Part shown: positions 1-64,000 of the stretch, one piece after another
Layout of the letters: every line of letters starts with the position of its first letter
How positions within the stretch are numbered: the first letter of the stretch is position 1
NCBI GenBank assembly: GCA_964346905.1
Contig: CAYFXH010000001.1
Location: forward strand, 1,280-65,279
Direction of reading: 5' to 3'
Length of the DNA stretch: 64,000 nucleotides
Source: an uncultured Desulfobacteraceae bacterium
GTDB taxonomy: Bacteria; Desulfobacterota; Syntrophobacteria; BM002
The notes under the pieces: model-generated
Told to the model about the DNA's origin: nothing
Database searches by the model: none
The model's input: only the letters and a program-made list of their open reading frames with translations
Position numbers and translations under genes: made by a program

Positions 1-580
1 TCACCGGGTGGATAAATTCAGACCCAGGTGGCATAGTGACATCGAGGTACTGCGGCTCGATGACGATGTCCTGGACAGGCCCCCTGTTGCCGTCGACTTC
101 GCCACAGATGATCGTGATCTTTATGTCATTTTCTAGAGTAACCTCGGGAATTTGGTCGTTTCTCACGTCCCTATAGCGAGGATCCATCATCTTGTGGGAT
201 GCTGGGAGATTGGCCCAAAGTTGAAATCCCCACAGCAGGCCTTGTTCATCTCCCTTGGGCATTTCCTGGTGGATGATGCCGCTGCCTGCTGTCATCCATT
301 GCACCTCGCCAGAGTTGATGATGCCCCTGTTTCCCATGCTATCCCCGTGTTCCACTTCTCCATGAAGTACATAGGTGATGGTCTCGATCCCCCGATGCGG
401 ATGCCATGGAAAACCTTTTAGGTAGTGCTCAGGGTTGTCTGAGTGAAAGTCATCCAGAAGCAAGAACGGGTCGAATACTGGCACCTGACTGAATCCGAAT
501 GCCCGTTTGAGATGTACACCCGCTCCCTCTTTCGTGGGTTTGCTCTGAAGGACTTTGCGGATCTTTCTGGTTTCTTTCAT
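1..580 (-). CDS. Pirin-family cupin protein; 3' end of gene runs off window start
   Basis: Minus-strand reading frame from ATG at ~580 with GGAGGA RBS 6 nt upstream (586-594). Translation MKETRKIRK...GFPWHPHRGIETITYVLHGEVEHGDSMGNRG... carries the pirin His-x-His...Glu cupin signature. Absent from ORF track because it has no stop in window. Confidence 0.7.
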   Translation of the reverse strand, partial: MKETRKIRKVLQSKPTKEGAGVHLKRAFGFSQVPVFDPFLLLDDFHSDNPEHYLKGFPWHPHRGIETITYVLHGEVEHGDSMGNRGIINSGEVQWMTAGSGIIHQEMPKGDEQGLLWGFQLWANLPASHKMMDPRYRDVRNDQIPEVTLENDIKITIICGEVDGNRGPVQDIVIEPQYLDVTMPPGSEFIHPV

Positions 581-666
581 GGTAATACTCCTCCATAGCT
601 GTGGCGATGTCTGATTCTTGGTTTGGTTGAAGCGATGGGAAGTTGCCTCGTAGACGTCTTACTCTG

Positions 667-1119
667 CTAGCGATCTGCCTTGAGCCCGAGCTTTCGACAG
701 AGGCGAGCCAGTTCTTCCTGTTCGGATGCTCTGAGGGAACTCATCTCTCGCACTATGCTTTCAACGTGGCTTGGGAAAATCTCACTGATCCGCTTTTGTC
801 CCTTAGCCGTCAAATGAACCTTTGCGACCCGGCGGTCCTTGAGATCCCGCGTGCGCTTAACAAGCTTTTGCTTTTCAAGGTTGTCGATGACCATAGTCAT
901 ATTTCCACTACTTTTGAGAATCTTCTCCCCAAGATCACGCTGAGACAGGGGACCAAGGTGATACAGTGCTTCCAACACCGCAAACTGGCTCACCGTTAAT
1001 CTCCAACTGGCAAGGTGACGGTGGACGCGTGCAGTCACGGAGTTCGCCGCACGCATCAGCTTGATATAGGCGTCCAACGATCTGACCTCCTGCTTGCTGC
1101 CTTTGTATCGAGTCGCCAC
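667..1119 (-). CDS. MarR-family transcriptional regulator
   Basis: 150 aa; winged-helix region LTVSQFAVLEALYHLGPLSQRDLGEKILKSSGNMTMVIDNLEKQKLVKRTRDLKDRRVAKVHLTAKG typical of MarR. Confidence 0.8.
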   Translation of the reverse strand: MATRYKGSKQEVRSLDAYIKLMRAANSVTARVHRHLASWRLTVSQFAVLEALYHLGPLSQRDLGEKILKSSGNMTMVIDNLEKQKLVKRTRDLKDRRVAKVHLTAKGQKRISEIFPSHVESIVREMSSLRASEQEELARLCRKLGLKADR

Positions 1120-1141
1120 TTTTACCTCAACATTAAATAGT

Positions 1142-1159
1142 TTAATATTAAGTTAACTT
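1142..1159. promoter_or_regulatory. AT-rich perfect palindromes (TTAATATTAA / AAGTTAACTT) immediately upstream of the MarR start; candidate autoregulatory operator
   Basis: Seen directly in sequence 23-40 nt upstream of ATG 1119; MarR proteins bind palindromic operators overlapping their own promoters. Confidence 0.3.
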
Positions 1160-1415
1160 CGAGCTCACCGAAAGTCAAGGGTTTAGGTCAGATTTTCACT
1201 GGCAGAATGAACAGGTGGATTGCTCAGTAGTGATGATGACGAGACTTTGGTAGGAACATTGGGGATGGTGAAACGTACGTGCATTCCAGATGGCCACCGT
1301 GATAGTCATCTGGAATACCCTTGCCCCGCGACAGGAAACAGTCAGGGTGATGAGAAGAAACCAGATTGTGCTCAATCCAGCACGCACTCTAGCAGGCATA
1401 ACGGTAACAGGTGGG

Positions 1416-2426
1416 TCAGGCTTTCACGTCGTTCCGCGATCGTTCAGCGCGCTCCTTAAAACTCATGATTTTTTCTCTGGATTCAGGCTCCAACTTAATC
1501 ACTCTGTCAAAGTCATTGATTGCGCTGGAGTAATTTCCTAAATTTTGCTTTACTAGTGCACGTCTGAAGTAGGCATCGCTGTATTCTGAATGTATCTCAA
1601 TTGCTCTGTCAAAATCTTTTATCGCCCCGCGGTTATCTCCTAAATTTTCCTTTGCTATTCCTCGATTGCAATACGCCTCAACAAACTGCGAATTCAAATC
1701 AATTGCTTTGTTATAATCTTTTATCGCCTCAATAAAAATCATTTGCTTTGACTTTATATTCCCACGATTATTATACGCATTGGCATATTTCGGATTTATT
1801 TCAATTGCTTTATTATAGTCTTCGTTGGCTCCTTTTAGATCTTTAACTCTTTCTCTTGCCATTCCCCGGCTATTTAACACGTGAGCTAGAAGACAAACAA
1901 CCGGGTACTCTACAAAATATTGGTCCTCTAAATCACAGTCAAAGGCAAGCGGATCTGTGTTGTCAATATTGTATGTGGCTTCGTCTACCTTTAATCTGTT
2001 TAGAATATGACTGTCACTCACCACGATTGTGAGATTCAGACCTTCTCTTAGCCCTAAGACGGTATACAGGGCGGTCAGCCCAACACATGAACCAATCGTT
2101 TGATGTATGTCGGAGTTTAATTGGGCGTCGATCACATCTGTCAATAGGAAATTACTGTCGCATCTCTTCGGTTTGGTGTTCCAGAGATATTCAAAAAGTA
2201 ATTTGGCTCTGGTGGCGGCCATATGTTTTCTTAATACCGGCAGACTCAATGGACTTTTGACTGTTACGTTTTCAATAAATTCATTGTGAATCCGGTCCAG
2301 TTTTCGGCTGTACTCTGCAATCTCTCGTTCGGCTCTCAATCCTGAGAGTATGAGCAGACCTCTCTCCAGAGAAACACTCTTGCCTTCTTTGATGTCTTGA
2401 ATGAGTTGCGCTTCTAGATTGACCAT
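1416..2426 (-). CDS. Transglutaminase-like (Cys-His-Asp) N-terminal domain fused to C-terminal TPR repeats (SirB1/YchA-like architecture)
   Basis: C-terminal half has repeated A-x-x-x-Y-x-x-R-G / AI-x-D-x-x-x-AI TPR units. N-terminal half has GSCVG...DSHIL...NIDNTD spacing consistent with a transglutaminase-like triad. Confidence 0.5.
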   Translation of the reverse strand: MVNLEAQLIQDIKEGKSVSLERGLLILSGLRAEREIAEYSRKLDRIHNEFIENVTVKSPLSLPVLRKHMAATRAKLLFEYLWNTKPKRCDSNFLLTDVIDAQLNSDIHQTIGSCVGLTALYTVLGLREGLNLTIVVSDSHILNRLKVDEATYNIDNTDPLAFDCDLEDQYFVEYPVVCLLAHVLNSRGMARERVKDLKGANEDYNKAIEINPKYANAYNNRGNIKSKQMIFIEAIKDYNKAIDLNSQFVEAYCNRGIAKENLGDNRGAIKDFDRAIEIHSEYSDAYFRRALVKQNLGNYSSAINDFDRVIKLEPESREKIMSFKERAERSRNDVKA

Positions 2427-2956
2427 TTGTGCCGTGTTTAATTCTGATTCCTAGCAGTTAGGTACCGATTGACTTCACCTTGATTGTTTCAACCGTAGCA
2501 TACCATCGTTGCTGAGGTCAAAAGCATAACTCACATGTGTACATACCCGAATCGAGGAATTCAAGAATCCAGGAATTCAAACAATGAAGATTTTCAAAAT
2601 TACAGACTTTAATCCGCAATCAAAAAATCATGTAGGCACCAGCCAATGTGTAATTTCGAAAACGGTTATGTACTTTGCTCCGCAGGATAGCTACACGGCT
2701 CCTGGCTCCTCGAGAGAATGTGACGCAATCCGTCATCCCGGCCAAGTCAGCCTGCTCCGGACGCGAGCCGGGATCCAGACGACGTCTCCTCCGCGAACGC
2801 GGGGAACCAGACACCAAATGACGTCATTGTAGCTTATTGGATTCCGGATCTCGCCCCGCGAAGCGGTGCTCGTCCGGAATGACGGGTTCGGCCAATTGTG
2901 ACATAGTTCCAAGGGGAGAGGAGGTTTTTGTAGAGTTACTCACATAACCGTTTTTC

Positions 2957-3062
2957 GATATTCGAAATTCTCGAGCCTTGCACCTTGTACCTTGCGCCTT
3001 CTGCCCGCTGCCCTCTGCCTTCTGCTCCATGCTCTATGCCCCATGCCCCATGCTCCCTGCTA
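2957..3062. repeat. Phased degenerate heptanucleotide tandem array (ccttgca/ccttgta/ccttgcg/ccttctg/cccgctg/ccctctg/.../ccccatg x2)
   Basis: About 12 consecutive 7-nt units kept in phase, seen directly; non-coding region 2430-3275. Confidence 0.7.
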
Positions 3063-3275
3063 AATGTTGCGACACATCCCACACCCCGTAAGCCTCAGTG
3101 TTCTTGGTGGATACACACCCAAACTGGGTGAAACCATGAACCATTTACTTGTGTGAAATGATGTTTACTATTACTATTGCGTCTGGCGGGTTCGTACAGG
3201 ATAATATTTCAAAACGTTCAGCGTTCAATTTGAACCAAAGGCAATCACTGTCTTGCCTAGTCACGGAGATTCAGG

Positions 3276-3902
3276 ATGAAAAAATCCATGTTCTTTTCGA
3301 TGCTGCTTGCCATTTTTTTCTGTGGTCCTGCCCAAAGCTTGGCAGAAAAAGCTCCGCAAAAGATCGCCGGGTTCGTGCTTGGCGACCAAGTTGCCCTGTA
3401 CATTGACCTGATTCGCATGGAGACGACTATGCCGATTCGTGATCAGCAGTATCTTCGTATAGCACAGACGAAAGATCTCGACGGCTACAAGAGTGGCACC
3501 ATCGCATTTGCCAACTGCGCTGAGCCGGGGCGAATCGTCCGAATCAAACTAAAATACGCTTTTTCGGACAAAGAGTTTTACAACGAGCTCCTGGAGCGAT
3601 TTAAAAAAAACTTCGGGGAACCGGATGAGTGGCGTGGAGACCCTTTCCACGTGATTATAGCCTGGAAATGGGCTTTCAGAAATGAGGCCAACAACAAAAT
3701 CAGTCTCACCCTTCAGCATAGCAGGGATGAGGAATATAAGTGGGGCAACTCGGTGAAGTTGACCAACACAACGCTTGTGGAGAAAGAACGGCTCTGTTAC
3801 CAGCAGAAAAAACCTGGGAAATCCGATGAGCAGAAAAGCGGTTTTGGCGCCAAGAAGAAAAGCCTGACAGAAAAAGACTACCAGCGATTCGTTCCAGAAT
3901 AG
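3276..3902 (+). CDS. Hypothetical secreted protein (N-terminal signal peptide)
   Basis: 208 aa; MKKSMFFSMLLAIFFCGPAQSLA signal sequence; no recognisable domain by eye. Confidence 0.5.
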   Translation: MKKSMFFSMLLAIFFCGPAQSLAEKAPQKIAGFVLGDQVALYIDLIRMETTMPIRDQQYLRIAQTKDLDGYKSGTIAFANCAEPGRIVRIKLKYAFSDKEFYNELLERFKKNFGEPDEWRGDPFHVIIAWKWAFRNEANNKISLTLQHSRDEEYKWGNSVKLTNTTLVEKERLCYQQKKPGKSDEQKSGFGAKKKSLTEKDYQRFVPE

Positions 3903-3921
3903 ATTTCCACCATACAGCTGC

Positions 3922-3952
3922 AGGGTGGGCGATGCCCACCCTACGTTTTTCT
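3922..3952 (+). terminator. Rho-independent terminator-like hairpin (AGGGTGGGC-GAT-GCCCACCCT followed by ACGTTTTTCT)
   Basis: 9-bp GC-rich perfect stem, 3-nt loop, T-run; 20 nt after stop of 3276..3902. The same palindrome recurs at 8951-8967. Confidence 0.5.
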
Positions 3953-3960
3953 AAAACGGT

Positions 3961-4079
3961 TAAAATCTAAAATCCTCAATTCCCACATTCGCAGTTCGAA
4001 ATTCGAAATTCGAAATTACTTCCCTATGCCCCATGCTCTATGCCCTATGCCCTATGCCTGCTTTAGCCACCTTAGACAC
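3961..4079. repeat. Phased heptamer tandem array (taaaatc x2 ... tcgaaat x3 ... ctatgcc x4 ...), about 17 units
   Basis: Units stay in 7-nt register across 119 nt; same words (tcgaaat, ccctatg) recur at 5569-6050, 7086-7140 and 7741-7960. Confidence 0.7.
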
Positions 4080-4080
4080 C

Positions 4081-5499
4081 TCACATAAGTGCGCTGGCCG
4101 CTGCACGGGCTATTTCAAGAAGATAGCGTGGGAATACACCCACCACCACCATTACGGTTACCAGACCCCCCGTGAGCACCTTGGTGGGAATGGACAATTG
4201 AAGTCGAGGCAAACGTTCATCCGACTCTAACAGGTAGGCGGCCCTGACTATCAAAATGTAGTAATACAGGGAAATTACCACATTGACCATTGCGATGAGC
4301 ACTAACATGAAGTACCCCTTTTTCATGGCGGCGATAAAGACCAGAAATTTGGCGGTGAAGCCGATGGTCGGGGGAATGCCGGCCAGTCCGAACATTCCGA
4401 GCATCAGGGCCATGGCAAGCATGGGGGAGCGGCGGTGTAATCCTGCCAGTTGGGCAATCTGCAAGTCACTGCCGTCATATGCCACCTTCACCACCACCAG
4501 AAAGCAGGTAAACTTCATCACTAGATAGGCCACAGCATAAAAAATCGCACCGGCATAGCCGTTTTGATTCATGCTGAGAATCCCGATCAGAACGTAGCCG
4601 GCATGGGAAATGCTTGAGTACGCCAACAGCCGCTTCATGTCCTTCTGCACAATCGCCACCAAATTCCCCAAGGTCATTGAGGCTATTGAAAGCGTAACCA
4701 GCACGTGAGCCAGATAGGTGCTGCTACCTGTGCTCAGGGCTACCGTCCTCATAAGGATTGCCACCGCCGCAACCTTGGAGGCCGTGGCAATATAGGCGGT
4801 GACCTGATTGGCAGCCCCCTGGTATGCGTCCGGGGCCCAGAAATGAAATGGGAAGACGGCAAGCTTAAAGAAGAAGCCGCACAGAGTGAGGAGCAACCCG
4901 ATGATGGCTGCCGGCCTCCCAATTGCACCGGGAAGCACCTTGATAATTTCCGCCACATAGGTGGTGTGGATAACCCCGTAGAGTGAGGCAATGCCAAAAA
5001 GCATCACCGCCGAGGCAAAAGCTCCCACCAGGAAATACTTAATGCCCGACTCCACATGTACGCCGTAACCCCTCCTGAGAGGAACCAATATGTAGAGCGA
5101 ATAACTGGAGAGTTCCAGAGCGACGTAGATGGTCAGCAACTCAACGCTGCTTACCAGTAGCATCATCGCCAGGGTGCATGTGCTCAAAAGGAGGTAGAAT
5201 TCTGGGTGGTGCCGCTCCTCTATACCATTAAGCTCAGAGCAGATACAGATCACGAGAAACAGACCCATGGCCAGAATGACCTTGAAAACCTGAGAAAAGA
5301 GATCCACCCGATAGACCTTAAAAAAGAGCGTTCCTTCCAGCCTAACTGAGGCCAAACACACTGCCACACCCACAGAGGCCAGGAAGAGGGCGATGAAGTA
5401 ATCCCTCCTAGGATTGGGTCGCACCACCAAAGCCAGGCTAAAGAAAACCGCGATCATGAACAAGAAATATAATTCAGGTATGAAGAGAGACCAATTCAC
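4081..5499 (-). CDS. nuoN: NADH-quinone oxidoreductase subunit N
   Basis: 472 aa, 14 TM-like segments; FPFHFWAPDAYQGA, ATASKVAA, KRLLAYSSISHAGY motifs align to NuoN (E. coli FHLWTPDVYQGAP / KRLLGYSSISHLGY). Confidence 0.85.
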   Translation of the reverse strand: MNWSLFIPELYFLFMIAVFFSLALVVRPNPRRDYFIALFLASVGVAVCLASVRLEGTLFFKVYRVDLFSQVFKVILAMGLFLVICICSELNGIEERHHPEFYLLLSTCTLAMMLLVSSVELLTIYVALELSSYSLYILVPLRRGYGVHVESGIKYFLVGAFASAVMLFGIASLYGVIHTTYVAEIIKVLPGAIGRPAAIIGLLLTLCGFFFKLAVFPFHFWAPDAYQGAANQVTAYIATASKVAAVAILMRTVALSTGSSTYLAHVLVTLSIASMTLGNLVAIVQKDMKRLLAYSSISHAGYVLIGILSMNQNGYAGAIFYAVAYLVMKFTCFLVVVKVAYDGSDLQIAQLAGLHRRSPMLAMALMLGMFGLAGIPPTIGFTAKFLVFIAAMKKGYFMLVLIAMVNVVISLYYYILIVRAAYLLESDERLPRLQLSIPTKVLTGGLVTVMVVVGVFPRYLLEIARAAASALM

Positions 5500-5568
5500 G
5501 GCTTCAACCTATATTGATCCGGAATGTACTGAGCTTGATTACAGTTTCACTACACGTCTAATCTGGCA

Positions 5569-5625
5569 TTAAATTCGAAATACGAAGCACGAAACAAATC
5601 CGAAATACGAATGTTCAAATGCTCC
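5569..5625. repeat. Heptamer array (cgaaata/cgaagca/cgaaaca/aatccga/aatacga); left arm of inverted repeat flanking 4HB gene
   Basis: Reverse-complementary in composition to 5976-6050 (gatttcg/aatttcg units). Confidence 0.6.
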
Positions 5626-5630
5626 AAAGA

Positions 5631-5996
5631 CTACTGACTCTTCTGCAATATGGCACCGAAAATATTCATCAGTTCGGTAGCTTCAATGATCAAAGTGTCT
5701 CGATCTTTTTCCTGTTCTTGATCTTTATTAGTGTCGACCAACCTTAGCCAATACCGGCTTTCTTTGGCCTCTTTACGGCAGATCTTGATTCGCATAATGA
5801 AGTCTTTTTTGCTGAGAGACTCATTAGCTTCAATGTAGTTCGATCCAACAGAGCCAGATGCCTTAACCAATTGTTTTCCATCTTCGATATTTGTAATAGT
5901 CCTCGGTAGTCTCTTTACGAAGGCCCTGACTTCCCTGGCAAAAGCCAGGGTGCGGTCTTCAAAATCATACTGTTTTGAATTTCGAATTTTGGACAT
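5631..5996 (-). CDS. Four-helix-bundle protein (23S rRNA intervening-sequence protein family, TIGR02436-like)
   Basis: 121 aa; motif KASGSVGSNYIEANES plus KICRKEAKESRYWLRL helices typical of IVS-encoded 4HB proteins. Sits on the same strand as the nuo genes, between nuoK and nuoN, flanked by inverted heptamer arrays. Confidence 0.7.
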   Translation of the reverse strand: MSKIRNSKQYDFEDRTLAFAREVRAFVKRLPRTITNIEDGKQLVKASGSVGSNYIEANESLSKKDFIMRIKICRKEAKESRYWLRLVDTNKDQEQEKDRDTLIIEATELMNIFGAILQKSQ

Positions 5997-6050
5997 TAGA
6001 ATTTGTTTCGGATTTCGATATTCGGATTTCGGATTTATTCCGCCTCAGGG
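5976..6050. repeat. Heptamer array (tgaattt/cgaattt/.../gatttcg x3); right arm of inverted repeat flanking 4HB gene
   Basis: Seen directly; overlaps 4HB start codon region. Confidence 0.6.
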
Positions 6051-6101
6051 TGTCCGTGTCTCCTTTTTCCCTTTTTTTTCTCGTTGCGATCGCCAGTTCC
6101 T

Positions 6102-6407
6102 TTACCATTTCAAAATGTTATAAGTTTCCGGGTTCAATGAACCCGTCCGCCTGTAGGCATAGACAATTAACGCCAGTCCCACCGAGACTTCTGCTGCTGC
6201 GATCGCAAAGATGAAAAGCACGAAGACCTGTCCCTCCAGCTGTTGCCAGCGTAGCGCTGCAGCGACAAAGGCCAGTGCGGCTGCATTCAGCATGATTTCC
6301 ACACCAATGAGCATCATGATCAGGTTGCGGCGGGCCACTGCGCAAACCACCCCCATCGCAAAAAGTATCCCTGCTAAAACCAAAACATGGCTGTAAGGCA
6401 CAATCAT
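6102..6407 (-). CDS. nuoK: NADH-quinone oxidoreductase subunit K
   Basis: 101 aa, 3 TM; LIGVEIMLNAAALAFVA motif; 4-nt overlap with nuoJ. Confidence 0.9.
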   Translation of the reverse strand: MIVPYSHVLVLAGILFAMGVVCAVARRNLIMMLIGVEIMLNAAALAFVAAALRWQQLEGQVFVLFIFAIAAAEVSVGLALIVYAYRRTGSLNPETYNILKW

Positions 6408-6931
6408 GATTCATCCTCTTTACGGTCGCCGCTCTCCTGTACATAGGCTTTGCCCAGATACAGAGCGCCGATCAGGGCTATAAGCAGCAGGAATGAGATG
6501 ATCTCCACTGAAAGCCAGTATTTCTGGAAAAGAAATCGCCCGAACACCCTCGGCTTTGCCAGGGCTGTTTCCAGAATCGTCTGGCTGCCTGGGTCTGTAG
6601 TAACTACAAGAACTGTAACAGCAAGATAGACAATGCCTAAGATACCGGCTGGGAACCATTCTCGTAGTGACGGCCTACGCAGGGCCGACGGTTCCACCCG
6701 AAGCATCATGATGATAAAAAGAAACAGGACCATAACTGCCCCGGCATAGATAATAATTTCCAGTGCGGCCAGAAGCGGTGCCCCGAAAAGATAATAGAGC
6801 ATGGCGCTCCCGAAGAAGGAGATGATCAAATAGACCACCGCATGCACCAGATTTTGCCGGGTAATGGCTAGCCCGGTGGCAACCAAAATCACGCCGGCTA
6901 AGACATAAAAAATGGCAGCATAAATGGTCAT
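6404..6931 (-). CDS. nuoJ: NADH-quinone oxidoreductase subunit J
   Basis: 175 aa multi-TM protein directly upstream of nuoK in conserved order. Confidence 0.85.
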   Translation of the reverse strand: MTIYAAIFYVLAGVILVATGLAITRQNLVHAVVYLIISFFGSAMLYYLFGAPLLAALEIIIYAGAVMVLFLFIIMMLRVEPSALRRPSLREWFPAGILGIVYLAVTVLVVTTDPGSQTILETALAKPRVFGRFLFQKYWLSVEIISFLLLIALIGALYLGKAYVQESGDRKEDES

Positions 6932-6944
6932 TCTCTTACCTTAA

Positions 6945-7140
6945 TCAGTAGTCAGTAGTCAGTAGTCAGAGAGGCATAGGGCTCAAGGCTCAGGGCGCAA
7001 GGAAAAAATTTCGTCTTCTACTGCCTTTAGCCTTACGCCTTGTGCCGTGCGCCTTTCATCAATCTGCAATCTGCAATCTCAAATCTGAAATCCCCTAATT
7101 CCGAAATCCGCAATTACTTCCCTATGCATGCTGTCTCGAG
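6945..7140. repeat. Long composite heptamer array in nuoJ-nuoI spacer (cagtagt x3, gctcaag/gctcagg, tagcctt/acgcctt/gcgcctt, tctgcaa x2/tctcaaa/tctgaaa, ccgaaat)
   Basis: Seen directly; ~200 nt of non-coding DNA inside an otherwise tightly coupled operon. Confidence 0.7.
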
Positions 7141-7148
7141 TCTCCCTC

Positions 7149-7685
7149 TCACGGCAAATTGCTTTTTATGTTCACCGGTTTATCTTCTTTCACGTGTGCT
7201 CCTTTGCCGCCAACCTCGGTTACCACTCCAGCGTATTTATAGAAGTTGTACTCGTTATTTTTGCCGCCGTGATCCACCAGAAGATCTTCTTTTTCATAGA
7301 CGAGTTTCAAAATGTCGCGCTCACATGTCTCAAAATAGGGCGTTAGTTGGATCGCCAGGGTGGGACACGCCTCTTCGCAAAGTCCACAGTAGATGCAGCG
7401 GGCAAAGTTGATGCGAAACCAGCGGGCGTAGCGGCGGCCATCCTCCTGCTCTGCCGATTGCATGGAGATGCAACTTACCGGGCAAACGGCCGAGCACAGG
7501 TAGCAGGCGACACAGCGCTCACCACCATCGGGATCCCGCGTAAGGATGATTACTGCCCGTGACCGCTCCGGCAGAGGCCGCTTGTACTCTGGGTATTCCT
7601 CGGTAATGGGTTTGCGAAAGAGATGCTTAAATGTAGTAGCAAACCCACTAGCCAAGGCCTTTAATGCTTCCAAGGTCGCCTGCAC
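7149..7685 (-). CDS. nuoI: NADH-quinone oxidoreductase subunit I (2x[4Fe-4S] ferredoxin)
   Basis: 178 aa; CVACYLCSAVCP and CIYCGLCEEACP cluster motifs. Confidence 0.9.
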   Translation of the reverse strand: MQATLEALKALASGFATTFKHLFRKPITEEYPEYKRPLPERSRAVIILTRDPDGGERCVACYLCSAVCPVSCISMQSAEQEDGRRYARWFRINFARCIYCGLCEEACPTLAIQLTPYFETCERDILKLVYEKEDLLVDHGGKNNEYNFYKYAGVVTEVGGKGAHVKEDKPVNIKSNLP

Positions 7686-7740
7686 GAAAACCCCTCTAAA
7701 CTTTTGATTGCAGTCCTACTTCATAATCTGCGCTGTTAGG

Positions 7741-7960
7741 CCTTGCAAATTCGAATATCGAAATTCGAAATCCGAAACAATGTTCAAATTCTCAAAATTG
7801 GTCCTCCGGATCCCCCAGCATACGGGCGGGTCCCAGTTTCGAATGACCAAAACTTAATACAAAGGCTTTCATTCAGAGTTGTTTTGAATATTGGAGCATT
7901 TGAATTTCGAATTTGTTTGGAAATTCGTGCTTCGGATTTCGGATTTTTAGATCAAAAGAA
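7741..7960. repeat. Inverted pair of tcgaaat/ccgaaac heptamer arrays (7741-7800 and 7890-7950) in nuoI-nuoH spacer
   Basis: Arms are reverse complements in composition (attcgaa... vs ...ttcggat). ORF 7743..8042 inside it is judged spurious. Confidence 0.6.
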
Positions 7961-8930
7961 CTGCTCCCGTCACCATGATGTTCAGCAGGGCCAGGGGTAC
8001 CAGAACCTTCCAGCCCAGGTGCATGAGTTGATCATAGCGTAGTCGTGGCAAAGTCCCCCTCACCCAAATCATGAGGATGGCAACCACAAGGATTTTAATC
8101 AGGAACCACACCACTGGTGGCAGTATGGGCCCGCGCCATCCCCCCAAGAAAAAGACGGCCACTAGCGCCCCGAATACCTGCAGATTCACGTATTCTCCGA
8201 GGAAAAACAGGCCAAAGCGCATTCCGCTATATTCTGTGTGGTAACCGGCGCCCAGTTCATTTTCCGCCTCTGGAAGGTCGAAGGGAATACGCTTGGTCTC
8301 GGCCATGGCGCTGATAAGAAAGATGGCGAAAGAGACCGGCTGCACCAGAACGAAGGGATAGTCAGCCTGGGCGCGGACAATGTCCACCAGGCTGAAGGAA
8401 CGTGCCAGCATAACTATGGGAACCAAGGAAAGCCCCAAAGAGAGCTCGTAGCTGATCATTTGGGCGGCACCACGAATACCACCCAAAAGACTGTATTTTG
8501 AGTTTGAAGCCCAGCCTCCCAGGGCAACTCCGTACACACCCAGAGAAGCCAGAGCAAACACATAAAGCAATCCTACATTCAGATCCGTGATCACAAGAGG
8601 AATTGTCTTCCCGAGAACGGTTACACTGGCACCAAAGGGGACAACTGCAAAGATAAGCAGTGCCTCGGCAGCAACCACTGCCGGAGCCAAAAGGAAAAGA
8701 GCACGGTCTGCGGCCTCAGGAACCGTATCCTCTTTGGTCAACATCTTGACAGTGTCGGCAAGGGGTTGCAGCAAGCCAAACTTTCCAGCCCGATTCGGCC
8801 CGTAGCGAATTTGTAGCCGGCCAAGGAATTTTCTCTCCAGCAGCACCAGGTAGGCAGCCAGGAGAAGCAGTCCAACCAGAACCACCCCCAGTTTTACGAT
8901 GAGCAGGATGAATCCGATAAGCCAGGTCAT
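7947..8930 (-). CDS. nuoH: NADH-quinone oxidoreductase subunit H
   Basis: 327 aa, 8 TM; LLERKFLGRLQIRYGPNR and EAENELGAGYHTEYSGMRFGLFFLGEY motifs. Confidence 0.9.
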   Translation of the reverse strand: MTWLIGFILLIVKLGVVLVGLLLLAAYLVLLERKFLGRLQIRYGPNRAGKFGLLQPLADTVKMLTKEDTVPEAADRALFLLAPAVVAAEALLIFAVVPFGASVTVLGKTIPLVITDLNVGLLYVFALASLGVYGVALGGWASNSKYSLLGGIRGAAQMISYELSLGLSLVPIVMLARSFSLVDIVRAQADYPFVLVQPVSFAIFLISAMAETKRIPFDLPEAENELGAGYHTEYSGMRFGLFFLGEYVNLQVFGALVAVFFLGGWRGPILPPVVWFLIKILVVAILMIWVRGTLPRLRYDQLMHLGWKVLVPLALLNIMVTGAVLLI

Positions 8931-8950
8931 AGGATTCCGTTCTCATGGAT

Positions 8951-8967
8951 GGTGGGCATCGCCCACC
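8951..8967. repeat. GGTGGGCATCGCCCACC palindrome (second copy of the 3922-3942 hairpin)
   Basis: Exact reverse complement of the element at 3924-3940. Confidence 0.6.
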
Positions 8968-8984
8968 AAACGGTTATTTCATGA

Positions 8985-9172
8985 ATCCTGCAGGAGCAAC
9001 GTCCTCGTTGCGATCCCACAATCCACAAACTACACAATCGTTTATCGCCAGCAGCCTCCGGCCCGGCTTTCAGGCCGGAGGGAGGGGCCTTATCGCAAGC
9101 AGAGCTTGCTCTACAGGAGTTCTCATCACATGCATTGAGCAACGCTTTATGGCGGGCACAGAGGCCCGCCCT
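8985..9172. repeat. Hairpin-rich intercistronic element, copy 1 (nuoG-nuoH spacer)
   Basis: Shares blocks cctgCaggagcaAcgtCctcgttgcgatcc and tttaTggcgggcacagaggcccgccct with copy 2 at 11768-11912; internal hairpins ctccggcc...ggccggag, gcaagc-agag-cttgc, ggcgggc...gcccgcc. Confidence 0.6.
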
Positions 9173-9214
9173 ACCGGTCTCTCATTGAAGTATGGGTAAT
9201 TCATCTTGACCATT

Positions 9215-11725
9215 TTAAGCACGTATCTTCTCTATCTCCTCAAACCTTACGAACTTCGGCGACCTCTCGATCTTCTGCCACTCCAGGAGGTGATGCCGCG
9301 GCAAAACCATCACCCCGGGAGCCATATTTTCCACAGCACAGAGATTGACTTCCAGACTACCTCTATCCAGTTCGATCGAGACCGTATCTCCATGGGTCAG
9401 ACCCAATCCGGTGGCATCATCGATGTGCATGAAGAGACAGGGGCTCTTTTCCAACCGACCGAGGGGTGGTGAGTGAGCGGAGAGTTCTTCGGTGCCAAAG
9501 GTCCAGTCAGTCAGAAGGAGTTCCAGGCCATCACCAGGAGCATGGCTTTTTTTCATCTCCTTCAGCCAGTCCAGCGAGAAGCGGTGAATATCTTCCTTAC
9601 TTACCCGGAGCCGGACCCCGTCATCCGGGAGTTCATCGATTGGCGGGATATCTGCGAATGCGGGATTGGCCTCAGCTAGCCAACCCCACACGCTCGCACG
9701 CGTTGTTTCCTCACCAACCTCCAGCTCTCCATTGGCAAGCTGTGCGAGAACTTCCCAGGCAGCCCGCAACTCCCCACCTGGAATGACACTGCTGTAAACC
9801 CGCGGCGGATGGTTGCCGCCACTAATGCGAGCGAGAGGGATTCCACCCGGATATACCTTCACTGCTGCCTGAACCCTGCCTTCCTGGTTTATGAAAACCC
9901 CACCTGTCTCATAGAGAGTTGATACAGGTAGAAAGACATGCGCCTGGTGCGCAGTTAGAGAATCTCGATAATCCAAAACAACAAGCAAATCGAGCTTTTC
10001 AATAGCAAGGTCCAACCTTTGCCGATCCTGAAAATGGCCAAAAGGATCGCTTTCGGCCACGATCAACCCCTTAACCGTTCCTTGCTCGATATCCTCGAGT
10101 GTCTTCGAGAAGGAACTCGCTTCAGCTGAAAGCACTGACGAGCCGAAACCGTTTGCTCCGGGCATCAGGTAAAAAAGTCCTGCTGGCTTGTTCATTGCCC
10201 GCAAAAGTAAGGCGTGGTCAGCTGCCAAAGCTGGAGTGGTCTGGCGTACGACCTCAGTGCCGCATACAATTATTGGTCGCTGACTCTCTCGAAGTTCTTG
10301 TGCTAATATTGATACCTGCTCCCGAAGCGGAGGAGCAGCACGTTTCAGGGCCGGCATCGCCTCGTAAAAATCGACTGCGGCCGGTCCAAGTTCTTTCGCC
10401 GCTTCACGGTGGACAGCCTGTTTTATCAGTAAACTGCAGTAGAGGTTGACCTCAGCCAATCCCACTGGCATGTGTTCGAAATCAAAGGGCAAGGAGATCG
10501 GTCGAGGGTCGATGACAGCTATCGTGCCGCCGGCTCGTCGGGCCTGTCTCATTGCCAAGGCCAGCATGGGCGCCTCGTTGATGGGATCGGCTCCCACCAC
10601 AAGGATGAAATCAGCTCCTTCCAACTCCCGCAGAGAAACCGTTAAGTCCGGTTCCAGCCTTGAGGTTGCTATTTCCGCCTTTATCGCCAGGGATTGATCC
10701 ATAAAGTATGACGGACCGTTCCATCCTTTTGATTGACATAGCTGCTCGAGCATTGCCTGAGTTTCGAGAGTGCTGCGTCCTGAGCCCACGCAACCGATAG
10801 CCTCAGCTCCTTCCCTCTTGCTAATCTGTTCCAGCCTTTCATGGACGGTTCTGATAGCCTGGTGGTAAGTAACCTCCTCGCCTTCAACCAGTGACCGCCA
10901 TGGTCTCTTCTCGTCGCTTGCATAGGCGAAGCCGTAGCGGCCCCGATCACATATAAAGTAGCCGTTTACCGCCTCACTGTATCGTGCTTCCTGCCGCACT
11001 ACCTCCCGGTAACGAATACTTGCTATGGTATGACATCCTAAAGAGCAGTTGATACAGAGAGAAGGGCTACGCTCATAGTCCCACCGCCTACCGAAAAACC
11101 GAGATGGTTTATCGGTGTAAACACCAGTGGGGCAGATATCGGCCAGATTGCCGGCAAAGGGGCTTTTTAGGGTGCCATCTTTGTACCGGCCAAAATAGGT
11201 GCGGTCGCCTATCTGCATCACGCCCAGGTCGTCATACCCCGCAAATTCTTGATAGAACCGCGAACACCGGTAGCAGTGAATGCAGCGATTCATTTCATGC
11301 TGGAGCAACGGACCCAGGTACTGATCTTGGTAAGTCCGTTTCTTCCCCAGATATCTTCGGATACCGTGCCCCCCCGAAATCGTCATATCCTGCAATAGGC
11401 AGTGCCCCCCTTCATCGCAGACAGGACAATCATGCGGATGATGCAGCATGAGCCATTCGATTACGTATTTACGAAATTCCACCGATTCTTCGTCGGTGGT
11501 TGATACCACCATGCCGTTCTTAGCATCGATCATGCAGCTCATCTGCACGCCTTTAAACGGCCCTTCCACGAACTTCACGGCACAAACCCGGCAGGCCCCC
11601 ACAGACCCCAGTCCGGGATGATAGCAAAAGCGAGGAATCATAATGTCCAGCTGTTCCGCGGCCTCGATCACCTTTGTCCCTTCGGGGACCTCTATTTCTC
11701 GATCATCGATAATTATCTTAACCAT
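9215..11725 (-). CDS. nuoG: NADH-quinone oxidoreductase subunit G (75 kDa, 2Fe-2S/4Fe-4S, molybdopterin-like domain)
   Basis: 836 aa; N-terminus MVKIIIDDREIEVPEGTKVIEAAEQLDIMIPRFCYHPGLGSVGACRVCAV, CPVCDEGGHC and CIHCYRCSRF cluster motifs. Confidence 0.9.
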   Translation of the reverse strand: MVKIIIDDREIEVPEGTKVIEAAEQLDIMIPRFCYHPGLGSVGACRVCAVKFVEGPFKGVQMSCMIDAKNGMVVSTTDEESVEFRKYVIEWLMLHHPHDCPVCDEGGHCLLQDMTISGGHGIRRYLGKKRTYQDQYLGPLLQHEMNRCIHCYRCSRFYQEFAGYDDLGVMQIGDRTYFGRYKDGTLKSPFAGNLADICPTGVYTDKPSRFFGRRWDYERSPSLCINCSLGCHTIASIRYREVVRQEARYSEAVNGYFICDRGRYGFAYASDEKRPWRSLVEGEEVTYHQAIRTVHERLEQISKREGAEAIGCVGSGRSTLETQAMLEQLCQSKGWNGPSYFMDQSLAIKAEIATSRLEPDLTVSLRELEGADFILVVGADPINEAPMLALAMRQARRAGGTIAVIDPRPISLPFDFEHMPVGLAEVNLYCSLLIKQAVHREAAKELGPAAVDFYEAMPALKRAAPPLREQVSILAQELRESQRPIIVCGTEVVRQTTPALAADHALLLRAMNKPAGLFYLMPGANGFGSSVLSAEASSFSKTLEDIEQGTVKGLIVAESDPFGHFQDRQRLDLAIEKLDLLVVLDYRDSLTAHQAHVFLPVSTLYETGGVFINQEGRVQAAVKVYPGGIPLARISGGNHPPRVYSSVIPGGELRAAWEVLAQLANGELEVGEETTRASVWGWLAEANPAFADIPPIDELPDDGVRLRVSKEDIHRFSLDWLKEMKKSHAPGDGLELLLTDWTFGTEELSAHSPPLGRLEKSPCLFMHIDDATGLGLTHGDTVSIELDRGSLEVNLCAVENMAPGVMVLPRHHLLEWQKIERSPKFVRFEEIEKIRA

Positions 11726-11767
11726 TGGTCAATAAAAGGGGTCAGGCAGTTCGAGTTAATGCTCGTT

Positions 11768-11912
11768 GTCCTGTAGGAGCACCGTGCTCGTTGCGATCCA
11801 TTCGCATGTGTACCAATTCATCTATCAAATCGCGACCTGGAGGTCGCTCCTACAGACAATTTACCAATGATGGCTTTTAGGCGGGCACAGGAGGCTCCGC
11901 CCTATTGAGATT
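11768..11912. repeat. Hairpin-rich intercistronic element, copy 2 (nuoF-nuoG spacer)
   Basis: Blocks cctgTaggagcaCcgtGctcgttgcgatcc and tttaggcgggcacaggaggctccgccct; long-range complementarity ctgtaggagc ... gctcctacag. Confidence 0.6.
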
Positions 11913-11976
11913 ATCTACCTTTAGACGCATTAGGCACTTCAGCTCACTTTAGGCATGTCTAGCCTGACAGCTGACA

Positions 11977-13254
11977 TCACTTCCTAAAAGGACATCTCTT
12001 TTGACTAATGTGCTCCCTGACCTCATCTTCAAAGTAGGTAATGAGGCTCTCAACCGGTGATACGGCACCGGGGGCGAATGCACAGTAAGAACTCCAGAGA
12101 TGCTTGCTCATCTGCTGAAGCATTGGTATGAACTCCTCCCTGCCCTCACCTTCTTCCAAACGTCGGAGCAGATCCCGGATGTACGGCAGACCTTCCCGGC
12201 ACGGCGTACACCAACCGCAGGACTCTCGGGCAAAAAACTCGGTTAAGTTCAGGGTGGCGGCAACAAGACACGTCTTCTGGTCGAAGACCATGATTGCACC
12301 GGTACCGAGTCTATGTCCAACTGCGCGCATGGGATCAAAGTCCATTTCAATGTCGTAGAACTCCTTGGGCAGATAGCGGGTGGAAGCGCCGCCCGGCAGA
12401 CAGGCCTTATATTCGGAACCTTCTGGCATCCCGCCAGCATGGACTTCAATGATTTCACTCAGCTGCACTCCCATGGGTAGTTCTACGCAGCCCGGCTTAT
12501 TGACCCTGCCACTGATACAGAAAATCTTGGTACCCGCACCGGTTTCATTTATTGCCAGGCTTTTGTACCACTCAGAGCCGTTTCTGATGATATGCGGTAT
12601 GTTTGCGAGAGTTTCCACGTTCTGAAGTACGGTGGGCTTGTCCCAAAGCCCCTTTTCCGTAGGATAGGGAGGTGGTTGCTGCGGGTTCGGCCTCTTGCCC
12701 ATCAGGGCATTTAATTGAGCCGTGACCTCGCCGCAGATGTATCTACCTCCACTGCGGTGGACAACAATGTCCAGGCTATAGTCGTTTCCCAGGATGTTTT
12801 TTCCCAAAAAGCCTGCCTCTTTGGCAATCTTGATCTCCCTTTCGAGAATTCTTGCCGCGCTCTCGTATTCAGGTCGAATGAAAATAATGCCCTTCTCCGC
12901 CTTTGCCCCGTATCCATCGATGATCATGCCCTCAATAATCATGTGGGGGTCCGTATGGATCAAGACCCGATCTTTGAATGTTCCTGGCTCCATCTCATCG
13001 GCATTACACACGACGTATCTCGGATACGGCGCATCATCCGCTACCGTCATCAACTTCCTTCCGGCTGGAAAGGCGGCGCCACCCCTACCCAGCAGAATGG
13101 CATCCAAGAGTACCTGCTGCACGTCCTTGTAGGAGTAGTTGCGCATTACCTCAGTCAATGCCTGGTAACCGCCGCTCTGCTGATATTCCTCAAGCGTGGC
13201 AATTCGGTCCGGCTTGCGATTTTGAAAGAGAACTTGCGGATAGCTCGGGGCCAT
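11977..13254 (-). CDS. nuoF: NADH-quinone oxidoreductase subunit F (51 kDa, FMN/NADH-binding)
   Basis: 425 aa; GRGGAAFPAGRK (FMN site), ESCGWCTPCREG 4Fe-4S motif. Confidence 0.9.
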   Translation of the reverse strand: MAPSYPQVLFQNRKPDRIATLEEYQQSGGYQALTEVMRNYSYKDVQQVLLDAILLGRGGAAFPAGRKLMTVADDAPYPRYVVCNADEMEPGTFKDRVLIHTDPHMIIEGMIIDGYGAKAEKGIIFIRPEYESAARILEREIKIAKEAGFLGKNILGNDYSLDIVVHRSGGRYICGEVTAQLNALMGKRPNPQQPPPYPTEKGLWDKPTVLQNVETLANIPHIIRNGSEWYKSLAINETGAGTKIFCISGRVNKPGCVELPMGVQLSEIIEVHAGGMPEGSEYKACLPGGASTRYLPKEFYDIEMDFDPMRAVGHRLGTGAIMVFDQKTCLVAATLNLTEFFARESCGWCTPCREGLPYIRDLLRRLEEGEGREEFIPMLQQMSKHLWSSYCAFAPGAVSPVESLITYFEDEVREHISQKRCPFRK

Positions 13255-13296
13255 CTGTCCTCGCCTCTCGGTTCAGGGACGCATCACTATTCTAAG

Positions 13297-13378
13297 AGGT
13301 GCGATGTGGGATATGGGATGTGTACTGCCAGAAGACGGGCTTCGAAGAATCTCTATCTCACATCTCACATCCTCGCTC
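13297..13378. repeat. Hairpin element built from GATGTGR heptamers (gcgatgtgggatatgggatgtg ... atctcacatctcacatcctcgc)
   Basis: Inverted arms seen directly in the nuoE-nuoF spacer; same word family as 18155-18245. Confidence 0.6.
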
Positions 13379-13421
13379 CAGGACAGCCGCATATTGTGCT
13401 TCTTCATTATGATGTAACCAT

Positions 13422-13970
13422 CTAAGCCTGTGATTTGAGCTTGTCTAAGATCTCATCTAGTTTCTCGGGCGTAAGCGGTCCGTATACTTTCTTGTTGATT
13501 AACATAGCTGGTGCTCTATCGCAGTAGCCAATGCAGCACACCGGCAATAGGGTAAACAGTCCGTCTGCCGTGGTTTCCCCCATCTCTATCCCTAATTTCC
13601 GGCAGAGGTGCTCAATAATTGACTCATGTCCTTCCATCCAGCAGATGACACTGTCACAGATGTGGATAACGTATTTTCCAACCGGCTCTCTGTAGACGAA
13701 GGTGTAGAACGTAGCGAGTTCTTCCACCTCCAGGGGAGACATATTCAGGAGTGCGGCCACCTCCTCAACAGCCTCATCGCTCAGATAGCCGTAGTGGTCT
13801 TGGACAGCGAACATCACATCCACCACCAGCTCCCGGGGATGTTCGACGGTGGCTATGTGTTCTTCGAGGGAATTTTTCAACGGTTCAGGCAACATTGGAT
13901 GTCTAGACCCACATGAGCTCAATGGAGTGCTGGAGTAACAGTACTCCACTACTCCCGTTTTCCTGGCCAC
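13422..13970 (-). CDS. nuoE: NADH-quinone oxidoreductase subunit E (24 kDa, thioredoxin-like 2Fe-2S)
   Basis: 182 aa; CDSVIC...CCIGYCDRAP cysteine pattern; ORF-track start is GTG, true start uncertain. Confidence 0.85.
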   Translation of the reverse strand: MARKTGVVEYCYSSTPLSSCGSRHPMLPEPLKNSLEEHIATVEHPRELVVDVMFAVQDHYGYLSDEAVEEVAALLNMSPLEVEELATFYTFVYREPVGKYVIHICDSVICWMEGHESIIEHLCRKLGIEMGETTADGLFTLLPVCCIGYCDRAPAMLINKKVYGPLTPEKLDEILDKLKSQA

Positions 13971-14014
13971 CCCAGATTACCTAGATGCAACTGACCACGG
14001 ACAACGGACATTAT

Positions 14015-16405
14015 TTATCTATCTATATCCGGCAGAATATAGTCGATGGAACCTACGATGGCGATGAGGTCTGCAATGGTCTCATTCACAGCCATCAAGG
14101 GCATCACCTGCACATTGGCAAATCCGGGTGCACGTATCCTCGTGCGATAGGAGTAGCCGACTCCGTCACTCACCACGTAATAGCCCTGTTCCCCCCGGGG
14201 GATCTCACAGGAACTGTAAGCTTCACCTTTGGGGATTTTGGGTCCACGGGTTACGTTGATAAAATGATGAATTAGGCTCTCTATGTCTTTGAGCATGTCC
14301 CCGCGCTCAGGGATCACATAGCGGTAATCGTCCGTGACGTACCGACCAGCAGGCATCTGCTCTGCGGCCTGTTCAATAATCCTCAAACTCTGGCGCATTT
14401 CTTCCACCCGCAACAGATAACGGGCATAACAATCTCCTTCCGTGGCGGTGGGCACTTCAAACTCAAAGTTCTCGTAACCAGAATATGGAAAATTCTTTCG
14501 CAGATCCCACTCCAGACCGCAGGCACGCAAGTTTGGACCACTCACGCCCCAGTCAATGGAATCTTCCAAGGAGATGCGGCCGATGCCCTGGGTTCGGGCC
14601 TTAAAGATGGCGTTCTTGGTTATGAGTGTTTCGTACTCTTTGAGCCGCTCAGGGAATATTTTGACAAAGTAATCCACCGCTTCTTTCCAACCCTCCGGCA
14701 AGTCAGCGGCAACACCTCCCAACCGGAACCAGGACGGATGCAATCGTCCTCCGGTTATGAGTTCAATAATGTCGAGAATTATCTCCCGTTCGCGGAAGGT
14801 ATAGAAATTGGGGGTCATGGCTCCCACATCGTGGGCCATGGTGGCAAAAAAGACGAGGTGGTTGCTGAGCCGGAAAAACTCGCTGAGCATCACCCGAATA
14901 ACCTGAGCCCGATCAGGAACATTGATATCGGCAAGTGCTTCCACCGCCATTACGTATGGGAGATTATTGGCAGCCCCAGCCAGGTAATCCACTCGATCCG
15001 TGTATGGAATATATTGGTGCCAGGTTTGGCGTTCGCCGATTTTTTCCGCCGCCCGATGGTGGTAGCCGATGTCCATGTCAAGTTCGGTGATCTCTTCACC
15101 TTCAAGTGAGACAATAAAGCGCATCAGGCCGTGGGTACTGACGTGGTGAGGACCGATGTTTAATACCAGCTGGTGCTCCTTTCCATCTCTCCTAATATAG
15201 ATACCACCATCCAGGGGTTGGTGCTGCTGGGCATCGGCCAGGGTATAAGGCTCCATTTCCGTTGCACGGCCAGGATAGCTCTTTCTCAGGGGATGGCCCT
15301 CCCAGTCGTGCGGCATAAGAATGCGACCGAGATTCGGATGACCCTCAAACCGGATCCCAAACATGTCGTAGACTTCCCGTTCATACCAGCTTGCAGACGG
15401 CCAGATATCGGTGACACTTTTGGTAACCGGTTCCTCACCGTTTAGGGCAACCTTTACACGCAACCGGCAGGCGGGCTCGAATGAGAGCAGGTGATAGACC
15501 AGGGTGTAGTCCGAATAACCAGCTCGCTCCCTCCGGGCGGATTCATCAATTGCGGTGAGATCGTCCAAGCGTCGGTACCTGGGAGTCGCTTCTCCTTTGA
15601 GAAAACGCAGAACATCCTTAAACCGTTCGTGCGGTACCTGGAATGTGGGCATGTCCGAGGTCTGTGGCGTCTGCTGGATATCGTCCCCAAACCGCTCTTG
15701 CAAAACATTTGCGAGGCTCGTATCATCCTCACTCAATTCTATTCGCCGCGGCCGGGGTGTCCACATGAGATCGGAGCGGCTGTCCCAAAATTTCGGTGGA
15801 GCCACTGAAGTCCCTCTGATGGCAACACCTTGCATGCCCGGGCCACGCGGGTCTCGAGACTTTGTCTGGCCATCGACGAGAATGGGCGTCTGAGTGCCCT
15901 GGGTACCCCCTGGGAGGTGGAAAATGGCACGAGTCGGTCGTTCTTCCGAGACTATTTTTTCTTGCAAAAGCACAAGCCCTTGGAGTACAGCCTCAGGTCT
16001 GGGTGGGCAGCCAGGAATATAGACATCCACCGGCAATATCTGATCCACCCCCTGCACTACGCTATAGGCGTCATACATGCCACCACAGTTGGAGCACGAT
16101 CCCATAGAGATGACCCACTTGGGTTCCGCCATCTGCTCGTAAAGCCGCAAAACAACAGGGGCAATCTTCTTGAAAACAGTACCGGATATTATTAAGAGAT
16201 CCGCCTGCCGGGGTGAAGGCCGGAGCACCTCCGCCCCGAAGCGGGCCATGTCGTACCGGGCGGTAAAAGCGGTAGCCTCCTCCACGAAGCAGCAGGAAAG
16301 CCCAAAAAACATGGGCCAGAGACTGTACTTACGGGCCCAGTTTATCAGGAAATCGGCCCCCTGCAGCAACCGGTTGTTCAATGCTTTTTCGACGTTGGCC
16401 CCCAC
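14015..16405 (-). CDS. nuoBCD: Fused NADH-quinone oxidoreductase subunits B, C and D in one ORF
   Basis: 796 aa single ORF. Residues ~1-170 are NuoB ([14 protein letters not shown]...GCPPRPE), then a ~100-aa linker, then NuoC ([19 protein letters not shown]), then NuoD ([10 protein letters not shown]...[10 protein letters not shown]). Confidence 0.85.
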
Positions 16406-16788
16406 TCAAGTCCCCCCTTCTTCCAGATATACAGAAGACCAAGGAGCAGAACGATAATGAAGAACGATATTTGCAACCAGCCCGCCCAGCCGAGGCTATC
16501 GTAAGAAATGGCCCAGGAGAAAATGTAGGCCGCCTCCACATCAAAAATGAGAAAGAAGATGGCAACAAGGTAAAAAGGAACGGGGTAACGAAGACGAGCC
16601 GAGCCGGTAGGAATTACCCCGCTTTCATAAGGCCTGAGTTTCTCAGGATTGCTTTTCTTTTCCCCGAGCCAGGAAGCAAAAAAGAGGAGCACCACCACCA
16701 GACCTAGCACCATAAGACCGTAGATAGCCAAGCTAAAAAGACCCGGCTCCCAGGGCGAGAGTGTACCGACAGTTAGGATTGGTTGCAC
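16378..16788 (-). CDS. nuoA: NADH-quinone oxidoreductase subunit A
   Basis: 136 aa, 3 TM; PYESGV...[12 protein letters not shown] motifs; 28-nt overlap with nuoBCD start. Confidence 0.85.
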
Positions 16789-17383
16789 GCTTCCTCCGGG
16801 GTGTCACTCCGATAGTCTTTCCTGGTTGAATATGTGAGAACAATTGGTCAGAACTAGTGCTGATGCCTGGCGTATGCTCTATTCGGTTTTGCCAGCACAC
16901 ATGGACCCTAGAGAGTCCTGCCTGCAGAAACCAAAATGAAGTTCATGATAATTGAGAGACCAGGGGAGTGCAAGAATTTTTCTCTGCACAATCAGACAGA
17001 TGCGTGAGTCTCTTCATGTCTCAATTTCAAACCCTATAAGAACCGTTTCTTAGCTCGCAGTCAAGGACTACGTCTTGGAGCGCTATGTGCACGGCTTACA
17101 CCGCACGGCACAGGGTATCCGGCATAGATGTTGGCAGAAGATTGCCGTATGGTTTGAGCCCTGTACCATATGATTTATCCAATAGATATCTGCTTGAAAT
17201 TGTTGTTGATTGTGTTAGAATTATGCCTTATTCACAGACTGTGGTTGCCTAACTTCTGGAGCCCACTGCAGCACTGTGAAACATGCTGAAAACATTTGAA
17301 GGATGGTGAACGGGAAGAAGTTTAGCAACAACCTAAATCTCGATACTCCACAAATTCCTAAATTCATTTTGTAAAGGATACCC

Positions 17384-18154
17384 TTGCAACAGCAGATTCA
17401 GTTTGCAAATAACGTTGGCGAAAAGTTAGCGGGCACCTTCCATGTCCCTTCAGAGGATTCCCACTGTGGCATCATCCTGGGTCACTGTTTCACCTGCTCC
17501 AGACATACCAGAGTCCTGCGCGATATAAGTCACGGCCTCGTAGATGCGGGCTTCAACATACTGCGATTTGACTTTTCTGGAAACGGTCAGAGTGAAGGAA
17601 GTTTCTCTGAGTCCTTGTATTCCAAGCAGATCACCGAAATGAAGACCGCAGCCTCTTTTATGTCTGCTCAAGGAGTCTCATGGGTCGGACTGGCTGGTCA
17701 CAGCATGGGTGGTATGGTTGGCCTCCTAGCCGCATCACAGATGGATACCGTGAGGGCGGTTTGCACCCTTGCTGCGAAAGCATCTCCTCTGGAAATCGAT
17801 CATTTTCTCCATGAGAGTCAGCGTCAGGAATTACGGTCCACGGGCAGAGTCCACTTCATCAGCAGGGGCCGCAATTTAGAGCTTACGGAAGCGTTTTTCG
17901 TAGACGCAGCAAGATATAAACTTTCGGATATTATCTCCTCTTTGCCACAGCCCCTATTGATAGTGCACGGCGATCAGGATGAAATAATCTCTGTAGAGGA
18001 TGCCTATCGACTTCACCAATTCAAACCGGTGAATACCGACCTGGCCATTATTCCAGGTGCGGACCACATGTTCAGCCATGACGAGCATCGCCAAAAGGTT
18101 GTTGAACTGGTAGTGGAGTGGTTTAAGAGTCTGGCCATAAAAGACGGATTTTAG
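17384..18154 (+). CDS. Alpha/beta-fold hydrolase
   Basis: 256 aa; nucleophile elbow GHSMGG, catalytic His near C-terminus (GADHMF); TTG start with AAAGGA RBS. Confidence 0.7.
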   Translation: MQQQIQFANNVGEKLAGTFHVPSEDSHCGIILGHCFTCSRHTRVLRDISHGLVDAGFNILRFDFSGNGQSEGSFSESLYSKQITEMKTAASFMSAQGVSWVGLAGHSMGGMVGLLAASQMDTVRAVCTLAAKASPLEIDHFLHESQRQELRSTGRVHFISRGRNLELTEAFFVDAARYKLSDIISSLPQPLLIVHGDQDEIISVEDAYRLHQFKPVNTDLAIIPGADHMFSHDEHRQKVVELVVEWFKSLAIKDGF

Positions 18155-18268
18155 ATTGCTGATATGCGATGTGAGATGTGAGATGCAGAATATATAATCC
18201 AAGACCCTTCCTGAACACCCACATCGCATATCAGACATCCGACATTTGAATTTGTTTCGAACTTCGGT
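18155..18268. repeat. GATGTGA-heptamer hairpin element (ctgatatgcgatgtgagatgtgagatgcag ... cacccacatcgcatatcagacatccgacat) plus adjacent ttgaatttgtttcg unit
   Basis: Inverted arms with a TATATAAT-containing loop (18189-18196); seen directly. Confidence 0.6.
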
Positions 18269-18319
18269 CTCTTGTGGCCGATACGGAGATCGGCCCTACG
18301 AAAAGAAGGTGGACCAGTT

Positions 18320-21040
18320 ATGGCTTTGACCGGTGCTTGGAATGCCGATTTCATCGATGAACAATATCGGCTGTGGAAGTCTGATCCCAGCAAGGTTTCC
18401 CGAGATTGGCAGTTTTTCTTTGAAGGTTTTGAGTTGGCCTCTGCCAGAGAGGCCGAAGTGGTTCTGGTCCACGATGATGACCAGGTTTCACGCCAGTCGC
18501 GGGTTGAAGCGCTTGTATATCGCTATCGTGATCTCGGACACCTGCTGGCCTGTCTGGATCCGCTTACGGCCTGCCCCACCGATCACCCTTTCTTAAATCC
18601 GGCGGCTTTTAACCTCACGGACGACGATCTGGATCGAGAATTCTACACCCAGCTTTTCCCTGACAGAGACCTGGCTTCCCTGCGCGAGATTCTTGAAGCC
18701 CTGAAAGAAACGTACTGCCGCTCCCTCGGGGTTGAGTATATGCACCTGCAGGACCCCGCGGAGCGCCAGTGGCTGCAAGAGCGTATGGAACCAGGTCGTA
18801 ATCGACCGATTTTGACCAAAGAGCAAAGAGTACGAATTCTTGATAAGCTGTACCAGGCCTCCCTCTTCGAACAGTTTCTCCATAAGAAGTACCTGGGTCA
18901 AACACGCTTTTCCCTGGAGGGAGCTGAGGCCCTAATTCCCATGCTGGATTCTCTCTTGAACCATGTTGCTGCAGGAGACTGCAGAGAAATTATCCTGGGG
19001 ATGGCTCATCGCGGGCGTTTGAATGTGCAGGCAAATATACTCGAAAAATCATACGAGGAGATTTTCTGCGAGTTTGAGAGCAACTATGACCCGGATACCG
19101 TATTTGGTGCCGGGGATGTCAAATACCACAACGGCTTCCTGGCTGACGTCCAAGTGGCCAACAATCGCGAAATGAGACTTTTTCTGGTTAACAATCCGAG
19201 TCACCTAGAGTCGGTCAATCCCGTGGTAGAAGGATTCGCTCGAGCCCGGCAGGACATATTGAGTGAGGAGGACGGACGTAGGATGGTGCTGCCGCTTCTC
19301 ATCCACGGTGACGCCGCCTTCGCCGGTCAGGGCGTTGTCGCCGAAACCTTAAACATGTCTCAACTTGAAGGGTACAGCACTGGGGGCACTGTTCATATTA
19401 TCATCAACAACCAGATTGGTTATACCACTTTGCCCGAAGATGCTCGCTCTACCCGCTACTCCACCGATATAGCTAAGATGCTCATGGTACCCATCTTCCA
19501 TGTCCATGGGGAGAATCCGGAAAGCGTCATTCACGTTACAAAACTTGCCTGTGACTATCGCATGGAATTCGGCAAGGATGTGGTCATTGATCTGGTCTGT
19601 TACCGCCGCTATGGGCACAACGAGGGCGACGAACCTTATTTTACTCAACCCCAGATGTACCAACGTATCAGGGAGAGACCGCCACTATACAAGATTTACG
19701 GTGAACAACTACTCGCGGAAAAGACGGTAACCGATGATGAGGTTAAAAGCATCGAGGCTGGCATAAAGGAGCGTTTAGAAACTTCCTTTACGACTATGCG
19801 AGAAAAACAGTGCGTCCTTCCCACTGTCAAATATTATGAGAACTGGGAGGGAATTAATGGAGAATATGCTCATACATCCGTAAAGACGGCCGTTCCAAAA
19901 AAGCAGCTCCTTGCCCTCGGTGGGAAATTGAATACCGTCCCAAAGGACTTCTCTCTCCACCCGAAGCTAGTGGGCCTTCTCAAAAAAAGGCTGGAAACCA
20001 TAGAAAAAGGGGCAGAAATCGACTGGGCCAACGCTGAAACCCTTGCTTTTGGCTCTCTGCTTTTGGAAGGTTTTCCCATTCGACTCAGTGGTCAGGACAG
20101 CCGTCGGGGCACCTTCAGCCAAAGACACAGCTCTTTGGTGGACACCAAGACCGGTGATGTATTCGTAGCTCTCAATGCTTTAGGTGAAGGGCAGGCTCCC
20201 TTTTACGCCTATGACAGCCTACTCTCCGAAGCCGGCGTCGTCGGCTTTGAATACGGGTATTCTCTCGCCCAACCGAATGGGCTGATCATGTGGGAGGCAC
20301 AATTCGGTGACTTCGTCAATAACGCCCAGGCGGTAATCGATCTTTACATAACCAGCGGGCAGTCTAAATGGCAGCGCTTAAGCGGTCTGGTCTTACTGCT
20401 TCCGCACGGTTTCGAAGGAATGGGGCCGGAGCATTCGAGTGCTCGTCTGGAGCGCTTTCTGCAGCTGTGTGCTGAGGAAAACATTCAGGTTTGCAACCCT
20501 ACTACCCCAGCTCAGTACTTTCATCTGCTCAGACGCCAGGTGAAGCGAGATTTTCGCAAGCCTTTGGTGGTTATGACTCCCAAAAGCCTACTGCGCCACC
20601 CCCTTGCGGTTTCGCACCTCGTGGAAATGACCTCAGGCTCCTTTAAAGAAGTTCTCGATGATGGTAACAACAAGAAAACCTGCCGCCGCATCCTCTTTTG
20701 TAGTGGCAAGATTTATTACGAACTCTTTCAGAGGCGCCAGGATCTGAAAGCGTCTGACATTGGTATCGTGCGGCTGGAGCAACTGTATCCCTTCCCTGAA
20801 AAGCAACTGGGAGGGGTGATCGATACATACAGTAGGGCCAAAGAGTGGTATTGGGTCCAGGAAGAACCCGAGAATATGGGAGGATGGAGCTTCATCCGAC
20901 CACGGTTGGCATCGTTAGCTGAAAAGCACATCAACTATATTGGCAGAGAAGCGGCGGCTAGCCCGGCCACAGGTTTTCGCAGTATCTACAAGGTTCAACA
21001 ACAGGCCATTGTCGACGAGGCTATTGGTCCGGTCCCATAA
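18320..21040 (+). CDS. sucA: 2-oxoglutarate dehydrogenase E1 component
   Basis: ORF-track frame 18272..21040; preferred start is Met17 (MALTGAWNADFIDEQYRLW) with GAAGGTGG RBS 7 nt upstream. ThDP-dependent E1 fold throughout (e.g. GQGVVAETLN, RYGHNEGDEP). Confidence 0.9.
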   Translation: MALTGAWNADFIDEQYRLWKSDPSKVSRDWQFFFEGFELASAREAEVVLVHDDDQVSRQSRVEALVYRYRDLGHLLACLDPLTACPTDHPFLNPAAFNLTDDDLDREFYTQLFPDRDLASLREILEALKETYCRSLGVEYMHLQDPAERQWLQERMEPGRNRPILTKEQRVRILDKLYQASLFEQFLHKKYLGQTRFSLEGAEALIPMLDSLLNHVAAGDCREIILGMAHRGRLNVQANILEKSYEEIFCEFESNYDPDTVFGAGDVKYHNGFLADVQVANNREMRLFLVNNPSHLESVNPVVEGFARARQDILSEEDGRRMVLPLLIHGDAAFAGQGVVAETLNMSQLEGYSTGGTVHIIINNQIGYTTLPEDARSTRYSTDIAKMLMVPIFHVHGENPESVIHVTKLACDYRMEFGKDVVIDLVCYRRYGHNEGDEPYFTQPQMYQRIRERPPLYKIYGEQLLAEKTVTDDEVKSIEAGIKERLETSFTTMREKQCVLPTVKYYENWEGINGEYAHTSVKTAVPKKQLLALGGKLNTVPKDFSLHPKLVGLLKKRLETIEKGAEIDWANAETLAFGSLLLEGFPIRLSGQDSRRGTFSQRHSSLVDTKTGDVFVALNALGEGQAPFYAYDSLLSEAGVVGFEYGYSLAQPNGLIMWEAQFGDFVNNAQAVIDLYITSGQSKWQRLSGLVLLLPHGFEGMGPEHSSARLERFLQLCAEENIQVCNPTTPAQYFHLLRRQVKRDFRKPLVVMTPKSLLRHPLAVSHLVEMTSGSFKEVLDDGNNKKTCRRILFCSGKIYYELFQRRQDLKASDIGIVRLEQLYPFPEKQLGGVIDTYSRAKEWYWVQEEPENMGGWSFIRPRLASLAEKHINYIGREAAASPATGFRSIYKVQQQAIVDEAIGPVP

Positions 21041-21100
21041 TCGCAGAGCGCATGGCTTGATGAGACAAGATCGCTTTGACGCCCGGTAATGCGCGCGTGA

Positions 21101-21265
21101 TCAAATTCGAAGCTAGAATGTCGAAATCCGAAACAATTCTCAAATGTTCAAAATTCAAATGATCAAAACTAAGACACCAATTTCTCTAGTGCCAATTTCT
21201 AGCATTGGAGAATTCGGTTTTTGAATTTGTTTCGTGCTTCGTGCTTCGGATTTAGAATTTGGATT
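21101..21265. repeat. Inverted pair of cgaaatc/ttcaaat heptamer arrays between sucA and sucB
   Basis: Left arm attcgaagctagaatgtcgaaatccgaaacaattctcaaatgttcaaaattcaaatg; right arm ttcggtttttgaatttgtttcgtgcttcgtgcttcggatttagaatttgg. Confidence 0.6.
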
Positions 21266-21316
21266 ATTCATTGTTGGCGAGAGGTTTCTGAACAACCAAA
21301 TAACCTAGGAGCAACC

Positions 21317-22576
21317 ATGTTGTTAGACATTAAGGTCCCCAGTGTGGGAGAATCGGTGACGGAAGCAACCATAGCCCAGTGGTACAAGAAAGACGGTGAC
21401 CTGGTTCGCAAGGATGAACTCCTTTTCGTCCTTGAAACCGACAAAGTCACCCTCGAGATCGAGGCCGAAGCGGACGGAGTCTTAAAGATAACTGTACCGG
21501 AGGGCGAAACGGTGGCGATTGGAGCCATCGTTGGCACCATTGATGTCGAGGCTGTTCCTGAGGTGGTTGAAGAGGTTGCACCCCGCGAGGTGCCAAAACC
21601 ACCTCCAGCCGCTCCACCGCCGCCTGAACCACCAGCTGTTGAGCCAGCAAGGGAAATTCCGCAAATGGTATCCCTTGAACCAGTTCTGGCCCCCTCAGTG
21701 CGGAGACTCGTGGCCGAGAAAAACGTAGACGTTTCCCACATCACTGGCACTGGGCCTGCAGGCCGAATTACCAAAGGTGACGTACTTCTCTATCTAGAGC
21801 AAGCCGCGGTGGCAGCACTCCGCGAAGCTCCGGTCACACAGCCAGCCGTGGTTCAGGAGGTTATTCCTGCAATCGATGAGCAGATTACCCGGAAGCCCAT
21901 GAGCCAGATCAGACAGCGCATTGCTACCCGGTTGTTGGAAGCAAAACAGAACACGGCTATGCTCACCACCTTCAACGAAGTTGACATGAGCAGGGTCCAG
22001 GAAATCCGCGCGCATTACAAGGATGCCTTCCACAAAAAGTATGGGGTAAAGCTGGGTATCATGTCCTTTTTTATAAAGGCATGCGTCGAGGCCTTGATGG
22101 AATTTCCCGAGTTGAACGGCTCCATAGAGGGGAAGGATATCATCTACCACAACTACTACCACATAGGCGTGGCCATTGGCGCTGAACGGGGTCTGGTGGT
22201 GCCAGTTATTCGCCATGCCGACAAACGAAGCTTCGCCGAACTTGAACAGACCATCATAGATTATGTCAACAAGATTAGAGAAAATCGCCTTGAACTCGCT
22301 GACCTTGAAGGCGGCACCTTTACCATTACCAACGGTGGCGTATTCGGTTCCCTGTTGAGCACCCCAATTCTTAATATGCCTCAAAGTGGTATCTTGGGCA
22401 TGCATAAGATTGAGGATCGCCCCATGGTCGTGGATGGCAAAGTTGTCGTCCGGCCCATGATGTATGTGGCCTTGACCTACGATCATCGTATGGTGGATGG
22501 TCGGCAAGCAGTCACATTTTTGGTTCGGATCAAGGATTTCATCGAAGATCCAGACCGGATCATGATAGAGATCTAG
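21317..22576 (+). CDS. sucB: Dihydrolipoyllysine-residue succinyltransferase (E2) of the 2-oxoglutarate dehydrogenase complex
   Basis: Start Met33 of ORF 21221..22576 ([27 protein letters not shown] lipoyl domain); Pro/Ala-rich linker; catalytic [13 protein letters not shown] motif. Confidence 0.9.
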
Positions 22577-22681
22577 CCAGTCCGTTTAAAATGATCTATT
22601 TTATCTCTCACAGAGAACTCAGAGAACTCAAAAACACCAAAAGTTAGATGATCATGGATCGAAGGATCGCTTTGAAGCTCA

Positions 22682-22790
22682 GGGGAATCCTTGTGGAGGC
22701 GAAGATAAGCAAGCTTATTTTTGCCTCCACAAGGATTCCCCATCGGTCCTGATGTAAGCCATCGGGACCGTCCCGCGCCTAGGCGCGGGG
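22682..22790. terminator. Three consecutive hairpins after sucB (19-25 bp stem GGGGAATCCTTGTGGAGGC...GCCTCCACAAGGATTCCCC; tcggtcc...ggaccg; CCCGCGCCTAGGCGCGGGG)
   Basis: Perfect inverted repeats seen directly, 106-214 nt after sucB stop; no clear T-run, so may be RNA-processing/REP-type rather than intrinsic terminators. Confidence 0.4.
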
Positions 22791-22911
22791 CTTTCAAACG
22801 ACCCAACACATTTTCATAATATGTCTTTCTCTGAGTCCTCTGAGGGCTCGAGTGAGCCCGCAGAGCGGGAGAGCGGGCGAGAGACCTGAATTTCTAACAT
22901 AGGATCTGACC

Positions 22912-24339
22912 ATGGCAAAGAAAGAAACCTACGACCTCATTATTATCGGTTCTGGGCCCGGTGGATATGTGGCGGCGGTGCGGGCGGCGCAGCTCGATAT
23001 GAAGGTGGCCTGCCTCGAGAAAGAGCCTCGGCTCGGTGGGGTGTGTCTGAATGTCGGCTGTATTCCCAGCAAGGCACTCCTTGATTCCAGTGAGTACTTT
23101 CATCTTGCCAGGGATCACTTTTCAGACCATGGAATCAAGATCGGTAAAGTGAGTTTGGATCTGGCCGCCATGATGGCAAGAAAAGATCAGGTGGTTCAGG
23201 AGCTCACCGATAACGTGCGCAAGCTCTTGGAGGGAAATAACGTTGACATTATCCACGGCACCGGTCGGTTGGTGGGCGAGGATCAGGTTGAGGTGGTGAA
23301 AAAAGCGGGCTCCCGCCGTAAGAGCGATCGCCGGACCTTACAAGCGAAAGCCATTCTTCTAGCCACTGGAAGTGAACCCATATCGGTTCCCGGCCTCGAA
23401 TTTGACGGTGATCGCATTGTAAGTTCCACCGAAGCACTTACCTTTGACTCGGTCCCCAAGCACCTTGGCGTTGTGGGCGGCGGCTACATCGGCCTTGAGC
23501 TAGGATCAGTCTGGCTGCGCTTGGGAGCCAAGGTCACGGTAATTGAGATGCTACCGCAAATCGCCACGCTCTTGGATGGGCAGGTAGCCCGCGGTCTGGA
23601 ACGTATTCTTTCTAAACAAGGTTTGACTTTTCGGTTGCAGACCAAGGTTGCAGGGGCAAAGGTCGCTGGTAAAAAGGTTCAGGTGACTTTGGAAAGCGAT
23701 GGCAAAGAAGAGTCTATGAATTGTGACCGCTTGCTGGTTGCCGTGGGCCGCCGTCCTCTGACTCGCGGGCTCGGCTTGGAGGAGATAGGGGTTGAATTGG
23801 ACTCCAGGACTGGCCACGTGTTGGTGGATGAGAACTACCGAACCAACCTCCAGTCTGTGTATGCCATCGGTGATCTCATCCCTGGCCCAGCATTGGCTCA
23901 CACTGCCTCTGCCGAGGGAATCGCCGCAGTGGAAAGCATTGCCGGGCTTCCCGGAGAAGTAAACTACGATGCCATTCCCTCAATAATCTACACCTGGCCT
24001 GAGGTAGCTAGTGTGGGGCTCACCGAGGAACAGGTGAAAGAACGCAATATTCCCTATTGTATTGGTGCCTATCCATTTGCCGGCGCCGGGCGGGCGCGCT
24101 GCATGGGTGAAAAGGATGGATTTGTCAAGATAATCGCCCACGCCAAGACCGATCGAATCTTGGGCGTGCACATCCTCGGGCCACGCGCTTCGGATATGAT
24201 CGCAGAATGCGTTCTCGCAGTAGAATTCGGCGCCAGTTCCGAAGACATTTCTCGAACCGTCCACGGCCACCCAACTTTTGCCGAGGCACTACAGGAGGCG
24301 GCCTTGGCGGTGAGAAAGTGCTCCATCTATGCCTCATAA
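22912..24339 (+). CDS. lpdA: Dihydrolipoyl dehydrogenase (E3)
   Basis: 475 aa; FAD motif IIGSGPGGYVAA, redox-active disulfide GGVCLNVGCIPSK, C-terminal HAHPT. Confidence 0.9.
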   Translation: MAKKETYDLIIIGSGPGGYVAAVRAAQLDMKVACLEKEPRLGGVCLNVGCIPSKALLDSSEYFHLARDHFSDHGIKIGKVSLDLAAMMARKDQVVQELTDNVRKLLEGNNVDIIHGTGRLVGEDQVEVVKKAGSRRKSDRRTLQAKAILLATGSEPISVPGLEFDGDRIVSSTEALTFDSVPKHLGVVGGGYIGLELGSVWLRLGAKVTVIEMLPQIATLLDGQVARGLERILSKQGLTFRLQTKVAGAKVAGKKVQVTLESDGKEESMNCDRLLVAVGRRPLTRGLGLEEIGVELDSRTGHVLVDENYRTNLQSVYAIGDLIPGPALAHTASAEGIAAVESIAGLPGEVNYDAIPSIIYTWPEVASVGLTEEQVKERNIPYCIGAYPFAGAGRARCMGEKDGFVKIIAHAKTDRILGVHILGPRASDMIAECVLAVEFGASSEDISRTVHGHPTFAEALQEAALAVRKCSIYAS

Positions 24340-24473
24340 CGGTGCGGTCAATACCTCACCCACATTTTGCAGTACTGATTACAAGTGTGTCCAGCGGTTA
24401 TTCTCAACCGCTTTCCGTCCTAAACAACCTCATTACGTGTAAATGCGTATTGACTTTGACTGGACCGCTTACC

Positions 24474-24502
24474 TTGCGAAACCGCGGATGCATCACTATA
24501 TA
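24474..24502 (+). promoter_or_regulatory. Sigma70-like promoter candidate (TTGCGA - 17 nt - TATATA) upstream of the epimerase gene
   Basis: Hexamer match and spacing seen in sequence; 85 nt upstream of ATG 24587. Confidence 0.3.
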
Positions 24503-24586
24503 GTAAGCAACATAGCTAACGAAACTGGAGCTTGCAGTAATTCGTAATCCAGTTAGAGTGTTGAGAAGGACGGGGGAGAATTCAGG

Positions 24587-25576
24587 ATGGCTAACGATCC
24601 TGGCAAGATATTAGTAACAGGCGCTACTGGCTTTATCGGCTATGAAGTTGCAAAACAACTGTCTCAAAAAGGCTATAAGCCCAGACTAATGGTGAGAAGA
24701 CCGCTCCGCGGTTTCCTGTTGAAATCCCTGGATGCTGAGCTAATGCAGGGTGATCTAGGGCAACCCAAGAGTCTGGAACGTATGCTTAAGTCCGTTGATA
24801 TGGTGATTCATCTGGGCGCCCGGGCCACCTTCGAGCCTTACAAAGCACTGCGTCCTTCAATAGTTGAAGGATCAATTAATCTTATGCGCGCTGCGATAGA
24901 AGCGGGCGTAAGAACCTTTGTGTATGGAGGTAGTCTTCTGGTATATGGCGAGCAGGCAAAGCCGATCACCCAGCAAACGGCTGCGGCGCCAAATATTGAT
25001 TACGGTAGAGCTAAGCTGGAAGCAGAAACTATGTTGTTGAAAATGGCAGCAGATGCCGGTATCTGTTTCACTTCAATGCGTTTACCACACACTTACGGGG
25101 TGAACAGCCTCCTTTTTAATCAGATGCGGGGAGGAAAAATCGTATTTCCCGGAAAAGGAAACAATGTGTTTGCTCACCTTCACGTGGTCGATGCAGCTCG
25201 GGCATTAATCAAAGCCGCTGAGGATGGTAAGGCTGGTATATCAGTAATAGCGGATAATGCATCGTGCACTTGGAACGATCTTTTTGCCATCACCCAGCAT
25301 TATTACCCCAAGCTCCGTGTTATTAGAGTTCCCAAATGGATAGCCCTCTTTGTGACCACTATTCTGGATACGCTCTACCGCTTCACCCCCTATTGGAACA
25401 AATTTTCTCCAGGCGGAGTAAAAAGCTGGACTTCAAACTTACCGGTAGAACCAAATACTTTGCAGGATATTTTGGGGATGGAGCCGATGTACCCAACTAT
25501 TGAACAAGGTATACCCGCCGCCCTTGACGATTGTATCTCTTATTTTTGGCGTCATTCATTAGAAGACAATGATTAA
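24587..25576 (+). CDS. NAD-dependent epimerase/dehydratase (extended SDR) family protein
   Basis: 329 aa; N-terminal Rossmann motif ILVTGATGFIGYEV. Confidence 0.75.
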   Translation: MANDPGKILVTGATGFIGYEVAKQLSQKGYKPRLMVRRPLRGFLLKSLDAELMQGDLGQPKSLERMLKSVDMVIHLGARATFEPYKALRPSIVEGSINLMRAAIEAGVRTFVYGGSLLVYGEQAKPITQQTAAAPNIDYGRAKLEAETMLLKMAADAGICFTSMRLPHTYGVNSLLFNQMRGGKIVFPGKGNNVFAHLHVVDAARALIKAAEDGKAGISVIADNASCTWNDLFAITQHYYPKLRVIRVPKWIALFVTTILDTLYRFTPYWNKFSPGGVKSWTSNLPVEPNTLQDILGMEPMYPTIEQGIPAALDDCISYFWRHSLEDND

Positions 25577-25709
25577 TCGGCACGATAAACAAGCAGGAGC
25601 ACCACACTTTATTTCACGGGCCTTTCTTGGCTGGATGGCAGCCTTAGCGGAGACCAAACAATAATTTCCATCGGATCTTCAGTTCAATCAGGTCTGCGGA
25701 GGTAACCTC

Positions 25710-26165
25710 ATGTTCATTAGTGAAGAAATTGAGATCTCAGCACCAATTTCCATTGTTTGGGCTGTCTTTTCCAAAGTGGAAGAATGGGACGACTGGAACA
25801 GCGCCTGCCAAAGGTGCCATCTCATTTCAGGCGAGGAGATGGCGACGGGAGCGTGCTTTTCCTTTGTGGTTAGACCGTTTACCCTGCCAATTAAAGTCAA
25901 CTCGCAAATCATTAAGTGCGAACCTGGACAGGAGGTGGTCTGGAAGGGAGAACGTCTAGGGATTCACGCTGTGCATACATGGACTTTTAAAGAGGTGGAT
26001 GGTGCGGTTATTCTTGACAGCCATGAACAGTATAGCGGCCCCCTACTCTGGTTGGCGAGATTGATCCTGGTCCCCAGACGTCTTCACCATCTTACCCGAG
26101 AGCTTCTTGTTTCCATCAAGCAAGAGGCTGAGGCTCGTTACCAAGCCAAAAGGGCTCCTGACTAG
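25710..26165 (+). CDS. SRPBCC (polyketide cyclase/dehydrase-like) ligand-binding protein
   Basis: 151 aa; IEISAPISIVWAVFSKVEEWDDWN N-terminal signature of SRPBCC fold. Confidence 0.6.
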   Translation: MFISEEIEISAPISIVWAVFSKVEEWDDWNSACQRCHLISGEEMATGACFSFVVRPFTLPIKVNSQIIKCEPGQEVVWKGERLGIHAVHTWTFKEVDGAVILDSHEQYSGPLLWLARLILVPRRLHHLTRELLVSIKQEAEARYQAKRAPD

Positions 26166-26210
26166 GATTGTCAGGAGATCTTTTCGGCAGCCATCTTTTT
26201 CACCTACTTG

Positions 26211-27083
26211 CTAATAAACATCCAGTATTGAAGCATGTCTCAGCACTTCGTCCGTTGCATGCTTAAGATCAGACATGCACATCACGTTCTTGAGGGCAAT
26301 TGCAGCGTATCTCGAGAAGGAGTTCAGCAGCTTTAGATTATCCAGGGTAAACCGGTTCCCTTTTCGATTGCTTAAATTCAACACTCCAAAACAATTTCCC
26401 TGATATTTGAAGGGGACGCATATCAGAGACCCGATCTCTAACGAACCGACCTTGTAGCGCGAGTCTGTTAGGACATCATTGACGAGTTCGGCTTTACCGG
26501 TCCCTATGACATCGCCGGCAACTCCTTCACCAACTGCGAGGTCTAATCTCTTCTGTGCTTTCTCACCGAAGGCAGCCCTGATGTATAGTTGATCGTTCTC
26601 CTCTTCAACAAGCATGATCGAACCGTTTTCTGCAGTTACAACGTTTTCTTTGGCTTCTTCCAGGATAAAACTGCAAGTCTCTTCTAAATCCAGAGTGCCG
26701 CAAAGTATGTTCAGTTTTTTCTTCTTCAGCTCGGCAAAATCCTTACTAAGCCGTCTTATTGTGCCACTCATGGTTTCAATTACTTTTAGAACCACCGTCG
26801 GGTCCTTCCAGATTGTCGAAAACAGTTTCTTCTTGTCGATACTCAAAACCCTCGTATCACCCTCGGCCGTGGCGGATGCGGATCGCGGCAACTTGTCGAA
26901 CAGAGCCATTTCTCCAAATATATCTCCGCTTTGAAGCGTGACCATGGTGATATCTCCAGAAGAATAGTTTTTCGATATTCTTACCTTTCCCGACTGGATT
27001 ACATACATTACATCGCCCTTTTCACCCTCTCTAAAAATAATCTCACCATCGGAATACAGCCTGCCAAGTTCACCTTCTCTCAT
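26211..27083 (-). CDS. Cyclic-nucleotide-binding domain protein with C-terminal GAF domain
   Basis: Start taken at Met16 of ORF 26211..27128 (AAGGAGGTG RBS 7 nt upstream). cNMP motif GEIIFREGEKGDVMYVIQSGKVRI...GDIFGEMALFD...RSASATAEGD; C-terminal ~150 aa GAF-like (VGEGVAGDVIGTGKAELVNDV). Confidence 0.7.
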   Translation of the reverse strand: MREGELGRLYSDGEIIFREGEKGDVMYVIQSGKVRISKNYSSGDITMVTLQSGDIFGEMALFDKLPRSASATAEGDTRVLSIDKKKLFSTIWKDPTVVLKVIETMSGTIRRLSKDFAELKKKKLNILCGTLDLEETCSFILEEAKENVVTAENGSIMLVEEENDQLYIRAAFGEKAQKRLDLAVGEGVAGDVIGTGKAELVNDVLTDSRYKVGSLEIGSLICVPFKYQGNCFGVLNLSNRKGNRFTLDNLKLLNSFSRYAAIALKNVMCMSDLKHATDEVLRHASILDVY

Positions 27084-27088
27084 TCGCC

Positions 27089-28480
27089 TCACCTCCTTCT
27101 TATCAGTGTTCTCGCGAACGCCCTCCATAGATCAAACCGCATCGGCAAGCTAATAGCTGTTCCGAAAATATTCTTGAAGCGTTCGTTTCCCGTGAACATG
27201 TTCCACAAGACTGAACTCAATCTTTTGCGATCCTTAGGATCGCTCTGTTCTTCCCGAACAATTTGTAGCATCCATCTCGTAAGCAGTCCGTAATTCTTGT
27301 ACAGATCGGCAAGGAAATATAGGTAAGTCCCGAAATAGTTGTCCACAATAATGTTTTTGTAGACTGGATAGTAATGTTCCTGAAAGTCCTGCTTGCTCAC
27401 CCCGTGAAGAACCGCCGTGTTTGCTGCAGCTTTTCCCATGATGTAGGCGGCTCCAAGACCATCTTTAAAAAGGCGCGTCGACCCGGCATCACCACACATG
27501 ACCACCCTGTCCGTAAACGGTATTTTGGGGGCTTTGATATTCATCTTAGGCAGACAGCGACAACCAAACTTGTAGCTCACTGACTTCGGCAGGACTTCTT
27601 TCACCACCGGGTAGTCAAGAAAGTCTGTTATTGTATTGACATTCAAATCATGCCCCAGAATGCATAGGGTGAGATATGTGACTTTGGGAACTATGGCCGC
27701 GAATTTCAGATTCTTTATCGGCAGGAGAAAGATGTGAATGGAATTGCCAAAATGCTCAGTGATAATTTCTTCGTCGAAGCTCAATTCAGCAATAGCCGCC
27801 TTGATAGTCCGAGGCTCTTCATACCCGAATCCTATATCCTGAAAAATGCCCGACTTGCCACTGTTTACCCCCACGGCCCCGACAACAAGGTCAGCTTGCT
27901 CTTTCCTCCCGCCCTGGGAAAACAAAATCGGCTTGCCATTCTTGTATTCAATTCCTTGAATCTTGAGAGGGATGTGTGCTGCCCCCTCCTTTACAGCCTG
28001 ACCCAGAAGAAAATCATCGAAACTCTCCTTGTCTTCCCCGATAATACCCTTTGGTCCGCCTCCCCTATAAACTGCGGCTATGGTGTTTTCAAAAGATGGA
28101 GTAGCAATAGAAACGCTTCCCTTCGTGGTATGGAGTTGATAGGAATTAATACCCTTCCACACGACCGAATCCGGCAAGTTGATCCCCTCAACTGCAAGCG
28201 TCTGGACGAGCAGTTCGGATATTATGCCTGCGCATTTATTACAGCCCGCAGGGCCATCCTTGGTGAAGTTCTTGGGATCATAGATGGTAATATTGAGTTT
28301 CTTGTCGAGCATCTTGGCCAGTTTCAGGGCAAAGATACTGAAGAAGGACCCCGTCGGCCCGCCCCCTACAACAGCAATCCTCGAGCCGTCCTCCAGGGCA
28401 TAGGGACCACTTTCGGCTAGAGCCTGCTTGGCCACGTAAGCTGCAAAATCAGATTTTGAGTGATCCTGGCGCGATAACAT
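27089..28480 (-). CDS. FAD-dependent oxidoreductase (geranylgeranyl-reductase-like flavoprotein family)
   Basis: Dinucleotide-binding motif RIAVVGGGPTGSFFS near N-terminus; ORF track extends to 28555 (GTG), start uncertain. Confidence 0.55.
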   Translation of the reverse strand: MLSRQDHSKSDFAAYVAKQALAESGPYALEDGSRIAVVGGGPTGSFFSIFALKLAKMLDKKLNITIYDPKNFTKDGPAGCNKCAGIISELLVQTLAVEGINLPDSVVWKGINSYQLHTTKGSVSIATPSFENTIAAVYRGGGPKGIIGEDKESFDDFLLGQAVKEGAAHIPLKIQGIEYKNGKPILFSQGGRKEQADLVVGAVGVNSGKSGIFQDIGFGYEEPRTIKAAIAELSFDEEIITEHFGNSIHIFLLPIKNLKFAAIVPKVTYLTLCILGHDLNVNTITDFLDYPVVKEVLPKSVSYKFGCRCLPKMNIKAPKIPFTDRVVMCGDAGSTRLFKDGLGAAYIMGKAAANTAVLHGVSKQDFQEHYYPVYKNIIVDNYFGTYLYFLADLYKNYGLLTRWMLQIVREEQSDPKDRKRLSSVLWNMFTGNERFKNIFGTAISLPMRFDLWRAFARTLIRRR

Positions 28481-28749
28481 AAACTCGGTTAAAATACGAT
28501 GAAGACACAAAAATTTTATAATAGGATAGAAAACTCTCGGTTTGAAGTTTACCACAATGTGCCATGTCCGTCAAGCTAGATGCATGCCAGGAGTTACCCT
28601 GAAAGTAACCGGTTTATTGCAAGCTCGTCCCTAAATTTTTACAATAAAATTTGCCCATAAACAAAGAATATGATCGCGCGAAGAATTACTTTTCACAATT
28701 TTTTGCTGATATAGCTAGGATGCTTTTGAGCTTGAGTGGAGGTGTTCGA

Positions 28750-29160
28750 ATGAAAAGGCCTCAGGTGGGTGTGGGTATATTTGTCAAGAGAGCAGGAAAA
28801 ATTCTAGTGGGTGAGAGAAAAAGAGCTCTCGGCGCCGGTACCTGGGCTTTACCCGGAGGGCATCTGGAAGGTGGGGAGTCTTTTGAGGAATGCTGCAAAA
28901 GAGAAGTTTTGGAGGAGACAGGCCTCATTATAAAAAATCCTCGTCCCCTCATATTCACCAATGACGTTTTCGCTGATGAGGGCCTTCATTACGTTACGTT
29001 ATTTTTTACTGCTGATTACGAATCTGGGGAGTTAGTGGTTGGAGAACCACGCCAATCTGCGCAGTGGCGGTGGGTTTCGCTGCGCACTATCCCCCAGCCC
29101 ATTTTTCTACCACTTCGCAACGCCCTGGAAGAAATCGGCAAGCGGCAGCTATCAGTATAG
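28750..29160 (+). CDS. NUDIX hydrolase
   Basis: Start Met34 of ORF 28651..29160 (GGAGG RBS). Nudix box GGHLEGGESFEECCKREVLEETGL. Confidence 0.8.
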   Translation: MKRPQVGVGIFVKRAGKILVGERKRALGAGTWALPGGHLEGGESFEECCKREVLEETGLIIKNPRPLIFTNDVFADEGLHYVTLFFTADYESGELVVGEPRQSAQWRWVSLRTIPQPIFLPLRNALEEIGKRQLSV

Positions 29161-29261
29161 CGGGGTCAGGCCTTGTAATTGAATCACATCCCCAGGTTTA
29201 AAAGACAAGCTATTTTTGCTTATATAAAGGCGATATTATTTGAAATACAGGTGATCCACTG

Positions 29262-29723
29262 ATGACTCATAAACTCAAGACTTCAGTCACAGTACCTTTG
29301 GGAATTTCCGAGGCTTTTGGTTTCTTCGCCGATGCCTCAAACTTGGAGAGGATTACCCCACCGGAGCTGTGTTTTCGTATCCTAACACCTCAACCCCCTG
29401 AAGTCACCGAAGGTACAGAGATCGATTATCGATTGACTCTCTACGGCGTGCCGCTCAGCTGGCGGGCGCGGATAACCAACTGGAATCCCCCTCACCGATT
29501 TGTCGATGAGCAGATTCAGGGACCGTATAAGCTGTGGGTCCACATGCATCGCTTCTATGAGCAGAATGGGGCCACCGCAATTGTAGACGAGGTCTGGTAC
29601 CAGCTACCCCTTTGGCCACTTGGGGAGATAGCTTATCCACTTGTTGCCGCCCAGCTCAAAAGGATATTTCGTTTCAGGAGAAAAGCCATAGGGGACGCAC
29701 TTGCTGTAAGATTCAATCTCTAA
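29262..29723 (+). CDS. SRPBCC-family ligand-binding protein
   Basis: 153 aa; no catalytic motifs; fold assignment from overall pattern only. Confidence 0.45.
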   Translation: MTHKLKTSVTVPLGISEAFGFFADASNLERITPPELCFRILTPQPPEVTEGTEIDYRLTLYGVPLSWRARITNWNPPHRFVDEQIQGPYKLWVHMHRFYEQNGATAIVDEVWYQLPLWPLGEIAYPLVAAQLKRIFRFRRKAIGDALAVRFNL

Positions 29724-29799
29724 CAGGCATGTTGAGAGAGAAAATTGCTACAGACAAAGTGAAGCTCCCCGACCAGAAGTCGGGGCTTCTAAAGCAGGT

Positions 29800-29990
29800 A
29801 TGCTCTAAAGCTGTGTCGCTTCGCCAGTCAACGTCCATCCGGGAACCACTCTATGTCATCCTGAGCCCCTCGTCAGGCTCAGAGCCTGCCCTGAGCCTGA
29901 CGAAGGGATAAACTCAGCGAAGAATCTCTCAGGATCCAGCGACTATGAGATTCTTCGTCGTCCCGCCATCGGCGGGACTCCTCAGAATGA
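29800..29990. repeat. Cluster of nested inverted repeats (gtcatcctgag/ctcagaatgac; cgtcaggctcag/ctgagcctgacg; cgaagaatctc/gagattcttcg)
   Basis: Three palindromic pairs seen directly in non-coding DNA after 29262..29723; possible structured RNA or REP-type element. Confidence 0.4.
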
Positions 29991-30252
29991 CAATGAGCCG
30001 TTTTTAAATGCAGACTAGCTATTTGAATTCTATTTCGTCACATTCTTGCCCGCCTGAGAGTCGGAGCACTCTGCGACATTCTCGCAAACGGTAGGTGGAC
30101 TCGGTTTCAGGGAAGAGGAGAATTCAGGAGTCAGTAGCCAGAATCCAGCAGGAAAAATACGAAAACAAATGCTTTACCTACTGACTCCTAGCTCCTGACT
30201 ACTGTATTTACGGCTCACCTTAGCTGGCGGATCCGAGAAAGGCCGTTCTCAT

Positions 30253-30750
30253 ATGACCACCTCCGATGGACGCGGTTATCAGGGGGATGCAAGAACCAAG
30301 AGAGGGAGTTTTATCCTTATGCTTGTTTTGACAATGATATTAATGCAGTGCTCGACAGATCAAACCATGAAGATTGGAGTCACCAACGGAAAGCTTTCAC
30401 CCTGCCCCACGTCTCCCAACTGTGTCTCTTCACTGGACACTGGCGCATCGCGTTATGTGGAACCACTGCACTACGAGGGTACATCGGCAGAGGCAAGAGA
30501 AACGCTCATTTCGGTGATTAATTCAATGAAGCGTTCTGAAATTGTCACCGTCGAACCCAACTACATTCATGCGACCTTTACATCGTTGCTTTTTCGCTTC
30601 GTTGACGATGTGGAGTTTGCCTTCGATGATGAGAACAAGATCATCCATCTGAGATCTGCATCAAGGACGGGTTACTCTGATCTTGGGGTGAATCGGAGAA
30701 GGGTGGAGAAAATTCGCAGCAGCTTTATGAGCTCTCCAACGCTAAAATAG
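30253..30750 (+). CDS. DUF1499-family protein
   Basis: 165 aa; SPCPTSPNCVSS ... DDVEFAFDDENKIIHLRSASRTGYSDLGVNRRRVEKIR matches the DUF1499 conserved C-terminal block; true start probably an internal Met (signal-like MLVLTMILMQCS). Confidence 0.6.
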   Translation: MTTSDGRGYQGDARTKRGSFILMLVLTMILMQCSTDQTMKIGVTNGKLSPCPTSPNCVSSLDTGASRYVEPLHYEGTSAEARETLISVINSMKRSEIVTVEPNYIHATFTSLLFRFVDDVEFAFDDENKIIHLRSASRTGYSDLGVNRRRVEKIRSSFMSSPTLK

Positions 30751-30775
30751 CCGCACATGTGGGGAGTATATATAC

Positions 30776-31285
30776 TTAAAGCCAGGACAATATTCCTTGA
30801 ATATGTTTGCTTATTCCAATTGCCATGTAAACATACAGAAGGCAAAGTCTAACTTCTGTGTCTATCTCCTCCCCCTTAAAGAATCTCCATGATTCTATGA
30901 GTATATAGGAAAATCCTAGCAGTACTGCCAGTTGAAGGGCTTCTATTCCTTGAACCCGTATAAGGCCTTCTGGTATTCCGTATTCCTGCATCATAAAAGA
31001 AGTAAATAGATGGGATTCTTCATGAGGACCTCCTATATTTTTTAGGGTGAAGCCAGCGTCCAGGGCTGTAGAAGCCATATACGCCCCCAAAAATGAAATG
31101 TCGGTAATCTTCAGGTATTTCTTTAATTTACTTAGATATTTATTTCTAAACTCAAGATATGCTTTCTCTATTTTCGTATGCAAACGGAAGACCTTACGTC
31201 CAGACCGCAATAGTTCTGTCTGAAACGTAGTATAAATGGTGAATGGACTACCAGTAGGGAAAGTCATAGGGTTCTCGTGTGCCAA
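30776..31285 (-). CDS. Hypothetical protein with HExxH motif, in AT-rich segment
   Basis: 169 aa; GGPHEESHLF contains HEESH; local GC visibly lower than flanks. Confidence 0.4.
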   Translation of the reverse strand: MAHENPMTFPTGSPFTIYTTFQTELLRSGRKVFRLHTKIEKAYLEFRNKYLSKLKKYLKITDISFLGAYMASTALDAGFTLKNIGGPHEESHLFTSFMMQEYGIPEGLIRVQGIEALQLAVLLGFSYILIESWRFFKGEEIDTEVRLCLLYVYMAIGISKHIQGILSWL

Positions 31286-31556
31286 AAAATCCGGCTAGAA
31301 AGGAAATTGCAGAGGTAACCTTTTCTCTTAGACAAAAAACATACCAACTCCAGTGTTTATGAAAATTCCTAATCTTAACGATTATTTAGCTAAGACTACC
31401 AAGGGAATCGCAGCAAAAAGATTGGCAATAAAATCCATAGATTTGGAAAAATCATTCTACTAGTTAGCACTATGATGGCTTGAATGAAACGGGCGAAAAT
31501 CGACTTGCGGGTATACATAGGGGACGTTGTTTACAAAGGGCTTTTAATTCTCTTCT

Positions 31557-32024
31557 TCAAATTTCTTCCATCGCTTCGTATGCGCCCTTTAGCCTGTCTC
31601 GAAGTAAGAAGCAGAGTCTTTCCAAGATAGTAAATCCAAGCTCATTGTTATCAAGCATCATCTGTCTGAGGTCCGGACCCTTAATGACCAAGACTCTTGT
31701 TGGTTTTTGACAGACGGCCGAGGACATGAGGGTATGCTTTTCATTGAGAAGTGTGGACCAGCAGCCAAAAACCCTTCCTTTCCTGATCATTCCTATAAAG
31801 ACACTTCCCGTGCGCATGCCCAGATCCACAGATCTTTCCAAAAAGACATGGCCTTCAGCAACGAGATAGATCTGATCTCCCGAATCACCTTGACGAAAAA
31901 TGTGATCGCCGGTGGCATAGGCTTCCATCCGAGACAGATTTGTGATTTTCTCAATGTTATCTTTGTGAAACCCCTTGAAAAATTCACAGCTTTCTAAGAG
32001 ACGGATAATCTCTGAACGATCCAT
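31557..32024 (-). CDS. Stand-alone cyclic-nucleotide-binding domain protein
   Basis: 155 aa; FFKGFHKDNIEKI...GDHIFRQGDSGDQIYLVAEGHVFL...RTGSVFIGMI cNMP-binding fold without an output domain. Confidence 0.65.
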   Translation of the reverse strand: MDRSEIIRLLESCEFFKGFHKDNIEKITNLSRMEAYATGDHIFRQGDSGDQIYLVAEGHVFLERSVDLGMRTGSVFIGMIRKGRVFGCWSTLLNEKHTLMSSAVCQKPTRVLVIKGPDLRQMMLDNNELGFTILERLCFLLRDRLKGAYEAMEEI

Positions 32025-32527
32025 GAGCGATCCTTTCGATTTCTATGGGATGTATGCTGGAGCATATCGCGTATAAATGCTGGGTTTACTTGTGTTGTTT
32101 TGCTTCCCTTCTCACATCTTCATGTAAAAAGATAGACCTAACTCTCCCGGTGGGTGACACCTTTGCCTGTTTCAATATGTATTTCCCTTGCTGAGTCGGA
32201 TGCACGTCACCATGGAAGCTGCCCGCACAGAATGGACCGCAATTCATGGTCGCGTCGACTGATTATTGAGAGCAGTTCTTAGACCAGGATATACTCGATT
32301 CAAAAAGTCCGTCAATCCGAAAAACCACCACCTGAGTTTGCATCCAGAGGAGGAGGGGACCAGCGTAGGATACTCAACGCTCAAAAGACAATATTGGTAG
32401 ACGTTAGAATGGCAAAAAAGGTTTTGTATAAATCCTACTTGAATAGTGGGAAAATAGGGTTATGATAATAGCTGGGAATTTCAGGACCAAGACATTTCCC
32501 TCTAAAATGAATAGAGGAGGTTTTACC

Positions 32528-32656
32528 ATGGAAAAAGATGTGACCCTAAGCTGTCCCGATGGCTATGAATTGACCTGTATGAGGGACCGCAAGTCAGATA
32601 AGTGTTGCTACTGTTGCGTGAGCATAGTTTCACCCATACGGAAGTCCTCGACTTAG
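32528..32656 (+). CDS. Small Cys-rich peptide (42 aa: MEKDVTLSCPDGYELTCMRDRKSDKCCYCCVSIVSPIRKSST)
   Basis: Internal Met23 of ORF 32462..32656 preceded by AGAGGAGG RBS 7 nt upstream; 7 Cys including a CCYCC run. Confidence 0.35.
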   Translation: MEKDVTLSCPDGYELTCMRDRKSDKCCYCCVSIVSPIRKSST

Positions 32657-33131
32657 TTCCCTGCTCTCCAGCAATCACCTACAGGTCTTTCGGAATAAGT
32701 CCACAACCAACCAATCCATTCTAGGCGGAGTGTTTTACTCCGCCTAGAGCCAGCCCGTACTCCAAGAATAAGGTTATCAATTTGCGTTGACCTGAGGGAG
32801 CTCAGCAACATGTCGAATCGTTTGTACGGACAAGTGGCAAACGGCAAGAGGGATGCTAAGAATTGCATGTATGCAATCGGTTAGCCAATTTTAGCCTGGG
32901 CTACATTGTTGGCTAACGACGCTGCTCCCTTCACTGTTCTCGAAAAAACACTTGAAATCGGACGAGAAGCCGTGCACTAATTGTATTTATCCAGGAAAAT
33001 TGCCAAGCATGGCCGGCGGACTACTGGCTGTTCCTCCAGGGAGTGCTCTATTGTTAGTCCTGGTGGAGTGCAGGTGTTCGCAAATGGACCACGTGCATTG
33101 CCACAAGAGAGGCGCGAAAAGGAGGTCTACC

Positions 33132-33347
33132 ATGGCGATATCAGGAAAATATGGCAAAATAGACATTCCGAAAATAGGCGAAGAGGAACCGGTATTTATC
33201 TTGCGGGCCCAGGACAGGCTTGCTGATGGGATCATCGAAATATACAAAGTCATAACCTCTATGCACGGGTCTGGACTTGGTGAAGAGCTCGACAAGGAGA
33301 TAGATCGTTTCCGCAGCTGGAGCGGCCAGAAGAAGATGCCAGATTAA
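33132..33347 (+). CDS. Hypothetical small protein (71 aa)
   Basis: Internal Met of ORF 32952..33347 with AAGGAGG RBS 6 nt upstream; no recognisable domain. Confidence 0.35.
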   Translation: MAISGKYGKIDIPKIGEEEPVFILRAQDRLADGIIEIYKVITSMHGSGLGEELDKEIDRFRSWSGQKKMPD

Positions 33348-33524
33348 ACGAGATAGTCATACAATTCTCGGTTCTCAGAGGGAGAATTGCACAATTTCAA
33401 CATCTTCTCTGTTTTCCGTTCATGGATGAGATAGAGGTGAGAGCATCTAGTCTATATCCTCGATACGGTACGTATGTTTCGGTCCATTGTCGGAATTTTC
33501 TGCCCAGCAAGAAAGGAAAGCAAC

Positions 33525-33815
33525 ATGGTGTTTGAACGGTATTATCTAGACTTGTTTGAGATGCTTAATTCAGCCTGCAAAAAGATTGCGCGTGGTAACT
33601 ATGAAAAATCAGATGCCGATAAATTATTTGAACTTGCAAAAACGGGCAGATATCCGAGTCTCCTGGTAGAATTGGCCGAATCATTTGGAATGATGCTGGT
33701 CAAAGTTGAGGCCAGAGAATTTGAACGCTCGCAGATCATCGAAGAACTCGAAAAGGCCAAAGCCAAGCTTGAGGACTATTCACAGAAATTGGAAAAACAG
33801 ATTGAGGAGTGCTGA
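33525..33815 (+). CDS. Hypothetical coiled-coil protein (96 aa)
   Basis: Met18 of ORF 33474..33815; C-terminal EELEKAKAKLEDYSQKLEKQIEE heptad-like segment; no known domain. Confidence 0.3.
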   Translation: MVFERYYLDLFEMLNSACKKIARGNYEKSDADKLFELAKTGRYPSLLVELAESFGMMLVKVEAREFERSQIIEELEKAKAKLEDYSQKLEKQIEEC

Positions 33816-33885
33816 ATAAACAGAGACACGGTCACGCAACTATACGTTTTTAGGGGGAGAATTGCATGACCGTCCACCTTTTCCG

Positions 33886-34593
33886 CTACTTATCTGGCGG
33901 TCTGAGTTTCATCCCGAAAATCAACACCAACGCTATGCCAATTATACCGTAAAGCCCAATATTGCTTATTTCTTCCGGGCTGGGATATCGTTTGTTGGGA
34001 TAACGCCAGAGGACGATTCTGGGGTCTAATTCCACCGACTTTCTGTAATCTGCAAGGGCACGTTTGGTCTGGCCGAGCTTCCAGTAGACCTTGTACCTGG
34101 TTTTATAGGCGTCTGCCTTACTTCGCGGAATGCCTTTACGCTGGGTCGCTCGAGTAGCATCTCGGATGGCTTCCTGGTCCTTGCCCATCAGCCGATACGT
34201 TTCAGCTCTGTTGGCGTAAGCTTGGGCTTGCTCCGGTTCCATCTCGATGGCACGGCTGAAGTAATGAAGAGCCGGTTCATAGCTTCCCTTGTTTAGATAG
34301 CCCATTCCAACCATCCTGTAGGCCTCGGCTTTTGCAGGACCGATCTCAAGGTAGCTCAGAAAGTCTTGAATGACTTTTTCATAGTTCTCTTGAAAATAAT
34401 AAAGCCTTCCTCGTCTTTCGTAAGCCTCTGCCCAGCTGGGATTTAGCTCCAAAGCCTTGGTGAAATATTCGATCTTTTTGCGGGTGACGGAGCTCTCGAG
34501 TCCGAGGTTAAAATATGTCATGGCATCTTCGCTGTGGGCGGGGGTGGCACCCAGCAAAATAACTAACGCAAGGAATAGAAACCTTTTTCTCAT
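33886..34593 (-). CDS. TPR-repeat protein with signal peptide and C-terminal membrane anchor
   Basis: Start Met19 (AAGAGGA RBS). Signal MRKRFLFLALVILLGATPAHS, five TPR units (AEAYERRGRLYY, AEAYRMVGMGYL, AQAYANRAETY...), C-terminal hydrophobic helix. Confidence 0.65.
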   Translation of the reverse strand: MRKRFLFLALVILLGATPAHSEDAMTYFNLGLESSVTRKKIEYFTKALELNPSWAEAYERRGRLYYFQENYEKVIQDFLSYLEIGPAKAEAYRMVGMGYLNKGSYEPALHYFSRAIEMEPEQAQAYANRAETYRLMGKDQEAIRDATRATQRKGIPRSKADAYKTRYKVYWKLGQTKRALADYRKSVELDPRIVLWRYPNKRYPSPEEISNIGLYGIIGIALVLIFGMKLRPPDK

Positions 34594-34936
34594 TTTTTCC
34601 TCTTTCTTGCTACACTCGCTAACACCAACACGCAACAAAGGCACCATCTCACAACCATCCGCACCTCTATTACCGCTCTGGAGTTGTGGGCCATCTAAGG
34701 TTCATCGTATCTGCCTGATGAACAACCTGGACCCTGGTTAAACTAAACATCCAAAATGGGAAGCGCAAGTATCAGCTGCTTTTTTGCTACACGAAAGGAC
34801 AGACTGTTTGCAAGGGTGCATGCAATTGACTCCGGTGACCGAGCTGGTTACCATTCAGAGCTTAAATAGTCACATCTCCTGGTGACTACAAGAGAGCATT
34901 TGAAGGTCCGCTTAATCCGTTGCCAACTCGACGGGG

Positions 34937-35416
34937 ATGGATACACATCTATTCTTGCAAACTTTTCATTCTCGTAAACGCATGTCTGTGATGTTTGAAT
35001 GTATTCAGCTTATATCCGTTCTGTATCTTTGTGGATTAATATGGACGGTTCAGCTGGTGCACTATCCCAGCTTTCGCTACGTGAACGGTGGTGAATTCTC
35101 TCAGTTTCACGAACATCATTTTAAGAAAATCTCCATCGTTGTTATTCCGGCCATGATAACAGAGGCAGTTTCGGGTTCTTATCTTCTGTTTGCAAAACCC
35201 TCGTATGGCAATGCCTTACATTTCTTTCTATTCAGTATTTTGCTAATCATATGGCTCAGTACTTTTCTCATCCAAGTACCGCTTCACAGGAAATTGAAAG
35301 AAGGTAAGAATCTGGAGAAAATAAAGACCCTTGTAGCAACAAATTGGATTAGAACGTGTGGGTGGAGTTTGAGGTCGATAGTTCTCTCCGCATTGTACGT
35401 ATCAAGCGGTATATAA
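34937..35416 (+). CDS. Hypothetical integral membrane protein (4 predicted TM helices)
   Basis: 159 aa hydrophobic segments; no motif recognised. Confidence 0.4.
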   Translation: MDTHLFLQTFHSRKRMSVMFECIQLISVLYLCGLIWTVQLVHYPSFRYVNGGEFSQFHEHHFKKISIVVIPAMITEAVSGSYLLFAKPSYGNALHFFLFSILLIIWLSTFLIQVPLHRKLKEGKNLEKIKTLVATNWIRTCGWSLRSIVLSALYVSSGI

Positions 35417-35498
35417 CGAAATAGATCGGATAATTTTAAGACTGTAATAGATAACCACCAAGATATTTATTTGAATTGATTAGAAGAAAGGCAACAAA

Positions 35499-35927
35499 AT
35501 GAATGAAAAAACTGATATCATGAAAATATTTGATTACGACACGAATTTTCAAGCCATAATGAGGTATTTGCTGGAGAATGCAATGGAACACTCTTTCGAC
35601 GCGATTATGATAACAAAGGCAGAACCCGGCTACCCGGTTATTTATATCAACGATGCCTTTACCGTACTCACTGGCTACAGCGCCGAGGAGATAATCGGTA
35701 AGTCACCAGCTGTTTTGCAAGGGCCCAAGACGGATCGTGCTGTATTGGATCGACTGGAGCGAGAATTATCAGAGGGTCGGCTTTTCCACGGTGAAGCGAT
35801 TAATTATCGCAAAGATGGTTCTGAATTTGTGATGGAGTGGAAGATCGTCCCCATCAAAAACAAAAGAGAAGAAACCTCCCATTATCTTGCCATTCAACGA
35901 GACGTTACCAAGTTGAGAAATCATTAG
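35499..35927 (+). CDS. Stand-alone PAS domain protein, LOV-like but lacking the adduct-forming cysteine
   Basis: 142 aa; DAIMITKAEPGYPVIYINDAFTVLTGYSAEEIIGKSPAVLQGPKTD aligns to the LOV core (GKNCRFLQGPETD), with the Cys position occupied by Pro. Confidence 0.6.
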   Translation: MNEKTDIMKIFDYDTNFQAIMRYLLENAMEHSFDAIMITKAEPGYPVIYINDAFTVLTGYSAEEIIGKSPAVLQGPKTDRAVLDRLERELSEGRLFHGEAINYRKDGSEFVMEWKIVPIKNKREETSHYLAIQRDVTKLRNH

Positions 35928-35935
35928 GTAAATGC

Positions 35936-37042
35936 ATGGAAGACGAACTGAGACAAGTTTTAAGTTACTATGACCTGGGTGAACCCAGAAGCATTCAACG
36001 GGTCGAGTGTGGCTTTGTCAACGACAACTGGGTGCTTGAAACAACCCGTGGACAATACTTTTTGAAGCGCCGCCATACTGACTTGCGAAATCCAGAAGTT
36101 ATCTGCTTCCAGCATGACCTCATGCAGCATCTCAGGCAGGCGGAATTCCCGGCTCCAGCCATTCTGCCCACCATAAGCGGAGAAACTTTTTTGGTGCATG
36201 CTGGCGAGTTCTACGAGATTCAGGAGTATATCAACGGGGCACCATGCGAACACTTTTCTCCACCGCATATACACGTAGCCGCTCTGATGCTTGGCCACTA
36301 CCATGCTTGCGTTCGGGACTTCGTCCCCAGACCCCTGTGTGATTTTGGGGATCTCTACAGTCCTGCTATCCTCATAAACAACCTGACCAGACTATCGGAG
36401 GCTTGGGCCCTCCATCGGGACCCTACCCTGAGGCAAATTGTCCATCAGTTGGAGACCCAGGCGGAAGAACTAGCGGCTCTTTTCACCGAGCATGGAGAGC
36501 TCCCCCATCTGGTAATCCACGGTGACTATCACGCGGGCAACCTTCTGTTCCAAGGTGACCGTATCATTGGAGTGGTCGACTATGACAAGTCTTGCTACCA
36601 GCCTCGGGTTGTAGAGTTGGCCGAAGCCTTGATTTACTTTGCCTCGACCCGGCCAGGTCATCTAAAGCACCTGGTGTATCTCGGTTTTCTTGAGTGGGGT
36701 ACGTTCATGACATTCATGTACCATTATGGTTGTGGACTCAGCTCCTTTGCCAAGGAACCTGTCCAGTACGACCACCGTCCGGAGGCAGATCGGCCCAGCG
36801 ATCTAGCCTGTCAGGCTGGGGACGTTTTTCTCAAGGCAAACGAAGTGTACGCCCTGCCGGACTACATCCGTTGCATCTGGCTTTCGGTCTCGCTCCAACG
36901 GCTGTTGGAAAAAACCTCCCGCTCACCAGTAGCTCTGGAAGCCCTGCGAGAGGTACTGGCACTGGGGCAATGGGCCGCCACCAATAGGGAACGGATTATC
37001 CACTCCGCGCTAGAAAAAATATCTGACGTGGCAGAGCGTTAG
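35936..37042 (+). CDS. Phosphotransferase-family (APH/choline-kinase-like) protein
   Basis: Start Met34 of ORF 35837..37042, 8 nt after the PAS stop. Brenner motif VIHGDYHAGNLLF and DYD catalytic/metal motif. Confidence 0.7.
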   Translation: MEDELRQVLSYYDLGEPRSIQRVECGFVNDNWVLETTRGQYFLKRRHTDLRNPEVICFQHDLMQHLRQAEFPAPAILPTISGETFLVHAGEFYEIQEYINGAPCEHFSPPHIHVAALMLGHYHACVRDFVPRPLCDFGDLYSPAILINNLTRLSEAWALHRDPTLRQIVHQLETQAEELAALFTEHGELPHLVIHGDYHAGNLLFQGDRIIGVVDYDKSCYQPRVVELAEALIYFASTRPGHLKHLVYLGFLEWGTFMTFMYHYGCGLSSFAKEPVQYDHRPEADRPSDLACQAGDVFLKANEVYALPDYIRCIWLSVSLQRLLEKTSRSPVALEALREVLALGQWAATNRERIIHSALEKISDVAER

Positions 37043-37091
37043 ACAGGCAACGGTTAGGCTGCATCTGCCTGCACCTGTTCAAGGAGTAGCC

Positions 37092-37691
37092 ATGATAAAA
37101 GCTATCATTTTCGATTTCGGCCGGGTCATCTCGACCCAAAAGCCGCCATCCCTCTTCAGCGGCTATGAAAAGGATTTGGGACTCCCCCCCGGAACGCTCA
37201 ACCCTATTATGTTCGCTAGCCGGGCCTGGCAAGATACCTTGATTGGCCACAAGACCATTGAAGAGTTCTGGGACGAAATTGGGCCCAAGCTTGGACTGAA
37301 TACTCCCGAGGAAATTGAGGAGTTCCGCCGTCGGTACCGGGCTGATGAAGCGGTTAACGAGGGTGTGCTGAATCTACTCCATCGGCTGCACGGCCATTAC
37401 AAGCTGGCGGTACTCTCCAATGCACCGCCTGGCCTGGGCCAATGGCTGGGCGACTGGGGGATGCTCCATCTGTTCGATGTGCTGTTCTGCTCCGGAGACG
37501 AAGGCGTGGTAAAGCCAGAGCCGGCTGCTTTTACTATCACCCTAGAACGACTCGGCGTGGAGCCCAATGAAGCAGTGTTCATTGACGATACACTGGAACA
37601 CGTGGAGGCAGCCAGGACACTGGGGCTGCACGGAATACTGTTCACCACCGCAGAAGCTCTGGAGGCGGAATTAGATGGCTTACTTGCTTGA
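37092..37691 (+). CDS. HAD-superfamily hydrolase (subfamily IA)
   Basis: 199 aa; motif I IKAIIFDFGRV (DxD-type), SNAPP motif II, GDE...D motif IV region. Confidence 0.75.
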   Translation: MIKAIIFDFGRVISTQKPPSLFSGYEKDLGLPPGTLNPIMFASRAWQDTLIGHKTIEEFWDEIGPKLGLNTPEEIEEFRRRYRADEAVNEGVLNLLHRLHGHYKLAVLSNAPPGLGQWLGDWGMLHLFDVLFCSGDEGVVKPEPAAFTITLERLGVEPNEAVFIDDTLEHVEAARTLGLHGILFTTAEALEAELDGLLA

Positions 37692-37712
37692 AGACCAGAT
37701 GAGGGAGGAAAG

Positions 37713-38363
37713 ATGGCGACCGTTGTGAGCAATGACCACATTAAAATTGATCGGTTAGAATTGGGGCCGTTCGGCACTAATGGGTACATCTTAACCTGCC
37801 AAAAGACACAAGAGAGTGTGGTGATTGACGCCCCCGGCCAAGTCGACAGAGTCCTGGAAGCGCTGGAGGATACACACCCCCAATACATCCTAATTACTCA
37901 TGACCATTTTGATCATGTGGGTGGTCTTTCCCGGTTGAAATCAGCCTTGAACGTTCCCGTCGCTGCCCACCCTGCAGATGGTGACGGGCTTCCCCTACCT
38001 GCGGATATTCTCCTACATGACGGTGAGGTACTATCCTTTGGAGCCAGAGAGCTTACGGTGTTGCACACACCGGGCCACACTCTGGGAAGCATATGCTTGC
38101 TGACCGGGAATTACTTGATTGCGGGGGATACGTTATTTCCGGGAGGTCCGGGTAAAACCCAATCACCCGCAGACTTCCGGCAGATTATTGAATCCATAAC
38201 CCAGAAGATTTTCACATTGCCGGACAACACCCACGTGTATCCCGGACACGGGGAAGCAACAACGGTCAAGGAGGCAAAAAAACAGTACGAGGTTTTCTCA
38301 ACCCGACCGCACGATCCGGATCTTTGCGGGGATGTGGTTTGGGATAAATCGCAGAGCGCATAG
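37713..38363 (+). CDS. MBL-fold metallo-hydrolase
   Basis: 216 aa; ITHDHFDHVGG (HxHxDH) and downstream His/Asp ligands. Confidence 0.8.
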   Translation: MATVVSNDHIKIDRLELGPFGTNGYILTCQKTQESVVIDAPGQVDRVLEALEDTHPQYILITHDHFDHVGGLSRLKSALNVPVAAHPADGDGLPLPADILLHDGEVLSFGARELTVLHTPGHTLGSICLLTGNYLIAGDTLFPGGPGKTQSPADFRQIIESITQKIFTLPDNTHVYPGHGEATTVKEAKKQYEVFSTRPHDPDLCGDVVWDKSQSA

Positions 38364-38498
38364 CGCAGAGCGTATATTCAAAAACTGCAAAGTTATTTTA
38401 AATATCGCAAACAAATGCTAGTCGTTGAATTTACCAGAATGATTTTAGTCTAGCCGTTTTTCTAAACGCTATGCGCTTTGCGCTCTGCGCTATGCGAG
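38350..38498. repeat. Inverted heptamer repeat (cgcagagcgcatagcgcagagcg ... cgctatgcgctttgcgctctgcgctatgcg) bracketing the convergent gene ends
   Basis: Arms at 38350-38373 and 38467-38498 are near-perfect reverse complements; candidate bidirectional terminator/REP element. Confidence 0.5.
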
Positions 38499-38499
38499 C

Positions 38500-39195
38500 T
38501 TACCAACCTATTACCACTCGGTGAAAACCTTCCGCCAGTTCAAAATCCTCCCCTTCAGCCATCTCCCTGCACCGCTCTCTCAGCCAATCTTCAGGGTCCG
38601 GATTGGGGAATCCCTGTACCTGGCTCTGGTGGCAACGTAGGGCCGCAATTTTAAGATCAAAGGTATCGGTGATGTCCGAGCGATAGTTAATGTCTTCCGC
38701 CGCCCAGAATAAGATCTCATCTACATTGTGAGGCTCCAAACCTTCCTCTAACAAATCAGGGTAGGCAAGATGATCCCGAGAGTACGGGAAAACTGCATCG
38801 AGAGTAACCTGCCCGGCAATGCGATGGTCGCGATGCCAGAGGTAACGACGGTAGGGATCCGAGGTCACCACGATCCTGGGCTGGTACATGCGTATAAAGC
38901 GAACGATCTGCTTACGAAATTCCGGCGTGTCTTCCAACTCCTGATCCGGGTATCCCAGGAATATTACTTCTCGGACCCCAAGGATCTTGGCCGCAGCCTG
39001 TTGCTCCTTTTTTCTGATTTCGGCCAATTGTTCAGGTTTGAGGCTCCGGTCGCTGGTTCCCTTGTCGCCATTGGTGCAGACAACGTAGACAACCTGCTTT
39101 CCTTCTCTGGTCCAGCGCGCTACTGTTCCTGCCACCCCGAATTCGGCGTCATCCGGATGAGCTGTTACCACCAGTACGTCCGTTGCTTTCGTCAC
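38500..39195 (-). CDS. PIG-L/LmbE-family N-acetylglucosaminyl deacetylase (MshB/BshB-like)
   Basis: Start chosen at GTG (Val71 of ORF 38500..39405) with AGGAGG RBS 6 nt upstream, giving 232 aa; signature VLVVTAHPDDAEFGVAGT and downstream His/Asp. Confidence 0.75.
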   Translation of the reverse strand: MTKATDVLVVTAHPDDAEFGVAGTVARWTREGKQVVYVVCTNGDKGTSDRSLKPEQLAEIRKKEQQAAAKILGVREVIFLGYPDQELEDTPEFRKQIVRFIRMYQPRIVVTSDPYRRYLWHRDHRIAGQVTLDAVFPYSRDHLAYPDLLEEGLEPHNVDEILFWAAEDINYRSDITDTFDLKIAALRCHQSQVQGFPNPDPEDWLRERCREMAEGEDFELAEGFHRVVIGW

Positions 39196-39250
39196 AACGA
39201 ACCTCCTAAAAAGTCGAGACTCGAGTAGTTCAATGAAATACCGAATGATG

Positions 39251-40459
39251 TTACCTGAGTATGGCTGTGTATTCTTCCAGCATAGCGGACGCCACATTTG
39301 CCCAGCTAAATTGGAGGACCGACGCGCGAATTGCTTCAGCGGATAGTCCGTTGGAGTTCGAGATAAAAGCTTCGATACCGTTTGCCAGTAAACGGGGAGA
39401 ACCATTGGTCACCAGATGTCCTGTCTCACCTTGGCGGAGGATGCTCTCCATAGCCCCCACCTTCGTTGCCACCACCGGTGTGCCAGAGGCGAGCGATTCC
39501 AAGGCCACCAGCCCAAAGCTCTCGTAGTAAGAGGGCACAACCAAGACATCTGCGGCATTGTAGTACGGCGGCAGGTTATCCTGTTCGATCCTTCCCACAA
39601 AGGTCACGGAATCCTGAATACCCAACTTCCAGGATAATCTTTGGAGGTTTTGCGACTCCGGTGTATGATGGCCATCGCCACCGACAATTACCAGTCGAAG
39701 CCTTTGATGATTCAGAAGGCGGGCCACGGCCTCAAGCAATCGGTCTATTCCCTTCAATGGCGCAAATCTGCCCACGAACAACACAATCGACTCATCCTCC
39801 GCAAAACCCAACTGCTCTCGCGCCCTCGCTTTGTCCCATGGGCGGAAAAGATCCAGGTTGACACCACACGGTACAACGCCAATTGTCGCAGAGGACGCCC
39901 CATAGTGTTGCATTAGATGGTCTCTTTCTCTGTGGGTGGCGACGAGAATGCGGTTACAATTATGTGCCAAATGCTGTTCGGTGGCTGTACGCAGTTCGGG
40001 TTCTTTCTCCGCACCAACTGTACTGTTCTTTACCGCGCCAACAGTATGGAACATGAAAAGATGAGGGACTTCCCAGCGTTCATGGGCCCATTTCCCCACC
40101 CGACCGGAGAGCCAGTAGTTACTATGTACAAGGTCATAGTCCAACGACTCGTATGTTCTAAATCTTTCCAGCTCCCGGAAAAAATCAGGCAGATAGGGAT
40201 AAAGTGCCAATTTGTTCATATCACCGTTGTTCCCGGCTTTTAGATGAATGAGTCGGACGTTCTCACATAGTTCAACTCTCTGAGTATCAGCTGCATTACT
40301 GAGACGCGTATAAATGTCGACCAAATGGCCGCGGTTTCCCAGCTCCCGGGCAAGCTCACGGACATAGACACTCATGCCTCCGGTGTCTTTTGTCCCTAAT
40401 TCTCCTAGCGGACTTGAATGAACGCTCAACATTGCAATTCTTAACTGTTCTGCTTCCAC
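39251..40459 (-). CDS. GT4 glycosyltransferase of the MshA/BshA (N-acetylglucosaminyl-transferase) family
   Basis: 402 aa; IAMLSVHSSPLGELGTKDTGGMSVYV, DLVHSNYWLSG, HTVGAVKNS, PSYYESFGLVALESLASGTPVVA align block-for-block with Corynebacterium MshA (from memory). Confidence 0.75.
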   Translation of the reverse strand: MEAEQLRIAMLSVHSSPLGELGTKDTGGMSVYVRELARELGNRGHLVDIYTRLSNAADTQRVELCENVRLIHLKAGNNGDMNKLALYPYLPDFFRELERFRTYESLDYDLVHSNYWLSGRVGKWAHERWEVPHLFMFHTVGAVKNSTVGAEKEPELRTATEQHLAHNCNRILVATHRERDHLMQHYGASSATIGVVPCGVNLDLFRPWDKARAREQLGFAEDESIVLFVGRFAPLKGIDRLLEAVARLLNHQRLRLVIVGGDGHHTPESQNLQRLSWKLGIQDSVTFVGRIEQDNLPPYYNAADVLVVPSYYESFGLVALESLASGTPVVATKVGAMESILRQGETGHLVTNGSPRLLANGIEAFISNSNGLSAEAIRASVLQFSWANVASAMLEEYTAILR

Positions 40460-40503
40460 GTGCGCTACCTCTCGATTCAGTGCTTGTTTACCGTTCAGAT
40501 TGT

Positions 40504-41481
40504 TCAGAGTTTAATCTGGCATCTATACAAGGTAACAGGTTTACCTCCCAACCGATGTTTGTAATCCTCTGCGCCTTTGAGAAAATCGTACCTCTCTTTT
40601 CCTCTCTGAATGCTTTCTTGAATGGTGAATACCTTACTGAGCAGACCCACGTTCAGCGAACTGAATCTGCCGTCATACCCATTGTTGTAAAGATATATCG
40701 TCGAATTATAATCAAAACACATCACCGCGGCTGCAGGTGTCCCGTCAAGTTCGAGGATAAACAGTTGCAATAGCTTGAGCGTTGCCATTGTCTCGGCCAG
40801 TGACCGAAAAAAAGAAGCCATCTGACTAGTCATAAAAGCTGCCTTATCGGCTCGACTCAATCCAAACAGCGCCAAAAAGGTGTCCATTTCCTCCAGGACT
40901 TCTCTTACATCCTCCACAACCCGATATCTGATGTCTGCAGCCTCATCTAATCTCCTGAGTTTTCGTCTCACTTCGTGCCGCTGTTTTCCGGTCAACATGT
41001 GCAAGAATTCATCCCAGCTTGCCGGCAACTCTAACTCCAGGGTAACATCCTCGGGATCGCAAAAAACCTCGCACTCCAGCGCTTTGGCCACGTTGACAAA
41101 ATCGGTGAGCACTTTAGAGTCGGCACGTACGGAGTTCAGATCCAGGTGAGTGATACCCTGCTCCCTTAAATGATTGATGAGAATCTCAGAAAACTCCCCT
41201 ACCCTCCCAGGGGTGACGATGAAATCTTGGTAATCGCAAACATCAGGATCGCCCATGAAGCGGGCCTCTCTTCCTTCCAGCAAAAACGGCGCGATACCGA
41301 TCACTTCTTCCCCGTCTTTCACCGCGTAGAGGGAGGGAGCCAATTCAGCACTGAATACGTTCCACCATACCTCCAGCCAGCCGGGCAAAACAAAGAGACA
41401 ATCCCACTCCAGGACATATCCCGGATCTAGCCAGTAAGAGGCGAGATTTTCAAAGGTCTCTTCAGTTACGGTATATGCCAT
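40504..41481 (-). CDS. FemAB/CelD-like tandem-GNAT acyltransferase (Acetyltransf_6-like)
   Basis: Start Met27 of ORF 40504..41559 (GAAGGTGA RBS). ~326 aa with two GNAT-like halves; architecture typical of aminoacyl-tRNA-dependent transferases (FemX/FemAB) and CelD; no precise motif verified. Confidence 0.5.
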   Translation of the reverse strand: MAYTVTEETFENLASYWLDPGYVLEWDCLFVLPGWLEVWWNVFSAELAPSLYAVKDGEEVIGIAPFLLEGREARFMGDPDVCDYQDFIVTPGRVGEFSEILINHLREQGITHLDLNSVRADSKVLTDFVNVAKALECEVFCDPEDVTLELELPASWDEFLHMLTGKQRHEVRRKLRRLDEAADIRYRVVEDVREVLEEMDTFLALFGLSRADKAAFMTSQMASFFRSLAETMATLKLLQLFILELDGTPAAAVMCFDYNSTIYLYNNGYDGRFSSLNVGLLSKVFTIQESIQRGKERYDFLKGAEDYKHRLGGKPVTLYRCQIKL

Positions 41482-41574
41482 GGTCACCTTCGGAGTATTG
41501 GTACTGTAACGATTGCGGATTGCGGAATTTGGTGATTTCCCTGCTTTGCAATCCTTCATGCTGAAATCTGTAAT

Positions 41575-42006
41575 CTACAAGCTGACCTTGCCGCCGCTTC
41601 TAAAATCTCCACCACCCGTACCAAGTCTTCCAAGGGAGCTGCTATTGGCTCTCCCGTCAACAAATGATCGGCTAGGTTCCGATGAAAAAGATAATGCTCT
41701 CGTTTGGGCAATGCCAGTTTTTGGGTGATAAGTAGTACCTACTGGGATCGCATCATGGGAATGCCAGTAGCCACAGGGGTGCGCAAAACTGCCCACGAAG
41801 GTCTCCATGTAAAAGAGGTCGCCAATCAGCCCATGAGCGAGTGCTTGTTTAATCGCCAAGTAGTCCACGTCCCACCGCCGGTTTTGGTGGCAGCTCAGAT
41901 GCACCCGCTGTTTTTTGGCCATCTCCACCATGGCGGCTGTTTCCTTTTGGCTCAATGCCAGGGGCTTTTCACAGACCACATGCTTCCCTGCTGCCATCAT
42001 TTGCAA
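41575..42006 (-). pseudogene. Gfo/Idh/MocA-family oxidoreductase remnant (N-terminal Rossmann region and C-terminal domain missing)
   Basis: ORF begins at AAGKHVVCEKPLAL, the motif that normally lies ~90 aa into Gfo/Idh/MocA proteins. Only 75 nt separate it from the upstream gene. C-terminal 40 aa are low-complexity, suggesting frameshift. Confidence 0.5.
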
Positions 42007-42080
42007 AGATAAGTTTGCATGGGAGTTCGGTGGGGTGGCTAATCATTTTCCTTTAACCCTCACAGTTCCTGGTTTCTTGC

Positions 42081-43334
42081 CTATGACTTCAGTCGCCACT
42101 GCGCGCCATCTCCAGTATCCTCAACTATTATGTCTGCTCGCTGGAGGCTGTCGCGGATGACGTCGGCTTCTTGCCATTGTTTCTTTTGTCGGAACTCCTG
42201 GCGCAACTTGAGTAGCTCTTCCACGAGAGGGGCAAGACAATCAGCCCTATTTTTTGGAGAAGCCTCAAGTCTCATTCCTAAAATGACTATCAAATCTCGA
42301 AAAATTTCTTTAGCTTGGGAAATGAATTCCTCGTTTTCATGATCCTGCTTGGCTCTCCAGATAACCCGATCAAGCTCCAAAAGAGCGTTGGTGGCTTCTT
42401 TCGGTTCGTCTTTTTCGAGGCCGAGCCGAAAGGTGTTTTCGATTGCATGAATGGTATCCCAGAAGGACTCTGCATCAACATCAGAGGTAGGTTTGAAAAT
42501 CGCTTGCTTTGGGGTTGTCGGTTTCCACTCCTTACCCATCTCTCCTCCACGGAGAACATCAAGAGAAAAACGGTCACCCTTTTCAAAGACCAACTCAGCT
42601 CCCCGACAACGTAGGGTCGCAGTGCCGAGTCCCTTAATGAGAGCTTCTTCTTTTTCAAAATCAATGAGGCAGGCCGTATGTTCATCCAAGCCAAAAATGG
42701 ATACATCCTTGGGCAAGAGGGACTCGAGCTTGCGAAAGCGCGATTCACCCATGAAACAGAAACGGGTGTCGTGAGTCCCACCTTCAGCGTTGTTCCAATG
42801 GGGAATCACCACCAGATTGAAGCCGAAGTGGTGGAGTATATTCATCCCCTCCACCCAATGCAGGTCTTCGCCCACCTTGTAAATCTCATAGACTGGGAGA
42901 GTGAAGCGTCCCAGGGTCAGGGCGGCAGCACTGGCAGCCACTAGGCAACCGCCGGATTCGATCTGCTTTATCAAGATTTCAGGTACGGGTGTTTGCTGCC
43001 ACTGGCGAAGGGCATACGTCGGACTTCCTGGGCCAATCAGAATAAAGTCGGCCTCCCGCAGCGTATGAAAGGCCTGCTCGGCTTCGTATGGTGTGATCCT
43101 CTCGTTTGACTGAAACGAGGCTGTTGACATGGGTTGTTGAACATGGATACGAAAATAATCCAAGGCTCTCTTGGATATCTGATCAACATTAAGCTGAAAG
43201 CCAGCCGGCGTATCGAGAAATACGGCTCGGGGATCTTGAGCAAATCCCGCCAGTAACTCCTTGTGAACTTCAACCATGGTTGCAGTGAGTTCACCTGAGC
43301 CCATGAGGGCGATAATTCCTTTCCTTGATGACAC
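42081..43334 (-). CDS. Fusion protein: peptidase S51/cyanophycinase-like (class I GATase-like) N-terminal domain + C-terminal tRNA-anticodon-binding region of cysteinyl-tRNA synthetase
   Basis: 417 aa. N-terminal IALMGSGE...FLDTPAGF...ILIGPGSPTYALR...GGCLVAASAAALTLG resembles the S51 fold. C-terminal ...LRQEFRQKKQWQEADVIRDSLQRADIIVEDTGDGAQWRLKS aligns with E. coli CysRS C-terminus ...[39 protein letters not shown] (from memory). No HIGH or KMSKS motifs present. Confidence 0.6.
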   Translation of the reverse strand: MSSRKGIIALMGSGELTATMVEVHKELLAGFAQDPRAVFLDTPAGFQLNVDQISKRALDYFRIHVQQPMSTASFQSNERITPYEAEQAFHTLREADFILIGPGSPTYALRQWQQTPVPEILIKQIESGGCLVAASAAALTLGRFTLPVYEIYKVGEDLHWVEGMNILHHFGFNLVVIPHWNNAEGGTHDTRFCFMGESRFRKLESLLPKDVSIFGLDEHTACLIDFEKEEALIKGLGTATLRCRGAELVFEKGDRFSLDVLRGGEMGKEWKPTTPKQAIFKPTSDVDAESFWDTIHAIENTFRLGLEKDEPKEATNALLELDRVIWRAKQDHENEEFISQAKEIFRDLIVILGMRLEASPKNRADCLAPLVEELLKLRQEFRQKKQWQEADVIRDSLQRADIIVEDTGDGAQWRLKS

Positions 43335-43749
43335 GCCGAACTTCTTTCCAGTGAGCCACAGAGGCCACTGATCATTGGATTGAGTTCAGAGACTGCTGAG
43401 CTACCGTCTCCATTGATAATCAAAACCGACACCCAACTGGATAAGATAAGCCACTTTTGTTAACTAGTAAAGGTCACACCATGTTCTTTGCTGAAGAGAG
43501 AGCTTCACTTTGCGCATTGGACGGGATGCTTCCATGTTTAGTAGTCTCTGCCAAGATCTATCCCAGACGGCAATCGCTGGGGGTACAGAGGACGTCTTGA
43601 TCACACACGAAGAGCTCGGCAGGTAAGATGAGACCCGTGCAACGTGTTTCCGGTTGGCACACCCCTTGCTTCTGTATATGTATTGCAATCTGTGGCAACC
43701 AGTAGTCTGCACCATTCACTGGTCTACTTTGGTGAAGCGAGAACGAGAA

Positions 43750-43980
43750 ATGACGTACATTTGCATAAAATGTAGAAAAACCTGGGTCAGTGGAACTCAT
43801 ACTGATCAGTATTCCGGGGGATTGTGCCAAGCGTGCACTACGGAGTACATTAGAGAGAGGCAAAAAAGCCACGGGTTTCATGATTGCTTCAAACGGGCAG
43901 TTGAAGTCTGTTCAAGAGACGAATGCAGTTACTGGCTCTTGTGCAACAGAGATCTTATGGAGAAGAGGGGATGTGCGTGA
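43750..43980 (+). CDS. Small Cys-rich (9 Cys / 76 aa) putative zinc-ribbon protein
   Basis: Internal Met of ORF 43654..43980; CIKC...CQAC...HDC...C...DEC pattern; weak RBS, so uncertain. Confidence 0.25.
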   Translation: MTYICIKCRKTWVSGTHTDQYSGGLCQACTTEYIRERQKSHGFHDCFKRAVEVCSRDECSYWLLCNRDLMEKRGCA

Positions 43981-44107
43981 ACCTGTGACTTTCTACTCAA
44001 CCTCTAAATCGGTCTCTTGGTACCGGTAACGTTAAGGGGCAAAACATACGGCAAGAGGGACAGCCATGAAGGTATACCTGATCAATGGTATATGTTCATG
44101 ACCGTCC

Positions 44108-45208
44108 CTACTTCGAGGCCAGCATGTAACCTTTCCGGGCCATGTGGCTGGTTAGCAGACCGTCTAGACCGTTGTAAAACACCAGGAGAATGAGGGCAAC
44201 GATAAGACTCTCCTGCTCTCCGCTCAAAAACGCCAATATCACCACCGCCCAAATCACCATCGAGCCCAATAATTCCAGACTGCCTAACAACGTGTGACCG
44301 AGATACATGTCTCTCAATCCGGGCAATAACAAAGATCTCAAAAAAGCTGTCTTTGGGTTTTTAAACTCTGCCTGGCATTTTGGGCATGCAAGCAAGTTTT
44401 TCGCAAGCGGCACGTAACAGGAGGGACAGAGGTCTTCAACCGCAGCTTCCGCTGTCTTTGCGGCCTTGAAAAGACGCTGCCTTTCCCGAACAAATTGTTG
44501 AAAATCTTTCGCCATGTACCGCTTCATCCCGGTAAAGATACGACGTTTGCCTTTCTGCCGGTGGAGTACGAGACTCGTGCCGAACAGACCCGTCCCAACT
44601 TTGCTGATGGTCTCATAGGGTATCTGGAAAAAGTAGTGGGTCGGCTTTGAAATTTTTTGATTTACATTGATGAACAGGAGTCTCTGACTGGTGCCCACCA
44701 CTGCATAGTGATTGTACAGCGTCGTCAAGTAGCCGTTTCCAAAAATAATCTCTGATGGGTAATAGGCCGTTGCTTTACCAATTCGCATGGCTTGCTCATC
44801 GCTTAGTAGCATTTTATCCAGCGTTCCATGCACCGCCTTAAGAATTTTGACCTTAAACGTGTTTCTTCTGGTCTTATAGGCTCCTTTTTTACTGGGGGTA
44901 ATCATTCCATCAAGCTTCAGTTTTTCAGAGGTCAGATTCTGCAACTCCGGGTATTCAGTGATGAGAGTTAATTCAGACTCAGACCGATCTCTTTCCTGGG
45001 GAATTTGGTAGTTTGCATCATTGGACGGAGGTGTTACAGCAGCAAAGTCGGACACCATCTGGGCATCCAGAATCATGTCTTGCTCCCCATGCGGCTCAAC
45101 GAGAAATTTTCCTCCACATCTTTTGCAACTGGCTTGAACGGGCTTTTCCGGGATTTTGTCGCTTGCAACCTTGTACTGAGTGTTACAGATGGGACAAACA
45201 ATCTGCAT
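44108..45208 (-). CDS. Membrane protein with N-terminal MJ0042-type zinc ribbon, central bacterial PH-like domain, second CxxC...CxxC pair and C-terminal TM helices
   Basis: MQIVCPICNTQYKV...CKRCGGKF; later CPSCYVPLAKNLLACPKCQAEF; hydrophobic C-terminus. Confidence 0.5.
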   Translation of the reverse strand: MQIVCPICNTQYKVASDKIPEKPVQASCKRCGGKFLVEPHGEQDMILDAQMVSDFAAVTPPSNDANYQIPQERDRSESELTLITEYPELQNLTSEKLKLDGMITPSKKGAYKTRRNTFKVKILKAVHGTLDKMLLSDEQAMRIGKATAYYPSEIIFGNGYLTTLYNHYAVVGTSQRLLFINVNQKISKPTHYFFQIPYETISKVGTGLFGTSLVLHRQKGKRRIFTGMKRYMAKDFQQFVRERQRLFKAAKTAEAAVEDLCPSCYVPLAKNLLACPKCQAEFKNPKTAFLRSLLLPGLRDMYLGHTLLGSLELLGSMVIWAVVILAFLSGEQESLIVALILLVFYNGLDGLLTSHMARKGYMLASK

Positions 45209-45478
45209 GGCGCCCCCCTTGGGTTTGAATTGTTATGAATCTCTTCTGTTCCTGGTTGCCAGGGCTACTAGGTGAGTTGGCCCATGACCCCGTGGTAATG
45301 CAAACCGCATGCCGACCTCCCTCAATGCATGATCTTTTGGATGGTCCGAAGACCTAGAAGTCCATGGCTTTACCAGGCAGGATGCACCAGCTATTCCCCC
45401 CTCTACGATGACCTGGTTTGCAAATGTGCTGGTCTGCTTTATTATTAAAGATACTCGAGAAGACAGGTACAATTGACA

Positions 45479-46522
45479 ATGTCGAAATTTCCTCTCGTAA
45501 TAGCTTTTTTAGCCGCGGTTTTGTTTGGCGGAGCAACACCCGCAAGTAAGGTATTGTTGCGGGCTTTGCCAACATTTCAGCTTGCAGGGCTCCTCTACCT
45601 CGGCGCTGCCCTCGGCGTCCTACCCCTGATCGCCCATGAGGGGACGTTTTCGTGGCCTTGGAGTCTTGACCGCAAAACCGGTCTCCGACTTGTTGGAGCA
45701 ATCAGCTTTGGGGGTGTGGTGGGCCCGGTGTTCTTACTTTTCGGCCTGCGGCTCGCCTCGGCTGCTTCGGTATCTTTGTGGCTCAATTTGGAACTCATTG
45801 CCACTGTACTTCTCGGCTATCTCGTTTTTCGCGACCAGCTAACCGCATACGGATGGGTTGCCGCCATAGGAACGCTTGCAGCAGCGACGCTATTGTCCGC
45901 ATCCGAGGGATTGGCCGGGGTGAAGGCTGGTCTGCTCGTCACCCTGGCCTGTTTTTGCTGGGGCTTGGATAATCACCTCACCGCCCTGATCACCGGTATC
46001 ACTCCGGCACAGACCACCTTTTGGAAGGGCTTGGTTGCGGGTATGGTGAACCTCGCCATTGGAACAAGATTGGACCCCTACACTGCGACAATCTCTTTGA
46101 CAGCCGCGGCCATCGCCGTCGGTATTCTTTCCTATGGAATAAGTATCGTGCTCTATATCACTTCGGCACAAAAGCTGGGTGCCACGAGAAGTCAAATCAT
46201 TTTTTCCAGTTCGCCATTTTTGGGGGTCATCCTGGCTGCAATTTTCCTGAGAGAAACCATTTCTGTGGCTCAAATAGTGGCCTCACTGGTTATCATTACT
46301 TCCCTTGCGTTTCTGTTCTTCGAGCAACATGCGCACGTGCATCATCATGACGCCACGGCACACGAGCATTGGCATCGCCATGACGACGGCCATCACGACC
46401 ACGTATTCCCAGGAATGCCTCGGGCTATATATCACAGTCACTGGCACGAGCATAAAGCCATGACCCATAAGCATGCTCACCGGCCCGATCCATATCACCG
46501 GCATAAACACGGGGAAGACTAA
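45479..46522 (+). CDS. EamA/DMT-superfamily transporter with His-rich C-terminal tail
   Basis: 10 TM-like segments, then HAHVHHHDATAHEHWHRHDDGHHDH...HSHWHEHKAMTHKHAHRPDPYHRHKHGED; ORF-track frame begins at TTG 45473. Confidence 0.65.
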   Translation: MSKFPLVIAFLAAVLFGGATPASKVLLRALPTFQLAGLLYLGAALGVLPLIAHEGTFSWPWSLDRKTGLRLVGAISFGGVVGPVFLLFGLRLASAASVSLWLNLELIATVLLGYLVFRDQLTAYGWVAAIGTLAAATLLSASEGLAGVKAGLLVTLACFCWGLDNHLTALITGITPAQTTFWKGLVAGMVNLAIGTRLDPYTATISLTAAAIAVGILSYGISIVLYITSAQKLGATRSQIIFSSSPFLGVILAAIFLRETISVAQIVASLVIITSLAFLFFEQHAHVHHHDATAHEHWHRHDDGHHDHVFPGMPRAIYHSHWHEHKAMTHKHAHRPDPYHRHKHGED

Positions 46523-46540
46523 CGAAGGCAAACAGCAGGG

Positions 46541-46576
46541 TTCAGATTGCAGATTTTAGATTGCAGATTTTAGATC
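46541..46576. repeat. Tandem 14-mer (cagattttagattg x2) 3 direction of the DMT gene / far upstream of the ECF operon
   Basis: Seen directly. Confidence 0.5.
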
Positions 46577-46698
46577 TAGGAACTAAGACCAAGAGTGTGC
46601 CAGTGATAATCACATGTGTGTTTTCAAAAAGGACATGTTGAACGTGCATCGAAAAAAACCACCTCCTAGATATTCACAATCTCAAATCTCAAATGGTC

Positions 46699-46728
46699 TT
46701 GACACCGTGTAGAATGTCGGTAATAATT
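46699..46728 (+). promoter_or_regulatory. Sigma70-like promoter candidate (TTGACA - 17 nt - AATAAT) followed by ~200-nt hairpin-rich leader before the ECF transporter operon
   Basis: Perfect -35 hexamer and A/T-rich -10 seen in sequence; leader contains gggctgaagccc and other hairpins. Confidence 0.3.
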
Positions 46729-46921
46729 TTTCAAAGCGTGGGCTGAAGCCCATATTGTTATCAGAGAAGATATCAGCACTATTGGGCCACGAAGGCTTAT
46801 CTGAACTCAGGAGAGTTAGAAGAGGATAAGCTGATGTGGCTTTTTTGTTGGGCCTGCAGCCCAGGGCGATCGGGTATTCCCCCCTTGGTAAAAGGCCAAC
46901 CGCTTCCAGCATGACGGACAA

Positions 46922-47698
46922 ATGTGGCAGACAGAGATGAAGAAGATGGTTGGGTTGCTTGTGACGGTACTGTGGCTGGTCTTTTTTGCTCACCAGACGG
47001 CAACCGCTCACTTCGGTATGATCATTCCTTCAGATGAGATGGTTATGAGGGGGGAAAGCCCGAATGTCGCCGTGCAGCTCATGTTCTGGCACCCCTTCGA
47101 AGGTCAGGGAATGGAACTGGCGAAGCCCGCACAATTTGGCGTGGTGGCAAACGGCAGCAAGCAGGACTTGTTACATACGCTCAGTTCTAGAAAGATCAAA
47201 GAACATACCACCTGGCAGACTACCTATCGAATCAGGCGGCCCGGACTTTATATTTTTTACATGGAGCCGCAGCCTTACTTGGAGGCTGCGGAAAATTCTT
47301 ACATCATTCATTACACCAAGACCGTAGTTGCAGCTTATGGTAAGGACGAAGGCTGGGATGAACCCATCGGCCTGAAAACCGAAATCGTCCCCCTAAGCAG
47401 ACCTTTTGGCCTTTACGTGACCAATGTGTTTCAAGGGGTGGTTATGCGCAATGGGAAACCCGTGGCCGGTGTCGAGGTGGAAGTCGAGTACTTCAATGTG
47501 ACTGGTACGTATTCCGCCCCTACGGACTACATGGTGACCCAGACCACTAGGACCGACCCGAACGGGGTTTTTACTTACGCGGTCCCCAAGGCTGGCTGGT
47601 GGGGTTTCGCCGCCATCACCACTGATGATCACCAAATCAACGGTAAAGATGTGGAAATTGGCGCTGTGCTATGGGTCAAGTTCCATCTGATGCAATAG
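46922..47698 (+). CDS. DUF4198-family periplasmic component of Ni/Co ECF transporter (NikK-like)
   Basis: 258 aa, signal peptide, adjacent and upstream of cbiM in same orientation; start may be Met6. Confidence 0.55.
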
Positions 47699-47707
47699 GA
47701 AAGAGCC

Positions 47708-48322
47708 ATGCATATTTCTGAAGGAATACTGTCAGCACCCGTGCTGATTACCGGTGCAGCCCTCACAGCTGCCGGTGTTGCCGTGGGGCTAAGGAAGATG
47801 GACAATGAGAATATTCCCCGGGTTGCCGTCTTGACCTCGGCGTTTTTCGTCGCTTCACTGATACGTGTACCTCTGGGCCCTTCCGCTGTGCATCTGGTTT
47901 TAAACGGCCTTCTCGGGTTGGTACTTGGCTGGGCCGCATTTCCGGCTATTCTTGTGGGCGTGGCGCTCCAAGCCCTCCTTTTTCAGTTTGGCGGGTTGAC
48001 TACTCTGGGTATAAATACCTTCATCATGGCCATGCCCGCTATCCTCTGCTATTACTTCTTCGCCAGAACCATTATCCAGAAACAATCAGGGGTGGCCATG
48101 GCCCTTGCCTTTGCCAGCGGCTTTGTTGCAATCTTTCTGAGTGCTCTCCTGTTGGCCCTATCTCTAAGATTTACGGGAGAATCGTTTCTCGAGGCAGCCA
48201 AGCTTCTCGTGGTAGCACACCTTCCCGTGATGGTTCTCGAGGGTGCTGTTGCCGCCTTCTGTTTGGCGTTCCTCATGAAGGTCAAACCAGATCTCCTGGG
48301 AGCACCTCATGCCACCGGGTAG
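47708..48322 (+). CDS. cbiM: ECF transporter substrate-specific component CbiM/NikM
   Basis: N-terminal MHISEGIL (hallmark MHIxEG), 5-6 TM helices. Confidence 0.85.
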   Translation: MHISEGILSAPVLITGAALTAAGVAVGLRKMDNENIPRVAVLTSAFFVASLIRVPLGPSAVHLVLNGLLGLVLGWAAFPAILVGVALQALLFQFGGLTTLGINTFIMAMPAILCYYFFARTIIQKQSGVAMALAFASGFVAIFLSALLLALSLRFTGESFLEAAKLLVVAHLPVMVLEGAVAAFCLAFLMKVKPDLLGAPHATG

Positions 48323-48971
48323 GAAACGGAGTCTTTTTCAGAAGGCGGCCATTGCCAGCTTCGTTGGAATCTTGCTCGCCTCGACGCTGATGGCCACCAG
48401 TCTCCTGGCCCACAAGGTGAACGTGTTTGCCTGGGTTGAGGGTGACATAATCTTCGTGGAGGGCTATTTCCCCGGTGGCAAAAACGCGCAGAATTCACTG
48501 GTGGAAGTATTCAACCAGGCTGGAGCCAAACTTTTGGAAGGAAGAACCAACGAAAAGGGCGAGTTCTCCTTCAAGACTCCAGAAAAGACCGATCTTAAGA
48601 TCGTGCTCAGCGCCGGGATGGAGCACAGGAACGACTTCACTGTGTTTGCCAGCGACTTTGCAGAAACAGCGCCATCGCCGGCCGCACCCTTCCGAGAACT
48701 CCAGGAGAGCGAGACACTCTCCGGTGAGGTTGATGAGGACATGCGGCGGCTGGAAGCACTAATCAACCGAACGTTGGACCGCAAGCTTACCCCGGTAATC
48801 AAACTCATCCGCGACTCCAGGAGAGAGGGCCCGACTTTTTCTGAGATCGTTGGAGGTATTGGTTATATTTTCGGACTCGTTGGGGTGGCGCTTTATTTTA
48901 GTAATAGAAAAAAGAAAGAAGGCGGTCAGCGGTCAGCGGTCAGCGGTCAGCAAGATACGGACGGGCAGTAA
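48309..48971 (+). CDS. CbiN/NikL-like accessory membrane protein with periplasmic beta-sandwich-like domain
   Basis: N-terminal TM, HKVNVFAWVEGDIIFVEGYF...EKGEFSFKTPEKTDLKIVL, C-terminal TM; position between cbiM and cbiQ. Confidence 0.45.
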   Translation: MPPGRKRSLFQKAAIASFVGILLASTLMATSLLAHKVNVFAWVEGDIIFVEGYFPGGKNAQNSLVEVFNQAGAKLLEGRTNEKGEFSFKTPEKTDLKIVLSAGMEHRNDFTVFASDFAETAPSPAAPFRELQESETLSGEVDEDMRRLEALINRTLDRKLTPVIKLIRDSRREGPTFSEIVGGIGYIFGLVGVALYFSNRKKKEGGQRSAVSGQQDTDGQ

Positions 48972-49052
48972 TCATTTCCAAGTGCTGCTGTACGAATTAT
49001 CACCTGTTGCGTTTTGATTCTTGCTTATAGCTGACGGCTGATAGCTGATAGC
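48923..49052. repeat. (cggtcag)x4 tandem at the 3 end of 48309..48971 and imperfect inverted copy gctgacggctgatagctgatagc 60 nt downstream
   Basis: Seen directly; encodes GGQRSAVSGQQ tail; arms could pair as a 3 hairpin. Confidence 0.5.
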
Positions 49053-49061
49053 TCAAAAGAA

Positions 49062-49820
49062 ATGCACATAGATAACTTCGCCAGCGGAGATTCCCTTCTC
49101 CATCGTCTCGATCCCCGAGTGAAAATAGTCGTCGCTACGCTGTTTTCTGTGGTGGTTGCCCTCGCAGATAACTACCTTTGCCTGGTGACAGCTGTTGGCG
49201 TAGCTGTCACTTTGCTGCTTGTGGCCCGGCTCTCTTGGAAACAGGTCGCTCTCCGTTTGCTCGCGGTAAACACCTTTATTTTCTTCCTTTGGCTTTTTTT
49301 GCCTTTCACCTACGGAGGTGAAGAACTCTTCAGTATCGGTCCCTTGCACGCTACACGTGAAGGGATTGGTTACGCCCTGCTCATCACGGTAAAGTCGAAT
49401 ACCATTGTGCTCGGACTGATCGCGCTGCTCGCCACCAGTCCCATTATCACCCTTGGCCACGCTATGAGCCATCTTCATGTTCCCGACAAATTGATTCATC
49501 TTTTCTTCTTTACCATCCGGTATCTCCAGGTACTCCATTTGGAGTACGAGCGGTTGCGTGATGCCATGAGGATTCGCGGATTCAAACCTCGCTCCAACCT
49601 GCACACCTACAAAAGCCTAGCTTATCTCATTGGCATGCTCTTGACCAAGAGCTTTGATCGGGCTGAACGCATTAGAAAAGCAATGCTCTGTCGAGGATTT
49701 CACGGAAAATATTATCTCATTAGTCATTTTAAGCTGAAGAGAGGCGACATGGCCATGTTTGTCTTCATGATGCTGATCATAAGTGGGATGGTGGCGTTGC
49801 AATGGCTAACCCCGAAGTAA
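49062..49820 (+). CDS. cbiQ: ECF transporter transmembrane (T) component CbiQ
   Basis: 252 aa multi-TM; conserved ARG-containing C-terminal loop (AMRIRGF...RIRKAMLCRGF). Confidence 0.8.
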   Translation: MHIDNFASGDSLLHRLDPRVKIVVATLFSVVVALADNYLCLVTAVGVAVTLLLVARLSWKQVALRLLAVNTFIFFLWLFLPFTYGGEELFSIGPLHATREGIGYALLITVKSNTIVLGLIALLATSPIITLGHAMSHLHVPDKLIHLFFFTIRYLQVLHLEYERLRDAMRIRGFKPRSNLHTYKSLAYLIGMLLTKSFDRAERIRKAMLCRGFHGKYYLISHFKLKRGDMAMFVFMMLIISGMVALQWLTPK

Positions 49821-50482
49821 TCATAAACGTGAACCGGATCTCCTTTGCGTACCATGGGAACCAAGCCAAACGGCCGGTTCTGGATGATCTCAATTTCCAG
49901 CTAATCCGCGGGGAACGGGTGGGTTTGATCGGCGCCAATGGCAGTGGTAAGACCACGCTTTTTCACCTGATCATGGGGCTCCTGCCACCGACCCGGGGAG
50001 ATATTGAGGTGTTCGGCGAGAAGCGAAGACAGGAAAAAGATTTCAAAGAAGTCAGAGAGAGGATCGGTCTGCTCTTTCAGGATGCCGATGATCAACTTTT
50101 CTGCCCCACGGTGGCCGAAGACGTGGCCTTCGGTCCGCTGAACCTGGGAAAGACCCAAGAGGAAGCAGGAGCTATCACTCAGGATATCCTAACGAGGCTC
50201 GGGCTGGAAGGTTTTCAGAAGCGTTTAACCTATAAGCTTTCAGGAGGGGAGAAACGGCTGGTTGCTTTGGCCACTGTCCTGGCCATGCAACCAGAAGTTC
50301 TCATCCTTGATGAACCCAGTACCGGCCTCGATGAAGATACGATGAAACTACTCGTCCATATACTCAACAACTCTGACCTTACCTACCTCATCGCCTCCCA
50401 CAATACCGATTTTCTGACACAGACCACTGATGTTATCTACCGGCTGGCAAATGGGAAGATAACCAGAACAACTGAGAGCTAA
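49802..50482 (+). CDS. cbiO: ECF transporter ATP-binding (A) component CbiO
   Basis: Walker A GANGSGKTT, signature LSGGEKRL, Walker B ILILDEP. Confidence 0.85.
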   Translation: MANPEVIINVNRISFAYHGNQAKRPVLDDLNFQLIRGERVGLIGANGSGKTTLFHLIMGLLPPTRGDIEVFGEKRRQEKDFKEVRERIGLLFQDADDQLFCPTVAEDVAFGPLNLGKTQEEAGAITQDILTRLGLEGFQKRLTYKLSGGEKRLVALATVLAMQPEVLILDEPSTGLDEDTMKLLVHILNNSDLTYLIASHNTDFLTQTTDVIYRLANGKITRTTES

Positions 50483-50504
50483 TCCTTCGAGACAACAAGA
50501 TGAA

Positions 50505-51089
50505 TCAGTGTCCAGGAGCCTTGCCCAGCAGGGTCTCAAGTTCCTTCTTTTGAGCCTCGAGCTTGGTTTTCAGGGCCCGGGCCTCACTGGCGGTCGCCTC
50601 CATCTCCTTGAAAATCTGCTCCACCTGCTTGTCCGCCGAGTCGTGCTCGCCGGCCAACGGACTGTATGCCATCCGGGCGTTCTCGATAAACCCCTTAACG
50701 TTCTTTTCGAGATCGCCGGCGGTGTCTTCGGTGCGGTGGAGATTTTCGCGCACTAGATGATTGAAGATGTTCTTGAATGCTTTTTCAAGACCCGCTTGGT
50801 CTTGGCGATTAACGGCATCCTCCAGAGGCTTATACAGGTCCATATTGTCGTGGTGGCTCAGGTCGCGGATGGGCTTGGCGATGTCTTTCAGCTCCTCGCC
50901 CAGATGATGCCAGTCAAGCTTGCCCTCTTCTAAATGGTGCTGGAGTTCTTTATAGGTGGCTACAACCTTATTCACCGTCTTCCGTTCTTTGTGATAGGCC
51001 TGGGCGGGTTGTCCCCAGACTGCGAGGCAGAGCGCAAAGACGAGGCCTAGTACTGCCAGCCTTTCCAGTGTAGTAAACTGTTTGCTCAT
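50505..51089 (-). CDS. Hypothetical secreted alpha-helical protein
   Basis: Signal peptide ending AQA; His/Asp/Glu-rich helical repeats; no known domain recognised. Confidence 0.45.
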   Translation of the reverse strand: MSKQFTTLERLAVLGLVFALCLAVWGQPAQAYHKERKTVNKVVATYKELQHHLEEGKLDWHHLGEELKDIAKPIRDLSHHDNMDLYKPLEDAVNRQDQAGLEKAFKNIFNHLVRENLHRTEDTAGDLEKNVKGFIENARMAYSPLAGEHDSADKQVEQIFKEMEATASEARALKTKLEAQKKELETLLGKAPGH

Positions 51090-51651
51090 GGTTTACATCT
51101 CCTCTCGTTGATAAGAGATTCTCTCGTGTAAGCGGTCTTCTCGTGGACCTAGAACTGTTAAATGTTCTTAGTTGAACCGCAACATCTAGAAACTGACCTA
51201 ACCTCTCAAAAAGTATTTTTCTTATAAGGCTACCGCACTTGGATGTCAAGCGGAGCCCTTCTTGCCGTTGGTCAAACGTTCATTCATTTTGGGTGTACTT
51301 TCACCGTGCATCCAAGGGTTGAAGGGGAGAATTATCACAGGACTTTCCTCAAAAATTCAGGTACTGAACAAGACGAACTGGCCTTTTGTGGTGTTTCTTC
51401 TGAGTGACCTGCCCTGTTGAATAGGGTTCCCTTCGGGAAATTCAACAGGGCTGACGGCAGGTCTGAGCCACTTCTTTAGCGAAACCATACTCTGTCAGAA
51501 GAATTGACCTTACTCCAACCATTGTTTATGGTTAGGAACTATCCGGTTGCGAATTCCCTCATTCTTGATGGCTAGCATAACTGCTTGTGTCCAAATTCGC
51601 GCCATATCACTGAAATAGATATCATAAGCAGGGCATCAGGAGATCAGAGCC

Positions 51652-52284
51652 ATGACCCGCCGGACCGTCTGGCTGATTCTTTTTTCTCTTTTTGTTTTTT
51701 TCCTGTGTAGCGGATTTAATCATTTATCCGTACATCCCCTCACCGTTGAGCCAGAAGGTAAAGAGCTACTCAGTGGGGAACCCTTTATCTACAGAATCGA
51801 ACCTGAAACACGAGGCGGCGAGGCCTACAAGCTCGTTTATATTGTGCCTGTCCCCATTGAGGTTTTCTGGAGGTTTAAGACGGATTTTCATGGCGATTTC
51901 CTCGAGACCAACAAGTACGTCAAAGAGCAGAAAGTCATCCGAGAACAACAAAATGTGGTCATCGTTGAGAACAGGTTGTCACATAAACCTGAGACAAGAT
52001 TTAGATGGCGAAATACCCTTCACCCGCAGAAATTCCGTCTGGATTTTGTCCTGGAAAACCCTGAACAGTGCGGCCAAAAATTTCACTACGGCCACATCCA
52101 GCTTGAAGCATCTGGATCTTACACCAAAGTCTCCCATGCGGCGTACTTTGATTTTCTTGGGGCTTCCCTGTGGGCCAACTATCCCTGGCAGGGCGGCATG
52201 TACGTTTTTTTGGACTACATTGCCCGGTGGGAACAAGAGATCATTGTTCAGCTGAAAGATGACTACAAAGAGAAAGAACCATAA
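51652..52284 (+). CDS. Hypothetical secreted protein
   Basis: 210 aa with N-terminal hydrophobic signal; no motif recognised. Confidence 0.45.
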   Translation: MTRRTVWLILFSLFVFFLCSGFNHLSVHPLTVEPEGKELLSGEPFIYRIEPETRGGEAYKLVYIVPVPIEVFWRFKTDFHGDFLETNKYVKEQKVIREQQNVVIVENRLSHKPETRFRWRNTLHPQKFRLDFVLENPEQCGQKFHYGHIQLEASGSYTKVSHAAYFDFLGASLWANYPWQGGMYVFLDYIARWEQEIIVQLKDDYKEKEP

Positions 52285-52625
52285 AGAAACGTTCACTCGA
52301 CGAATATGGAGGTCCCCATGCTTCCCGGCCAACGGCAACCACTTGGCGGAGCTGGCACGGCTAGAACTCTCATCGCAGGTGGGAAGAAGGGCTACGACAG
52401 ATCAGCACCTGCAGGTAAGGTCCCTCATTCAACTCTTCACCTCTTTGAGTAGCTGGATCCCTTCACTTTTGCAGTACCATTGGAGAATTACAACGACCTA
52501 CACTGGCCGGTTGCACCTGCCGCTGATATAGTTGGGCTGAAAGCAACACCAGTGGAAAATCTCCGGTCTGGTTATCCATTACTTCCAAAGGAGCTTCCAG
52601 CAGGGAGGAAAAATGGTGGAAAAAG

Positions 52626-53369
52626 ATGAAAACGCACGGTGCAGTCAGAGGGAAAGTATTCTTGCAACATATTTCGAGTTCTGAGATGCTCAGCGCTCGT
52701 TTGGCCCGCTGGTCTTTCATTCATTCCGTATTGATGGTCCTGGCTACGACCATCTCCCTGGCTGCTGACTCGGTTCACATATTGCTCTTGATTGGTGCTC
52801 TTTCCTTCTGTTTTTTGGTATTCATGGCTCGACCCTTCTGGACCGGGGCAGGTCTCTTCGGGCCAGCCAATAGGGTGACGGCTGTTCGTCTGGCTGGGGT
52901 ACTGGCTCTCCCTTTTCTCAACAACCCCGTCTTCGTTGCCGGATTCGGTCTCGCCCTGCTGTTGCTAGACGGACTGGATGGCTGGCTGGCTCGGCGGCAT
53001 GATCAGGCTTCCGAATTTGGCGAGTATTTCGACAAGGAAACAGACGCTTTCTTTTTGCTGGTCTTGTGCGTCCTTGCCGTTTTCCGCCACCGGTTGGGGT
53101 ATTGGATCTTGATAGCAGGTCTGCTTCGATACGCATTCATACTTATGCTCCACTGCTTCAAATCCACCCTCGTCAAAGAGCGAAAATCCTCGCGAGCCCG
53201 AATTATGTATGGTTTGGTGATGCTAGCGATGCTCGCTGTTTTCCTGCCGTATGCCACCTTCTCCAGACTCCTCGTGGTCGCAGCGACAATGGGATTAATC
53301 CTGTCGTTCGTTTTAGACTTTTTCTTCGCGTTTTCAGGTAGACTACCCTTGCGGAAAAACGGCTCTTGA
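52626..53369 (+). CDS. CDP-alcohol phosphatidyltransferase family protein
   Basis: DGLDGWLARRHDQASEFGEYFDKETDAFF matches the D-G-x2-A-R-x8-G-x3-D-x3-D motif; start probably Met21. Confidence 0.75.
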   Translation: MKTHGAVRGKVFLQHISSSEMLSARLARWSFIHSVLMVLATTISLAADSVHILLLIGALSFCFLVFMARPFWTGAGLFGPANRVTAVRLAGVLALPFLNNPVFVAGFGLALLLLDGLDGWLARRHDQASEFGEYFDKETDAFFLLVLCVLAVFRHRLGYWILIAGLLRYAFILMLHCFKSTLVKERKSSRARIMYGLVMLAMLAVFLPYATFSRLLVVAATMGLILSFVLDFFFAFSGRLPLRKNGS

Positions 53370-54250
53370 ACAAGCGACACCAGTCCAGATTGCACCGTTG
53401 GCATACTCCCACCGAACCTCGAAGAAAAATTTCCCCTCACCCGGTTATGGAGCACACCGCTGGAGTCGTTTCTGTGCTTGAGCGATTTCGCAGATTGAAA
53501 ACCAAAGAGGTCTTCACCTCCGGCGACATCAAAAGGTTTTTTGATGCGTGTGCCCCTACGTATGCGCAGGAGCACGGCGATGTCCAGCGCTTGCTGCACT
53601 ATCGGACCGCTCTCATCAAGGAGGTTGTCCGCCCGGAAAACAACCACGTCGTTTTGGACGTTGGCTGCGGTATTGGTCATCATCTCTTGGCACTGGCCAA
53701 AGACATTGGTCATGGCATTGGCATTGATTTTTCAGAAAAGATGATTGCCCTGGCAAAACGACTCACCCATGATTCGCCTTGGCGAGGGAGGCTAACCTTT
53801 CATCTGGACGACGCAGAAGAATTGTCAACCATACCCGACGCTTCCATCGATATCATTATCTGCATCGGCGCCCTGGAGCATATGCCCAGGAAGCATGCTG
53901 TCCTGTCAAGTGGCTATCGAGTTCTCAAACCGGGTGGCCGCTTTCTTTGTCTAACTCCCAACGGGGAGAATCTTTGGTACCGTTTCCTTGCACCACTTCT
54001 GAGGGTAGACACCAAGCATCTTTCCACCGATACATTTCTGACAGGCCGGGATATGGAGCAACTCCTGGCTGGCTCAGGATACGATCAAATCTCATTTGAA
54101 TATTGGACCTTTATCCCAAAAGGAGACATCCATTGGATGGTGAGCGCTACCCTGCAGGTGCTGGATACGGTAGGCACGCTTCTCCACATGGGCAGCCTCA
54201 GGGGAGGGCTTTTCATTACCGGCCGCAAACCCCGGGGCAAAGATTGGTGA
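53366..54250 (+). CDS. Class I SAM-dependent methyltransferase
   Basis: Motif I VLDVGCGIGHH; start uncertain (TTG 53366 or Met28 at 53447). Confidence 0.7.
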   Translation: MNKRHQSRLHRWHTPTEPRRKISPHPVMEHTAGVVSVLERFRRLKTKEVFTSGDIKRFFDACAPTYAQEHGDVQRLLHYRTALIKEVVRPENNHVVLDVGCGIGHHLLALAKDIGHGIGIDFSEKMIALAKRLTHDSPWRGRLTFHLDDAEELSTIPDASIDIIICIGALEHMPRKHAVLSSGYRVLKPGGRFLCLTPNGENLWYRFLAPLLRVDTKHLSTDTFLTGRDMEQLLAGSGYDQISFEYWTFIPKGDIHWMVSATLQVLDTVGTLLHMGSLRGGLFITGRKPRGKDW

Positions 54251-54290
54251 GATCGTTTGGGTGAGTTTCTCGGCGCATGCCCCTCTATAG

Positions 54291-55202
54291 TTACGGTCGC
54301 CCGAGCACATCTAACTGATGGGCGATATAAAAAAGCCGCCCTTCTTCAATGTGGCGGTGGCGTGTTGTCAGCCATTGTTCCAGTTGGTGGACCTCAAGCT
54401 CGGGACACCCCCTCAGTCCATCCTCCATGAGGTGCAAGATATGGTGCAGGAAATATGCTTCATCTGCTGGATAGGGGGGATAGACCACCCAGTCCGAACT
54501 GTGGGCGGCCAGGATTGCGGTCCCCTGCAGCCAGAGGGTTTCAAGCAGAATTCGCCCCGTCTGGCTATGTCCCGCAGGCCGCCCCTGGAGCACCCGCTCG
54601 TTCATGCACCGGTGGTAGCAAGCCTCCACTCTGGCATCAAAATCTGGATCCACAGTTGGCCGCAAAATGGTGCCGCCGTCGAAAACCAGGGTGAAGTAGA
54701 AGAGTCCTCCTGCATGCAGACAGGAGAGGAGGGTGGGCAGGGTGGTATCCAGATCTACCAGGTCCATGAAGGCGTGTGCAATGAGGAGATCCCAGGACCT
54801 CCCCGGCTGCTTTGCCAGGTGGAAGATATCCGTGGCGATGAATTCCAGTGAGATCTCTTGCCTGTCCCCTGCTAGGATGAGTCGGTCCTGTTGTGCTCGC
54901 TTTGCCTGCCAGCCGCGGGACTCGGCCCAGATTGGCAAGCGCACGGCTGCCCTGGCCAAGAGAGAAGAGTCTACGTCCACGGCTGTGTAGTTTAAATCAC
55001 GATGGAGGCCCCATTCCACCAACCGTTCTACCATGGTCCCAACTCCTGCGCCCACCTCCAGCACCTGGAGGGGTTGGTTGGGGGAAAAACTCTTCAATTC
55101 CTCGAGAAGTCGCTCCCAGCACCGTCGGCTCAGGGCGCGGTCATCCACAGTGCGCTTGGCCTCCAGATAGCGGCTGAAACTATAGTGTTCGGGTTGTGCC
55201 AT
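54291..55202 (-). CDS. Class I SAM-dependent methyltransferase
   Basis: Motif I VLEVGAGVGTM; last gene of the minus-strand operon 60401->54291. Confidence 0.7.
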   Translation of the reverse strand: MAQPEHYSFSRYLEAKRTVDDRALSRRCWERLLEELKSFSPNQPLQVLEVGAGVGTMVERLVEWGLHRDLNYTAVDVDSSLLARAAVRLPIWAESRGWQAKRAQQDRLILAGDRQEISLEFIATDIFHLAKQPGRSWDLLIAHAFMDLVDLDTTLPTLLSCLHAGGLFYFTLVFDGGTILRPTVDPDFDARVEACYHRCMNERVLQGRPAGHSQTGRILLETLWLQGTAILAAHSSDWVVYPPYPADEAYFLHHILHLMEDGLRGCPELEVHQLEQWLTTRHRHIEEGRLFYIAHQLDVLGRP

Positions 55203-55204
55203 GT

Positions 55205-56299
55205 TCAGTGGCTGCTGCTGGAAATGGCTTCCACAAGAAAATCACGGATTGTGGAAGCTGTTTGCTCCCAGCTGGGAAATGTGTCAAAACGTCGTCGTGC
55301 TACAAGGCTCAAGCGGAGCAGTTCGTCCCGATTGTTGAGCAATCGCTGCAACAGGTGGACGAGTCCGCTCAGGTCTCCCGGCTCGAAGAGATAACCGTTC
55401 TCGCCGTGGCTGACAATCTCTTCTGCTCCACCGCGGCGGCATGCCAGGGAAGGAAGCCCGTAGGCCATTCCCTCCAGGTAGACGATACCGAAGCCTTCGT
55501 AGGAGAAAGGCATGGCAATGACGTCGCTCTCCTTGAGAAGATGCGTTAGCTCACCGTCAGTGAGTGATCCCAGTAGCCGCACCTTCCCATCAACACCCAG
55601 GGTTGTGATTCGTTGCCGAACCGTAGCTACGTAACCCACGTCTACCTCCAAGCTGCCAACCACAGACAACTGCCAGGACTCGTGCCGGAGCGAAGCCAGG
55701 GCCGTGAGCAGATCGTCCAACCCCTTTCGAGAGATCACATTACCCACAAAGGCGAGGTTTAAGGGTCTGTCCCGCCGGACGCGATGGACGATCTCCCCCT
55801 TCTCCATAGCCGGTTCCAGACGATTCCCGCCAGGGTGAGCAACGACCCCGAACCGGGGACCACCGCACAATTCCTCCACCGAGCGACGGGTAGCCTTGCT
55901 GTTGAAGACAAATCCATCCACCGAGGTGAGATAGGAGCTTTCCACAGCCTGGTAGAGGATCCGGGCTGGAAAAGACCACTGCTCCCGGCAACGGAGGTGG
56001 TGGACGATGGAAACCACGGGGTAGGACACCCGGGGACGTAGTCTTCTGTTAAGCAGGAACAGAGAGGGGTGATTCAGCTCATCCTGGAGAAGCACGTCCA
56101 GCTGGGCCCGGGCCAAACGTTTCAGCCACTGGGCAGAGAGATTGTGCGTCAAATGTCTGGCATAAGAGTGTAAGGGCATGGAGAAGACTTCTACGTCGTC
56201 CCCACGTTTCCTGAGGTGCTCCACCAGCTTCCGATCGTAGAGATACCCTCCGCTCACGGACTGCAGAGATCCATAAATTACGATGCCAACTCGCATCAA
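55205..56299 (-). CDS. GT4-family glycosyltransferase
   Basis: 364 aa; C-terminal EGFGIVYLEGMAYGLPSLACRRGGAEEIV...NGYLFEPGD (E-x7-E GT-B motif). Confidence 0.75.
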   Translation of the reverse strand: MMRVGIVIYGSLQSVSGGYLYDRKLVEHLRKRGDDVEVFSMPLHSYARHLTHNLSAQWLKRLARAQLDVLLQDELNHPSLFLLNRRLRPRVSYPVVSIVHHLRCREQWSFPARILYQAVESSYLTSVDGFVFNSKATRRSVEELCGGPRFGVVAHPGGNRLEPAMEKGEIVHRVRRDRPLNLAFVGNVISRKGLDDLLTALASLRHESWQLSVVGSLEVDVGYVATVRQRITTLGVDGKVRLLGSLTDGELTHLLKESDVIAMPFSYEGFGIVYLEGMAYGLPSLACRRGGAEEIVSHGENGYLFEPGDLSGLVHLLQRLLNNRDELLRLSLVARRRFDTFPSWEQTASTIRDFLVEAISSSSH

Positions 56300-56673
56300 A
56301 ACGTCTCGGTATAACTAGCCCAGGCGATTCCGCTTTCCCAAACTCTTACTCTGATGCTGCTCAGGTGGTTTGAGTTCAAACGCTCCAGCAGAGTGTGGCA
56401 CCAGATACGGGAGAAGTGCTCGATGCTGGGATTAAGGCCAGCAAATTCCGGCTGATCATTGAGGGTCTTGCCGGCAAAATAGGCAACCAGATCTTCCATG
56501 GCCTCTTCGATGAGGGAGATATCAACAAGGTAGCCGAACTTGTCCAGGGTCGCTCCTGAGAGCAGCACCTCCACCGTGTAGTGGTGGCTGTGAGGCAGGT
56601 TCTCCTCGCCCCAGTCTCCCCCCACCAGGTAATGGCTCGCCTCGAACTCGCGTCTCACCGCTACCTCATACAT
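56296..56673 (-). CDS. 6-pyruvoyl-tetrahydropterin synthase-like (PTPS/QueD-fold) protein
   Basis: 125 aa; EFEASHYL ... PHSHHYTVEV zinc-binding His pattern of the PTPS fold; lacks the QueD Cys. Confidence 0.55.
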   Translation of the reverse strand: MYEVAVRREFEASHYLVGGDWGEENLPHSHHYTVEVLLSGATLDKFGYLVDISLIEEAMEDLVAYFAGKTLNDQPEFAGLNPSIEHFSRIWCHTLLERLNSNHLSSIRVRVWESGIAWASYTETF

Positions 56674-56783
56674 TCCATCTCCTCCGCGTTACTCATTGTG
56701 GCGTGGTACAGAATGGGGACTCTTGCAGTAATTTCCAACGGACAATGACTGCGAGCCCACACTGTTGCGTCTACACCACCATG

Positions 56784-57809
56784 CTAGCTGTCATAGGTGA
56801 GTATTACCTGAAGATCTTGGGACGGATCCTGGTGCAGAAGGTTGTATGCCTCGTCGGCTCGCTCCAAGGGAAAACGGCGGGTAATAAATCGAGTGGGGCC
56901 AATTTCCTGCAGCCACCGCCAGGCCACCTCCAGACGGCGAGGTTTGCTCCAGCGGCCCGTGAGCTCTGGGGCCACGGTACTCACCTGACTGCTGATCACC
57001 CTCACTCGGTTCCGGTGAAATGTACCCCCAAGGTCTACCGCGGCGCGCTGCTTCCCATACCAAGACCCCAGCACAATGCGCGCCCCAAAGCCGCAGGCCC
57101 CAAGGGCCATATCCAGTGCAGCCGGATTGCCACTCAGCTCGTAGACCAGATCCGCCCCACCCTTTGTTTCCAGTGCATCGGTCAGCCGAGCAAGGGTATC
57201 CGGGCCAGCTGGATCAAAACTCTCCGCCGCCCCCAGTTCGACGGAGATCTCCCGACGGCGGGGATAACCGTCCAGGGTAAGGAGACAATCCAGGGGAAAA
57301 CGAGATAACAGAGCCGTGCTGAGAAGTCCTACGATCCCCTGGCCGAGCACAACTACCGCCTCGCCGATCATCGGGCGGCCGTCCATAACCAGATTCACCG
57401 CAGTCTCCACGTTTGGCAGGAAGACCGCCTCCTCATCGCTTACTCCCTCAGGCAGGGGAAAAAGCTCATGGGTATAGGCAACAAAATGACTCTGGTGGGG
57501 TTGGAAAGAAAAGACCAGACGACCCAACCAGGAACCATCAACCTGCGGGCCTACATTGTACACCCGCCCAACTGAACTGTACCCGTATTTCAGGGGAAAG
57601 GTAAGGTTGCTCCCGGACAGAGCTGGTATGTACGGGTCACCGGCCATGTGCTCGGGAGCCTGACCGCGGTAAATCAACAACTCGCTGCCGGCGCTGATGC
57701 CGGAGATTAGCGTCTCCACCCCCACCTGCCCCGGCTCTGGTTCTGAAATTTTTTCTTCGCGCACCTCCACTCGCCCGGGTGCCAGGAAATAGAGGGCCCG
57801 ACGGATCAT
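56784..57809 (-). CDS. Zinc-binding/MDR-family dehydrogenase
   Basis: Start Met10 of ORF-track ORF (GGGGGAG RBS, ATGA overlap with upstream stop); GQGIVGLL NAD(P)-binding motif. Confidence 0.65.
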   Translation of the reverse strand: MIRRALYFLAPGRVEVREEKISEPEPGQVGVETLISGISAGSELLIYRGQAPEHMAGDPYIPALSGSNLTFPLKYGYSSVGRVYNVGPQVDGSWLGRLVFSFQPHQSHFVAYTHELFPLPEGVSDEEAVFLPNVETAVNLVMDGRPMIGEAVVVLGQGIVGLLSTALLSRFPLDCLLTLDGYPRRREISVELGAAESFDPAGPDTLARLTDALETKGGADLVYELSGNPAALDMALGACGFGARIVLGSWYGKQRAAVDLGGTFHRNRVRVISSQVSTVAPELTGRWSKPRRLEVAWRWLQEIGPTRFITRRFPLERADEAYNLLHQDPSQDLQVILTYDS

Positions 57810-58549
57810 TGCTCCCCCCAGAAAGGCTGGCCCCACACGATGAGGTCCTGCCCAAATGCAGCGTAGCGCACCTTGGATAACCGAGGCAAAAGGGCAGGCT
57901 CACGGCTCAGGCGGGAGAAGGCACGCACCCCGCCGACTATCAGGGGGGCAATGGTGATGATCACTTGGTCCACAAGGCGAGCCGTGATGAAGCTCGTCAA
58001 CACCCGGCCGCCGCCCTCAACCATGAGGCTGTTGATACCCATCTGCCCAAGTTTGTTTAACAACGGCTCTAGGGTAACCCACCCTCGCTCGTTTTTCGGA
58101 AAACGAAAGATCTGGGCTCCTTTGGTCTCCAGCTTCTGTTGCCGCGAGTCCTTGGCCTCCCGGCTGGTGGCGATCCAAACTCGTCTGCTGTTCTGGTTCA
58201 GCAGTTTACTGCTGAGAGGTGTACGTAGCTTGCTGTCAAGCACTACCGGCTGTGGATTCTCACCAGGGACGAGTCGCACGGTAAGCGCGGGGTTATCCGC
58301 CAATACAGTGCGGATGCCCACCAGAATGGAGTCGTGGAAAGCTCGAAGCTGATGGGTAAATATCATGGATTCCTGGCCACTGAGAGGTAGAGGGCTCATG
58401 GGATTACAGGCGATGGAGCCATCCACACTCTGAGCGTAAGAGAGGGTACAGAAGGGACGTCCTTGGCGGTATCGGTGCTCAGCCGCTCGCTCCAGCCTAG
58501 CCTTGATATCACTCAAAAAGGTTTCAGACCTCTCCACTGACATGGGCAA
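57806..58549 (-). CDS. RibD C-terminal domain / dihydrofolate-reductase-like reductase
   Basis: 247 aa; TLSYAQSVDGSIA N-terminal signature and EGGGRVLTSF near the C-terminus typical of RibD-C/YwjB family. Confidence 0.65.
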   Translation of the reverse strand: MPMSVERSETFLSDIKARLERAAEHRYRQGRPFCTLSYAQSVDGSIACNPMSPLPLSGQESMIFTHQLRAFHDSILVGIRTVLADNPALTVRLVPGENPQPVVLDSKLRTPLSSKLLNQNSRRVWIATSREAKDSRQQKLETKGAQIFRFPKNERGWVTLEPLLNKLGQMGINSLMVEGGGRVLTSFITARLVDQVIITIAPLIVGGVRAFSRLSREPALLPRLSKVRYAAFGQDLIVWGQPFWGEQ

Positions 58550-58700
58550 AACCCCGGGGTCAACCTGGCGGTTTGCTGCCAGGCGTGATCAGCCGTGATT
58601 CTTCGAATACCTGATATTTTCCCTTGCCAGATCGATTCCATGAGAGCGATTGCTGGCGACAACACTTCATTAATTCAGAAAAACAACCACAGTGTCAAGT

Positions 58701-60401
58701 TTATTTGAGGCTCGAAGGGACCGAGACACCGGCCACATCCTTTGCCGCTTCTTTTCTGGGTGGTGTGCTGAAGTCTTCAAGGAAAGCATAGAGGAAGGTT
58801 TCCATGCCCAGGTGCGGCGGCGGCTGCTTTGGAATCAGTCCGGGCGTAAAGCCGCGTGCCGCGAAAGGCTTCAGCAAATCTCGGTTCCGGCTGATGACAT
58901 GAATAGGTACTGACCAAGGCCGGTTTTCGCCCGTAATTTGGACGTTAGGCTGATGGTCGCCCAGGATGATGATGAGACCGTCTTCTTGGATGTACTGTTC
59001 AAGATAACCTCCGAGAACTTGAAACTCGTAGTTGATGGAGGCCATAAAAGCCTCGCCGGCATTACTCAGGTCAGGCCAGACAATGGGATAGGTGATGGTT
59101 TCCTTCTCGTGGTAAATGGCGCCGTCACCTATCTGCGACCAGTCCTCCAGGTAGGGTGGTTGCAGGTGAAACGGTGCGTGGCTGGTTATCAGCACGTATT
59201 CGATAAACAACGGTTGGCTATGGTTTCGAATTTCATGGCGATGGATGTAGTCAAGCACGTACTGATCGGGCATGGGTGACCAGCCGTAACGCGGTCCTTT
59301 ATAATCGAAATTCCAGGCGTAGTATTTTTTCTTGTAGCCAAAGAAGGAGCCCTCAGGCCAGGGCCAGGTGGTACCAGGCATGGCCGAAATGGTTCTGTAG
59401 CCAGCCTCATTGAAGTAGAGGGCAATGGTCTTGAAATTTGAGGTTACCAGCAGATTGTATAGCAGTTGGCTATCCAGATTCACTCCGCTGGCAAGGGTGG
59501 CGTGCGCTAACCAGGAAGATCCACCATACGTTGGCGAGGTCAGGAAATTAGAGTAAACCGCGAAACCCTTGGCCCCCAGGCTCTTTTCCAACTCTTCAAA
59601 ACCGGTTGCAATCATAGAAAAATGGTTGGAATCAGCAAATACTGTGTATCCGTATGATTCAACGAAAATCAGGTGGACATTTGCCCCGTGGAGCCTGTCC
59701 AGGGAAGCCGGGGTGTCCTTGGCTTTGGCCGCAGCTACCCTCAGCGCCTCCAGGTACTCCGTCCTATAACCCTGAACGTGCAAGATGAAGTCCACCTCTT
59801 CAACAACTCGGTGAAAGAAACCCTTGGCAAATATGGTTACCCGATCATTTGGACGATTGTGGAACAGGGAAAGTGATGCGAGCACAGCGACGAGTCCAAG
59901 AAAAATGTACCGCTGGCTTGCAAGTCTAAAATAGCAATGGACTGTCTTAAGAGACCGCCAAATACCCCAACTTGCCGCTGCCAAAATGGTTATGGCCAGA
60001 CCACCATAAGCAATCACCGCTTCAAGCGAGAGGGTGTGGTAAAGAAGATGCACCAGGTCAGGCACATACCGCGAGTCTATATATACATTGAAAGTACGAT
60101 TGAAATACATCGGCACGAGCACGTCACCCGTGCGAAAAAACCGAAAGAAGAGCAAGAGTACCGTGAGAGCGAGGTACACCGCGCGATGAAACTCCATGCC
60201 CAACCCCACTGCTATGCACAGGGCCGAGAGAAGCACAGCGATTTCCGGCGAAGGAAGTAACGGAGCCAAAAGATTCGGCTCTTTGGCAGGAAAGTTCAGA
60301 TTGAGTAAAGCATTGAGGAATGCCCAGGCGAGCACAAAACCCATGGTAGGCTTCAGCATCTGAGCGTAAGCTCTGACGCCATCAGGCAAAGGAGACTGCA
60401 T
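58701..60401 (-). CDS. Membrane-anchored alkaline-phosphatase-superfamily enzyme (LtaS/sulfatase-like phospho-transferase/hydrolase)
   Basis: 566 aa; ~5 N-terminal TM helices then soluble domain with HLIFVESYGYT metal-site-like segment; assignment by architecture. Confidence 0.5.
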   Translation of the reverse strand: MQSPLPDGVRAYAQMLKPTMGFVLAWAFLNALLNLNFPAKEPNLLAPLLPSPEIAVLLSALCIAVGLGMEFHRAVYLALTVLLLFFRFFRTGDVLVPMYFNRTFNVYIDSRYVPDLVHLLYHTLSLEAVIAYGGLAITILAAASWGIWRSLKTVHCYFRLASQRYIFLGLVAVLASLSLFHNRPNDRVTIFAKGFFHRVVEEVDFILHVQGYRTEYLEALRVAAAKAKDTPASLDRLHGANVHLIFVESYGYTVFADSNHFSMIATGFEELEKSLGAKGFAVYSNFLTSPTYGGSSWLAHATLASGVNLDSQLLYNLLVTSNFKTIALYFNEAGYRTISAMPGTTWPWPEGSFFGYKKKYYAWNFDYKGPRYGWSPMPDQYVLDYIHRHEIRNHSQPLFIEYVLITSHAPFHLQPPYLEDWSQIGDGAIYHEKETITYPIVWPDLSNAGEAFMASINYEFQVLGGYLEQYIQEDGLIIILGDHQPNVQITGENRPWSVPIHVISRNRDLLKPFAARGFTPGLIPKQPPPHLGMETFLYAFLEDFSTPPRKEAAKDVAGVSVPSSLK

Positions 60402-61041
60402 CTGTAGCTCCTCGGCAAAGCACTTCTAAGCTCCGGATAGAGACGGTGATGGAGATCTTAGGCATAGATTGTATCCTGGGGTGGCGGGGTTGGCTAAGGT
60501 CACATTCTGGCTCCATACGTGATAGTTAACCTCGCGGGTATCTTCTGAAACAGCAAACCTTGAAACATTCCTGCCACCTGCTGGTCTAAACCTAATCATT
60601 ATCATTGTTAAGCAGTATTTGCTTGATGTGCAATACCCTAGAGGGCATACGTTTCTTGGCCTAGCCAATGCTACCGGCCTCGTTTAGGAATGATGGTTAC
60701 CATCACCTTTACCCTGATCCTTGTGTTTTTAGAACGCTGGCAGCGGTCTTTATCGGAGCAAGGTAATGGCATGAAGTCTGTCTTTCCTGCTTGACATCCT
60801 CATTCCAGCTTTGCTATTCTTACCATTCTTTCAAAACTATCCTAATCATTCTAATTGTTTACAATTTAGTCGACCTCAAGATTAACTTAACTGCCCAACA
60901 ACGTGAGAGACATTTGTCTTTGTCGCGGGTGAGCATCTTGCCTTTCGGGGCAACATTGGATATTTTTATATGCCTTTCTATTTTATGGACCTATGATGTT
61001 CACTCCCATTCTAGTAATCAATACAGGGAGTATCTTATAAA

Positions 61042-63981
61042 GTGGACCGGAGAACCTTCCTGAAGATTGCCGGTGTAGGAAGTCTTTCGTTTGCCGCCAG
61101 CTGTACCTCTCAGCCTGCCAGAACCCTGTATTCTTTTGTCCAGGCGCCGGATGACATGGTAATCGGCCAGCCGACCTGGTACGCCTCCACCTGCAGAGAG
61201 TGTCCGGCCGGCTGTGGAGTCTTGGCCAAAAACAGAGAGGGTAGGATCATCAAGGTTGAAGGTAATCCCCTTCACCCCATCAACCGGGGGACACTGTGCA
61301 TACGGGGTCAGGCCGCCCTCCAAGGTATATACAACCCGGACAGGATCAAGACACCTCTGTTGAGGGAGGGCGACGTCTACCGTCCATTAACCTATCCGGA
61401 GGCGGAAGCCCTTCTTACCACCAAGGCTAATACTGCAGCGAAAAATGGTCGGGATAGGGTTCGAATGCTTACAGAGGTTGTGGGTAAGAGCCTCATAGGC
61501 CTCATGAAGGAATCTTCGGCTAAGTGGCATTCTAAAGAACCTCTGGTTTTTGAGCCCTTTGGTTATGAGTCTTTAAAGACAGCAAATGAGAAAGTATTTG
61601 GGCTTGATGTGTTACCTTCCTACAGGATGGAACAGGCCGACCTCTTGATCTCTTTCGGGGCGGACTTCTTGGAAACCTGGCTCTCCCCGGTGGAATACGG
61701 TTGGAAATTCAAAGAGATGCACGCGCTCAAAGGGCAAAATAAGGGTCTCTTCTTCCATATCAGCCCCTACATGTCCATGACCGGCGCAAATGCAGATCTC
61801 TGGCTCTCTTGCAATCCTGACACCGAATATGCTGTCGCCCTGGGCCTCTTACGGGAAAGTGTGCGGAGTGGCAAAGGCAGGGCTCTTCCCAAAAAAATTC
61901 GGGATGCTATTGAGAGAGTCGCCTCCCCCTACACCAGTGATAAAGTCGCGGAGCTATCAGGGCTGTCAGCTGAACACTTCCATAAGCTTGCCACCCACCT
62001 CAAGAGTGCACAGAAACCTCTCATCCTCGGTACCACCACCGGTGCAACCGGAACTCATACCTTACAGGCCAACATAGCTGCCAACCTCTTAAACCTGGTT
62101 TTCGATCCTGCTTTGACTCTTTTTGACTTCATCAATAGACACCGGGTGGAAGAGGCGGCGAGAAGATCAGAGGTTCTCGACTTCTTCAGCCAGCTGGAAA
62201 CTGATTCGGTGGAACTCCTGCTTCTCAACAACGTGAACCCATCCTTTGCCCTGCCTCCAGAAAGCAAAGTTAGGGAGTCCCTGAAAAGGGATTCTCTCTT
62301 TGTTGTGAGTTTTAGCAATTTCATTGATGAAACCACCGAACTGGCTGATCTCATTCTGCCGGTACAGCTCCCTCTGGAAACCTGGGACGAATATAGTGGA
62401 AAAACCGGATTCGTCTCCACCATACAACCCACCATGGGAAGTCTGACCGGAGCACCGAACCTTGGGGACGTCCTGCTTCGCGCTTCTTTCGGTGAAAAGC
62501 GGCCTTACAAGAATTTCCAGGCCTACCTGTTTGCTCAACTCACGTTCAGCCGTGTCATCCGGGAGAAGCAAGATTGGCTCCAGGCCTTGCAGAACGGGGG
62601 AAATTTTAAAGTTAGTTCTAAGAAGCGCTCAACCCCAGTGACTTTATCAGATAGATTTGAGTCCGGTTTTACCGCTCCTTACCCTCCCAGGGCGACCGAA
62701 CTCGTTCTGTTTGCCGCCCCTTCTATTCGCTTCTTTGACGGCAGGGGGGCAAACAAATCCTGGCTTTGTGAGATTCCCGACCCATTAACCAAGATTACCT
62801 GGCAGACCCCGGTGCTGGTGCACCCTGAAACCCTCGCCACTAGAGGTTTGCGCCAGGGGGACATTGTCAAGATCCAATCCAGGTGGGGCGAACTGGAGGC
62901 ACCTGTCTATGAAACAGCAGGGGTGAGGTCTGGTGTTGCAGTCATGCCAATCGGCCAGGGCCATACCGGTTACGGGCGTTATGCCAGCGACACCGGACTC
63001 AACCCTATTACCATCCTCCCGCCAGAATTGGAACCGGATTCTGGCGCCCCCTATTTTACGACGGGACCCATCGCCCTCGAAAAAACGGGTCGGTCCATGA
63101 AGCTGGCCCACACAGACGGTAGCCGAATCCAACACGGGAGAAAGATTGCCCTATCAGTTAGTTTGAACGAGCTTGGCCAAGAGCAACCGCACAAACGGCA
63201 GGGGCTGGGCATGTGGGAGTTTCCCTTCACCCTACCGCTACCTGAGGGCTATGACCGTAGAAGGGATATTTATCCTCCTCATGATCACAAGGATTATCGC
63301 TGGGCTATGGTGGTTGATATGGACAGGTGCATCGGTTGCGCAGCCTGCGCCGCCGCCTGTTATGCGGAAAACAACGTGGGCGTGGTGGGAGTGAAGAGGG
63401 TGCTTGAAGGTAGGGAAATGGCATGGCTTCAGATCCAACGTTACGAGGATGAAGCTAATCCCGAAAAAATCACTTTCCTCCCCATGCTCTGCCAGCACTG
63501 TGACAACGCCCCGTGCGAATCGGTTTGCCCGGTCTATGCTCCTTATCATACCCAGGAGGGCTTGAACGCCCAGATTTACAACCGCTGCGTGGGAACTCGC
63601 TTTTGCTCCCAGGACTGTACCTACAAGGTGCGACGCTTCAACTGGTTTGACTATGAATGGCCCAAGCCCCTTGACTTGCAACTGAACCCGGATGTTACCG
63701 TGCGCAGCAAGGGGGTTATGGAAAAGTGCTCCTTCTGTCACCAGCGGATCAAGGATGCCAATGATAAGGCCAAAAACGAGGGAAGAAAGATTCTGGACGG
63801 CGAGGTTCAACCCGCCTGCTTGCAGACCTGCCCCACCGGGGTGTTCACCTTCGGCAATCTGATGGATAAAGAGAGCAAGGTCTGGAAAAAAGTCCACGAC
63901 CAGCGAGCTTACCAGGTAATGGGATACCTGAACACCAAACCTGCAGTGATCTACCTGAAGAAAGTTGTCCAGGAGATATGA
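61042..63981 (+). CDS. Tat-exported molybdopterin-oxidoreductase-like domain fused to a 4Fe-4S (NrfC/PsrB-type) domain; ActB-like subunit of an alternative-complex-III-type or related quinone-interacting complex
   Basis: 979 aa; twin-arginine signal RRTFLKIAGVGSL; N-terminal CRECPAGCGV cluster; C-terminal CIGCAACAAAC, CQHCDNAPCESVCP, CSFCHQRIK ferredoxin motifs; GTG start. Confidence 0.6.
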   Translation: MDRRTFLKIAGVGSLSFAASCTSQPARTLYSFVQAPDDMVIGQPTWYASTCRECPAGCGVLAKNREGRIIKVEGNPLHPINRGTLCIRGQAALQGIYNPDRIKTPLLREGDVYRPLTYPEAEALLTTKANTAAKNGRDRVRMLTEVVGKSLIGLMKESSAKWHSKEPLVFEPFGYESLKTANEKVFGLDVLPSYRMEQADLLISFGADFLETWLSPVEYGWKFKEMHALKGQNKGLFFHISPYMSMTGANADLWLSCNPDTEYAVALGLLRESVRSGKGRALPKKIRDAIERVASPYTSDKVAELSGLSAEHFHKLATHLKSAQKPLILGTTTGATGTHTLQANIAANLLNLVFDPALTLFDFINRHRVEEAARRSEVLDFFSQLETDSVELLLLNNVNPSFALPPESKVRESLKRDSLFVVSFSNFIDETTELADLILPVQLPLETWDEYSGKTGFVSTIQPTMGSLTGAPNLGDVLLRASFGEKRPYKNFQAYLFAQLTFSRVIREKQDWLQALQNGGNFKVSSKKRSTPVTLSDRFESGFTAPYPPRATELVLFAAPSIRFFDGRGANKSWLCEIPDPLTKITWQTPVLVHPETLATRGLRQGDIVKIQSRWGELEAPVYETAGVRSGVAVMPIGQGHTGYGRYASDTGLNPITILPPELEPDSGAPYFTTGPIALEKTGRSMKLAHTDGSRIQHGRKIALSVSLNELGQEQPHKRQGLGMWEFPFTLPLPEGYDRRRDIYPPHDHKDYRWAMVVDMDRCIGCAACAAACYAENNVGVVGVKRVLEGREMAWLQIQRYEDEANPEKITFLPMLCQHCDNAPCESVCPVYAPYHTQEGLNAQIYNRCVGTRFCSQDCTYKVRRFNWFDYEWPKPLDLQLNPDVTVRSKGVMEKCSFCHQRIKDANDKAKNEGRKILDGEVQPACLQTCPTGVFTFGNLMDKESKVWKKVHDQRAYQVMGYLNTKPAVIYLKKVVQEI

Positions 63982-64000
63982 GCGAGACGCCTGAACTGAC

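Follow-up and report, generated by a model that had tools for sequence, protein, structure and literature searches.

What can a protein do that carries the tRNA-binding tail of cysteinyl-tRNA synthetase (CysRS) and none of the catalytic core of that enzyme? The question is raised by a gene at positions 42081..43334 (minus strand) of the window, by which we mean the whole 64 000-nucleotide stretch that was analysed. Its product, termed P0001 here, has 417 residues; the GTG start codon lies at 43334, with an SD-like GGAAAGAAG immediately 5′ of it. An earlier note, made from the sequence alone, had read the protein as a CysRS anticodon-binding tail without HIGH or KMSKS motifs, fused to a domain resembling peptidase S51 and cyanophycinase. 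The two-domain fusion is real, the match being well above chance, and the residue counts given at the time (∼260 N-terminal, ∼110 C-terminal) are correct. Neither HIGH nor KMSKS occurs in the P0001 sequence, as had been said, and no Rossmann catalytic domain is found in its AF2 model (pLDDT 92). The two halves are joined by a linker at residues ∼261–290 (42465..42554, minus strand), within which AF2 confidence is low at residues 277–287.

The N-terminal domain (residues ∼1–260; 42555..43334, minus strand) was assigned to the peptidase S51 (peptidase E/cyanophycinase) family by Pfam and by Foldseek/VIA. Its Pfam Peptidase_S51 match, at residues 9–225 (E = 8.4e-5), scores 22.8 bits and so narrowly misses the gathering score of 23.9, with a strong structural match alongside; the NCBIfam PepE model PRK05282 matches weakly at residues 84–243. 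A phmmer search of PDB aligned residues 6–220 with the acI-B1 peptidase 6nqc (E = 2.4e-5), and Foldseek/VIA comparison of the AF2 model with the same structure gave Z 27.3. Cyanophycinase and pseudo-CphB follow at Z about 24, then peptidase E from Salmonella and from Xenopus (Z 21–22). Residues 1–260 are thus modelled with the S51 alpha/beta fold, in agreement with the resemblance first seen by eye.

A putative catalytic triad accompanies the fold. The GGCLVAASAAA segment, proposed earlier as a possible nucleophile elbow, occupies residues 128–138, and the serine of its AASAA core, S135 (codon 42930..42932, minus strand), aligns with the nucleophile serine of 6nqc (GCSAG) and is at least 90% conserved in a 112-sequence alignment (A1); it is the candidate nucleophile serine of an S51 elbow. 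The putative catalytic histidine, H179 (codon 42798..42800, minus strand), is invariant in A1 and lies in an IPH motif common to 6nqc and P0001. For the acid the candidate is E218 (codon 42681..42683, minus strand) or the adjacent D217; both positions are at least 90% conserved in A1, in a GxDE stretch aligned to GIDEVT of 6nqc, and the exact choice is our reading of that alignment. Since the putative nucleophile, histidine and acid are all kept, the S51 domain is probably catalytically active. Peptidase E (PepE, the S51 alpha-aspartyl dipeptidase; Salmonella 1FY2/6A4R) and cyanophycinase CphB (3EN0/7UQW) share with P0001 the alpha/beta S51 fold (Z 21–27) and a conserved serine in a small-x-Ser-x-small elbow, together with a putative catalytic histidine and acid. 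P0001 differs from them in length (about 417 residues against about 230), in its C-terminal domain of the CysRS anticodon-binding type, and in its operon partners, namely a FemX-like transferase, a glycosyltransferase and a deacetylase.

The C-terminal part (residues 291–417; 42081..42464, minus strand) comprises a CysRS-like helical bundle and anticodon-binding domain, identified from Pfam, TIGR00435, the structure 1u0b_B and conservation in a second alignment (A2). Pfam places CysS_C (PF23493) at residues 367–414 (E = 3.7e-10; 40.2 bits, gathering score 23) and DALR_2, weakly, at residues 313–356. The NCBIfam model TIGR00435 (cysS) covers only residues 313–414, corresponding to positions 362–464 of its 466, and phmmer against PDB found CysRS 3tqo at residues 362–414 (E = 1.4e-5) and Escherichia coli CysRS 1li5 at residues 313–416. 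Structurally, residues 292–416 superpose on residues 332–461 of 1u0b_B, which is E. coli CysRS bound to tRNACys, over 117 aligned positions (Z 8.5, 27% identity); the matched part of the synthetase is its helical bundle and anticodon-binding region. Conserved positions in A2 are R378, R382, D391, R394, L397, D406 and W413, among which R394, D391, D406 and W413, belonging to a motif shared by CysRS and this domain, AD-x-IR...G(I/V)-x-(V/I)-ED...G..WR, are invariant or at least 90% conserved in the family. Every full-length family member retains the CysS_C domain. The C-terminal domain really is derived from CysRS and is not a coiled coil. A source in MshC, the mycothiol cysteine ligase and a CysRS paralog, was set aside because TIGR03447 has no match to P0001.

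Structural comparison by Foldseek/VIA, of the kind that the earlier note had proposed, returned S51 for the first half and the CysRS bundle and anticodon-binding region for the second, so that the likeness of the last ∼110 residues to the tRNA-binding region of CysRS stands. The opposite case, an unrelated coiled coil attached to a conventional peptidase E with no link to tRNA, fails on the domain side, because the family as a whole keeps the S51 serine and the putative catalytic histidine and acid. As for the suggestion that this architecture recruits or discriminates tRNACys or Cys-tRNACys for a non-ribosomal reaction, or hydrolyses an aminoacyl or peptidyl bond, its anatomical part is borne out and its tRNA chemistry draws backing from the genomic context described below.

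The fusion is no one-off: it occurs in about 2000 clusters at 50% identity, mostly from Desulfobacterota and Nitrospirota. We found no description of the S51–CysS_C fusion or of its operon in the literature searched. Many database sources name proteins of this type ‘peptidase E’, and ‘cyanophycinase-like exopeptidase’ is also used. That P0001 is a fragment or pseudogene of the host CysRS was considered and discarded, the protein being full-length and conserved in those ∼2000 clusters, and a complete, normal CysRS being encoded elsewhere in the source genome. The same genome has three Ino1 genes. Searches of it found no MshC (TIGR03447 detects only the true CysRS), no MshD (TIGR03448 gives only a weak generic GNAT) and neither BshC nor GshA.

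The P0001 gene is almost always the first of an operon conserved over about 80 GTDB species loci and also in the genus of the window, the other members being two GFO/IDH/MocA oxidoreductases, a FemX-like tandem-GNAT protein, a GT4 glycosyltransferase resembling MshA and a PIG-L deacetylase resembling BshB/MshB. The broadest partner of P0001 is the oxidoreductase pair, not the module of GT4, PIG-L and GNAT. The normal second gene is GFO_A, a ThuA–GFO/IDH/MocA oxidoreductase; in the window it is a decayed remnant (41577..42045, minus strand) in pieces with in-frame stops, and GFO_B is missing. Since these oxidoreductases have decayed, the route encoded in the window may be incomplete or changed.

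The FemX-like tandem-GNAT protein (Acetyltransf_6 plus FemAB_like; 40504..41559, minus strand), defined by Pfam, NCBIfam, AF2 with Foldseek, and conservation, adjoins the fusion gene and is encoded with it in nearly all relatives, and co-occurs with it in the genus of the window. Its AF2 model has the FemX/FemABX tandem-GNAT fold, the top Foldseek matches being FemA/FemX, Sbb17 and MprF, and conservation analysis reveals an invariant, highly basic motif, GKQRHExRRKLRRL. FemA/FemX, Sbb17 and MprF are aminoacyl-tRNA-dependent transferases. To judge from this model the GNAT protein likely uses aminoacyl-tRNA, and its structural likeness and invariant motif suggest that the operon already handles aminoacyl-tRNAs. 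P0001 itself has an S51 plus helical fold and not that of a tandem GNAT, so that any tRNA-dependent activity of its own would use a different fold from that of FemX/FemABX and Sbb17.

The two remaining genes point to sugar chemistry. The GT4 glycosyltransferase (39251..40459, minus strand) was identified from NCBIfam and PDB matches; its best NCBIfam model is TIGR03449 (mycothiol_MshA) at 366.8 bits, under the 462.5 cutoff, and its best PDB matches are the MshA structures 3c48/3c4q (E ≈ 1e-75), which marks it as MshA-like, if below the trusted cutoff. The PIG-L (LmbE) deacetylase (38500..39405 as the ORF was called, minus strand; true start probably near 39200) has its Pfam domain at residues 78–204 and scores 109 bits with the NCBIfam BshB1 model and 58.6 bits with MshB. 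By homology, the pair would make a GlcNAc glycoside and deacetylate it, as happens in mycothiol and bacillithiol synthesis.

We propose, with a probability of roughly 0.35, that P0001 is an aminoacyl-tRNA-using enzyme that transfers cysteine from Cys-tRNACys to the amine of a glucosamine, in a tRNA-fed pathway whose product would be a mycothiol-like thiol. Without the Rossmann catalytic domain, HIGH and KMSKS, P0001 cannot make Cys-tRNACys as CysRS does (E. coli 1LI5, and 1U0B with tRNACys), to which its likeness is limited to residues 291–417, against about 332–461 of the synthetase. Having no Rossmann or ATP-binding domain, we infer, it cannot activate an amino acid at all and would need an activated donor, for example an aminoacyl-tRNA. 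The C-terminal domain is a homologue of the part of CysRS to which the anticodon stem-loop of tRNACys binds, and would dock on that anticodon; donor specificity is probably for tRNACys. The domain could also have been turned to a different tRNA or ligand. The S51 serine would attack the cysteinyl ester at the 3′ end of the tRNA, giving a Cys-O-Ser135 acyl-enzyme to be resolved by an amine instead of water, with cysteine passed to the acceptor. Peptidase E acts on Asp-X dipeptides by covalent ping-pong chemistry. The mechanism proposed for P0001 is also that of cyclodipeptide synthases (AlbC, Rv2275), which move the aminoacyl group from aminoacyl-tRNA to an active-site serine in a covalent ping-pong reaction (PMC12945691). 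Their Rossmann fold, in contrast, is related to the catalytic domains of class I TyrRS/TrpRS and not to S51; they have no anticodon-binding domain and their products are cyclodipeptides.

The likely acceptor would be the glucosamine glycoside that the MshA-like GT4 and the BshB/MshB-like deacetylase produce together, GlcNAc being transferred perhaps onto inositol phosphate, given the three Ino1 genes. The FemX-like protein would add a second aminoacyl group, tRNA-dependently, or an acyl group, and in loci that keep them the two GFO/IDH/MocA oxidoreductases would alter either the sugar or the inositol. The result would be a cysteinyl-glycoside resembling mycothiol, which perhaps serves these anaerobes as their low-molecular-weight thiol, its cysteine ligated in a tRNA-dependent step in place of the ATP-dependent one of MshC. 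If so, P0001 does the same job as MshC, joining cysteine to a glucosamine glycoside, and likewise clusters with MshA-like and MshB-like enzymes; MshC, however, is an ATP-dependent Rossmann enzyme, and the catalytic part of P0001, which is not homologous to it, would be an aminoacyl-tRNA-fed serine-acyltransferase. The MshA-like GT4, the BshB/MshB-like PIG-L, the absence of MshC, MshD, BshC and GshA, the three Ino1 genes and the normal CysRS all count in favour of the proposal, in which the thiol product is a tentative assignment. Measured against the mycothiol (MshA/MshB/MshC/MshD) and bacillithiol (BshA/BshB/BshC) pathways, a genome without MshC, MshD and BshC would rely on P0001 and the FemX-like GNAT for the cysteine and acyl steps, whereas the two oxidoreductases of the operon have no counterpart there.

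Against a transferase role for P0001 stand its broadest association, which is with the oxidoreductase pair, the decay of that pair in the window, and the lack of any known aminoacyl-tRNA-dependent enzyme of S51 fold. In addition, the FemX-like GNAT could perform the tRNA-dependent step alone and P0001 do something else. One such role, which we consider rather unlikely, is that of an amidase or peptidase that cuts the product of the pathway at its aminoacyl–amide bond, in the service of recycling, detoxification or self-resistance, with the GNAT as the only ligase and the CysS_C domain binding tRNA for regulation, or another ligand. The S51 enzymes peptidase E and cyanophycinase are known to hydrolyse aminoacyl-amide bonds, the putative triad is conserved, a ligase is at hand in the GNAT, and ‘peptidase E’ is what many sources call the protein. 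Parallels would be the mycothiol S-conjugate amidase Mca and the ascamycin hydrolase AcmE, the latter an alpha/beta hydrolase that, as AcmE/AcmF, is paired with an aminoacyl-tRNA-dependent transferase (PMC12945691). Hydrolysis leaves unexplained, however, the CysRS-derived anticodon-binding domain kept in all full-length members, and a recycling hydrolase has no obvious need to recognize tRNA.

Alternatively, P0001 might act on tRNACys and transfer no cysteine, either capturing Cys-tRNACys for delivery to the GNAT or serving as a trans-acting deacylase that frees spent or misacylated tRNACys. Here the anticodon-binding domain would confer selectivity for tRNACys, serine hydrolase domains are able to deacylate esters, and the GNAT partner is a likely user of aminoacyl-tRNA; such a delivery factor is nevertheless without precedent, CysRS normally needs no editing, and a plain deacylase brings no obvious gain to a biosynthetic operon, so we regard both versions as distinctly improbable. 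Least probable of all is an ordinary peptidase-E-like dipeptidase whose C-terminal domain has lost tRNA binding and only stabilizes or oligomerizes the protein, the link to the operon being metabolic and unrelated to tRNA. The S51 fold with its putative triad would suit this role, as would the database names, but the CysRS motif residues are strongly conserved, as expected if the original function is retained, and in different taxa the gene is consistently linked to one for a protein with a FemX-like aminoacyl-tRNA-transferase fold.

Cysteine transfer by P0001 would extend a short list. To our knowledge only a few folds serve aminoacyl-tRNA-dependent enzymes (GNAT/FemX type, cyclodipeptide synthases, LanB/PEARL and MprF), and we know of none with the S51 fold. 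If the proposal is true, a peptidase-E fold with a CysRS anticodon reader is a new way to divert a specific aminoacyl-tRNA from translation, and a direct case of a synthetase anticodon domain reused for tRNA specificity in a non-synthetase enzyme. Many anaerobic sulfate-reducing and syntrophic bacteria have no glutathione, mycothiol or bacillithiol; if the product here is a cysteinyl-glycoside thiol, it would fill a gap in our knowledge of the low-molecular-weight thiols of such organisms. The conserved gene set suggests a new tRNA-fed route that puts cysteine on a sugar, possibly yielding a protective thiol of anaerobes. The fullest form of the proposal is one we hold to be on the unlikely side: P0001 would found a new class of aminoacyl-tRNA-dependent transferase on the peptidase-E fold, with a tRNACys anticodon reader borrowed from CysRS and a serine acyl-enzyme passing cysteine to an amino-sugar glycoside, and with the GNAT, GT4 and PIG-L enzymes would provide anaerobic Desulfobacterota and Nitrospirota with a novel thiol of mycothiol-like type, made tRNA-dependently. 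Each proposed step is accessible to standard biochemistry. A 2026 review of aminoacyl-tRNA-dependent enzymes includes none of S51 fold (PMC12945691).

A search with Rfam found no RNA element (T-box or riboswitch) at window positions 36000–47000. Among public sequencing runs the sequence is found in DNA/metagenome contigs only and in no RNA data set. The fusion gene of one relative (G036) seemed to be split; the split is only apparent, the gene there being one continuous ORF.

P0001 is a 417-codon ORF on the minus strand of the window (42081-43334), running from a GTG at 43334, with an SD-like purine-rich stretch upstream, to a stop at 42081-42083. Its product is an S51 protein, by fold and nucleophile and with a Pfam score that is a near miss, that carries a CysRS-type anticodon-binding domain. 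Peptidase_S51 covers residues 9-225 (E=8.4e-5, slightly under the gathering score); the Pfam domain CysS_C (cysteinyl-tRNA ligase anticodon-binding domain) lies at residues 367-414 (E=3.7e-10), behind a weak DALR_2 match at 313-356. The NCBIfam model TIGR00435 (cysS) aligns by its C-terminal end, and to the last ~100 residues only. In phmmer searches of solved structures, the C-terminus matches CysRS chains (3tqo, 8qhp and E. coli 1li5) and the N-terminus matches the acI-B1 peptidase 6nqc, with the serine of AASAA aligned to that of GCSAG in 6nqc.

An AF2 model of P0001, prepared from a 112-sequence alignment (pLDDT 92, pTM 0.73), has an alpha/beta S51 domain up to residue ~260, joined by a short flexible linker to a helical bundle with a beta hairpin at its end (291-417). 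Foldseek, one of the checks proposed in the earlier note, leads from the first domain to S51 enzymes and from the second to CysRS. VIA scores for the first domain are Z 27.3 with 6nqc, ∼24 with cyanophycinase and pseudo-CphB and 21-22 with peptidase E. Residues 292-416 align with residues 332-461 of CysRS in structure 1u0b, where it is bound to tRNACys, with Z 8.5 and 27% identity across 117 residues; this part of CysRS is made up of the helical bundle and the anticodon-binding region. The earlier note, which had read P0001 as a CysRS tail on an S51/cyanophycinase-like domain, thus holds for both halves, the tail agreeing in CysS_C, TIGR00435, phmmer and 1u0b and the N-terminal domain in its structural matches. 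It was also right that the synthetase core is missing: P0001 has neither the HIGH nor the KMSKS motif, and a Rossmann domain is absent too. A complete CysRS with HIGH (as HVGH) and KMSKS is encoded on another contig of the source genome. A coiled coil was rejected as the identity of the C-terminal part.

The fusion is a recurrent family, not a one-off. A phmmer search of clusters at 50% identity gave 1979 homologs with E≤1e-3 and 460 with E≤1e-30, the majority being two-domain proteins of full length (∼400-470 aa); a word-based search gave at least 8000 close homologs (top identity 76%) from Desulfobacterota and Syntrophobacterales MAGs. Database names include ‘peptidase E’, ‘cyanophycinase-like exopeptidase’, ‘type 1 glutamine amidotransferase-like’ and ‘CysS/YqeB C-terminal domain-containing protein’. 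Across the aligned family, H179 of the S51 domain is invariant, while its nucleophile S135 and D217/E218 are at least 90% conserved. Invariant positions of the C-terminal domain are R378, D391 and R394; those conserved at 90% or more are R382, L397, D406 and W413. Since residues are conserved in both, both domains appear to be under selection. Residues 387-414 hold a motif common to CysRS, W..AD.IRD.L...G.EV.DT..G..WR, whose counterparts in E. coli CysRS are W432, D436, R439, L442, D451 and W458 (HMMER alignment). Proteins of 770-830 aa in many relatives (G003, G012, G013, G017 and other genomes) also match the motif weakly; they are probably other class I aminoacyl-tRNA synthetases that have DALR-type anticodon domains in common.

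Gene neighbourhoods were compared at 80 GTDB species loci by tblastn with the proteins neighbouring P0001 in the window. The P0001 homolog is almost always first in a co-directional set, followed in full form by GFO_A (ThuA-like N-terminus plus GFO/IDH/MocA, 557 aa), GFO_B (GFO/IDH/MocA, 347 aa), a GNAT protein of ∼340 aa, a GT4 glycosyltransferase and a PIG-L deacetylase. The GFO pair is absent from some loci and is all that accompanies P0001 at a few others. Among 41 relatives, P0001 and GNAT co-occur, usually adjacent, in the majority of genus and family members and in several others of the class; a few genomes are discordant. P0001 relatives that are more remote (41% identity) retain both GFO genes, as orthologs with 41% and 32% identity, and lack the GT4 module; one family member at 34% identity adjoins a stand-alone S51 protein.

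In the window the GFO pair is decayed. A GFO_A remnant at 41577-42045 (-), normally the second gene, consists of two pieces with in-frame stops, 77-79% identical to intact GFO_A of relatives; a 143-aa ORF (41575-42006) corresponds to the central part of GFO/IDH/MocA proteins. With GFO_A fragmented and GFO_B missing from the window operon, the operon is therefore decaying in this lineage. GNAT (40504-41559, -), GT4 (39251-40459, -) and PIG-L (38500-∼39200) are intact.

The best NCBIfam model for GT4 is mycothiol_MshA (TIGR03449; 366.8 bits, under its 462.5 cutoff), and its closest solved homologs (E≈1e-75) are 3c48/3c4q, which we take to be Corynebacterium glutamicum MshA. GT4 also matches Pfam ‘GT4-conflict’ (PF20706, E=2.2e-20), a family known from conflict systems. 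PIG-L is best matched by BshB1 and BshB2, then by Mca and MshB. GNAT contains Acetyltransf_6 and FemAB_like domains, and its motif GKQRHExRRKLRRL is both invariant and strongly basic. A model built from a separate 52-sequence alignment (pLDDT 92) is nearest to S. aureus FemA, FemX, Weissella FemXVv (peptidyl-RNA complexes included), the aminoacyl-tRNA-dependent peptide synthase Sbb17 and MprF/A-PGS/L-PGS domains, with acetyl-CoA tandem GNATs ranking behind. Weak NCBIfam matches are to BspF (a T4SS effector crotonyl transferase) and pepcterm_femAB. The source genome has three Ino1 (inositol-1-phosphate synthase) genes; MshC (TIGR03447 matches only the real CysRS) and MshD of mycothiol synthesis, BshC (bacillithiol) and GshA (glutathione) were not found in it.

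We place the proposed pathway in tRNA-dependent non-ribosomal aminoacylation. GT4 and PIG-L would yield a glucosamine glycoside whose amine is free and whose aglycone may, by analogy with mycothiol, be an inositol phosphate; the GFO oxidoreductases may make or modify the acceptor. Aminoacylation of the amine by tRNA-dependent chemistry is proposed because the FemX-like GNAT has an aminoacyl-tRNA-transferase fold; GNAT might perform a second aminoacyl or acyl step. P0001 could not activate cysteine itself, since it has no ATP-binding domain. In fold and predicted chemistry it is most like peptidase E, which natively works by a covalent aminoacyl-serine ping-pong. To this serine hydrolase is joined a domain homologous to the tRNACys-anticodon-binding part of CysRS. 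Cyclodipeptide synthases are established to work through a serine acyl-enzyme that takes its group from aminoacyl-tRNA, and TglB uses Cys-tRNACys as donor in 3-thiaglutamate biosynthesis (PMC12945691). Given this domain make-up and these precedents, we propose as the strongest reading, with a probability of roughly one in three, that P0001 is the cysteine-specific step and moves cysteine from Cys-tRNACys onto the glycoside amine, in place of MshC, the ATP-dependent enzyme used for mycothiol. Domain anatomy and gene context are observed; the activity of P0001, its specificity, its acceptor and its product are all predicted.

The likeness to peptidase E would also suit a hydrolase that strips aminoacyl groups from the pathway product, like Mca or AcmE, a reading we consider possible and somewhat doubtful. 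The CysRS-type domain and the adjacent GNAT would suit a factor that captures, delivers or deacylates tRNACys for GNAT, which seems unlikely. That P0001 is simply a dipeptidase whose C-terminal domain has been put to another use is quite improbable; the CysRS motif residues are conserved across the family. P0001 resembles CysRS in the tRNA-binding module and lacks the defining catalytic features of both CysRS and MshC; a truncated CysRS or MshC paralog was rejected, there being no Rossmann core and no match to the MshC model. Membership of P0001 itself in the FemX family was likewise rejected.

Protein databases list the S51–CysS_C fusion, but its function appears to be undescribed, the literature searched having yielded no paper about it. 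If P0001 does transfer cysteine, it would add a fold to those known for aminoacyl-tRNA-dependent enzymes, and its operon would make a mycothiol-like glycoside in a way that depends on tRNA; that it founds an enzyme class of its own, whose product is a previously unseen low-molecular-weight thiol, is a tentative suggestion.

Only on its upstream side is the operon flanked by unconserved genes; in the window that side has a gene (44108-45208, -) for a 366-aa protein that carries a zinc ribbon of MJ0042 type (CXXC) at its N-terminus and is not conserved alongside the operon. Beyond PIG-L, on the other strand, lies a metallo-beta-lactamase gene (37713-38363, +), kept beside the operon in ∼14 of the 80 relative loci.

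Follow-up and report, generated by a model that had tools for sequence, protein, structure and literature searches.

The locus examined here raises the question of what a protein would do that joins a serine-hydrolase domain to the part of cysteinyl-tRNA synthetase (CysRS) that contacts the anticodon. The gene, P0001, occupies positions 42081 to 43334 (minus strand) of the window, the 64-kb stretch of an uncultured Desulfobacteraceae genome that was analyzed. It is a single open reading frame with a GTG start, encoding 417 residues; the start codon is backed by homologues of 416 to 417 residues that cover 100% of the protein. Three parts can be distinguished, and the AF2 model of the whole has a pLDDT of 91.8 and a pTM of 0.79: An N-terminal domain resembling the S51 enzymes PepE and cyanophycinase (residues 1-262, with the fold spanning about 6-257; 42549-43334, minus strand; Pfam, profile and Foldseek), a poorly conserved linker (residues ~263-287; 42474-42548, minus strand), and a CysRS-derived helical bundle with an anticodon-binding domain (residues ~288-417; 42084-42473, minus strand; Pfam, NCBIfam, profile and Foldseek). 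The linker, which we take to be flexible, is modeled at low confidence, with pLDDT below 50 and no secondary structure at residues 268-279, and the family alignment gives it no consensus. Our answer, held tentatively and short of an even chance, is that P0001 works by serine acyl-enzyme catalysis, is directed to tRNA(Cys) and belongs to a mycothiol-like biosynthetic operon.

The tail is homologous to the helical bundle and C-terminal anticodon-binding domain of CysRS. Pfam CysS_C (PF23493) matches residues 367-414 (42093-42236) with an E-value of 3.7e-10 and 40.2 bits, against a gathering score of 23 bits. In the NCBIfam model cysS (TIGR00435), residues 313-414 align to positions 362-464 of 466; the score is 33.8 versus 340 bits, the catalytic part of the model being unmatched. 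A profile of the family matches the CysRS structure 8qhp (E 1.5e-15) and residues 332-460 of E. coli CysRS (1li5/1u0b; E 4.7e-13), and Foldseek pairs the tail with CysRS chain 1u0b_B at 27% identity. The earlier note on this DNA had assigned the last ~110 residues to CysRS by eye and had allowed that they might prove an unrelated coiled coil; Foldseek and the HMM searches place them in CysRS, with an extent of rather ~125 residues. It had also reported that the HIGH and KMSKS motifs are lacking, and a motif search of the whole protein confirms that neither type occurs anywhere in it. Whereas P0001 shares the bundle, the anticodon-binding domain and five contact residues with E. coli CysRS, it has no Rossmann catalytic domain, HIGH/KMSKS motifs, CP or stem-contact domain, and is therefore unable to activate cysteine. 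A Pfam scan at E-values up to 1 returned only CysS_C, S51, CofD and DALR_2, and in longer family members, which were checked for further fusions, S51 and CysS_C alone were seen. Apparent stops inside the gene in three relatives (G021, G178 and G150), which had suggested selenocysteine, are terminal stop codons, and that lead was dropped.

In E. coli CysRS, the GCA anticodon is contacted by R423, R427, W432, D436 and R439 (PMC13449415; PMC12684709). The profile alignment places these opposite R378 (42201-42203), R382 (42189-42191), W387 (42174-42176), D391 (42162-42164) and R394 (42153-42155) of P0001, all on the minus strand. None of the five residues with which CysRS reads G34-C35-A36 in tRNA(Cys) is missing from the tail. 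Among 76 diverse relatives, with identities from ~33% to ~67%, R378, D391 and R394 are each found in 76/76, R382 in 74/76, and an aromatic residue at W387 in 75/76.

The N-terminal ~260 residues, which had been likened to an S51-type Ser-hydrolase, are indeed a divergent subfamily of S51. Pfam Peptidase_S51 (PF03575) covers residues 9-225 at 22.8 bits, just below the cut-off of 23.9, and some homologues score above that threshold. The family profile matches the S51 structure 6nqc (E 3.4e-13), and a Foldseek search with the AF2 model finds 6nqc (E 3.8e-14, TM 0.84), PepE 6a4r (E 1.7e-12) and cyanophycinase 3en0 (E 1e-10). The motif GGCLVAASAAA, previously proposed as a nucleophile elbow, spans residues 128-138, and its Ser135 is in line with the S51 nucleophile. 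In the alignment to 6nqc by family profile, the candidate triad of Ser135 (42930-42932), His179 (42798-42800) and Glu218 (42681-42683; all minus strand) falls on the SAG, PH and DE motifs, with conservation of 75/76, 76/76 and 74/76, respectively (see PMC9239234 for the PepE triad). P0001 therefore shares its fold (TM up to 0.84) and its Ser-His-Glu positions with PepE, CphB, MccG and the acI-B1 peptidase 6nqc, but none of the characterized S51 enzymes has its 155-residue linker-plus-tail. The catalytic His is flanked by two conserved family-specific insertions, PVYEIYKVG (residues 147-155) and NAEGGTHDTRFC (residues 182-193), both encoded on the minus strand and seen neither in tail-less paralogues nor in 6nqc. 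In CysRS a zinc site binds the cysteine thiolate, and by analogy we considered that the conserved His, Asp and Cys residues of the insertion might form such a site.

The gene neighborhood looks like that of a biosynthetic pathway. The order of P0001, (an inositol-dehydrogenase-like pair), a FemX-like GNAT, an MshA-like GT4 and a PIG-L deacetylase is conserved in Desulfobacterota, Nitrospirota and Nitrospinota, with Ino1, a HAD phosphatase and a glyoxalase-II-like gene near the operon. In the window, the place of the pair is taken by a 143-residue frame (41575-42006, minus strand) that matches only positions 80-117 of the Pfam GFO_IDH_MocA profile and has a partial iolG-like match. Intact ThuA-GFO and GFO genes stand at this position in one related locus (L003) and many others; judged by its sequence, the frame is a remnant of the gene pair found between target and GNAT in relatives. 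The next gene (40504-41559, minus strand) encodes a FemX-like tandem GNAT, a predicted aminoacyl-tRNA-dependent transferase, with Pfam matches to Acetyltransf_6 and FemAB_like (the latter at E 1.6e-5, below cut-off). The best Foldseek matches of its AF2 model (pLDDT 92.3) are FemX, FemA, Sbb17, Sba18 and MprF (E ~1e-10 to 1e-11, TM 0.55-0.74), and MshD is not among the first 50 structural matches. A profile of the GNAT found no match among PDB sequences, and the fold search alone is informative.

The remaining genes may point to an inositol-linked amino sugar. The GT4 (39251-40459, minus strand), a predicted UDP-GlcNAc:inositol-phosphate transferase, matches TIGR03449 (MshA) from end to end with 366.8 bits (cut-off 462.5), the next family scoring 121 bits; it is fused with the GNAT into one gene in one relative (G021). 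A PIG-L family N-deacetylase of BshB/MshB-like type follows (38500-39405, minus strand; Pfam PIG-L E 1e-36), scoring 109 bits with BshB1 and 59 bits with MshB, each below cut-off. Translation of this gene probably begins further downstream than the first ATG, since the domain starts at residue 78 and the reading frame overlaps the GT4. Convergent with the operon is a glyoxalase-II-like MBL-fold hydrolase (37713-38363, plus strand; Lactamase_B; TIGR03413 GloB, 99 bits, below cut-off), which adjoins the operon in 8 loci. A HAD-family phosphatase (37092-37691, plus strand; Pfam HAD), near the operon in 6 loci, is a candidate for an MshA2-type step, in which it would dephosphorylate GlcNAc-Ins-P. 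Promoter and terminator scans gave no more hits than expected from shuffled sequence and do not inform the operon boundaries. The 64-kb window has no tRNA genes.

The host genome, 95.5% complete, has three Ino1 genes, and a profile search of it found no BshC, no GshA and no MshC above cut-off. Its only match to the MshC model (TIGR03447) is the ordinary CysRS, at 317.8 versus 485.1 bits; the genome's full-length CysRS, separate from P0001, lies on contig C79. One tRNA-Cys(GCA) is present among the 38 tRNAs detected in the incomplete assembly. In the phylum sample, BshC was found in 1 of 201 genomes and GshA in 0 of 201; both being nearly absent from the whole sample, no contrast with target-positive genomes can be drawn.

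The fusion family is old and uncharacterized. It comprises about 460 clusters at 50% identity and occurs in at least 588 species genomes of many phyla; a literature search, which was not exhaustive, found no publications on it or on a tRNA-dependent mycothiol-like pathway. Over 76 loci, its neighbors are GT4 (35), GNAT (34), GFO (23), PIG-L (19) and Ino1 (7), mostly downstream on the same strand and in several phyla. The distribution within the phylum is patchy (24/201 sampled genomes), and the GNAT is found in 21 of the 24 target-positive genomes versus 19 of the 177 target-negative ones. The linkage is not strict: 3 of the 24 sampled genomes and 2 of 5 distant genomes carry the target without the GNAT, and some lineages (f27, f32, f53) have the GNAT-GT4 module without the target. 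Distant actinobacterial and Chloroflexi members stand beside an alpha/beta-hydrolase and znuABC instead of the operon, in genomes that also have MshC-like genes (405-416 bits).

The earlier note had suggested two roles for the protein: a reaction off the ribosome for which it would recruit or discriminate tRNA(Cys) or Cys-tRNA(Cys), or hydrolysis of an aminoacyl or peptidyl bond. Against this it had set a conventional peptidase E unconnected with tRNA. The note's suggestion is strengthened by the family-wide conservation of the five anticodon-contact residues and by an operon that combines a FemX-like transferase with mycothiol-type sugar enzymes. We infer that P0001 recognizes tRNA(Cys) and that, in the synthesis of a Cys-GlcN-inositol compound, its substrate is the cysteinyl ester of Cys-tRNA(Cys). 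The neighbors would make GlcN-inositol through Ino1, the MshA-like GT, the HAD phosphatase and PIG-L, in that order. The tail would dock the GCA anticodon of Cys-tRNA(Cys), and Ser135 would attack the cysteinyl ester at A76 to give Cys-O-Ser, a species modeled on the Asp-O-Ser intermediate of PepE and on the action of MccG, an S51 enzyme experimentally established to act on an aminoacyl-nucleotide (PMC9239234). A pocket for cysteine and A76 may be formed by insertion residues beside the catalytic His (H188, D189, T190, R191 and C193). The amine of GlcN would then resolve the acyl-enzyme to Cys-GlcN-inositol, so that P0001 would stand in functionally for MshC, the ATP-dependent ligase. The FemX-like tandem GNAT, in the position of MshD, would take an aminoacyl group from another aminoacyl-tRNA and cap the amine of Cys with it. 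Msh steps A, A2, B, C and D would thereby map one-to-one on GT4, HAD, PIG-L, P0001 and the tandem GNAT. A thiol role for the end product is proposed solely by analogy and from the GloB-like neighbor. Taken at this level of detail, with an S51 serine acyltransferase using a CysRS-derived anticodon reader to join Cys to GlcN-inositol via Cys-O-Ser in an MshC-independent, tRNA-dependent thiol route, the scheme is unlikely to be right in full.

Several points weigh against acyl transfer by P0001. Its binding to tRNA is a prediction from sequence, and a single polypeptide would have to span ~70 Angstrom from the anticodon to the CCA end. The FemX-like GNAT alone could move Cys from Cys-tRNA and so fill the ligase role. 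Lineages that have the GNAT-GT4 module without the target, genomes that have the target without the GNAT, and the MshC-like genes and different neighborhood of distant members count against it as well. Finally, the S51 enzymes characterized so far are all hydrolases, and none is a transferase.

The last point leads to a rival that we regard as possible but doubtful, in which P0001 is an anticodon-reading hydrolase of the aminoacyl ester on tRNA(Cys), while the GNAT moves Cys or another residue to GlcN-inositol. Its task would be to strip tRNA(Cys) of a wrong aminoacyl group or to keep the pool of Cys-tRNA(Cys) in check, much as a trans-editing factor built on the S51 fold. PepE, cyanophycinase and MccG all hydrolyze their substrates (PMC9239234), the architecture is most simply read as a hydrolase plus a binding module specific for a tRNA, and tRNA-dependent transfer is already explained by the neighbor's FemX-like fold. 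A general tRNA(Cys)-linked role would also fit the carriers that lack the GNAT or have MshC-like genes. The trans-editing factors AlaX, YbaK/ProX and DTD share the concept of a hydrolase aimed at a specific aminoacyl-tRNA, and some such factors carry an appended tRNA-binding domain; they have, however, no sequence similarity to P0001 (Pfam scan, E up to 1), and we know of no editing factor that has the fold of S51 or the anticodon-binding domain of a synthetase, nor of one in a sugar-modifying operon. CysRS, moreover, is accurate without editing. The tight place of P0001 as first gene of a biosynthetic operon across phyla would be unusual for translation quality control, and its patchiness within the phylum argues against a housekeeping function.

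It is less likely still that P0001 is an ordinary S51 peptidase that cleaves some small peptide or amide, either Asp-X-like or the product of the pathway, its tail serving dimerization, protein contact or the binding of a non-tRNA ligand. The fold and triad are conventional, family members carry the database label "peptidase E", and in 12 loci a tail-less S51 paralogue lies just upstream of the target, a hint that the pathway involves chemistry on peptides or amides. One family member is named "CysS/YqeB C-terminal domain-containing protein" by NCBI, which suggests that the small CysS_C domain occurs in non-synthetase proteins too, so that the domain alone is no proof of a tRNA role. Yet the five anticodon positions are near-invariant while the tail otherwise drifts, a pattern that is hard to explain without an RNA ligand. 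The helical bundle is kept along with the small domain, and the two active-site insertions set the family apart from its tail-less relatives.

We consider it very unlikely that P0001 is a tRNA-gated recycling amidase, whose S51 domain would release cysteine from the thiol by cleaving its Cys-GlcN amide, with uncharged tRNA(Cys) sensed by the tail and the thiol kept as a cysteine reserve. Enzymes of PepE type do act on aminoacyl-X amides whose amine is free (PMC9239234). Such a role would suit both contexts, since genes of a GlcN-inositol-type pathway are found in Actinobacteria as well as in the lineages with the operon, and it would account for the target without the GNAT. To our knowledge, however, tRNA-gated peptidases have no precedent, and a degrading enzyme would be odd as the first gene of a biosynthetic operon. 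The cysteine of mycothiol is, furthermore, N-acetylated and so lacks the free amine that PepE-type enzymes require.

Least probable is that P0001 acts as a specificity adaptor that grips the anticodon of tRNA(Cys), offers the acceptor end to the FemX-like transferase and competes with EF-Tu, its S51 domain being secondary or structural: the strong linkage and co-occurrence of target and GNAT would fit, as would the reading of the acceptor arm only by Fem-type enzymes (PMC2655667), but the conserved triad and insertions point to catalysis, and each of the two genes is found without the other.

Returning to acyl transfer from Cys-tRNA(Cys), a close comparison is with other derivatives of CysRS, and the operon of P0001 (MshA-like GT, PIG-L and Ino1) resembles the MshC pathway. 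MshC is truncated at the anticodon-binding end. The CysRS* of Desulfobacterales is likewise reported to lack the anticodon-binding domain, and both proteins, like P0001, derive from CysRS and have come to serve non-canonical uses (PMC9437257). In MshC and CysRS* it is the catalytic core that is kept, whereas P0001 has the reciprocal piece, the anticodon reader only, on an unrelated hydrolase; MshC uses ATP and Cys, whereas any ligation by P0001 would use Cys-tRNA. The operon's GNAT shares its fold with Orf11 and Sbb17/Sba18 of streptothricin-type pathways, of which Sbb17/Sba18 aminoacylate an amino sugar, and as in glycylthricin formation it follows a deacetylase that would expose a sugar amine (PMC12945691). 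Those pathways have no anticodon-reading partner and come from actinomycete antibiotic clusters, whereas the operon described here has a predicted GlcN-inositol scaffold and is widespread among anaerobes.

Thousands of database entries labeled "peptidase E", "hypothetical" or "CysRS-like" are misleading with respect to this family, whose size and conservation should make the biochemistry straightforward and which is a strong candidate for experiments. The recognized classes of enzyme that use aminoacyl-tRNA for purposes other than translation comprise aaRS-like enzymes, Fem/GNAT transferases, cyclodipeptide synthases and PEARLs (PMC12945691). If our reading is true, a serine-hydrolase fold equipped with the anticodon reader of a synthetase would be a further class of such enzymes, and a free CysRS anticodon-binding module would for the first time be known to have a use. 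A mycothiol-like low-molecular-weight thiol that had gone unrecognized would then be made by anaerobic members of Desulfobacterota, Nitrospirota and further groups. With the sampled phylum nearly devoid of GshA and BshC, and the host genome without MshC, the operon of P0001 is a concrete and testable candidate for the source of the redox thiol of these anaerobes.

The target coincides exactly with a single minus-strand open reading frame, window 42081-43334, which starts at GTG and encodes 417 aa. That start is supported by close homologues of 416-417 aa, whose alignments cover 100% of the protein. The earlier note had proposed an S51/cyanophycinase-like head with a putative nucleophile elbow, fused to the anticodon-binding tail of cysteinyl-tRNA synthetase (CysRS) without the synthetase core. 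This structural observation is confirmed in every particular, and, within the reach of computation, the reading as a whole is supported. Pfam CysS_C matches residues 367-414 above its gathering score (E 3.7e-10), and residues 313-414 fall on the last 100 positions of the NCBIfam cysS model. A family profile of 76 diverse members matches the CysRS structures 8qhp (E 1.5e-15) and E. coli 1li5/1u0b at residues 332-460 (E 4.7e-13), which form the helical bundle and the anticodon-binding domain. The AF2 model of the target (pLDDT 91.8, pTM 0.79) has a Foldseek match, at 27% identity, to chain B of 1u0b, a CysRS-tRNA(Cys) complex. HIGH and KMSKS-like motifs were searched for along the whole protein and are absent. 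At 22.8 bits against 23.9, the N-terminal domain falls just short of the Pfam S51 threshold; the family profile matches the S51 structure 6nqc (E 3.4e-13), and the predicted fold resembles 6nqc, PepE and cyanophycinase (Foldseek E 1e-10 to 4e-14, TM up to 0.84). The proposed elbow, GGCLVAASAAA, spans residues 128-138 and places Ser135 in register with the S51 nucleophile; His179 (IPHW) and Glu218 (LDEHT) are in register with the remaining triad positions.

All flanking ORFs of 76 loci were clustered without prior labels; the resulting counts are minima, as many of the loci end at contig edges. Recurrent neighbours lie mostly downstream of the target on the same strand: a GT4 glycosyltransferase (35/76 loci), a tandem GNAT (34/76), one or two GFO/IDH/MocA oxidoreductases, of which one carries a ThuA domain (23/76), a PIG-L deacetylase (19/76), an MBL-fold hydrolase (8/76), myo-inositol-1-phosphate synthase (Ino1, 7/76) and a HAD phosphatase (6/76). 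The order target > (GFO > GFO >) GNAT > GT4 > PIG-L is repeated across records titled Deltaproteobacteria, Desulfobacterales, Nitrospirota, Nitrospinaceae and Thermodesulfobacteriota, and is present in the complete genome CP070692. The window shares this order from 43334 down to 38500 (GNAT 40504..41559, GT4 39251..40459, PIG-L 38500..39405, all minus strand), save for the oxidoreductase pair. Between target and GNAT it has a 143-aa GFO/IDH/MocA remnant (41575-42006, minus strand), at a site where two intact genes lie in relatives, one of them encoding a ThuA-like domain at its N-terminus; model comparison classes these oxidoreductases as inositol-2-dehydrogenase-like. The window's genome seems to have lost the oxidoreductase step and retained the rest of the operon. 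Against the MshA equivalog model its GT4 aligns over the full length and scores 367 bits (cut-off 462.5; next best family 121), and its PIG-L is BshB/MshB-like.

Three genes at 35837-38363 (plus strand) converge on the operon and encode an APH-type kinase, a HAD phosphatase and a glyoxalase-II-like MBL hydrolase. Further genomes also have the last two close to the operon, but not the kinase. Upstream of the target, on its strand, are a 107-aa ORF of no family (43558-43881) and a gene for 366 aa (44108-45208) whose product carries an MJ0042-type zinc ribbon at its N-terminus; at other loci neither is conserved beside the target. An ECF/Cbi-type metal uptake cluster lies at 46922-50482 (plus strand; DUF4198 protein, CbiM, a small protein, CbiQ, ABC ATPase). 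CbiQ/ABC genes are near the operon in a few relatives (L013, L016, L031), and their proximity is probably synteny only.

By fold search, the AF2 model of the GNAT (pLDDT 92.3) comes closest to FemX, FemA, MprF and Sbb17/Sba18. Sbb17 and Sba18 (TM 0.70-0.74) depend on aminoacyl-tRNA and have been crystallised with an amino sugar, streptothrisamine. Tandem GNATs of the acyl-CoA kind have lower scores, and the best 50 structural matches do not include MshD. In genome G021 a GNAT-GT4 fusion, one 704-aa ORF (L098:2223-4337, plus strand) with a target homologue before it and PIG-L after it, ties both steps to one scaffold. The target is present in 24 of 201 sampled genomes of the window's phylum; the GNAT occurs in 21 of these 24 vs 19 of the 177 target-negative genomes, a comparison that is descriptive only, kin not being independent. 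The target occurs without the GNAT in 3/24 sampled and 2/5 distant genomes. Conversely, the GNAT-GT4(-PIG-L) module is found without the target in some lineages (f27, f32, f53) and unlinked from it in f40 and f48. At the unlinked f48 loci, a 376-aa radical-SAM/SPASM protein is immediately upstream of the GNAT (L094:6707-7837, plus strand; L095:9347-10477, minus strand).

The operon probably follows mycothiol logic up to GlcN-Ins. Inositol phosphate would come from Ino1, GlcNAc would be added by the MshA-like glycosyltransferase, the phosphate would be taken off by HAD and the amine exposed by PIG-L. In mycothiol producers the next step is done by MshC, an ATP-dependent, CysRS-derived ligase. 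In the window's genome, which is 95.5% complete, there are three Ino1 genes and one tRNA-Cys(GCA). No MshC above cut-off was found in it, only an ordinary CysRS (318 bits), and neither BshC nor GshA, so the MshC-type ligation step has no assigned enzyme. The two remaining operon genes are linked to aminoacyl-tRNA, the GNAT by its fold and the target by its tRNA(Cys) anticodon reader.

We tentatively prefer a reading in which the five Msh steps map one-to-one onto the operon: MshA to GT4, MshA2 to HAD, MshB to PIG-L, MshC to the target, acting via a cysteinyl acyl-enzyme, and MshD to the tandem GNAT. The target would dock the anticodon of Cys-tRNA(Cys) and move the cysteinyl group onto Ser135; the GlcN amine would resolve this acyl-enzyme, and the Fem-like GNAT would then cap the cysteine amine with an aminoacyl group, not acetyl. 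Such chemistry is plausible: in PepE a free N-terminal residue yields an aminoacyl-O-Ser intermediate, and MccG, an S51 enzyme, cleaves an aminoacyl-nucleotide bond (PMC9239234). A reach of ~70 Angstrom might be achieved through the flexible linker of 25 residues together with the elongated bundle. The main rival, which we regard as doubtful, has the Fem-like GNAT alone transfer cysteine and makes the target a hydrolase that acts specifically on tRNA(Cys) as a proofreader or deacylase; the likeness of the target to trans-editing factors is in concept only.

Conservation among 76 full-length relatives of 33-67% identity (alignment A1) bears on the remaining rivals. E. coli CysRS contacts the anticodon through R427, W432, D436 and R439 (1U0B), and R423 is part of a hydration network at G34 (PMC13449415; PMC12684709, citing Hauenstein 2004). 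Mapped through the family-profile alignment to CysRS structures, the four contacts correspond to R382 (74/76, 2 Lys), W387 (aromatic in 75/76), D391 (76/76) and R394 (76/76) of the target, and R423 to R378 (76/76). The remaining tail positions are mostly without consensus. That this set is kept while the rest of the tail drifts is the strongest single argument that the tail may still read the GCA anticodon, and it disfavours a plain peptidase with a structural tail, which we consider improbable. A tRNA-gated recycling amidase is less probable still. The triad is likewise conserved (Ser135 75/76, His179 76/76, Glu218 74/76), and the catalytic His is flanked by two near-invariant family-specific motifs, PVYE[IV]YK[VA]G (147-155) and NAEGGxHDTRFC (182-193); since 6nqc and tail-less paralogues lack these motifs, the active site is specialised, not decayed. 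The conserved triad disfavours a non-catalytic adaptor for the GNAT, the least probable of these alternatives.

A test for the catalytic core found none, so the target is neither CysRS nor MshC; its fold and triad make it a divergent member of S51. The known CysRS derivatives, MshC and the CysRS* of Desulfobacterales that lacks the ABD, retain the catalytic core (PMC9437257), whereas the target is the reciprocal fragment. A 2026 review of aminoacyl-tRNA-dependent enzymes lists no S51-fold class, and literature searches turned up no publication describing either the fusion or a mycothiol-like pathway that depends on tRNA. We rate the combination as new, the domains and pathway logic being known; that the target is a categorically new aminoacyl-tRNA-dependent enzyme class is the less likely case but a realistic one.

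The family is real, ancient, widespread and uncharacterised. A word-indexed search gave >8000 close relatives, with 460 clusters at 50% identity (E up to 1e-30), and at least 588 species genomes carry the family, in Desulfobacterota, Nitrospirota, Nitrospinota, Syntrophomonadaceae, Chloroflexota, Actinomycetota (mainly Acidimicrobiia), Rokubacteria and others. Databases label members 'peptidase E', 'cyanophycinase-like exopeptidase', 'hypothetical' or 'CysS/YqeB C-terminal domain-containing'. The best relatives of the window's protein are from Syntrophobacteria-type MAGs. Shorter variants keep S51 and CysS_C with a reduced bundle, and no further fusion partners were seen among the variants and members checked. 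In 12 loci (L016, L017, L018, L022, L023, L027, L029, L040, L043, L046, L050, L051) a tail-less, conventional cyanophycinase-like S51 gene (~700-850 bp; ~230-280 aa, triad intact, 21-25% identical to the target head) is directly upstream on the same strand, ending 15-480 bp before the target homologue or, in L046, overlapping its predicted start.

Distant members in Acidimicrobiia and other Actinobacteria (37-41% identical) have another context, which is fixed at L070, L073, L074, L076, L078, L079 and L081 (37-40% identity): a same-strand alpha/beta-hydrolase gene precedes the target homologue, and a znuABC (znuA-ABC-permease) zinc-uptake cluster lies convergent to it downstream. Zinc is how CysRS selects cysteine, and a zinc link of these members is speculative. 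MshC-like genes (405-416 bits) occur in 4/4 distant actinobacterial (three) or Chloroflexi (one) record genomes; in a fifth, a Rokuibacteriota record, the MshC model reaches only 318 bits, the CysRS level. Given these contexts and the genomes that lack the GNAT, the core activity of the family has to make sense outside the operon, and this favours defining the family by (Cys-)tRNA(Cys) and not by GlcN-inositol.

Follow-up and report, generated by a model that had tools for sequence, protein, structure and literature searches.

An S51 hydrolase-like protein with the anticodon-binding region of cysteinyl-tRNA synthetase: a candidate tRNA(Cys)-directed serine enzyme in an uncultured Desulfobacteraceae bacterium

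The C-terminal region of Escherichia coli cysteinyl-tRNA synthetase (CysRS; PDB 1U0B and 1LI5) comprises a helical bundle and an alpha/beta domain, and in 1U0B the anticodon, above all its G34, is contacted by R423, R427, W432, D436 and R439 (PMC13449415, PMC12684709). A protein encoded in the window analysed here, a stretch of 64,000 nucleotides from contig CAYFXH010000001.1 of an uncultured Desulfobacteraceae bacterium, ends in a region homologous to this part of CysRS (27-31 % identity), but the Rossmann catalytic domain with its HIGH and KMSKS motifs, the zinc site and the stem-contact fold are all missing, and the tail is instead preceded by an S51 domain and a flexible linker. The mycothiol cysteine ligase MshC retains the CysRS catalytic domain without the anticodon-binding domain, and is ATP-dependent and tRNA-independent (PMC2922099). 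Both MshC and the fusion protein are CysRS-derived and tied to a glucosamine pathway of the MshA/MshB type, but the latter retains the anticodon-binding domain only and is thus the complementary half, with no aligned region shared between the two. The Desulfobacterota that carry the fusion gene lack MshC, whereas Actinomycetota have both.

The cyanophycinases CphB and CphE and peptidase E (PepE), which belong to MEROPS family S51, have the same fold as the fusion protein (Z 20-24) and a Ser-His-Glu triad arranged in the same way, but show only 14-19 % identity to it, with no detectable sequence match, and have no module for binding RNA. As exopeptidases they act on N-terminal residues whose amine is free, in beta-Asp-Arg polymers or Asp-X dipeptides. 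To our knowledge every characterised S51 enzyme is a hydrolase and none a transferase. In both structure and sequence the N-terminal domain is closest to PDB 6NQC, a peptidase of ~250 amino acids from an acI-B1 actinobacterium described as a 'cyanophycinase-like exopeptidase', for which no paper on function was found in the literature search. The Ser, His and Glu motifs of 6NQC align with those of the fusion protein, but 6NQC has no CysRS tail and lacks the motifs PVYEIYKVG and HDTRFC, which form a signature of the fusion family.

Among the enzymes that use charged tRNA, FemXAB/MurM, L/F-transferase, MprF, VlmA and the cyclodipeptide synthases take the aminoacyl group from the tRNA to form a non-ribosomal amide or ester, as is proposed below for the fusion protein. 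They differ from it in having GNAT or class-I-synthetase-like folds and no covalent serine intermediate, and neither an S51 domain nor a borrowed anticodon module is present in any of them. YbaK, ProXp, AlaX and D-aminoacyl-tRNA deacylase are free-standing trans-editing factors, hydrolases that act on aminoacyl-tRNA outside the synthetase, as the fusion protein would if it were a deacylase. They show no homology to it, however: they originate from the editing domains of synthetases, in most cases leave the anticodon unread and do not use a serine triad.

An S51 domain joined to a CysRS-derived tail

The fusion gene occupies 42081-43334 on the reverse strand, an extent to which a single open reading frame of 417 amino acids fits exactly, in agreement with the domain, alignment and model evidence for the whole gene. 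It starts with GTG directly downstream of the purine-rich GGAAAGAAG and ends with the stop codon at 42081-42083, and the homologue alignment begins at residue 1. No tRNA genes and no Rfam families were found in the 64-kb window, and promoter and terminator scans gave no more than did shuffled sequence. The assembly holds one tRNA-Cys(GCA) gene.

The S51 (peptidase E/cyanophycinase-like) domain extends over residues 1-266 (42537-43334, reverse strand). The Pfam model Peptidase_S51 (PF03575) covers residues 9-225 at 22.8 bits, below its cut-off of 23.9, and its gathering score is passed by only some of the fusion homologues; on this basis the fusion proteins appear as a divergent S51 subfamily. 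A phmmer search with the fusion protein matched 6NQC at E 2.4e-5, and the family profile matched it at E 1.5e-13. The AlphaFold model (pLDDT 91.5) superimposes on 6NQC with a Z-score of 27.5 and an rmsd of 2.5 Angstrom over 234 residues (23 % identity), on cyanophycinase with Z 23.6-24.2 and on PepE with Z 20.6-22.4, while Foldseek recovers the S51 fold for the N-terminal half at E 1.4e-12. As modelled, the S51/class-I glutamine-amidotransferase-like fold of this domain is unambiguous, in line with the resemblance to a serine hydrolase of this type that the preliminary description had noted from the sequence. The GNAT-fold twin domain of the Fem-type transferases is absent from the fusion protein, whose own fold is S51.

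The predicted nucleophile, Ser135 (codon 42930-42932, motif AASAAA), is the serine of the GGCLVAASAAA segment that had been put forward as a possible nucleophile elbow, and both model and alignment bear this out: Ser135 lies between a strand (130-134) and a helix (136-139) and pairs with the serine of the CSAGA motif of 6NQC. The predicted triad histidine, His179 (codon 42798-42800, motif VIPHWNN), and acid, Glu218 (codon 42681-42683, motif GLDEHT), align with the 6NQC motifs VIPHFN and GIDEVT, respectively, which places Ser135-His179-Glu218, all three encoded on the reverse strand, at the canonical S51 positions. These residues are nearly invariant, with Ser at position 135 in 891/897 genera, His at 179 in 900/900 and Glu at 218 in 870/894; Asp217, next to Glu218, is found in 873/897. 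Near the active site, an Actinomycetota/Chloroflexota clade carries the replacements H188 to L, N181 to D, and A133 to F or L.

A flexible linker of approximately residues 267-284 (42483-42536, reverse strand) joins the two halves. Its sequence varies in two homologue alignments, and residues 267-282 form the sole stretch with pLDDT below 50 in the deep-alignment model.

The remainder of the protein (residues 285-417; 42084-42482, reverse strand) is the CysRS-derived anticodon-binding region. CysS_C (PF23493) matches residues 367-414 (E 3.7e-10; 40.2 bits against a cut-off of 23) and DALR_2 matches residues 313-356 weakly, while the NCBIfam cysS model is matched only at positions 362-464 of 466. 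The canonical CysRS of the same genome aligns through its residues 353-506 with residues 282-417 of the fusion protein (31 % identity, BLASTP E 4e-13), the family profile matches CysRS structures at E 1.6e-15 to 5e-13 over ~130 residues, and residues 332-461 of 1U0B chain B superimpose on residues 292-416 (Z 8.5, 27 % identity). The tail is built as a four-helix bundle of the DALR_2 type followed by a C-terminal alpha/beta CysS_C domain and, as judged by these matches, is a true homologue of the anticodon-binding region of CysRS. The matches of both halves are far beyond chance. The CysRS origin of the tail had been proposed in the preliminary description and stands, but its length, given there as ~110 residues, is slightly greater, at ~135 residues as indicated by the CysRS alignments and profile spans. 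The class-I CysRS catalytic domain (PF01406) has no match in the fusion protein, which shows that the HIGH/KMSKS core is absent from it, as that description had also stated. The alternative it had named, of an unrelated coiled-coil tail on a plain peptidase E with no link to tRNA, does not accord with these results.

The fusion protein retains all five of the E. coli CysRS residues that contact the GCA anticodon, and alignment identifies R378, R382, W387, D391 and R394 (codons within 42153-42203, reverse strand) as the equivalents of R423, R427, W432, D436 and R439. They are invariant among close homologues and 94-99 % conserved in the ~525 genera with a readable tail, which make up only ~58 % of the carrier genera (R378 in 501/534, R382 in 495/516, D391 in 525/528 and R394 in 510/522, with an aromatic W, F or Y at position 387 in 522/528). 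By homology, the fusion protein would be expected to bind tRNA(Cys). The proposed link to tRNA(Cys) is strengthened by these five residues together with an operon that includes a Fem-like GNAT and MshA/MshB-like enzymes.

The fusion family is large and unnamed, with members in 909/36,145 genera, and its members are annotated as 'peptidase E', 'cyanophycinase-like exopeptidase' or 'hypothetical'. A literature search on the architecture, 6NQC, PF23493, S51 combined with anticodon binding, and tRNA-dependent mycothiol or bacillithiol synthesis found no paper on the family. CysS_C is the sole tail type, with no other C-terminal domain recurring. Tails from other synthetases on the same S51 domain were sought and none was found; among the members with a divergent middle region, 34/48 still carry CysS_C.

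Operon context and genes of a putative thiol pathway

In Desulfobacterota, Nitrospirota and their allies the fusion gene heads an operon with genes for a Fem-like GNAT, an MshA-like GT4 glycosyltransferase and an MshB/BshB-like deacetylase. A PF13480 (Fem-like) gene lies within 5 kb of the fusion gene in 33/39 carriers in the score band of at least 60 % and 33/57 in the 40-59 % band, against 3/300 random places in the control. The one-strand order of fusion gene, Fem-like GNAT, MshA-like GT4 and PIG-L deacetylase occurs in 13/20 Desulfobacterota flanks, where it persists down to 46 % identity, and in 35 of the 46 group-A loci with enough downstream sequence, including those of Nitrospirota and Nitrospinaceae. 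Where the fusion gene is unlinked, the Fem-like/GT4 cluster is found elsewhere in the genome. In one phylum sample the Fem-like gene occurs in 34/38 carriers vs 23/263 non-carriers; the Fem-like/GT4 pair is also present in genomes without the fusion gene. The genome counts given here include related genomes and are not independent.

The operon genes in the window follow the fusion gene on the reverse strand. A remnant of a ThuA-Gfo/Idh/MocA oxidoreductase gene (41580-42042), detected by tblastn with the intact genes of L001, keeps only residues 274-378 and 496-546 of 557, and the second Gfo/Idh/MocA gene is deleted. In L019, a genome from the same genus, both oxidoreductase genes are intact. 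The Gfo/Idh/MocA genes were considered as an obligate partner and rejected, as they lie near the fusion gene in 15/39, 9/57, 12/129 and fewer than 3/69 carriers by score band; the operon contains them in some genomes only, as an optional insert. The next intact gene (40504-41559) encodes the Fem-like GNAT, assigned by a match to PF13480 (Acetyltransf_6), with a FemAB_like match (24.7 bits) that falls below the cut-off; its position immediately after the fusion gene is conserved. Its product has no significant match to a solved structure, by sequence or profile, and none to the MshD model at E 1e-5 or better. It carries the basic motif R194 H195 E196 x R198 R199 K200, which is invariant, with R202 and R203 at least 90 % conserved. 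The predicted complex of the fusion protein and the Fem-like GNAT scored 0.01, which counts neither way. The MshA-like GT4 glycosyltransferase gene (39251-40522) shows homology up to 40522, with the first in-frame ATG, GTG or TTG at 40459. Its full-length match to the MshA model TIGR03449 (366.8 bits; cut-off 462.5), against 121 bits for the next family, lies in the range of MshA-like genes from Acidimicrobiia that also have MshC-like genes. The PIG-L family (MshB/BshB-like) deacetylase gene (38500-39198; PF02585, E 1e-36) shows homology from ~39195, while its longest open reading frame reaches to 39405, and it scores 109 bits against BshB1 and 59 bits against MshB, both under the cut-offs. 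On the forward strand are genes for a glyoxalase-II-like hydrolase of the metallo-beta-lactamase fold (37713-38363; GSH_gloB, 99 bits), which is convergent with the operon and repeatedly occurs next to it in other genomes, and a HAD-IA phosphatase-like protein (37092-37691), which lies beside the cluster in several genomes.

The fusion protein has no fold homology to MshC or BshC. The genome, which is 95 % complete, contains three inositol-1-phosphate synthase genes and a single tRNA-synt_1e gene, with no MshC-like second copy; searches of it for BshC (PF10079) and for a GshA of the E. coli type gave no match. The 12 Fem-like-positive carriers outside one family (f3) each have one CysRS-like gene (12/12), and three carriers within f3 have only one added weak hit (152-156 bits). 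The plain count of extra CysRS copies was set aside as a signal, since CysK-CysRS fusions are widespread in the phylum whatever the context and a second copy occurs in 18/48 controls. Among the extra copies the signal lies only in paralogues other than the CysK-fused type, which, as typed by reading-frame length with domains confirmed on the examples examined, occur in 12/19 Fem-like-positive non-carriers and in at most 2/48 control genomes, a displacement pattern that favours the reading proposed below.

The context differs elsewhere: in Actinomycetota, Chloroflexota and the small-genome Patescibacteria the fusion gene is not joined to a Fem-like/GT4 operon. Actinomycetota make up ~40 % of the carrier genera. 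The 12 Actinomycetota carriers that were examined, most of them Acidimicrobiia, possess both MshC-like and MshA-like genes, and an alpha/beta hydrolase gene adjoins the fusion gene instead of the Fem-like/GT4 operon; the Fem-like gene was not found in the three of these in which it was sought. A ZnuABC-type transporter beside the fusion gene in Acidimicrobiia is confined to closely related genomes and was therefore treated as inherited synteny.

Candidate functions of the fusion protein

The mycothiol-like operon lacks a cysteine ligase, and the fusion gene may thus represent an undescribed route of tRNA-dependent cysteine attachment. Tentatively, and with less than even confidence, we propose that the fusion protein is a serine enzyme directed by its tail to tRNA(Cys), and that it acts on Cys-tRNA(Cys) and supplies the cysteine ligation of a mycothiol-like pathway. 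The tail would dock onto tRNA(Cys), which would be charged by the single housekeeping CysRS, and Ser135 would attack the cysteinyl ester to form a Cys-enzyme intermediate. S51 enzymes attack N-terminal residues at the carbonyl group when the alpha-amine is free, and an aminoacyl ester on tRNA presents the same geometry. The acceptor of the cysteinyl group, reached directly or jointly with the neighbouring Fem-like GNAT, would be a glycoside of the GlcN-inositol type with a free amine, built by the MshA-like glycosyltransferase and the MshB/BshB-like deacetylase together with a phosphatase. The fusion protein would in this way substitute, by a tRNA-dependent reaction, for the ATP-dependent cysteine ligases MshC and BshC, which these genomes lack. 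The domain homologies, the conserved catalytic and anticodon-contact positions, the operon linkage and the lack of MshC and BshC are observed; we infer from them that the protein binds tRNA, that it acts on the aminoacyl ester at the 3' end, that it transfers instead of hydrolysing, that the group it moves is cysteine, and which acceptor receives it. The distance from the anticodon of a tRNA to its 3' end, ~70 Angstrom, counts against the proposed action of Ser135 and would have to be bridged by the linker or a dimer. The presence of the Fem-like/GT4 pair in genomes without the fusion gene and the hydrolytic nature of the characterised S51 enzymes also speak against the proposal. That Desulfobacterota, Nitrospirota and allied anaerobes possess a tRNA-dependent mycothiol-like thiol route, in which a cysteinyl-S51 enzyme replaces MshC or BshC, is possible but doubtful. 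As Actinomycetota carriers have MshC and a different neighbouring gene, the fusion protein is not simply a replacement for MshC everywhere.

The tRNA evidence would apply identically to a free-standing tRNA(Cys)-specific deacylase, in which the tail docks and the S51 triad only hydrolyses, in quality control or regulation. Potential substrates would be a mischarged or damaged aminoacyl group, such as an oxidised or S-modified cysteine or an acidic analogue like the Asp preferred by PepE, or surplus Cys-tRNA(Cys). All known S51 enzymes being hydrolases, this reading accords with the fold, and it fits the self-contained housekeeping role suggested by Actinomycetota, Chloroflexota and Patescibacteria, where the fusion protein is separate from the Fem-like/GT4 operon and its usual neighbour is another hydrolase. 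As Actinomycetota carry it beside MshC and without the operon, a pure deacylase stays a serious rival, but we regard it as somewhat unlikely, considering the tight and phylogenetically broad operon link to biosynthetic enzymes in the clade of the window. Furthermore, CysRS is highly accurate without editing, which argues against the need for such an enzyme, and the patchy distribution of the family (909/36,145 genera) would be unusual for a general quality-control factor. A Sep-tRNA(Cys) deacylase was rejected, as searches of the 95 % complete genome for the enzymes that would produce the non-cognate Sep-tRNA(Cys) found no SepRS (TIGR00470) and only weak generic hits to SepCysS (TIGR02539). 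The ligase might instead be the Fem-like GNAT, as a real Cys-tRNA(Cys)-dependent enzyme, with the fusion protein as an accessory that captures or presents tRNA(Cys), or proofreads or trims the product or donor by hydrolysis. The two genes are immediate same-strand neighbours, and Fem ligases of the GNAT fold are known to draw on aminoacyl-tRNA when they form amides outside the ribosome (PMC2922099). The invariant basic motif of the Fem-like protein could bind nucleic acid, and an extra CysRS paralogue is frequent in Fem-like-positive genomes without the fusion gene. However, we know of no PF13480 protein for which use of tRNA has been demonstrated, the FemAB_like score is low, sequence searches found no solved relative, and the near-invariant triad of the fusion protein favours catalysis over mere presentation. 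With Actinomycetota also holding the fusion protein in the absence of the Fem-like gene, an accessory role appears distinctly unlikely.

The annotations 'peptidase E' and 'cyanophycinase-like exopeptidase', the tail-less peptidase 6NQC as nearest structure and the different gene contexts among phyla would also suit an ordinary S51 exopeptidase of the Asp-X or cyanophycin type, with the tail reused for oligomerisation, regulation or another ligand and the neighbouring operon unrelated or merely co-regulated. This is the least probable of the readings and we consider it improbable, since without RNA recognition it is difficult to see why exactly the anticodon-contacting residues should have been retained in different phyla, the full 135-residue anticodon-binding region is kept rather than just a small module, and the operon association far exceeds the random control.

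Should the tail aim the serine hydrolase at tRNA(Cys), a new fold would be added to the few users of charged tRNA outside the ribosome, together with a new way of recycling a synthetase domain. With the proposed cysteinyl transfer, the fusion protein would be the first aminoacyl-tRNA transferase of the S51 fold and a third, mechanistically distinct answer to cysteine ligation in sugar-thiol biosynthesis, while as a deacylase it would be a new translation quality-control factor. The operon raises the question of how cysteine is attached in bacteria that have MshA/MshB-like genes without MshC, BshC or glutathione synthesis, and of the protective thiol of sulfate reducers and their relatives. As the family spans ~900 genera and is poorly annotated, one biochemical result would re-annotate thousands of genes. 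E. coli YqeB was considered as a control for use of the module outside tRNA binding and set aside, having neither CysS_C nor similarity to the tail. Some members of the family are named 'CysS/YqeB C-terminal domain-containing' by NCBI.

The fusion protein and its predicted fold

A single ORF of 417 aa makes up the fusion gene (window 42081-43334, minus strand). Its GTG start follows a purine-rich stretch and is supported by same-length homologues that align from residue 1. In the Pfam comparison, the CysS_C anticodon-binding domain of cysteinyl-tRNA synthetase (CysRS) scored above its curated cut-off at aa 367-414 (E 3.7e-10). The DALR_2 helical bundle matched weakly at aa 313-356, and Peptidase_S51, just under its cut-off, at aa 9-225. 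Only the last 100 positions of the NCBIfam cysS model matched, and no class-I catalytic domain was found in the Pfam and NCBIfam searches, in agreement with the preliminary description, which reported the synthetase core to be absent. The CysRS origin of the tail, also proposed there, is borne out by CysS_C, by alignment of aa 282-417 with the canonical CysRS of the same genome (contig C79, 506 aa; 31% identity, E 4e-13), and by a profile of 82 diverse family members, which matched four CysRS crystal structures over ~130 residues (E 1.6e-15 to 3e-11). The derived part is somewhat longer than the ~110 residues originally estimated.

A structural model built first on 26 close homologues was of middling quality (pLDDT 74), and one from a diverse alignment was good (pLDDT 91.5, pTM 0.78), with disorder at aa 267-282 only. 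The N-terminal domain of the model matched 6NQC (Z 27.5, rmsd 2.5 Angstrom, 234 residues), cyanophycinase (Z ~24) and PepE (Z 20-22). Ser135, within AASAAA, has a strand before it and a helix after it, and aligns with the serine of the 6NQC CSAGA motif, so that both the S51-like domain and the nucleophile elbow first read from the sequence hold up in the model; the motifs of His179 (VIPHWNN) and Glu218 (GLDEHT) likewise pair with those of 6NQC. The tail (aa 292-416) matched residues 332-461 of tRNA-bound E. coli CysRS (1U0B_B; 27% identity, Z 8.5), with a high rmsd, as would be expected if the bundle and the alpha/beta domain were joined by a hinge.

Distribution and conserved residues

A census with each genus represented by one genome found the family in 909/36,145 genera, including Actinomycetota (~378; Acidimicrobiia 222, Actinomycetes 135), Chloroflexota (~369), Desulfobacterota (~81), Patescibacteriota (~36), Nitrospirota (~12) and a few in other phyla. 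Its members are labelled 'peptidase E', 'cyanophycinase-like exopeptidase', 'CysS/YqeB C-terminal domain-containing protein' or 'hypothetical'. The triad is conserved throughout (Ser135 in 891/897, His179 in 900/900, Glu218 in 870/894). Two analyses of the E. coli CysRS-tRNA(Cys) structure list Arg427, Trp432, Asp436, Arg439 and, via water, Arg423 as anticodon contacts, chiefly to G34 (PMC13449415, PMC12684709). These correspond by residue-level alignment to R382, W387, D391, R394 and R378 of the fusion protein, all five being invariant among close homologues. Across 82 sequences (40% mean column identity) R378, D391 and R394 do not vary and R382 is kept in at least 90%. The census counts, resting on the ~58% of carriers where the tail could be placed, are 501/534 for R378, 495/516 for R382, 522/528 for W, F or Y at 387, 525/528 for D391 and 510/522 for R394. 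CysS_C persists in 34/48 members with a divergent middle, and the family has no other recurring C-terminal domain. The clade of the window and the Actinomycetota/Chloroflexota clade differ near the active site (H188/L, N181/D, A133/F or L), and their substrates may therefore differ.

One carrier contig labelled as a Mycobacterium sp. MAG (L103) encodes a fusion protein up to 97% identical to metagenome proteins, with its taxon-labelled matches (at most 80% identity) being Acidimicrobiales and Ilumatobacteraceae MAGs; this bin, which also holds MshC and MshA above equivalog cut-offs, may be mixed. The fusion gene of freshwater Acidimicrobiia is followed immediately downstream, on the other strand, by genes for a ZnuABC-type metal ABC transporter (L108:9249-11946 (-) and eight similar loci), probably as inherited synteny, although CysRS chemistry is zinc-dependent.

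The operon and its proposed cysteine-ligation step

The fusion gene is followed on its own strand by genes for a Fem-like GNAT (PF13480, with a weak match to FemAB_like), a GT4 glycosyltransferase (window 39251-40522) with MshA as its sole strong family match (367 bits full length; next family 121 bits), and a PIG-L deacetylase closest to BshB and MshB, with a glyoxalase-II-like metallo-beta-lactamase-fold (MBL-fold) gene and a HAD phosphatase gene converging on the operon. Homology of the GT4 reaches 63 nt upstream of its first in-frame ATG/GTG/TTG (40459), into the end of the Fem-like gene, which points to coupled translation or to an unusual start codon. Elsewhere, at window 55214-55750 (minus), lies a further, distant homologue of this GT4 (30% identity). 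At 41580-42042 (minus) a ThuA-Gfo/Idh/MocA remnant retains aa 274-378 and 496-546 of 557, and the following GFO gene is entirely missing. Since the pair is intact in a same-genus genome (L019) and in L001, either ~2.3 kb of the operon would have been lost or the assembly has collapsed here; the pair is an optional insert in the census and compared loci.

The fusion gene is followed by the Fem-like GNAT (and GT4, PIG-L) in 13/20 Desulfobacterota flanks, down to 46% identity. Among 80 loci of species-representative genomes, the arrangement occurs in 35 of the 46 group-A loci with enough downstream sequence, including Nitrospirota and Nitrospinaceae, and in 0/27 group-B loci (Actinomycetota, Chloroflexota, Rokubacteria, Saccharimonadales). 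A PF13480 gene is found no more than 5 kb from the fusion gene in 33/39 and 33/57 census carriers of the two upper score bands (60% and above, 40-59%) and in 0/129 and 0/69 of the lower ones, against 3/300 random places. Where the Desulfobacterota fusion gene is solitary, the MBL-fold, Fem-like and GT4 genes, with or without PIG-L, cluster elsewhere in the genome. In one phylum sample the Fem-like gene was present in 34/38 carriers and 23/263 non-carriers, the counts not being independent as the genomes are related.

The genome of the window encodes three inositol-1-phosphate synthases and a single tRNA-synt_1e protein, and thus no MshC; BshC and E. coli-type GshA were not found in it, and its sole GshB-like match is a weak ATP-grasp. 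By gene content, the operon would thus mirror mycothiol synthesis stepwise (MshA-like GT4, phosphatase, MshB-like deacetylase, two-domain GNAT in the place of MshD), except for the cysteine ligase, the place of which is occupied by the CysRS-tailed fusion protein.

Fem-like-positive carriers have one CysRS-like gene each in twelve genomes of six families, with an additional weak match (152-156 bits) in three carriers of a further family (f3). An extra paralogue other than the common CysK-fused type, called mainly by reading-frame length, with domain searches confirming the examples that were examined, occurs in 12/19 Fem-like-positive non-carriers, as a CysRS-GT2 fusion or second stand-alone copy, and in at most 2/48 control genomes. 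As these copies do not adjoin the Fem-like cluster, the displacement pattern is suggestive only.

Full-length CysRS with anticodon-binding domains is fused to a CysK/CysM (PALP) cysteine synthase in many Desulfobacterota genomes (~770-820 aa; e.g. L133:5075-7390 (+), L137:1123-3471 (+)) and forms the second CysRS copy in ~1/3 of those sampled, which suggests that fresh cysteine may be channelled onto tRNA. A 728-aa full-length CysRS paralogue with a C-terminal GT2 domain (L132:6005-8191 (+)), followed by an ECF sigma / zf-HC2 gene, is found in a Desulfobacterota family with the Fem-like/GT4 pair and without the S51 fusion, and could be another link from cysteine activation to sugar chemistry.

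Candidate activities

That the tail still reads the anticodon of tRNA(Cys) is argued mainly from the selective retention of its contact residues. The substrate of the fusion protein is probably a group carried by tRNA(Cys); an ordinary peptidase that has put the tail to another use is improbable. Outside the operon clade, all 12 Actinomycetota carriers examined have an MshC-like gene (~380 aa) and a canonical CysRS, and 11/12 an MshA-like gene. The Fem-like gene is absent from three Actinomycetota genomes searched and lies elsewhere in the genome in two Chloroflexota. The conserved neighbour in Actinomycetota/Chloroflexota-type lineages, immediately upstream of the fusion gene, encodes an alpha/beta hydrolase (11/27 loci). 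Genomes that lack the fusion gene can also have the Fem-like/GT4 pair, which in some of them follows an ECF sigma and zf-HC2 anti-sigma pair, recalling SigR-RsrA thiol-stress control of mycothiol genes; a ZAS-type zf-HC2 gene precedes the Fem-like/GT4 pair at L123:7268-8835 (+) and L130:10586-11476 (-), with the ECF factor annotated in L123 only. The Actinomycetota MshC-like genes, varied context, Fem-like/GT4 pairs without the fusion and clade differences argue against simple MshC replacement.

Judged from these comparisons, the family-wide activity must be self-contained, as a tRNA(Cys)-directed hydrolase or acyl-transferase would be, and is proposed to have become part of a sugar-thiol-like operon in the clade of the window. 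Our tentative proposal is that Ser135, by itself or in concert with the Fem-like GNAT, would take cysteine from Cys-tRNA(Cys) and hand it on to a glucosamine glycoside. The chemistry is reasonable: aminoacyl esters are activated donors, S51 enzymes recognise N-terminal residues whose amine is free, and amino-acid-ester acyltransferases are known among other serine hydrolases. That the protein represents a new enzyme class for cysteine ligation is more doubtful. A pure deacylase is a serious rival, somewhat less likely than our tentative proposal, and an accessory to a tRNA-dependent Fem-like ligase, a role that the operon context would allow, is less likely still. To our knowledge, no S51 catalytic domain takes part in synthetase-domain recycling or in a non-translational role of charged tRNA. 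The literature search returned no description of the S51-CysRS-tail fusion or of its link to an MshA/MshB-like operon. Both synthetase-domain recycling and the use of charged tRNA outside translation are known themes (PMC2922099).

Elsewhere in the window, an EamA-family transporter whose long C-terminal tail is rich in histidine, with many H-x-H repeats (45473-46522, plus), is followed by a DUF4198 protein (46922-47698, plus), and the two look like a metal-handling pair.
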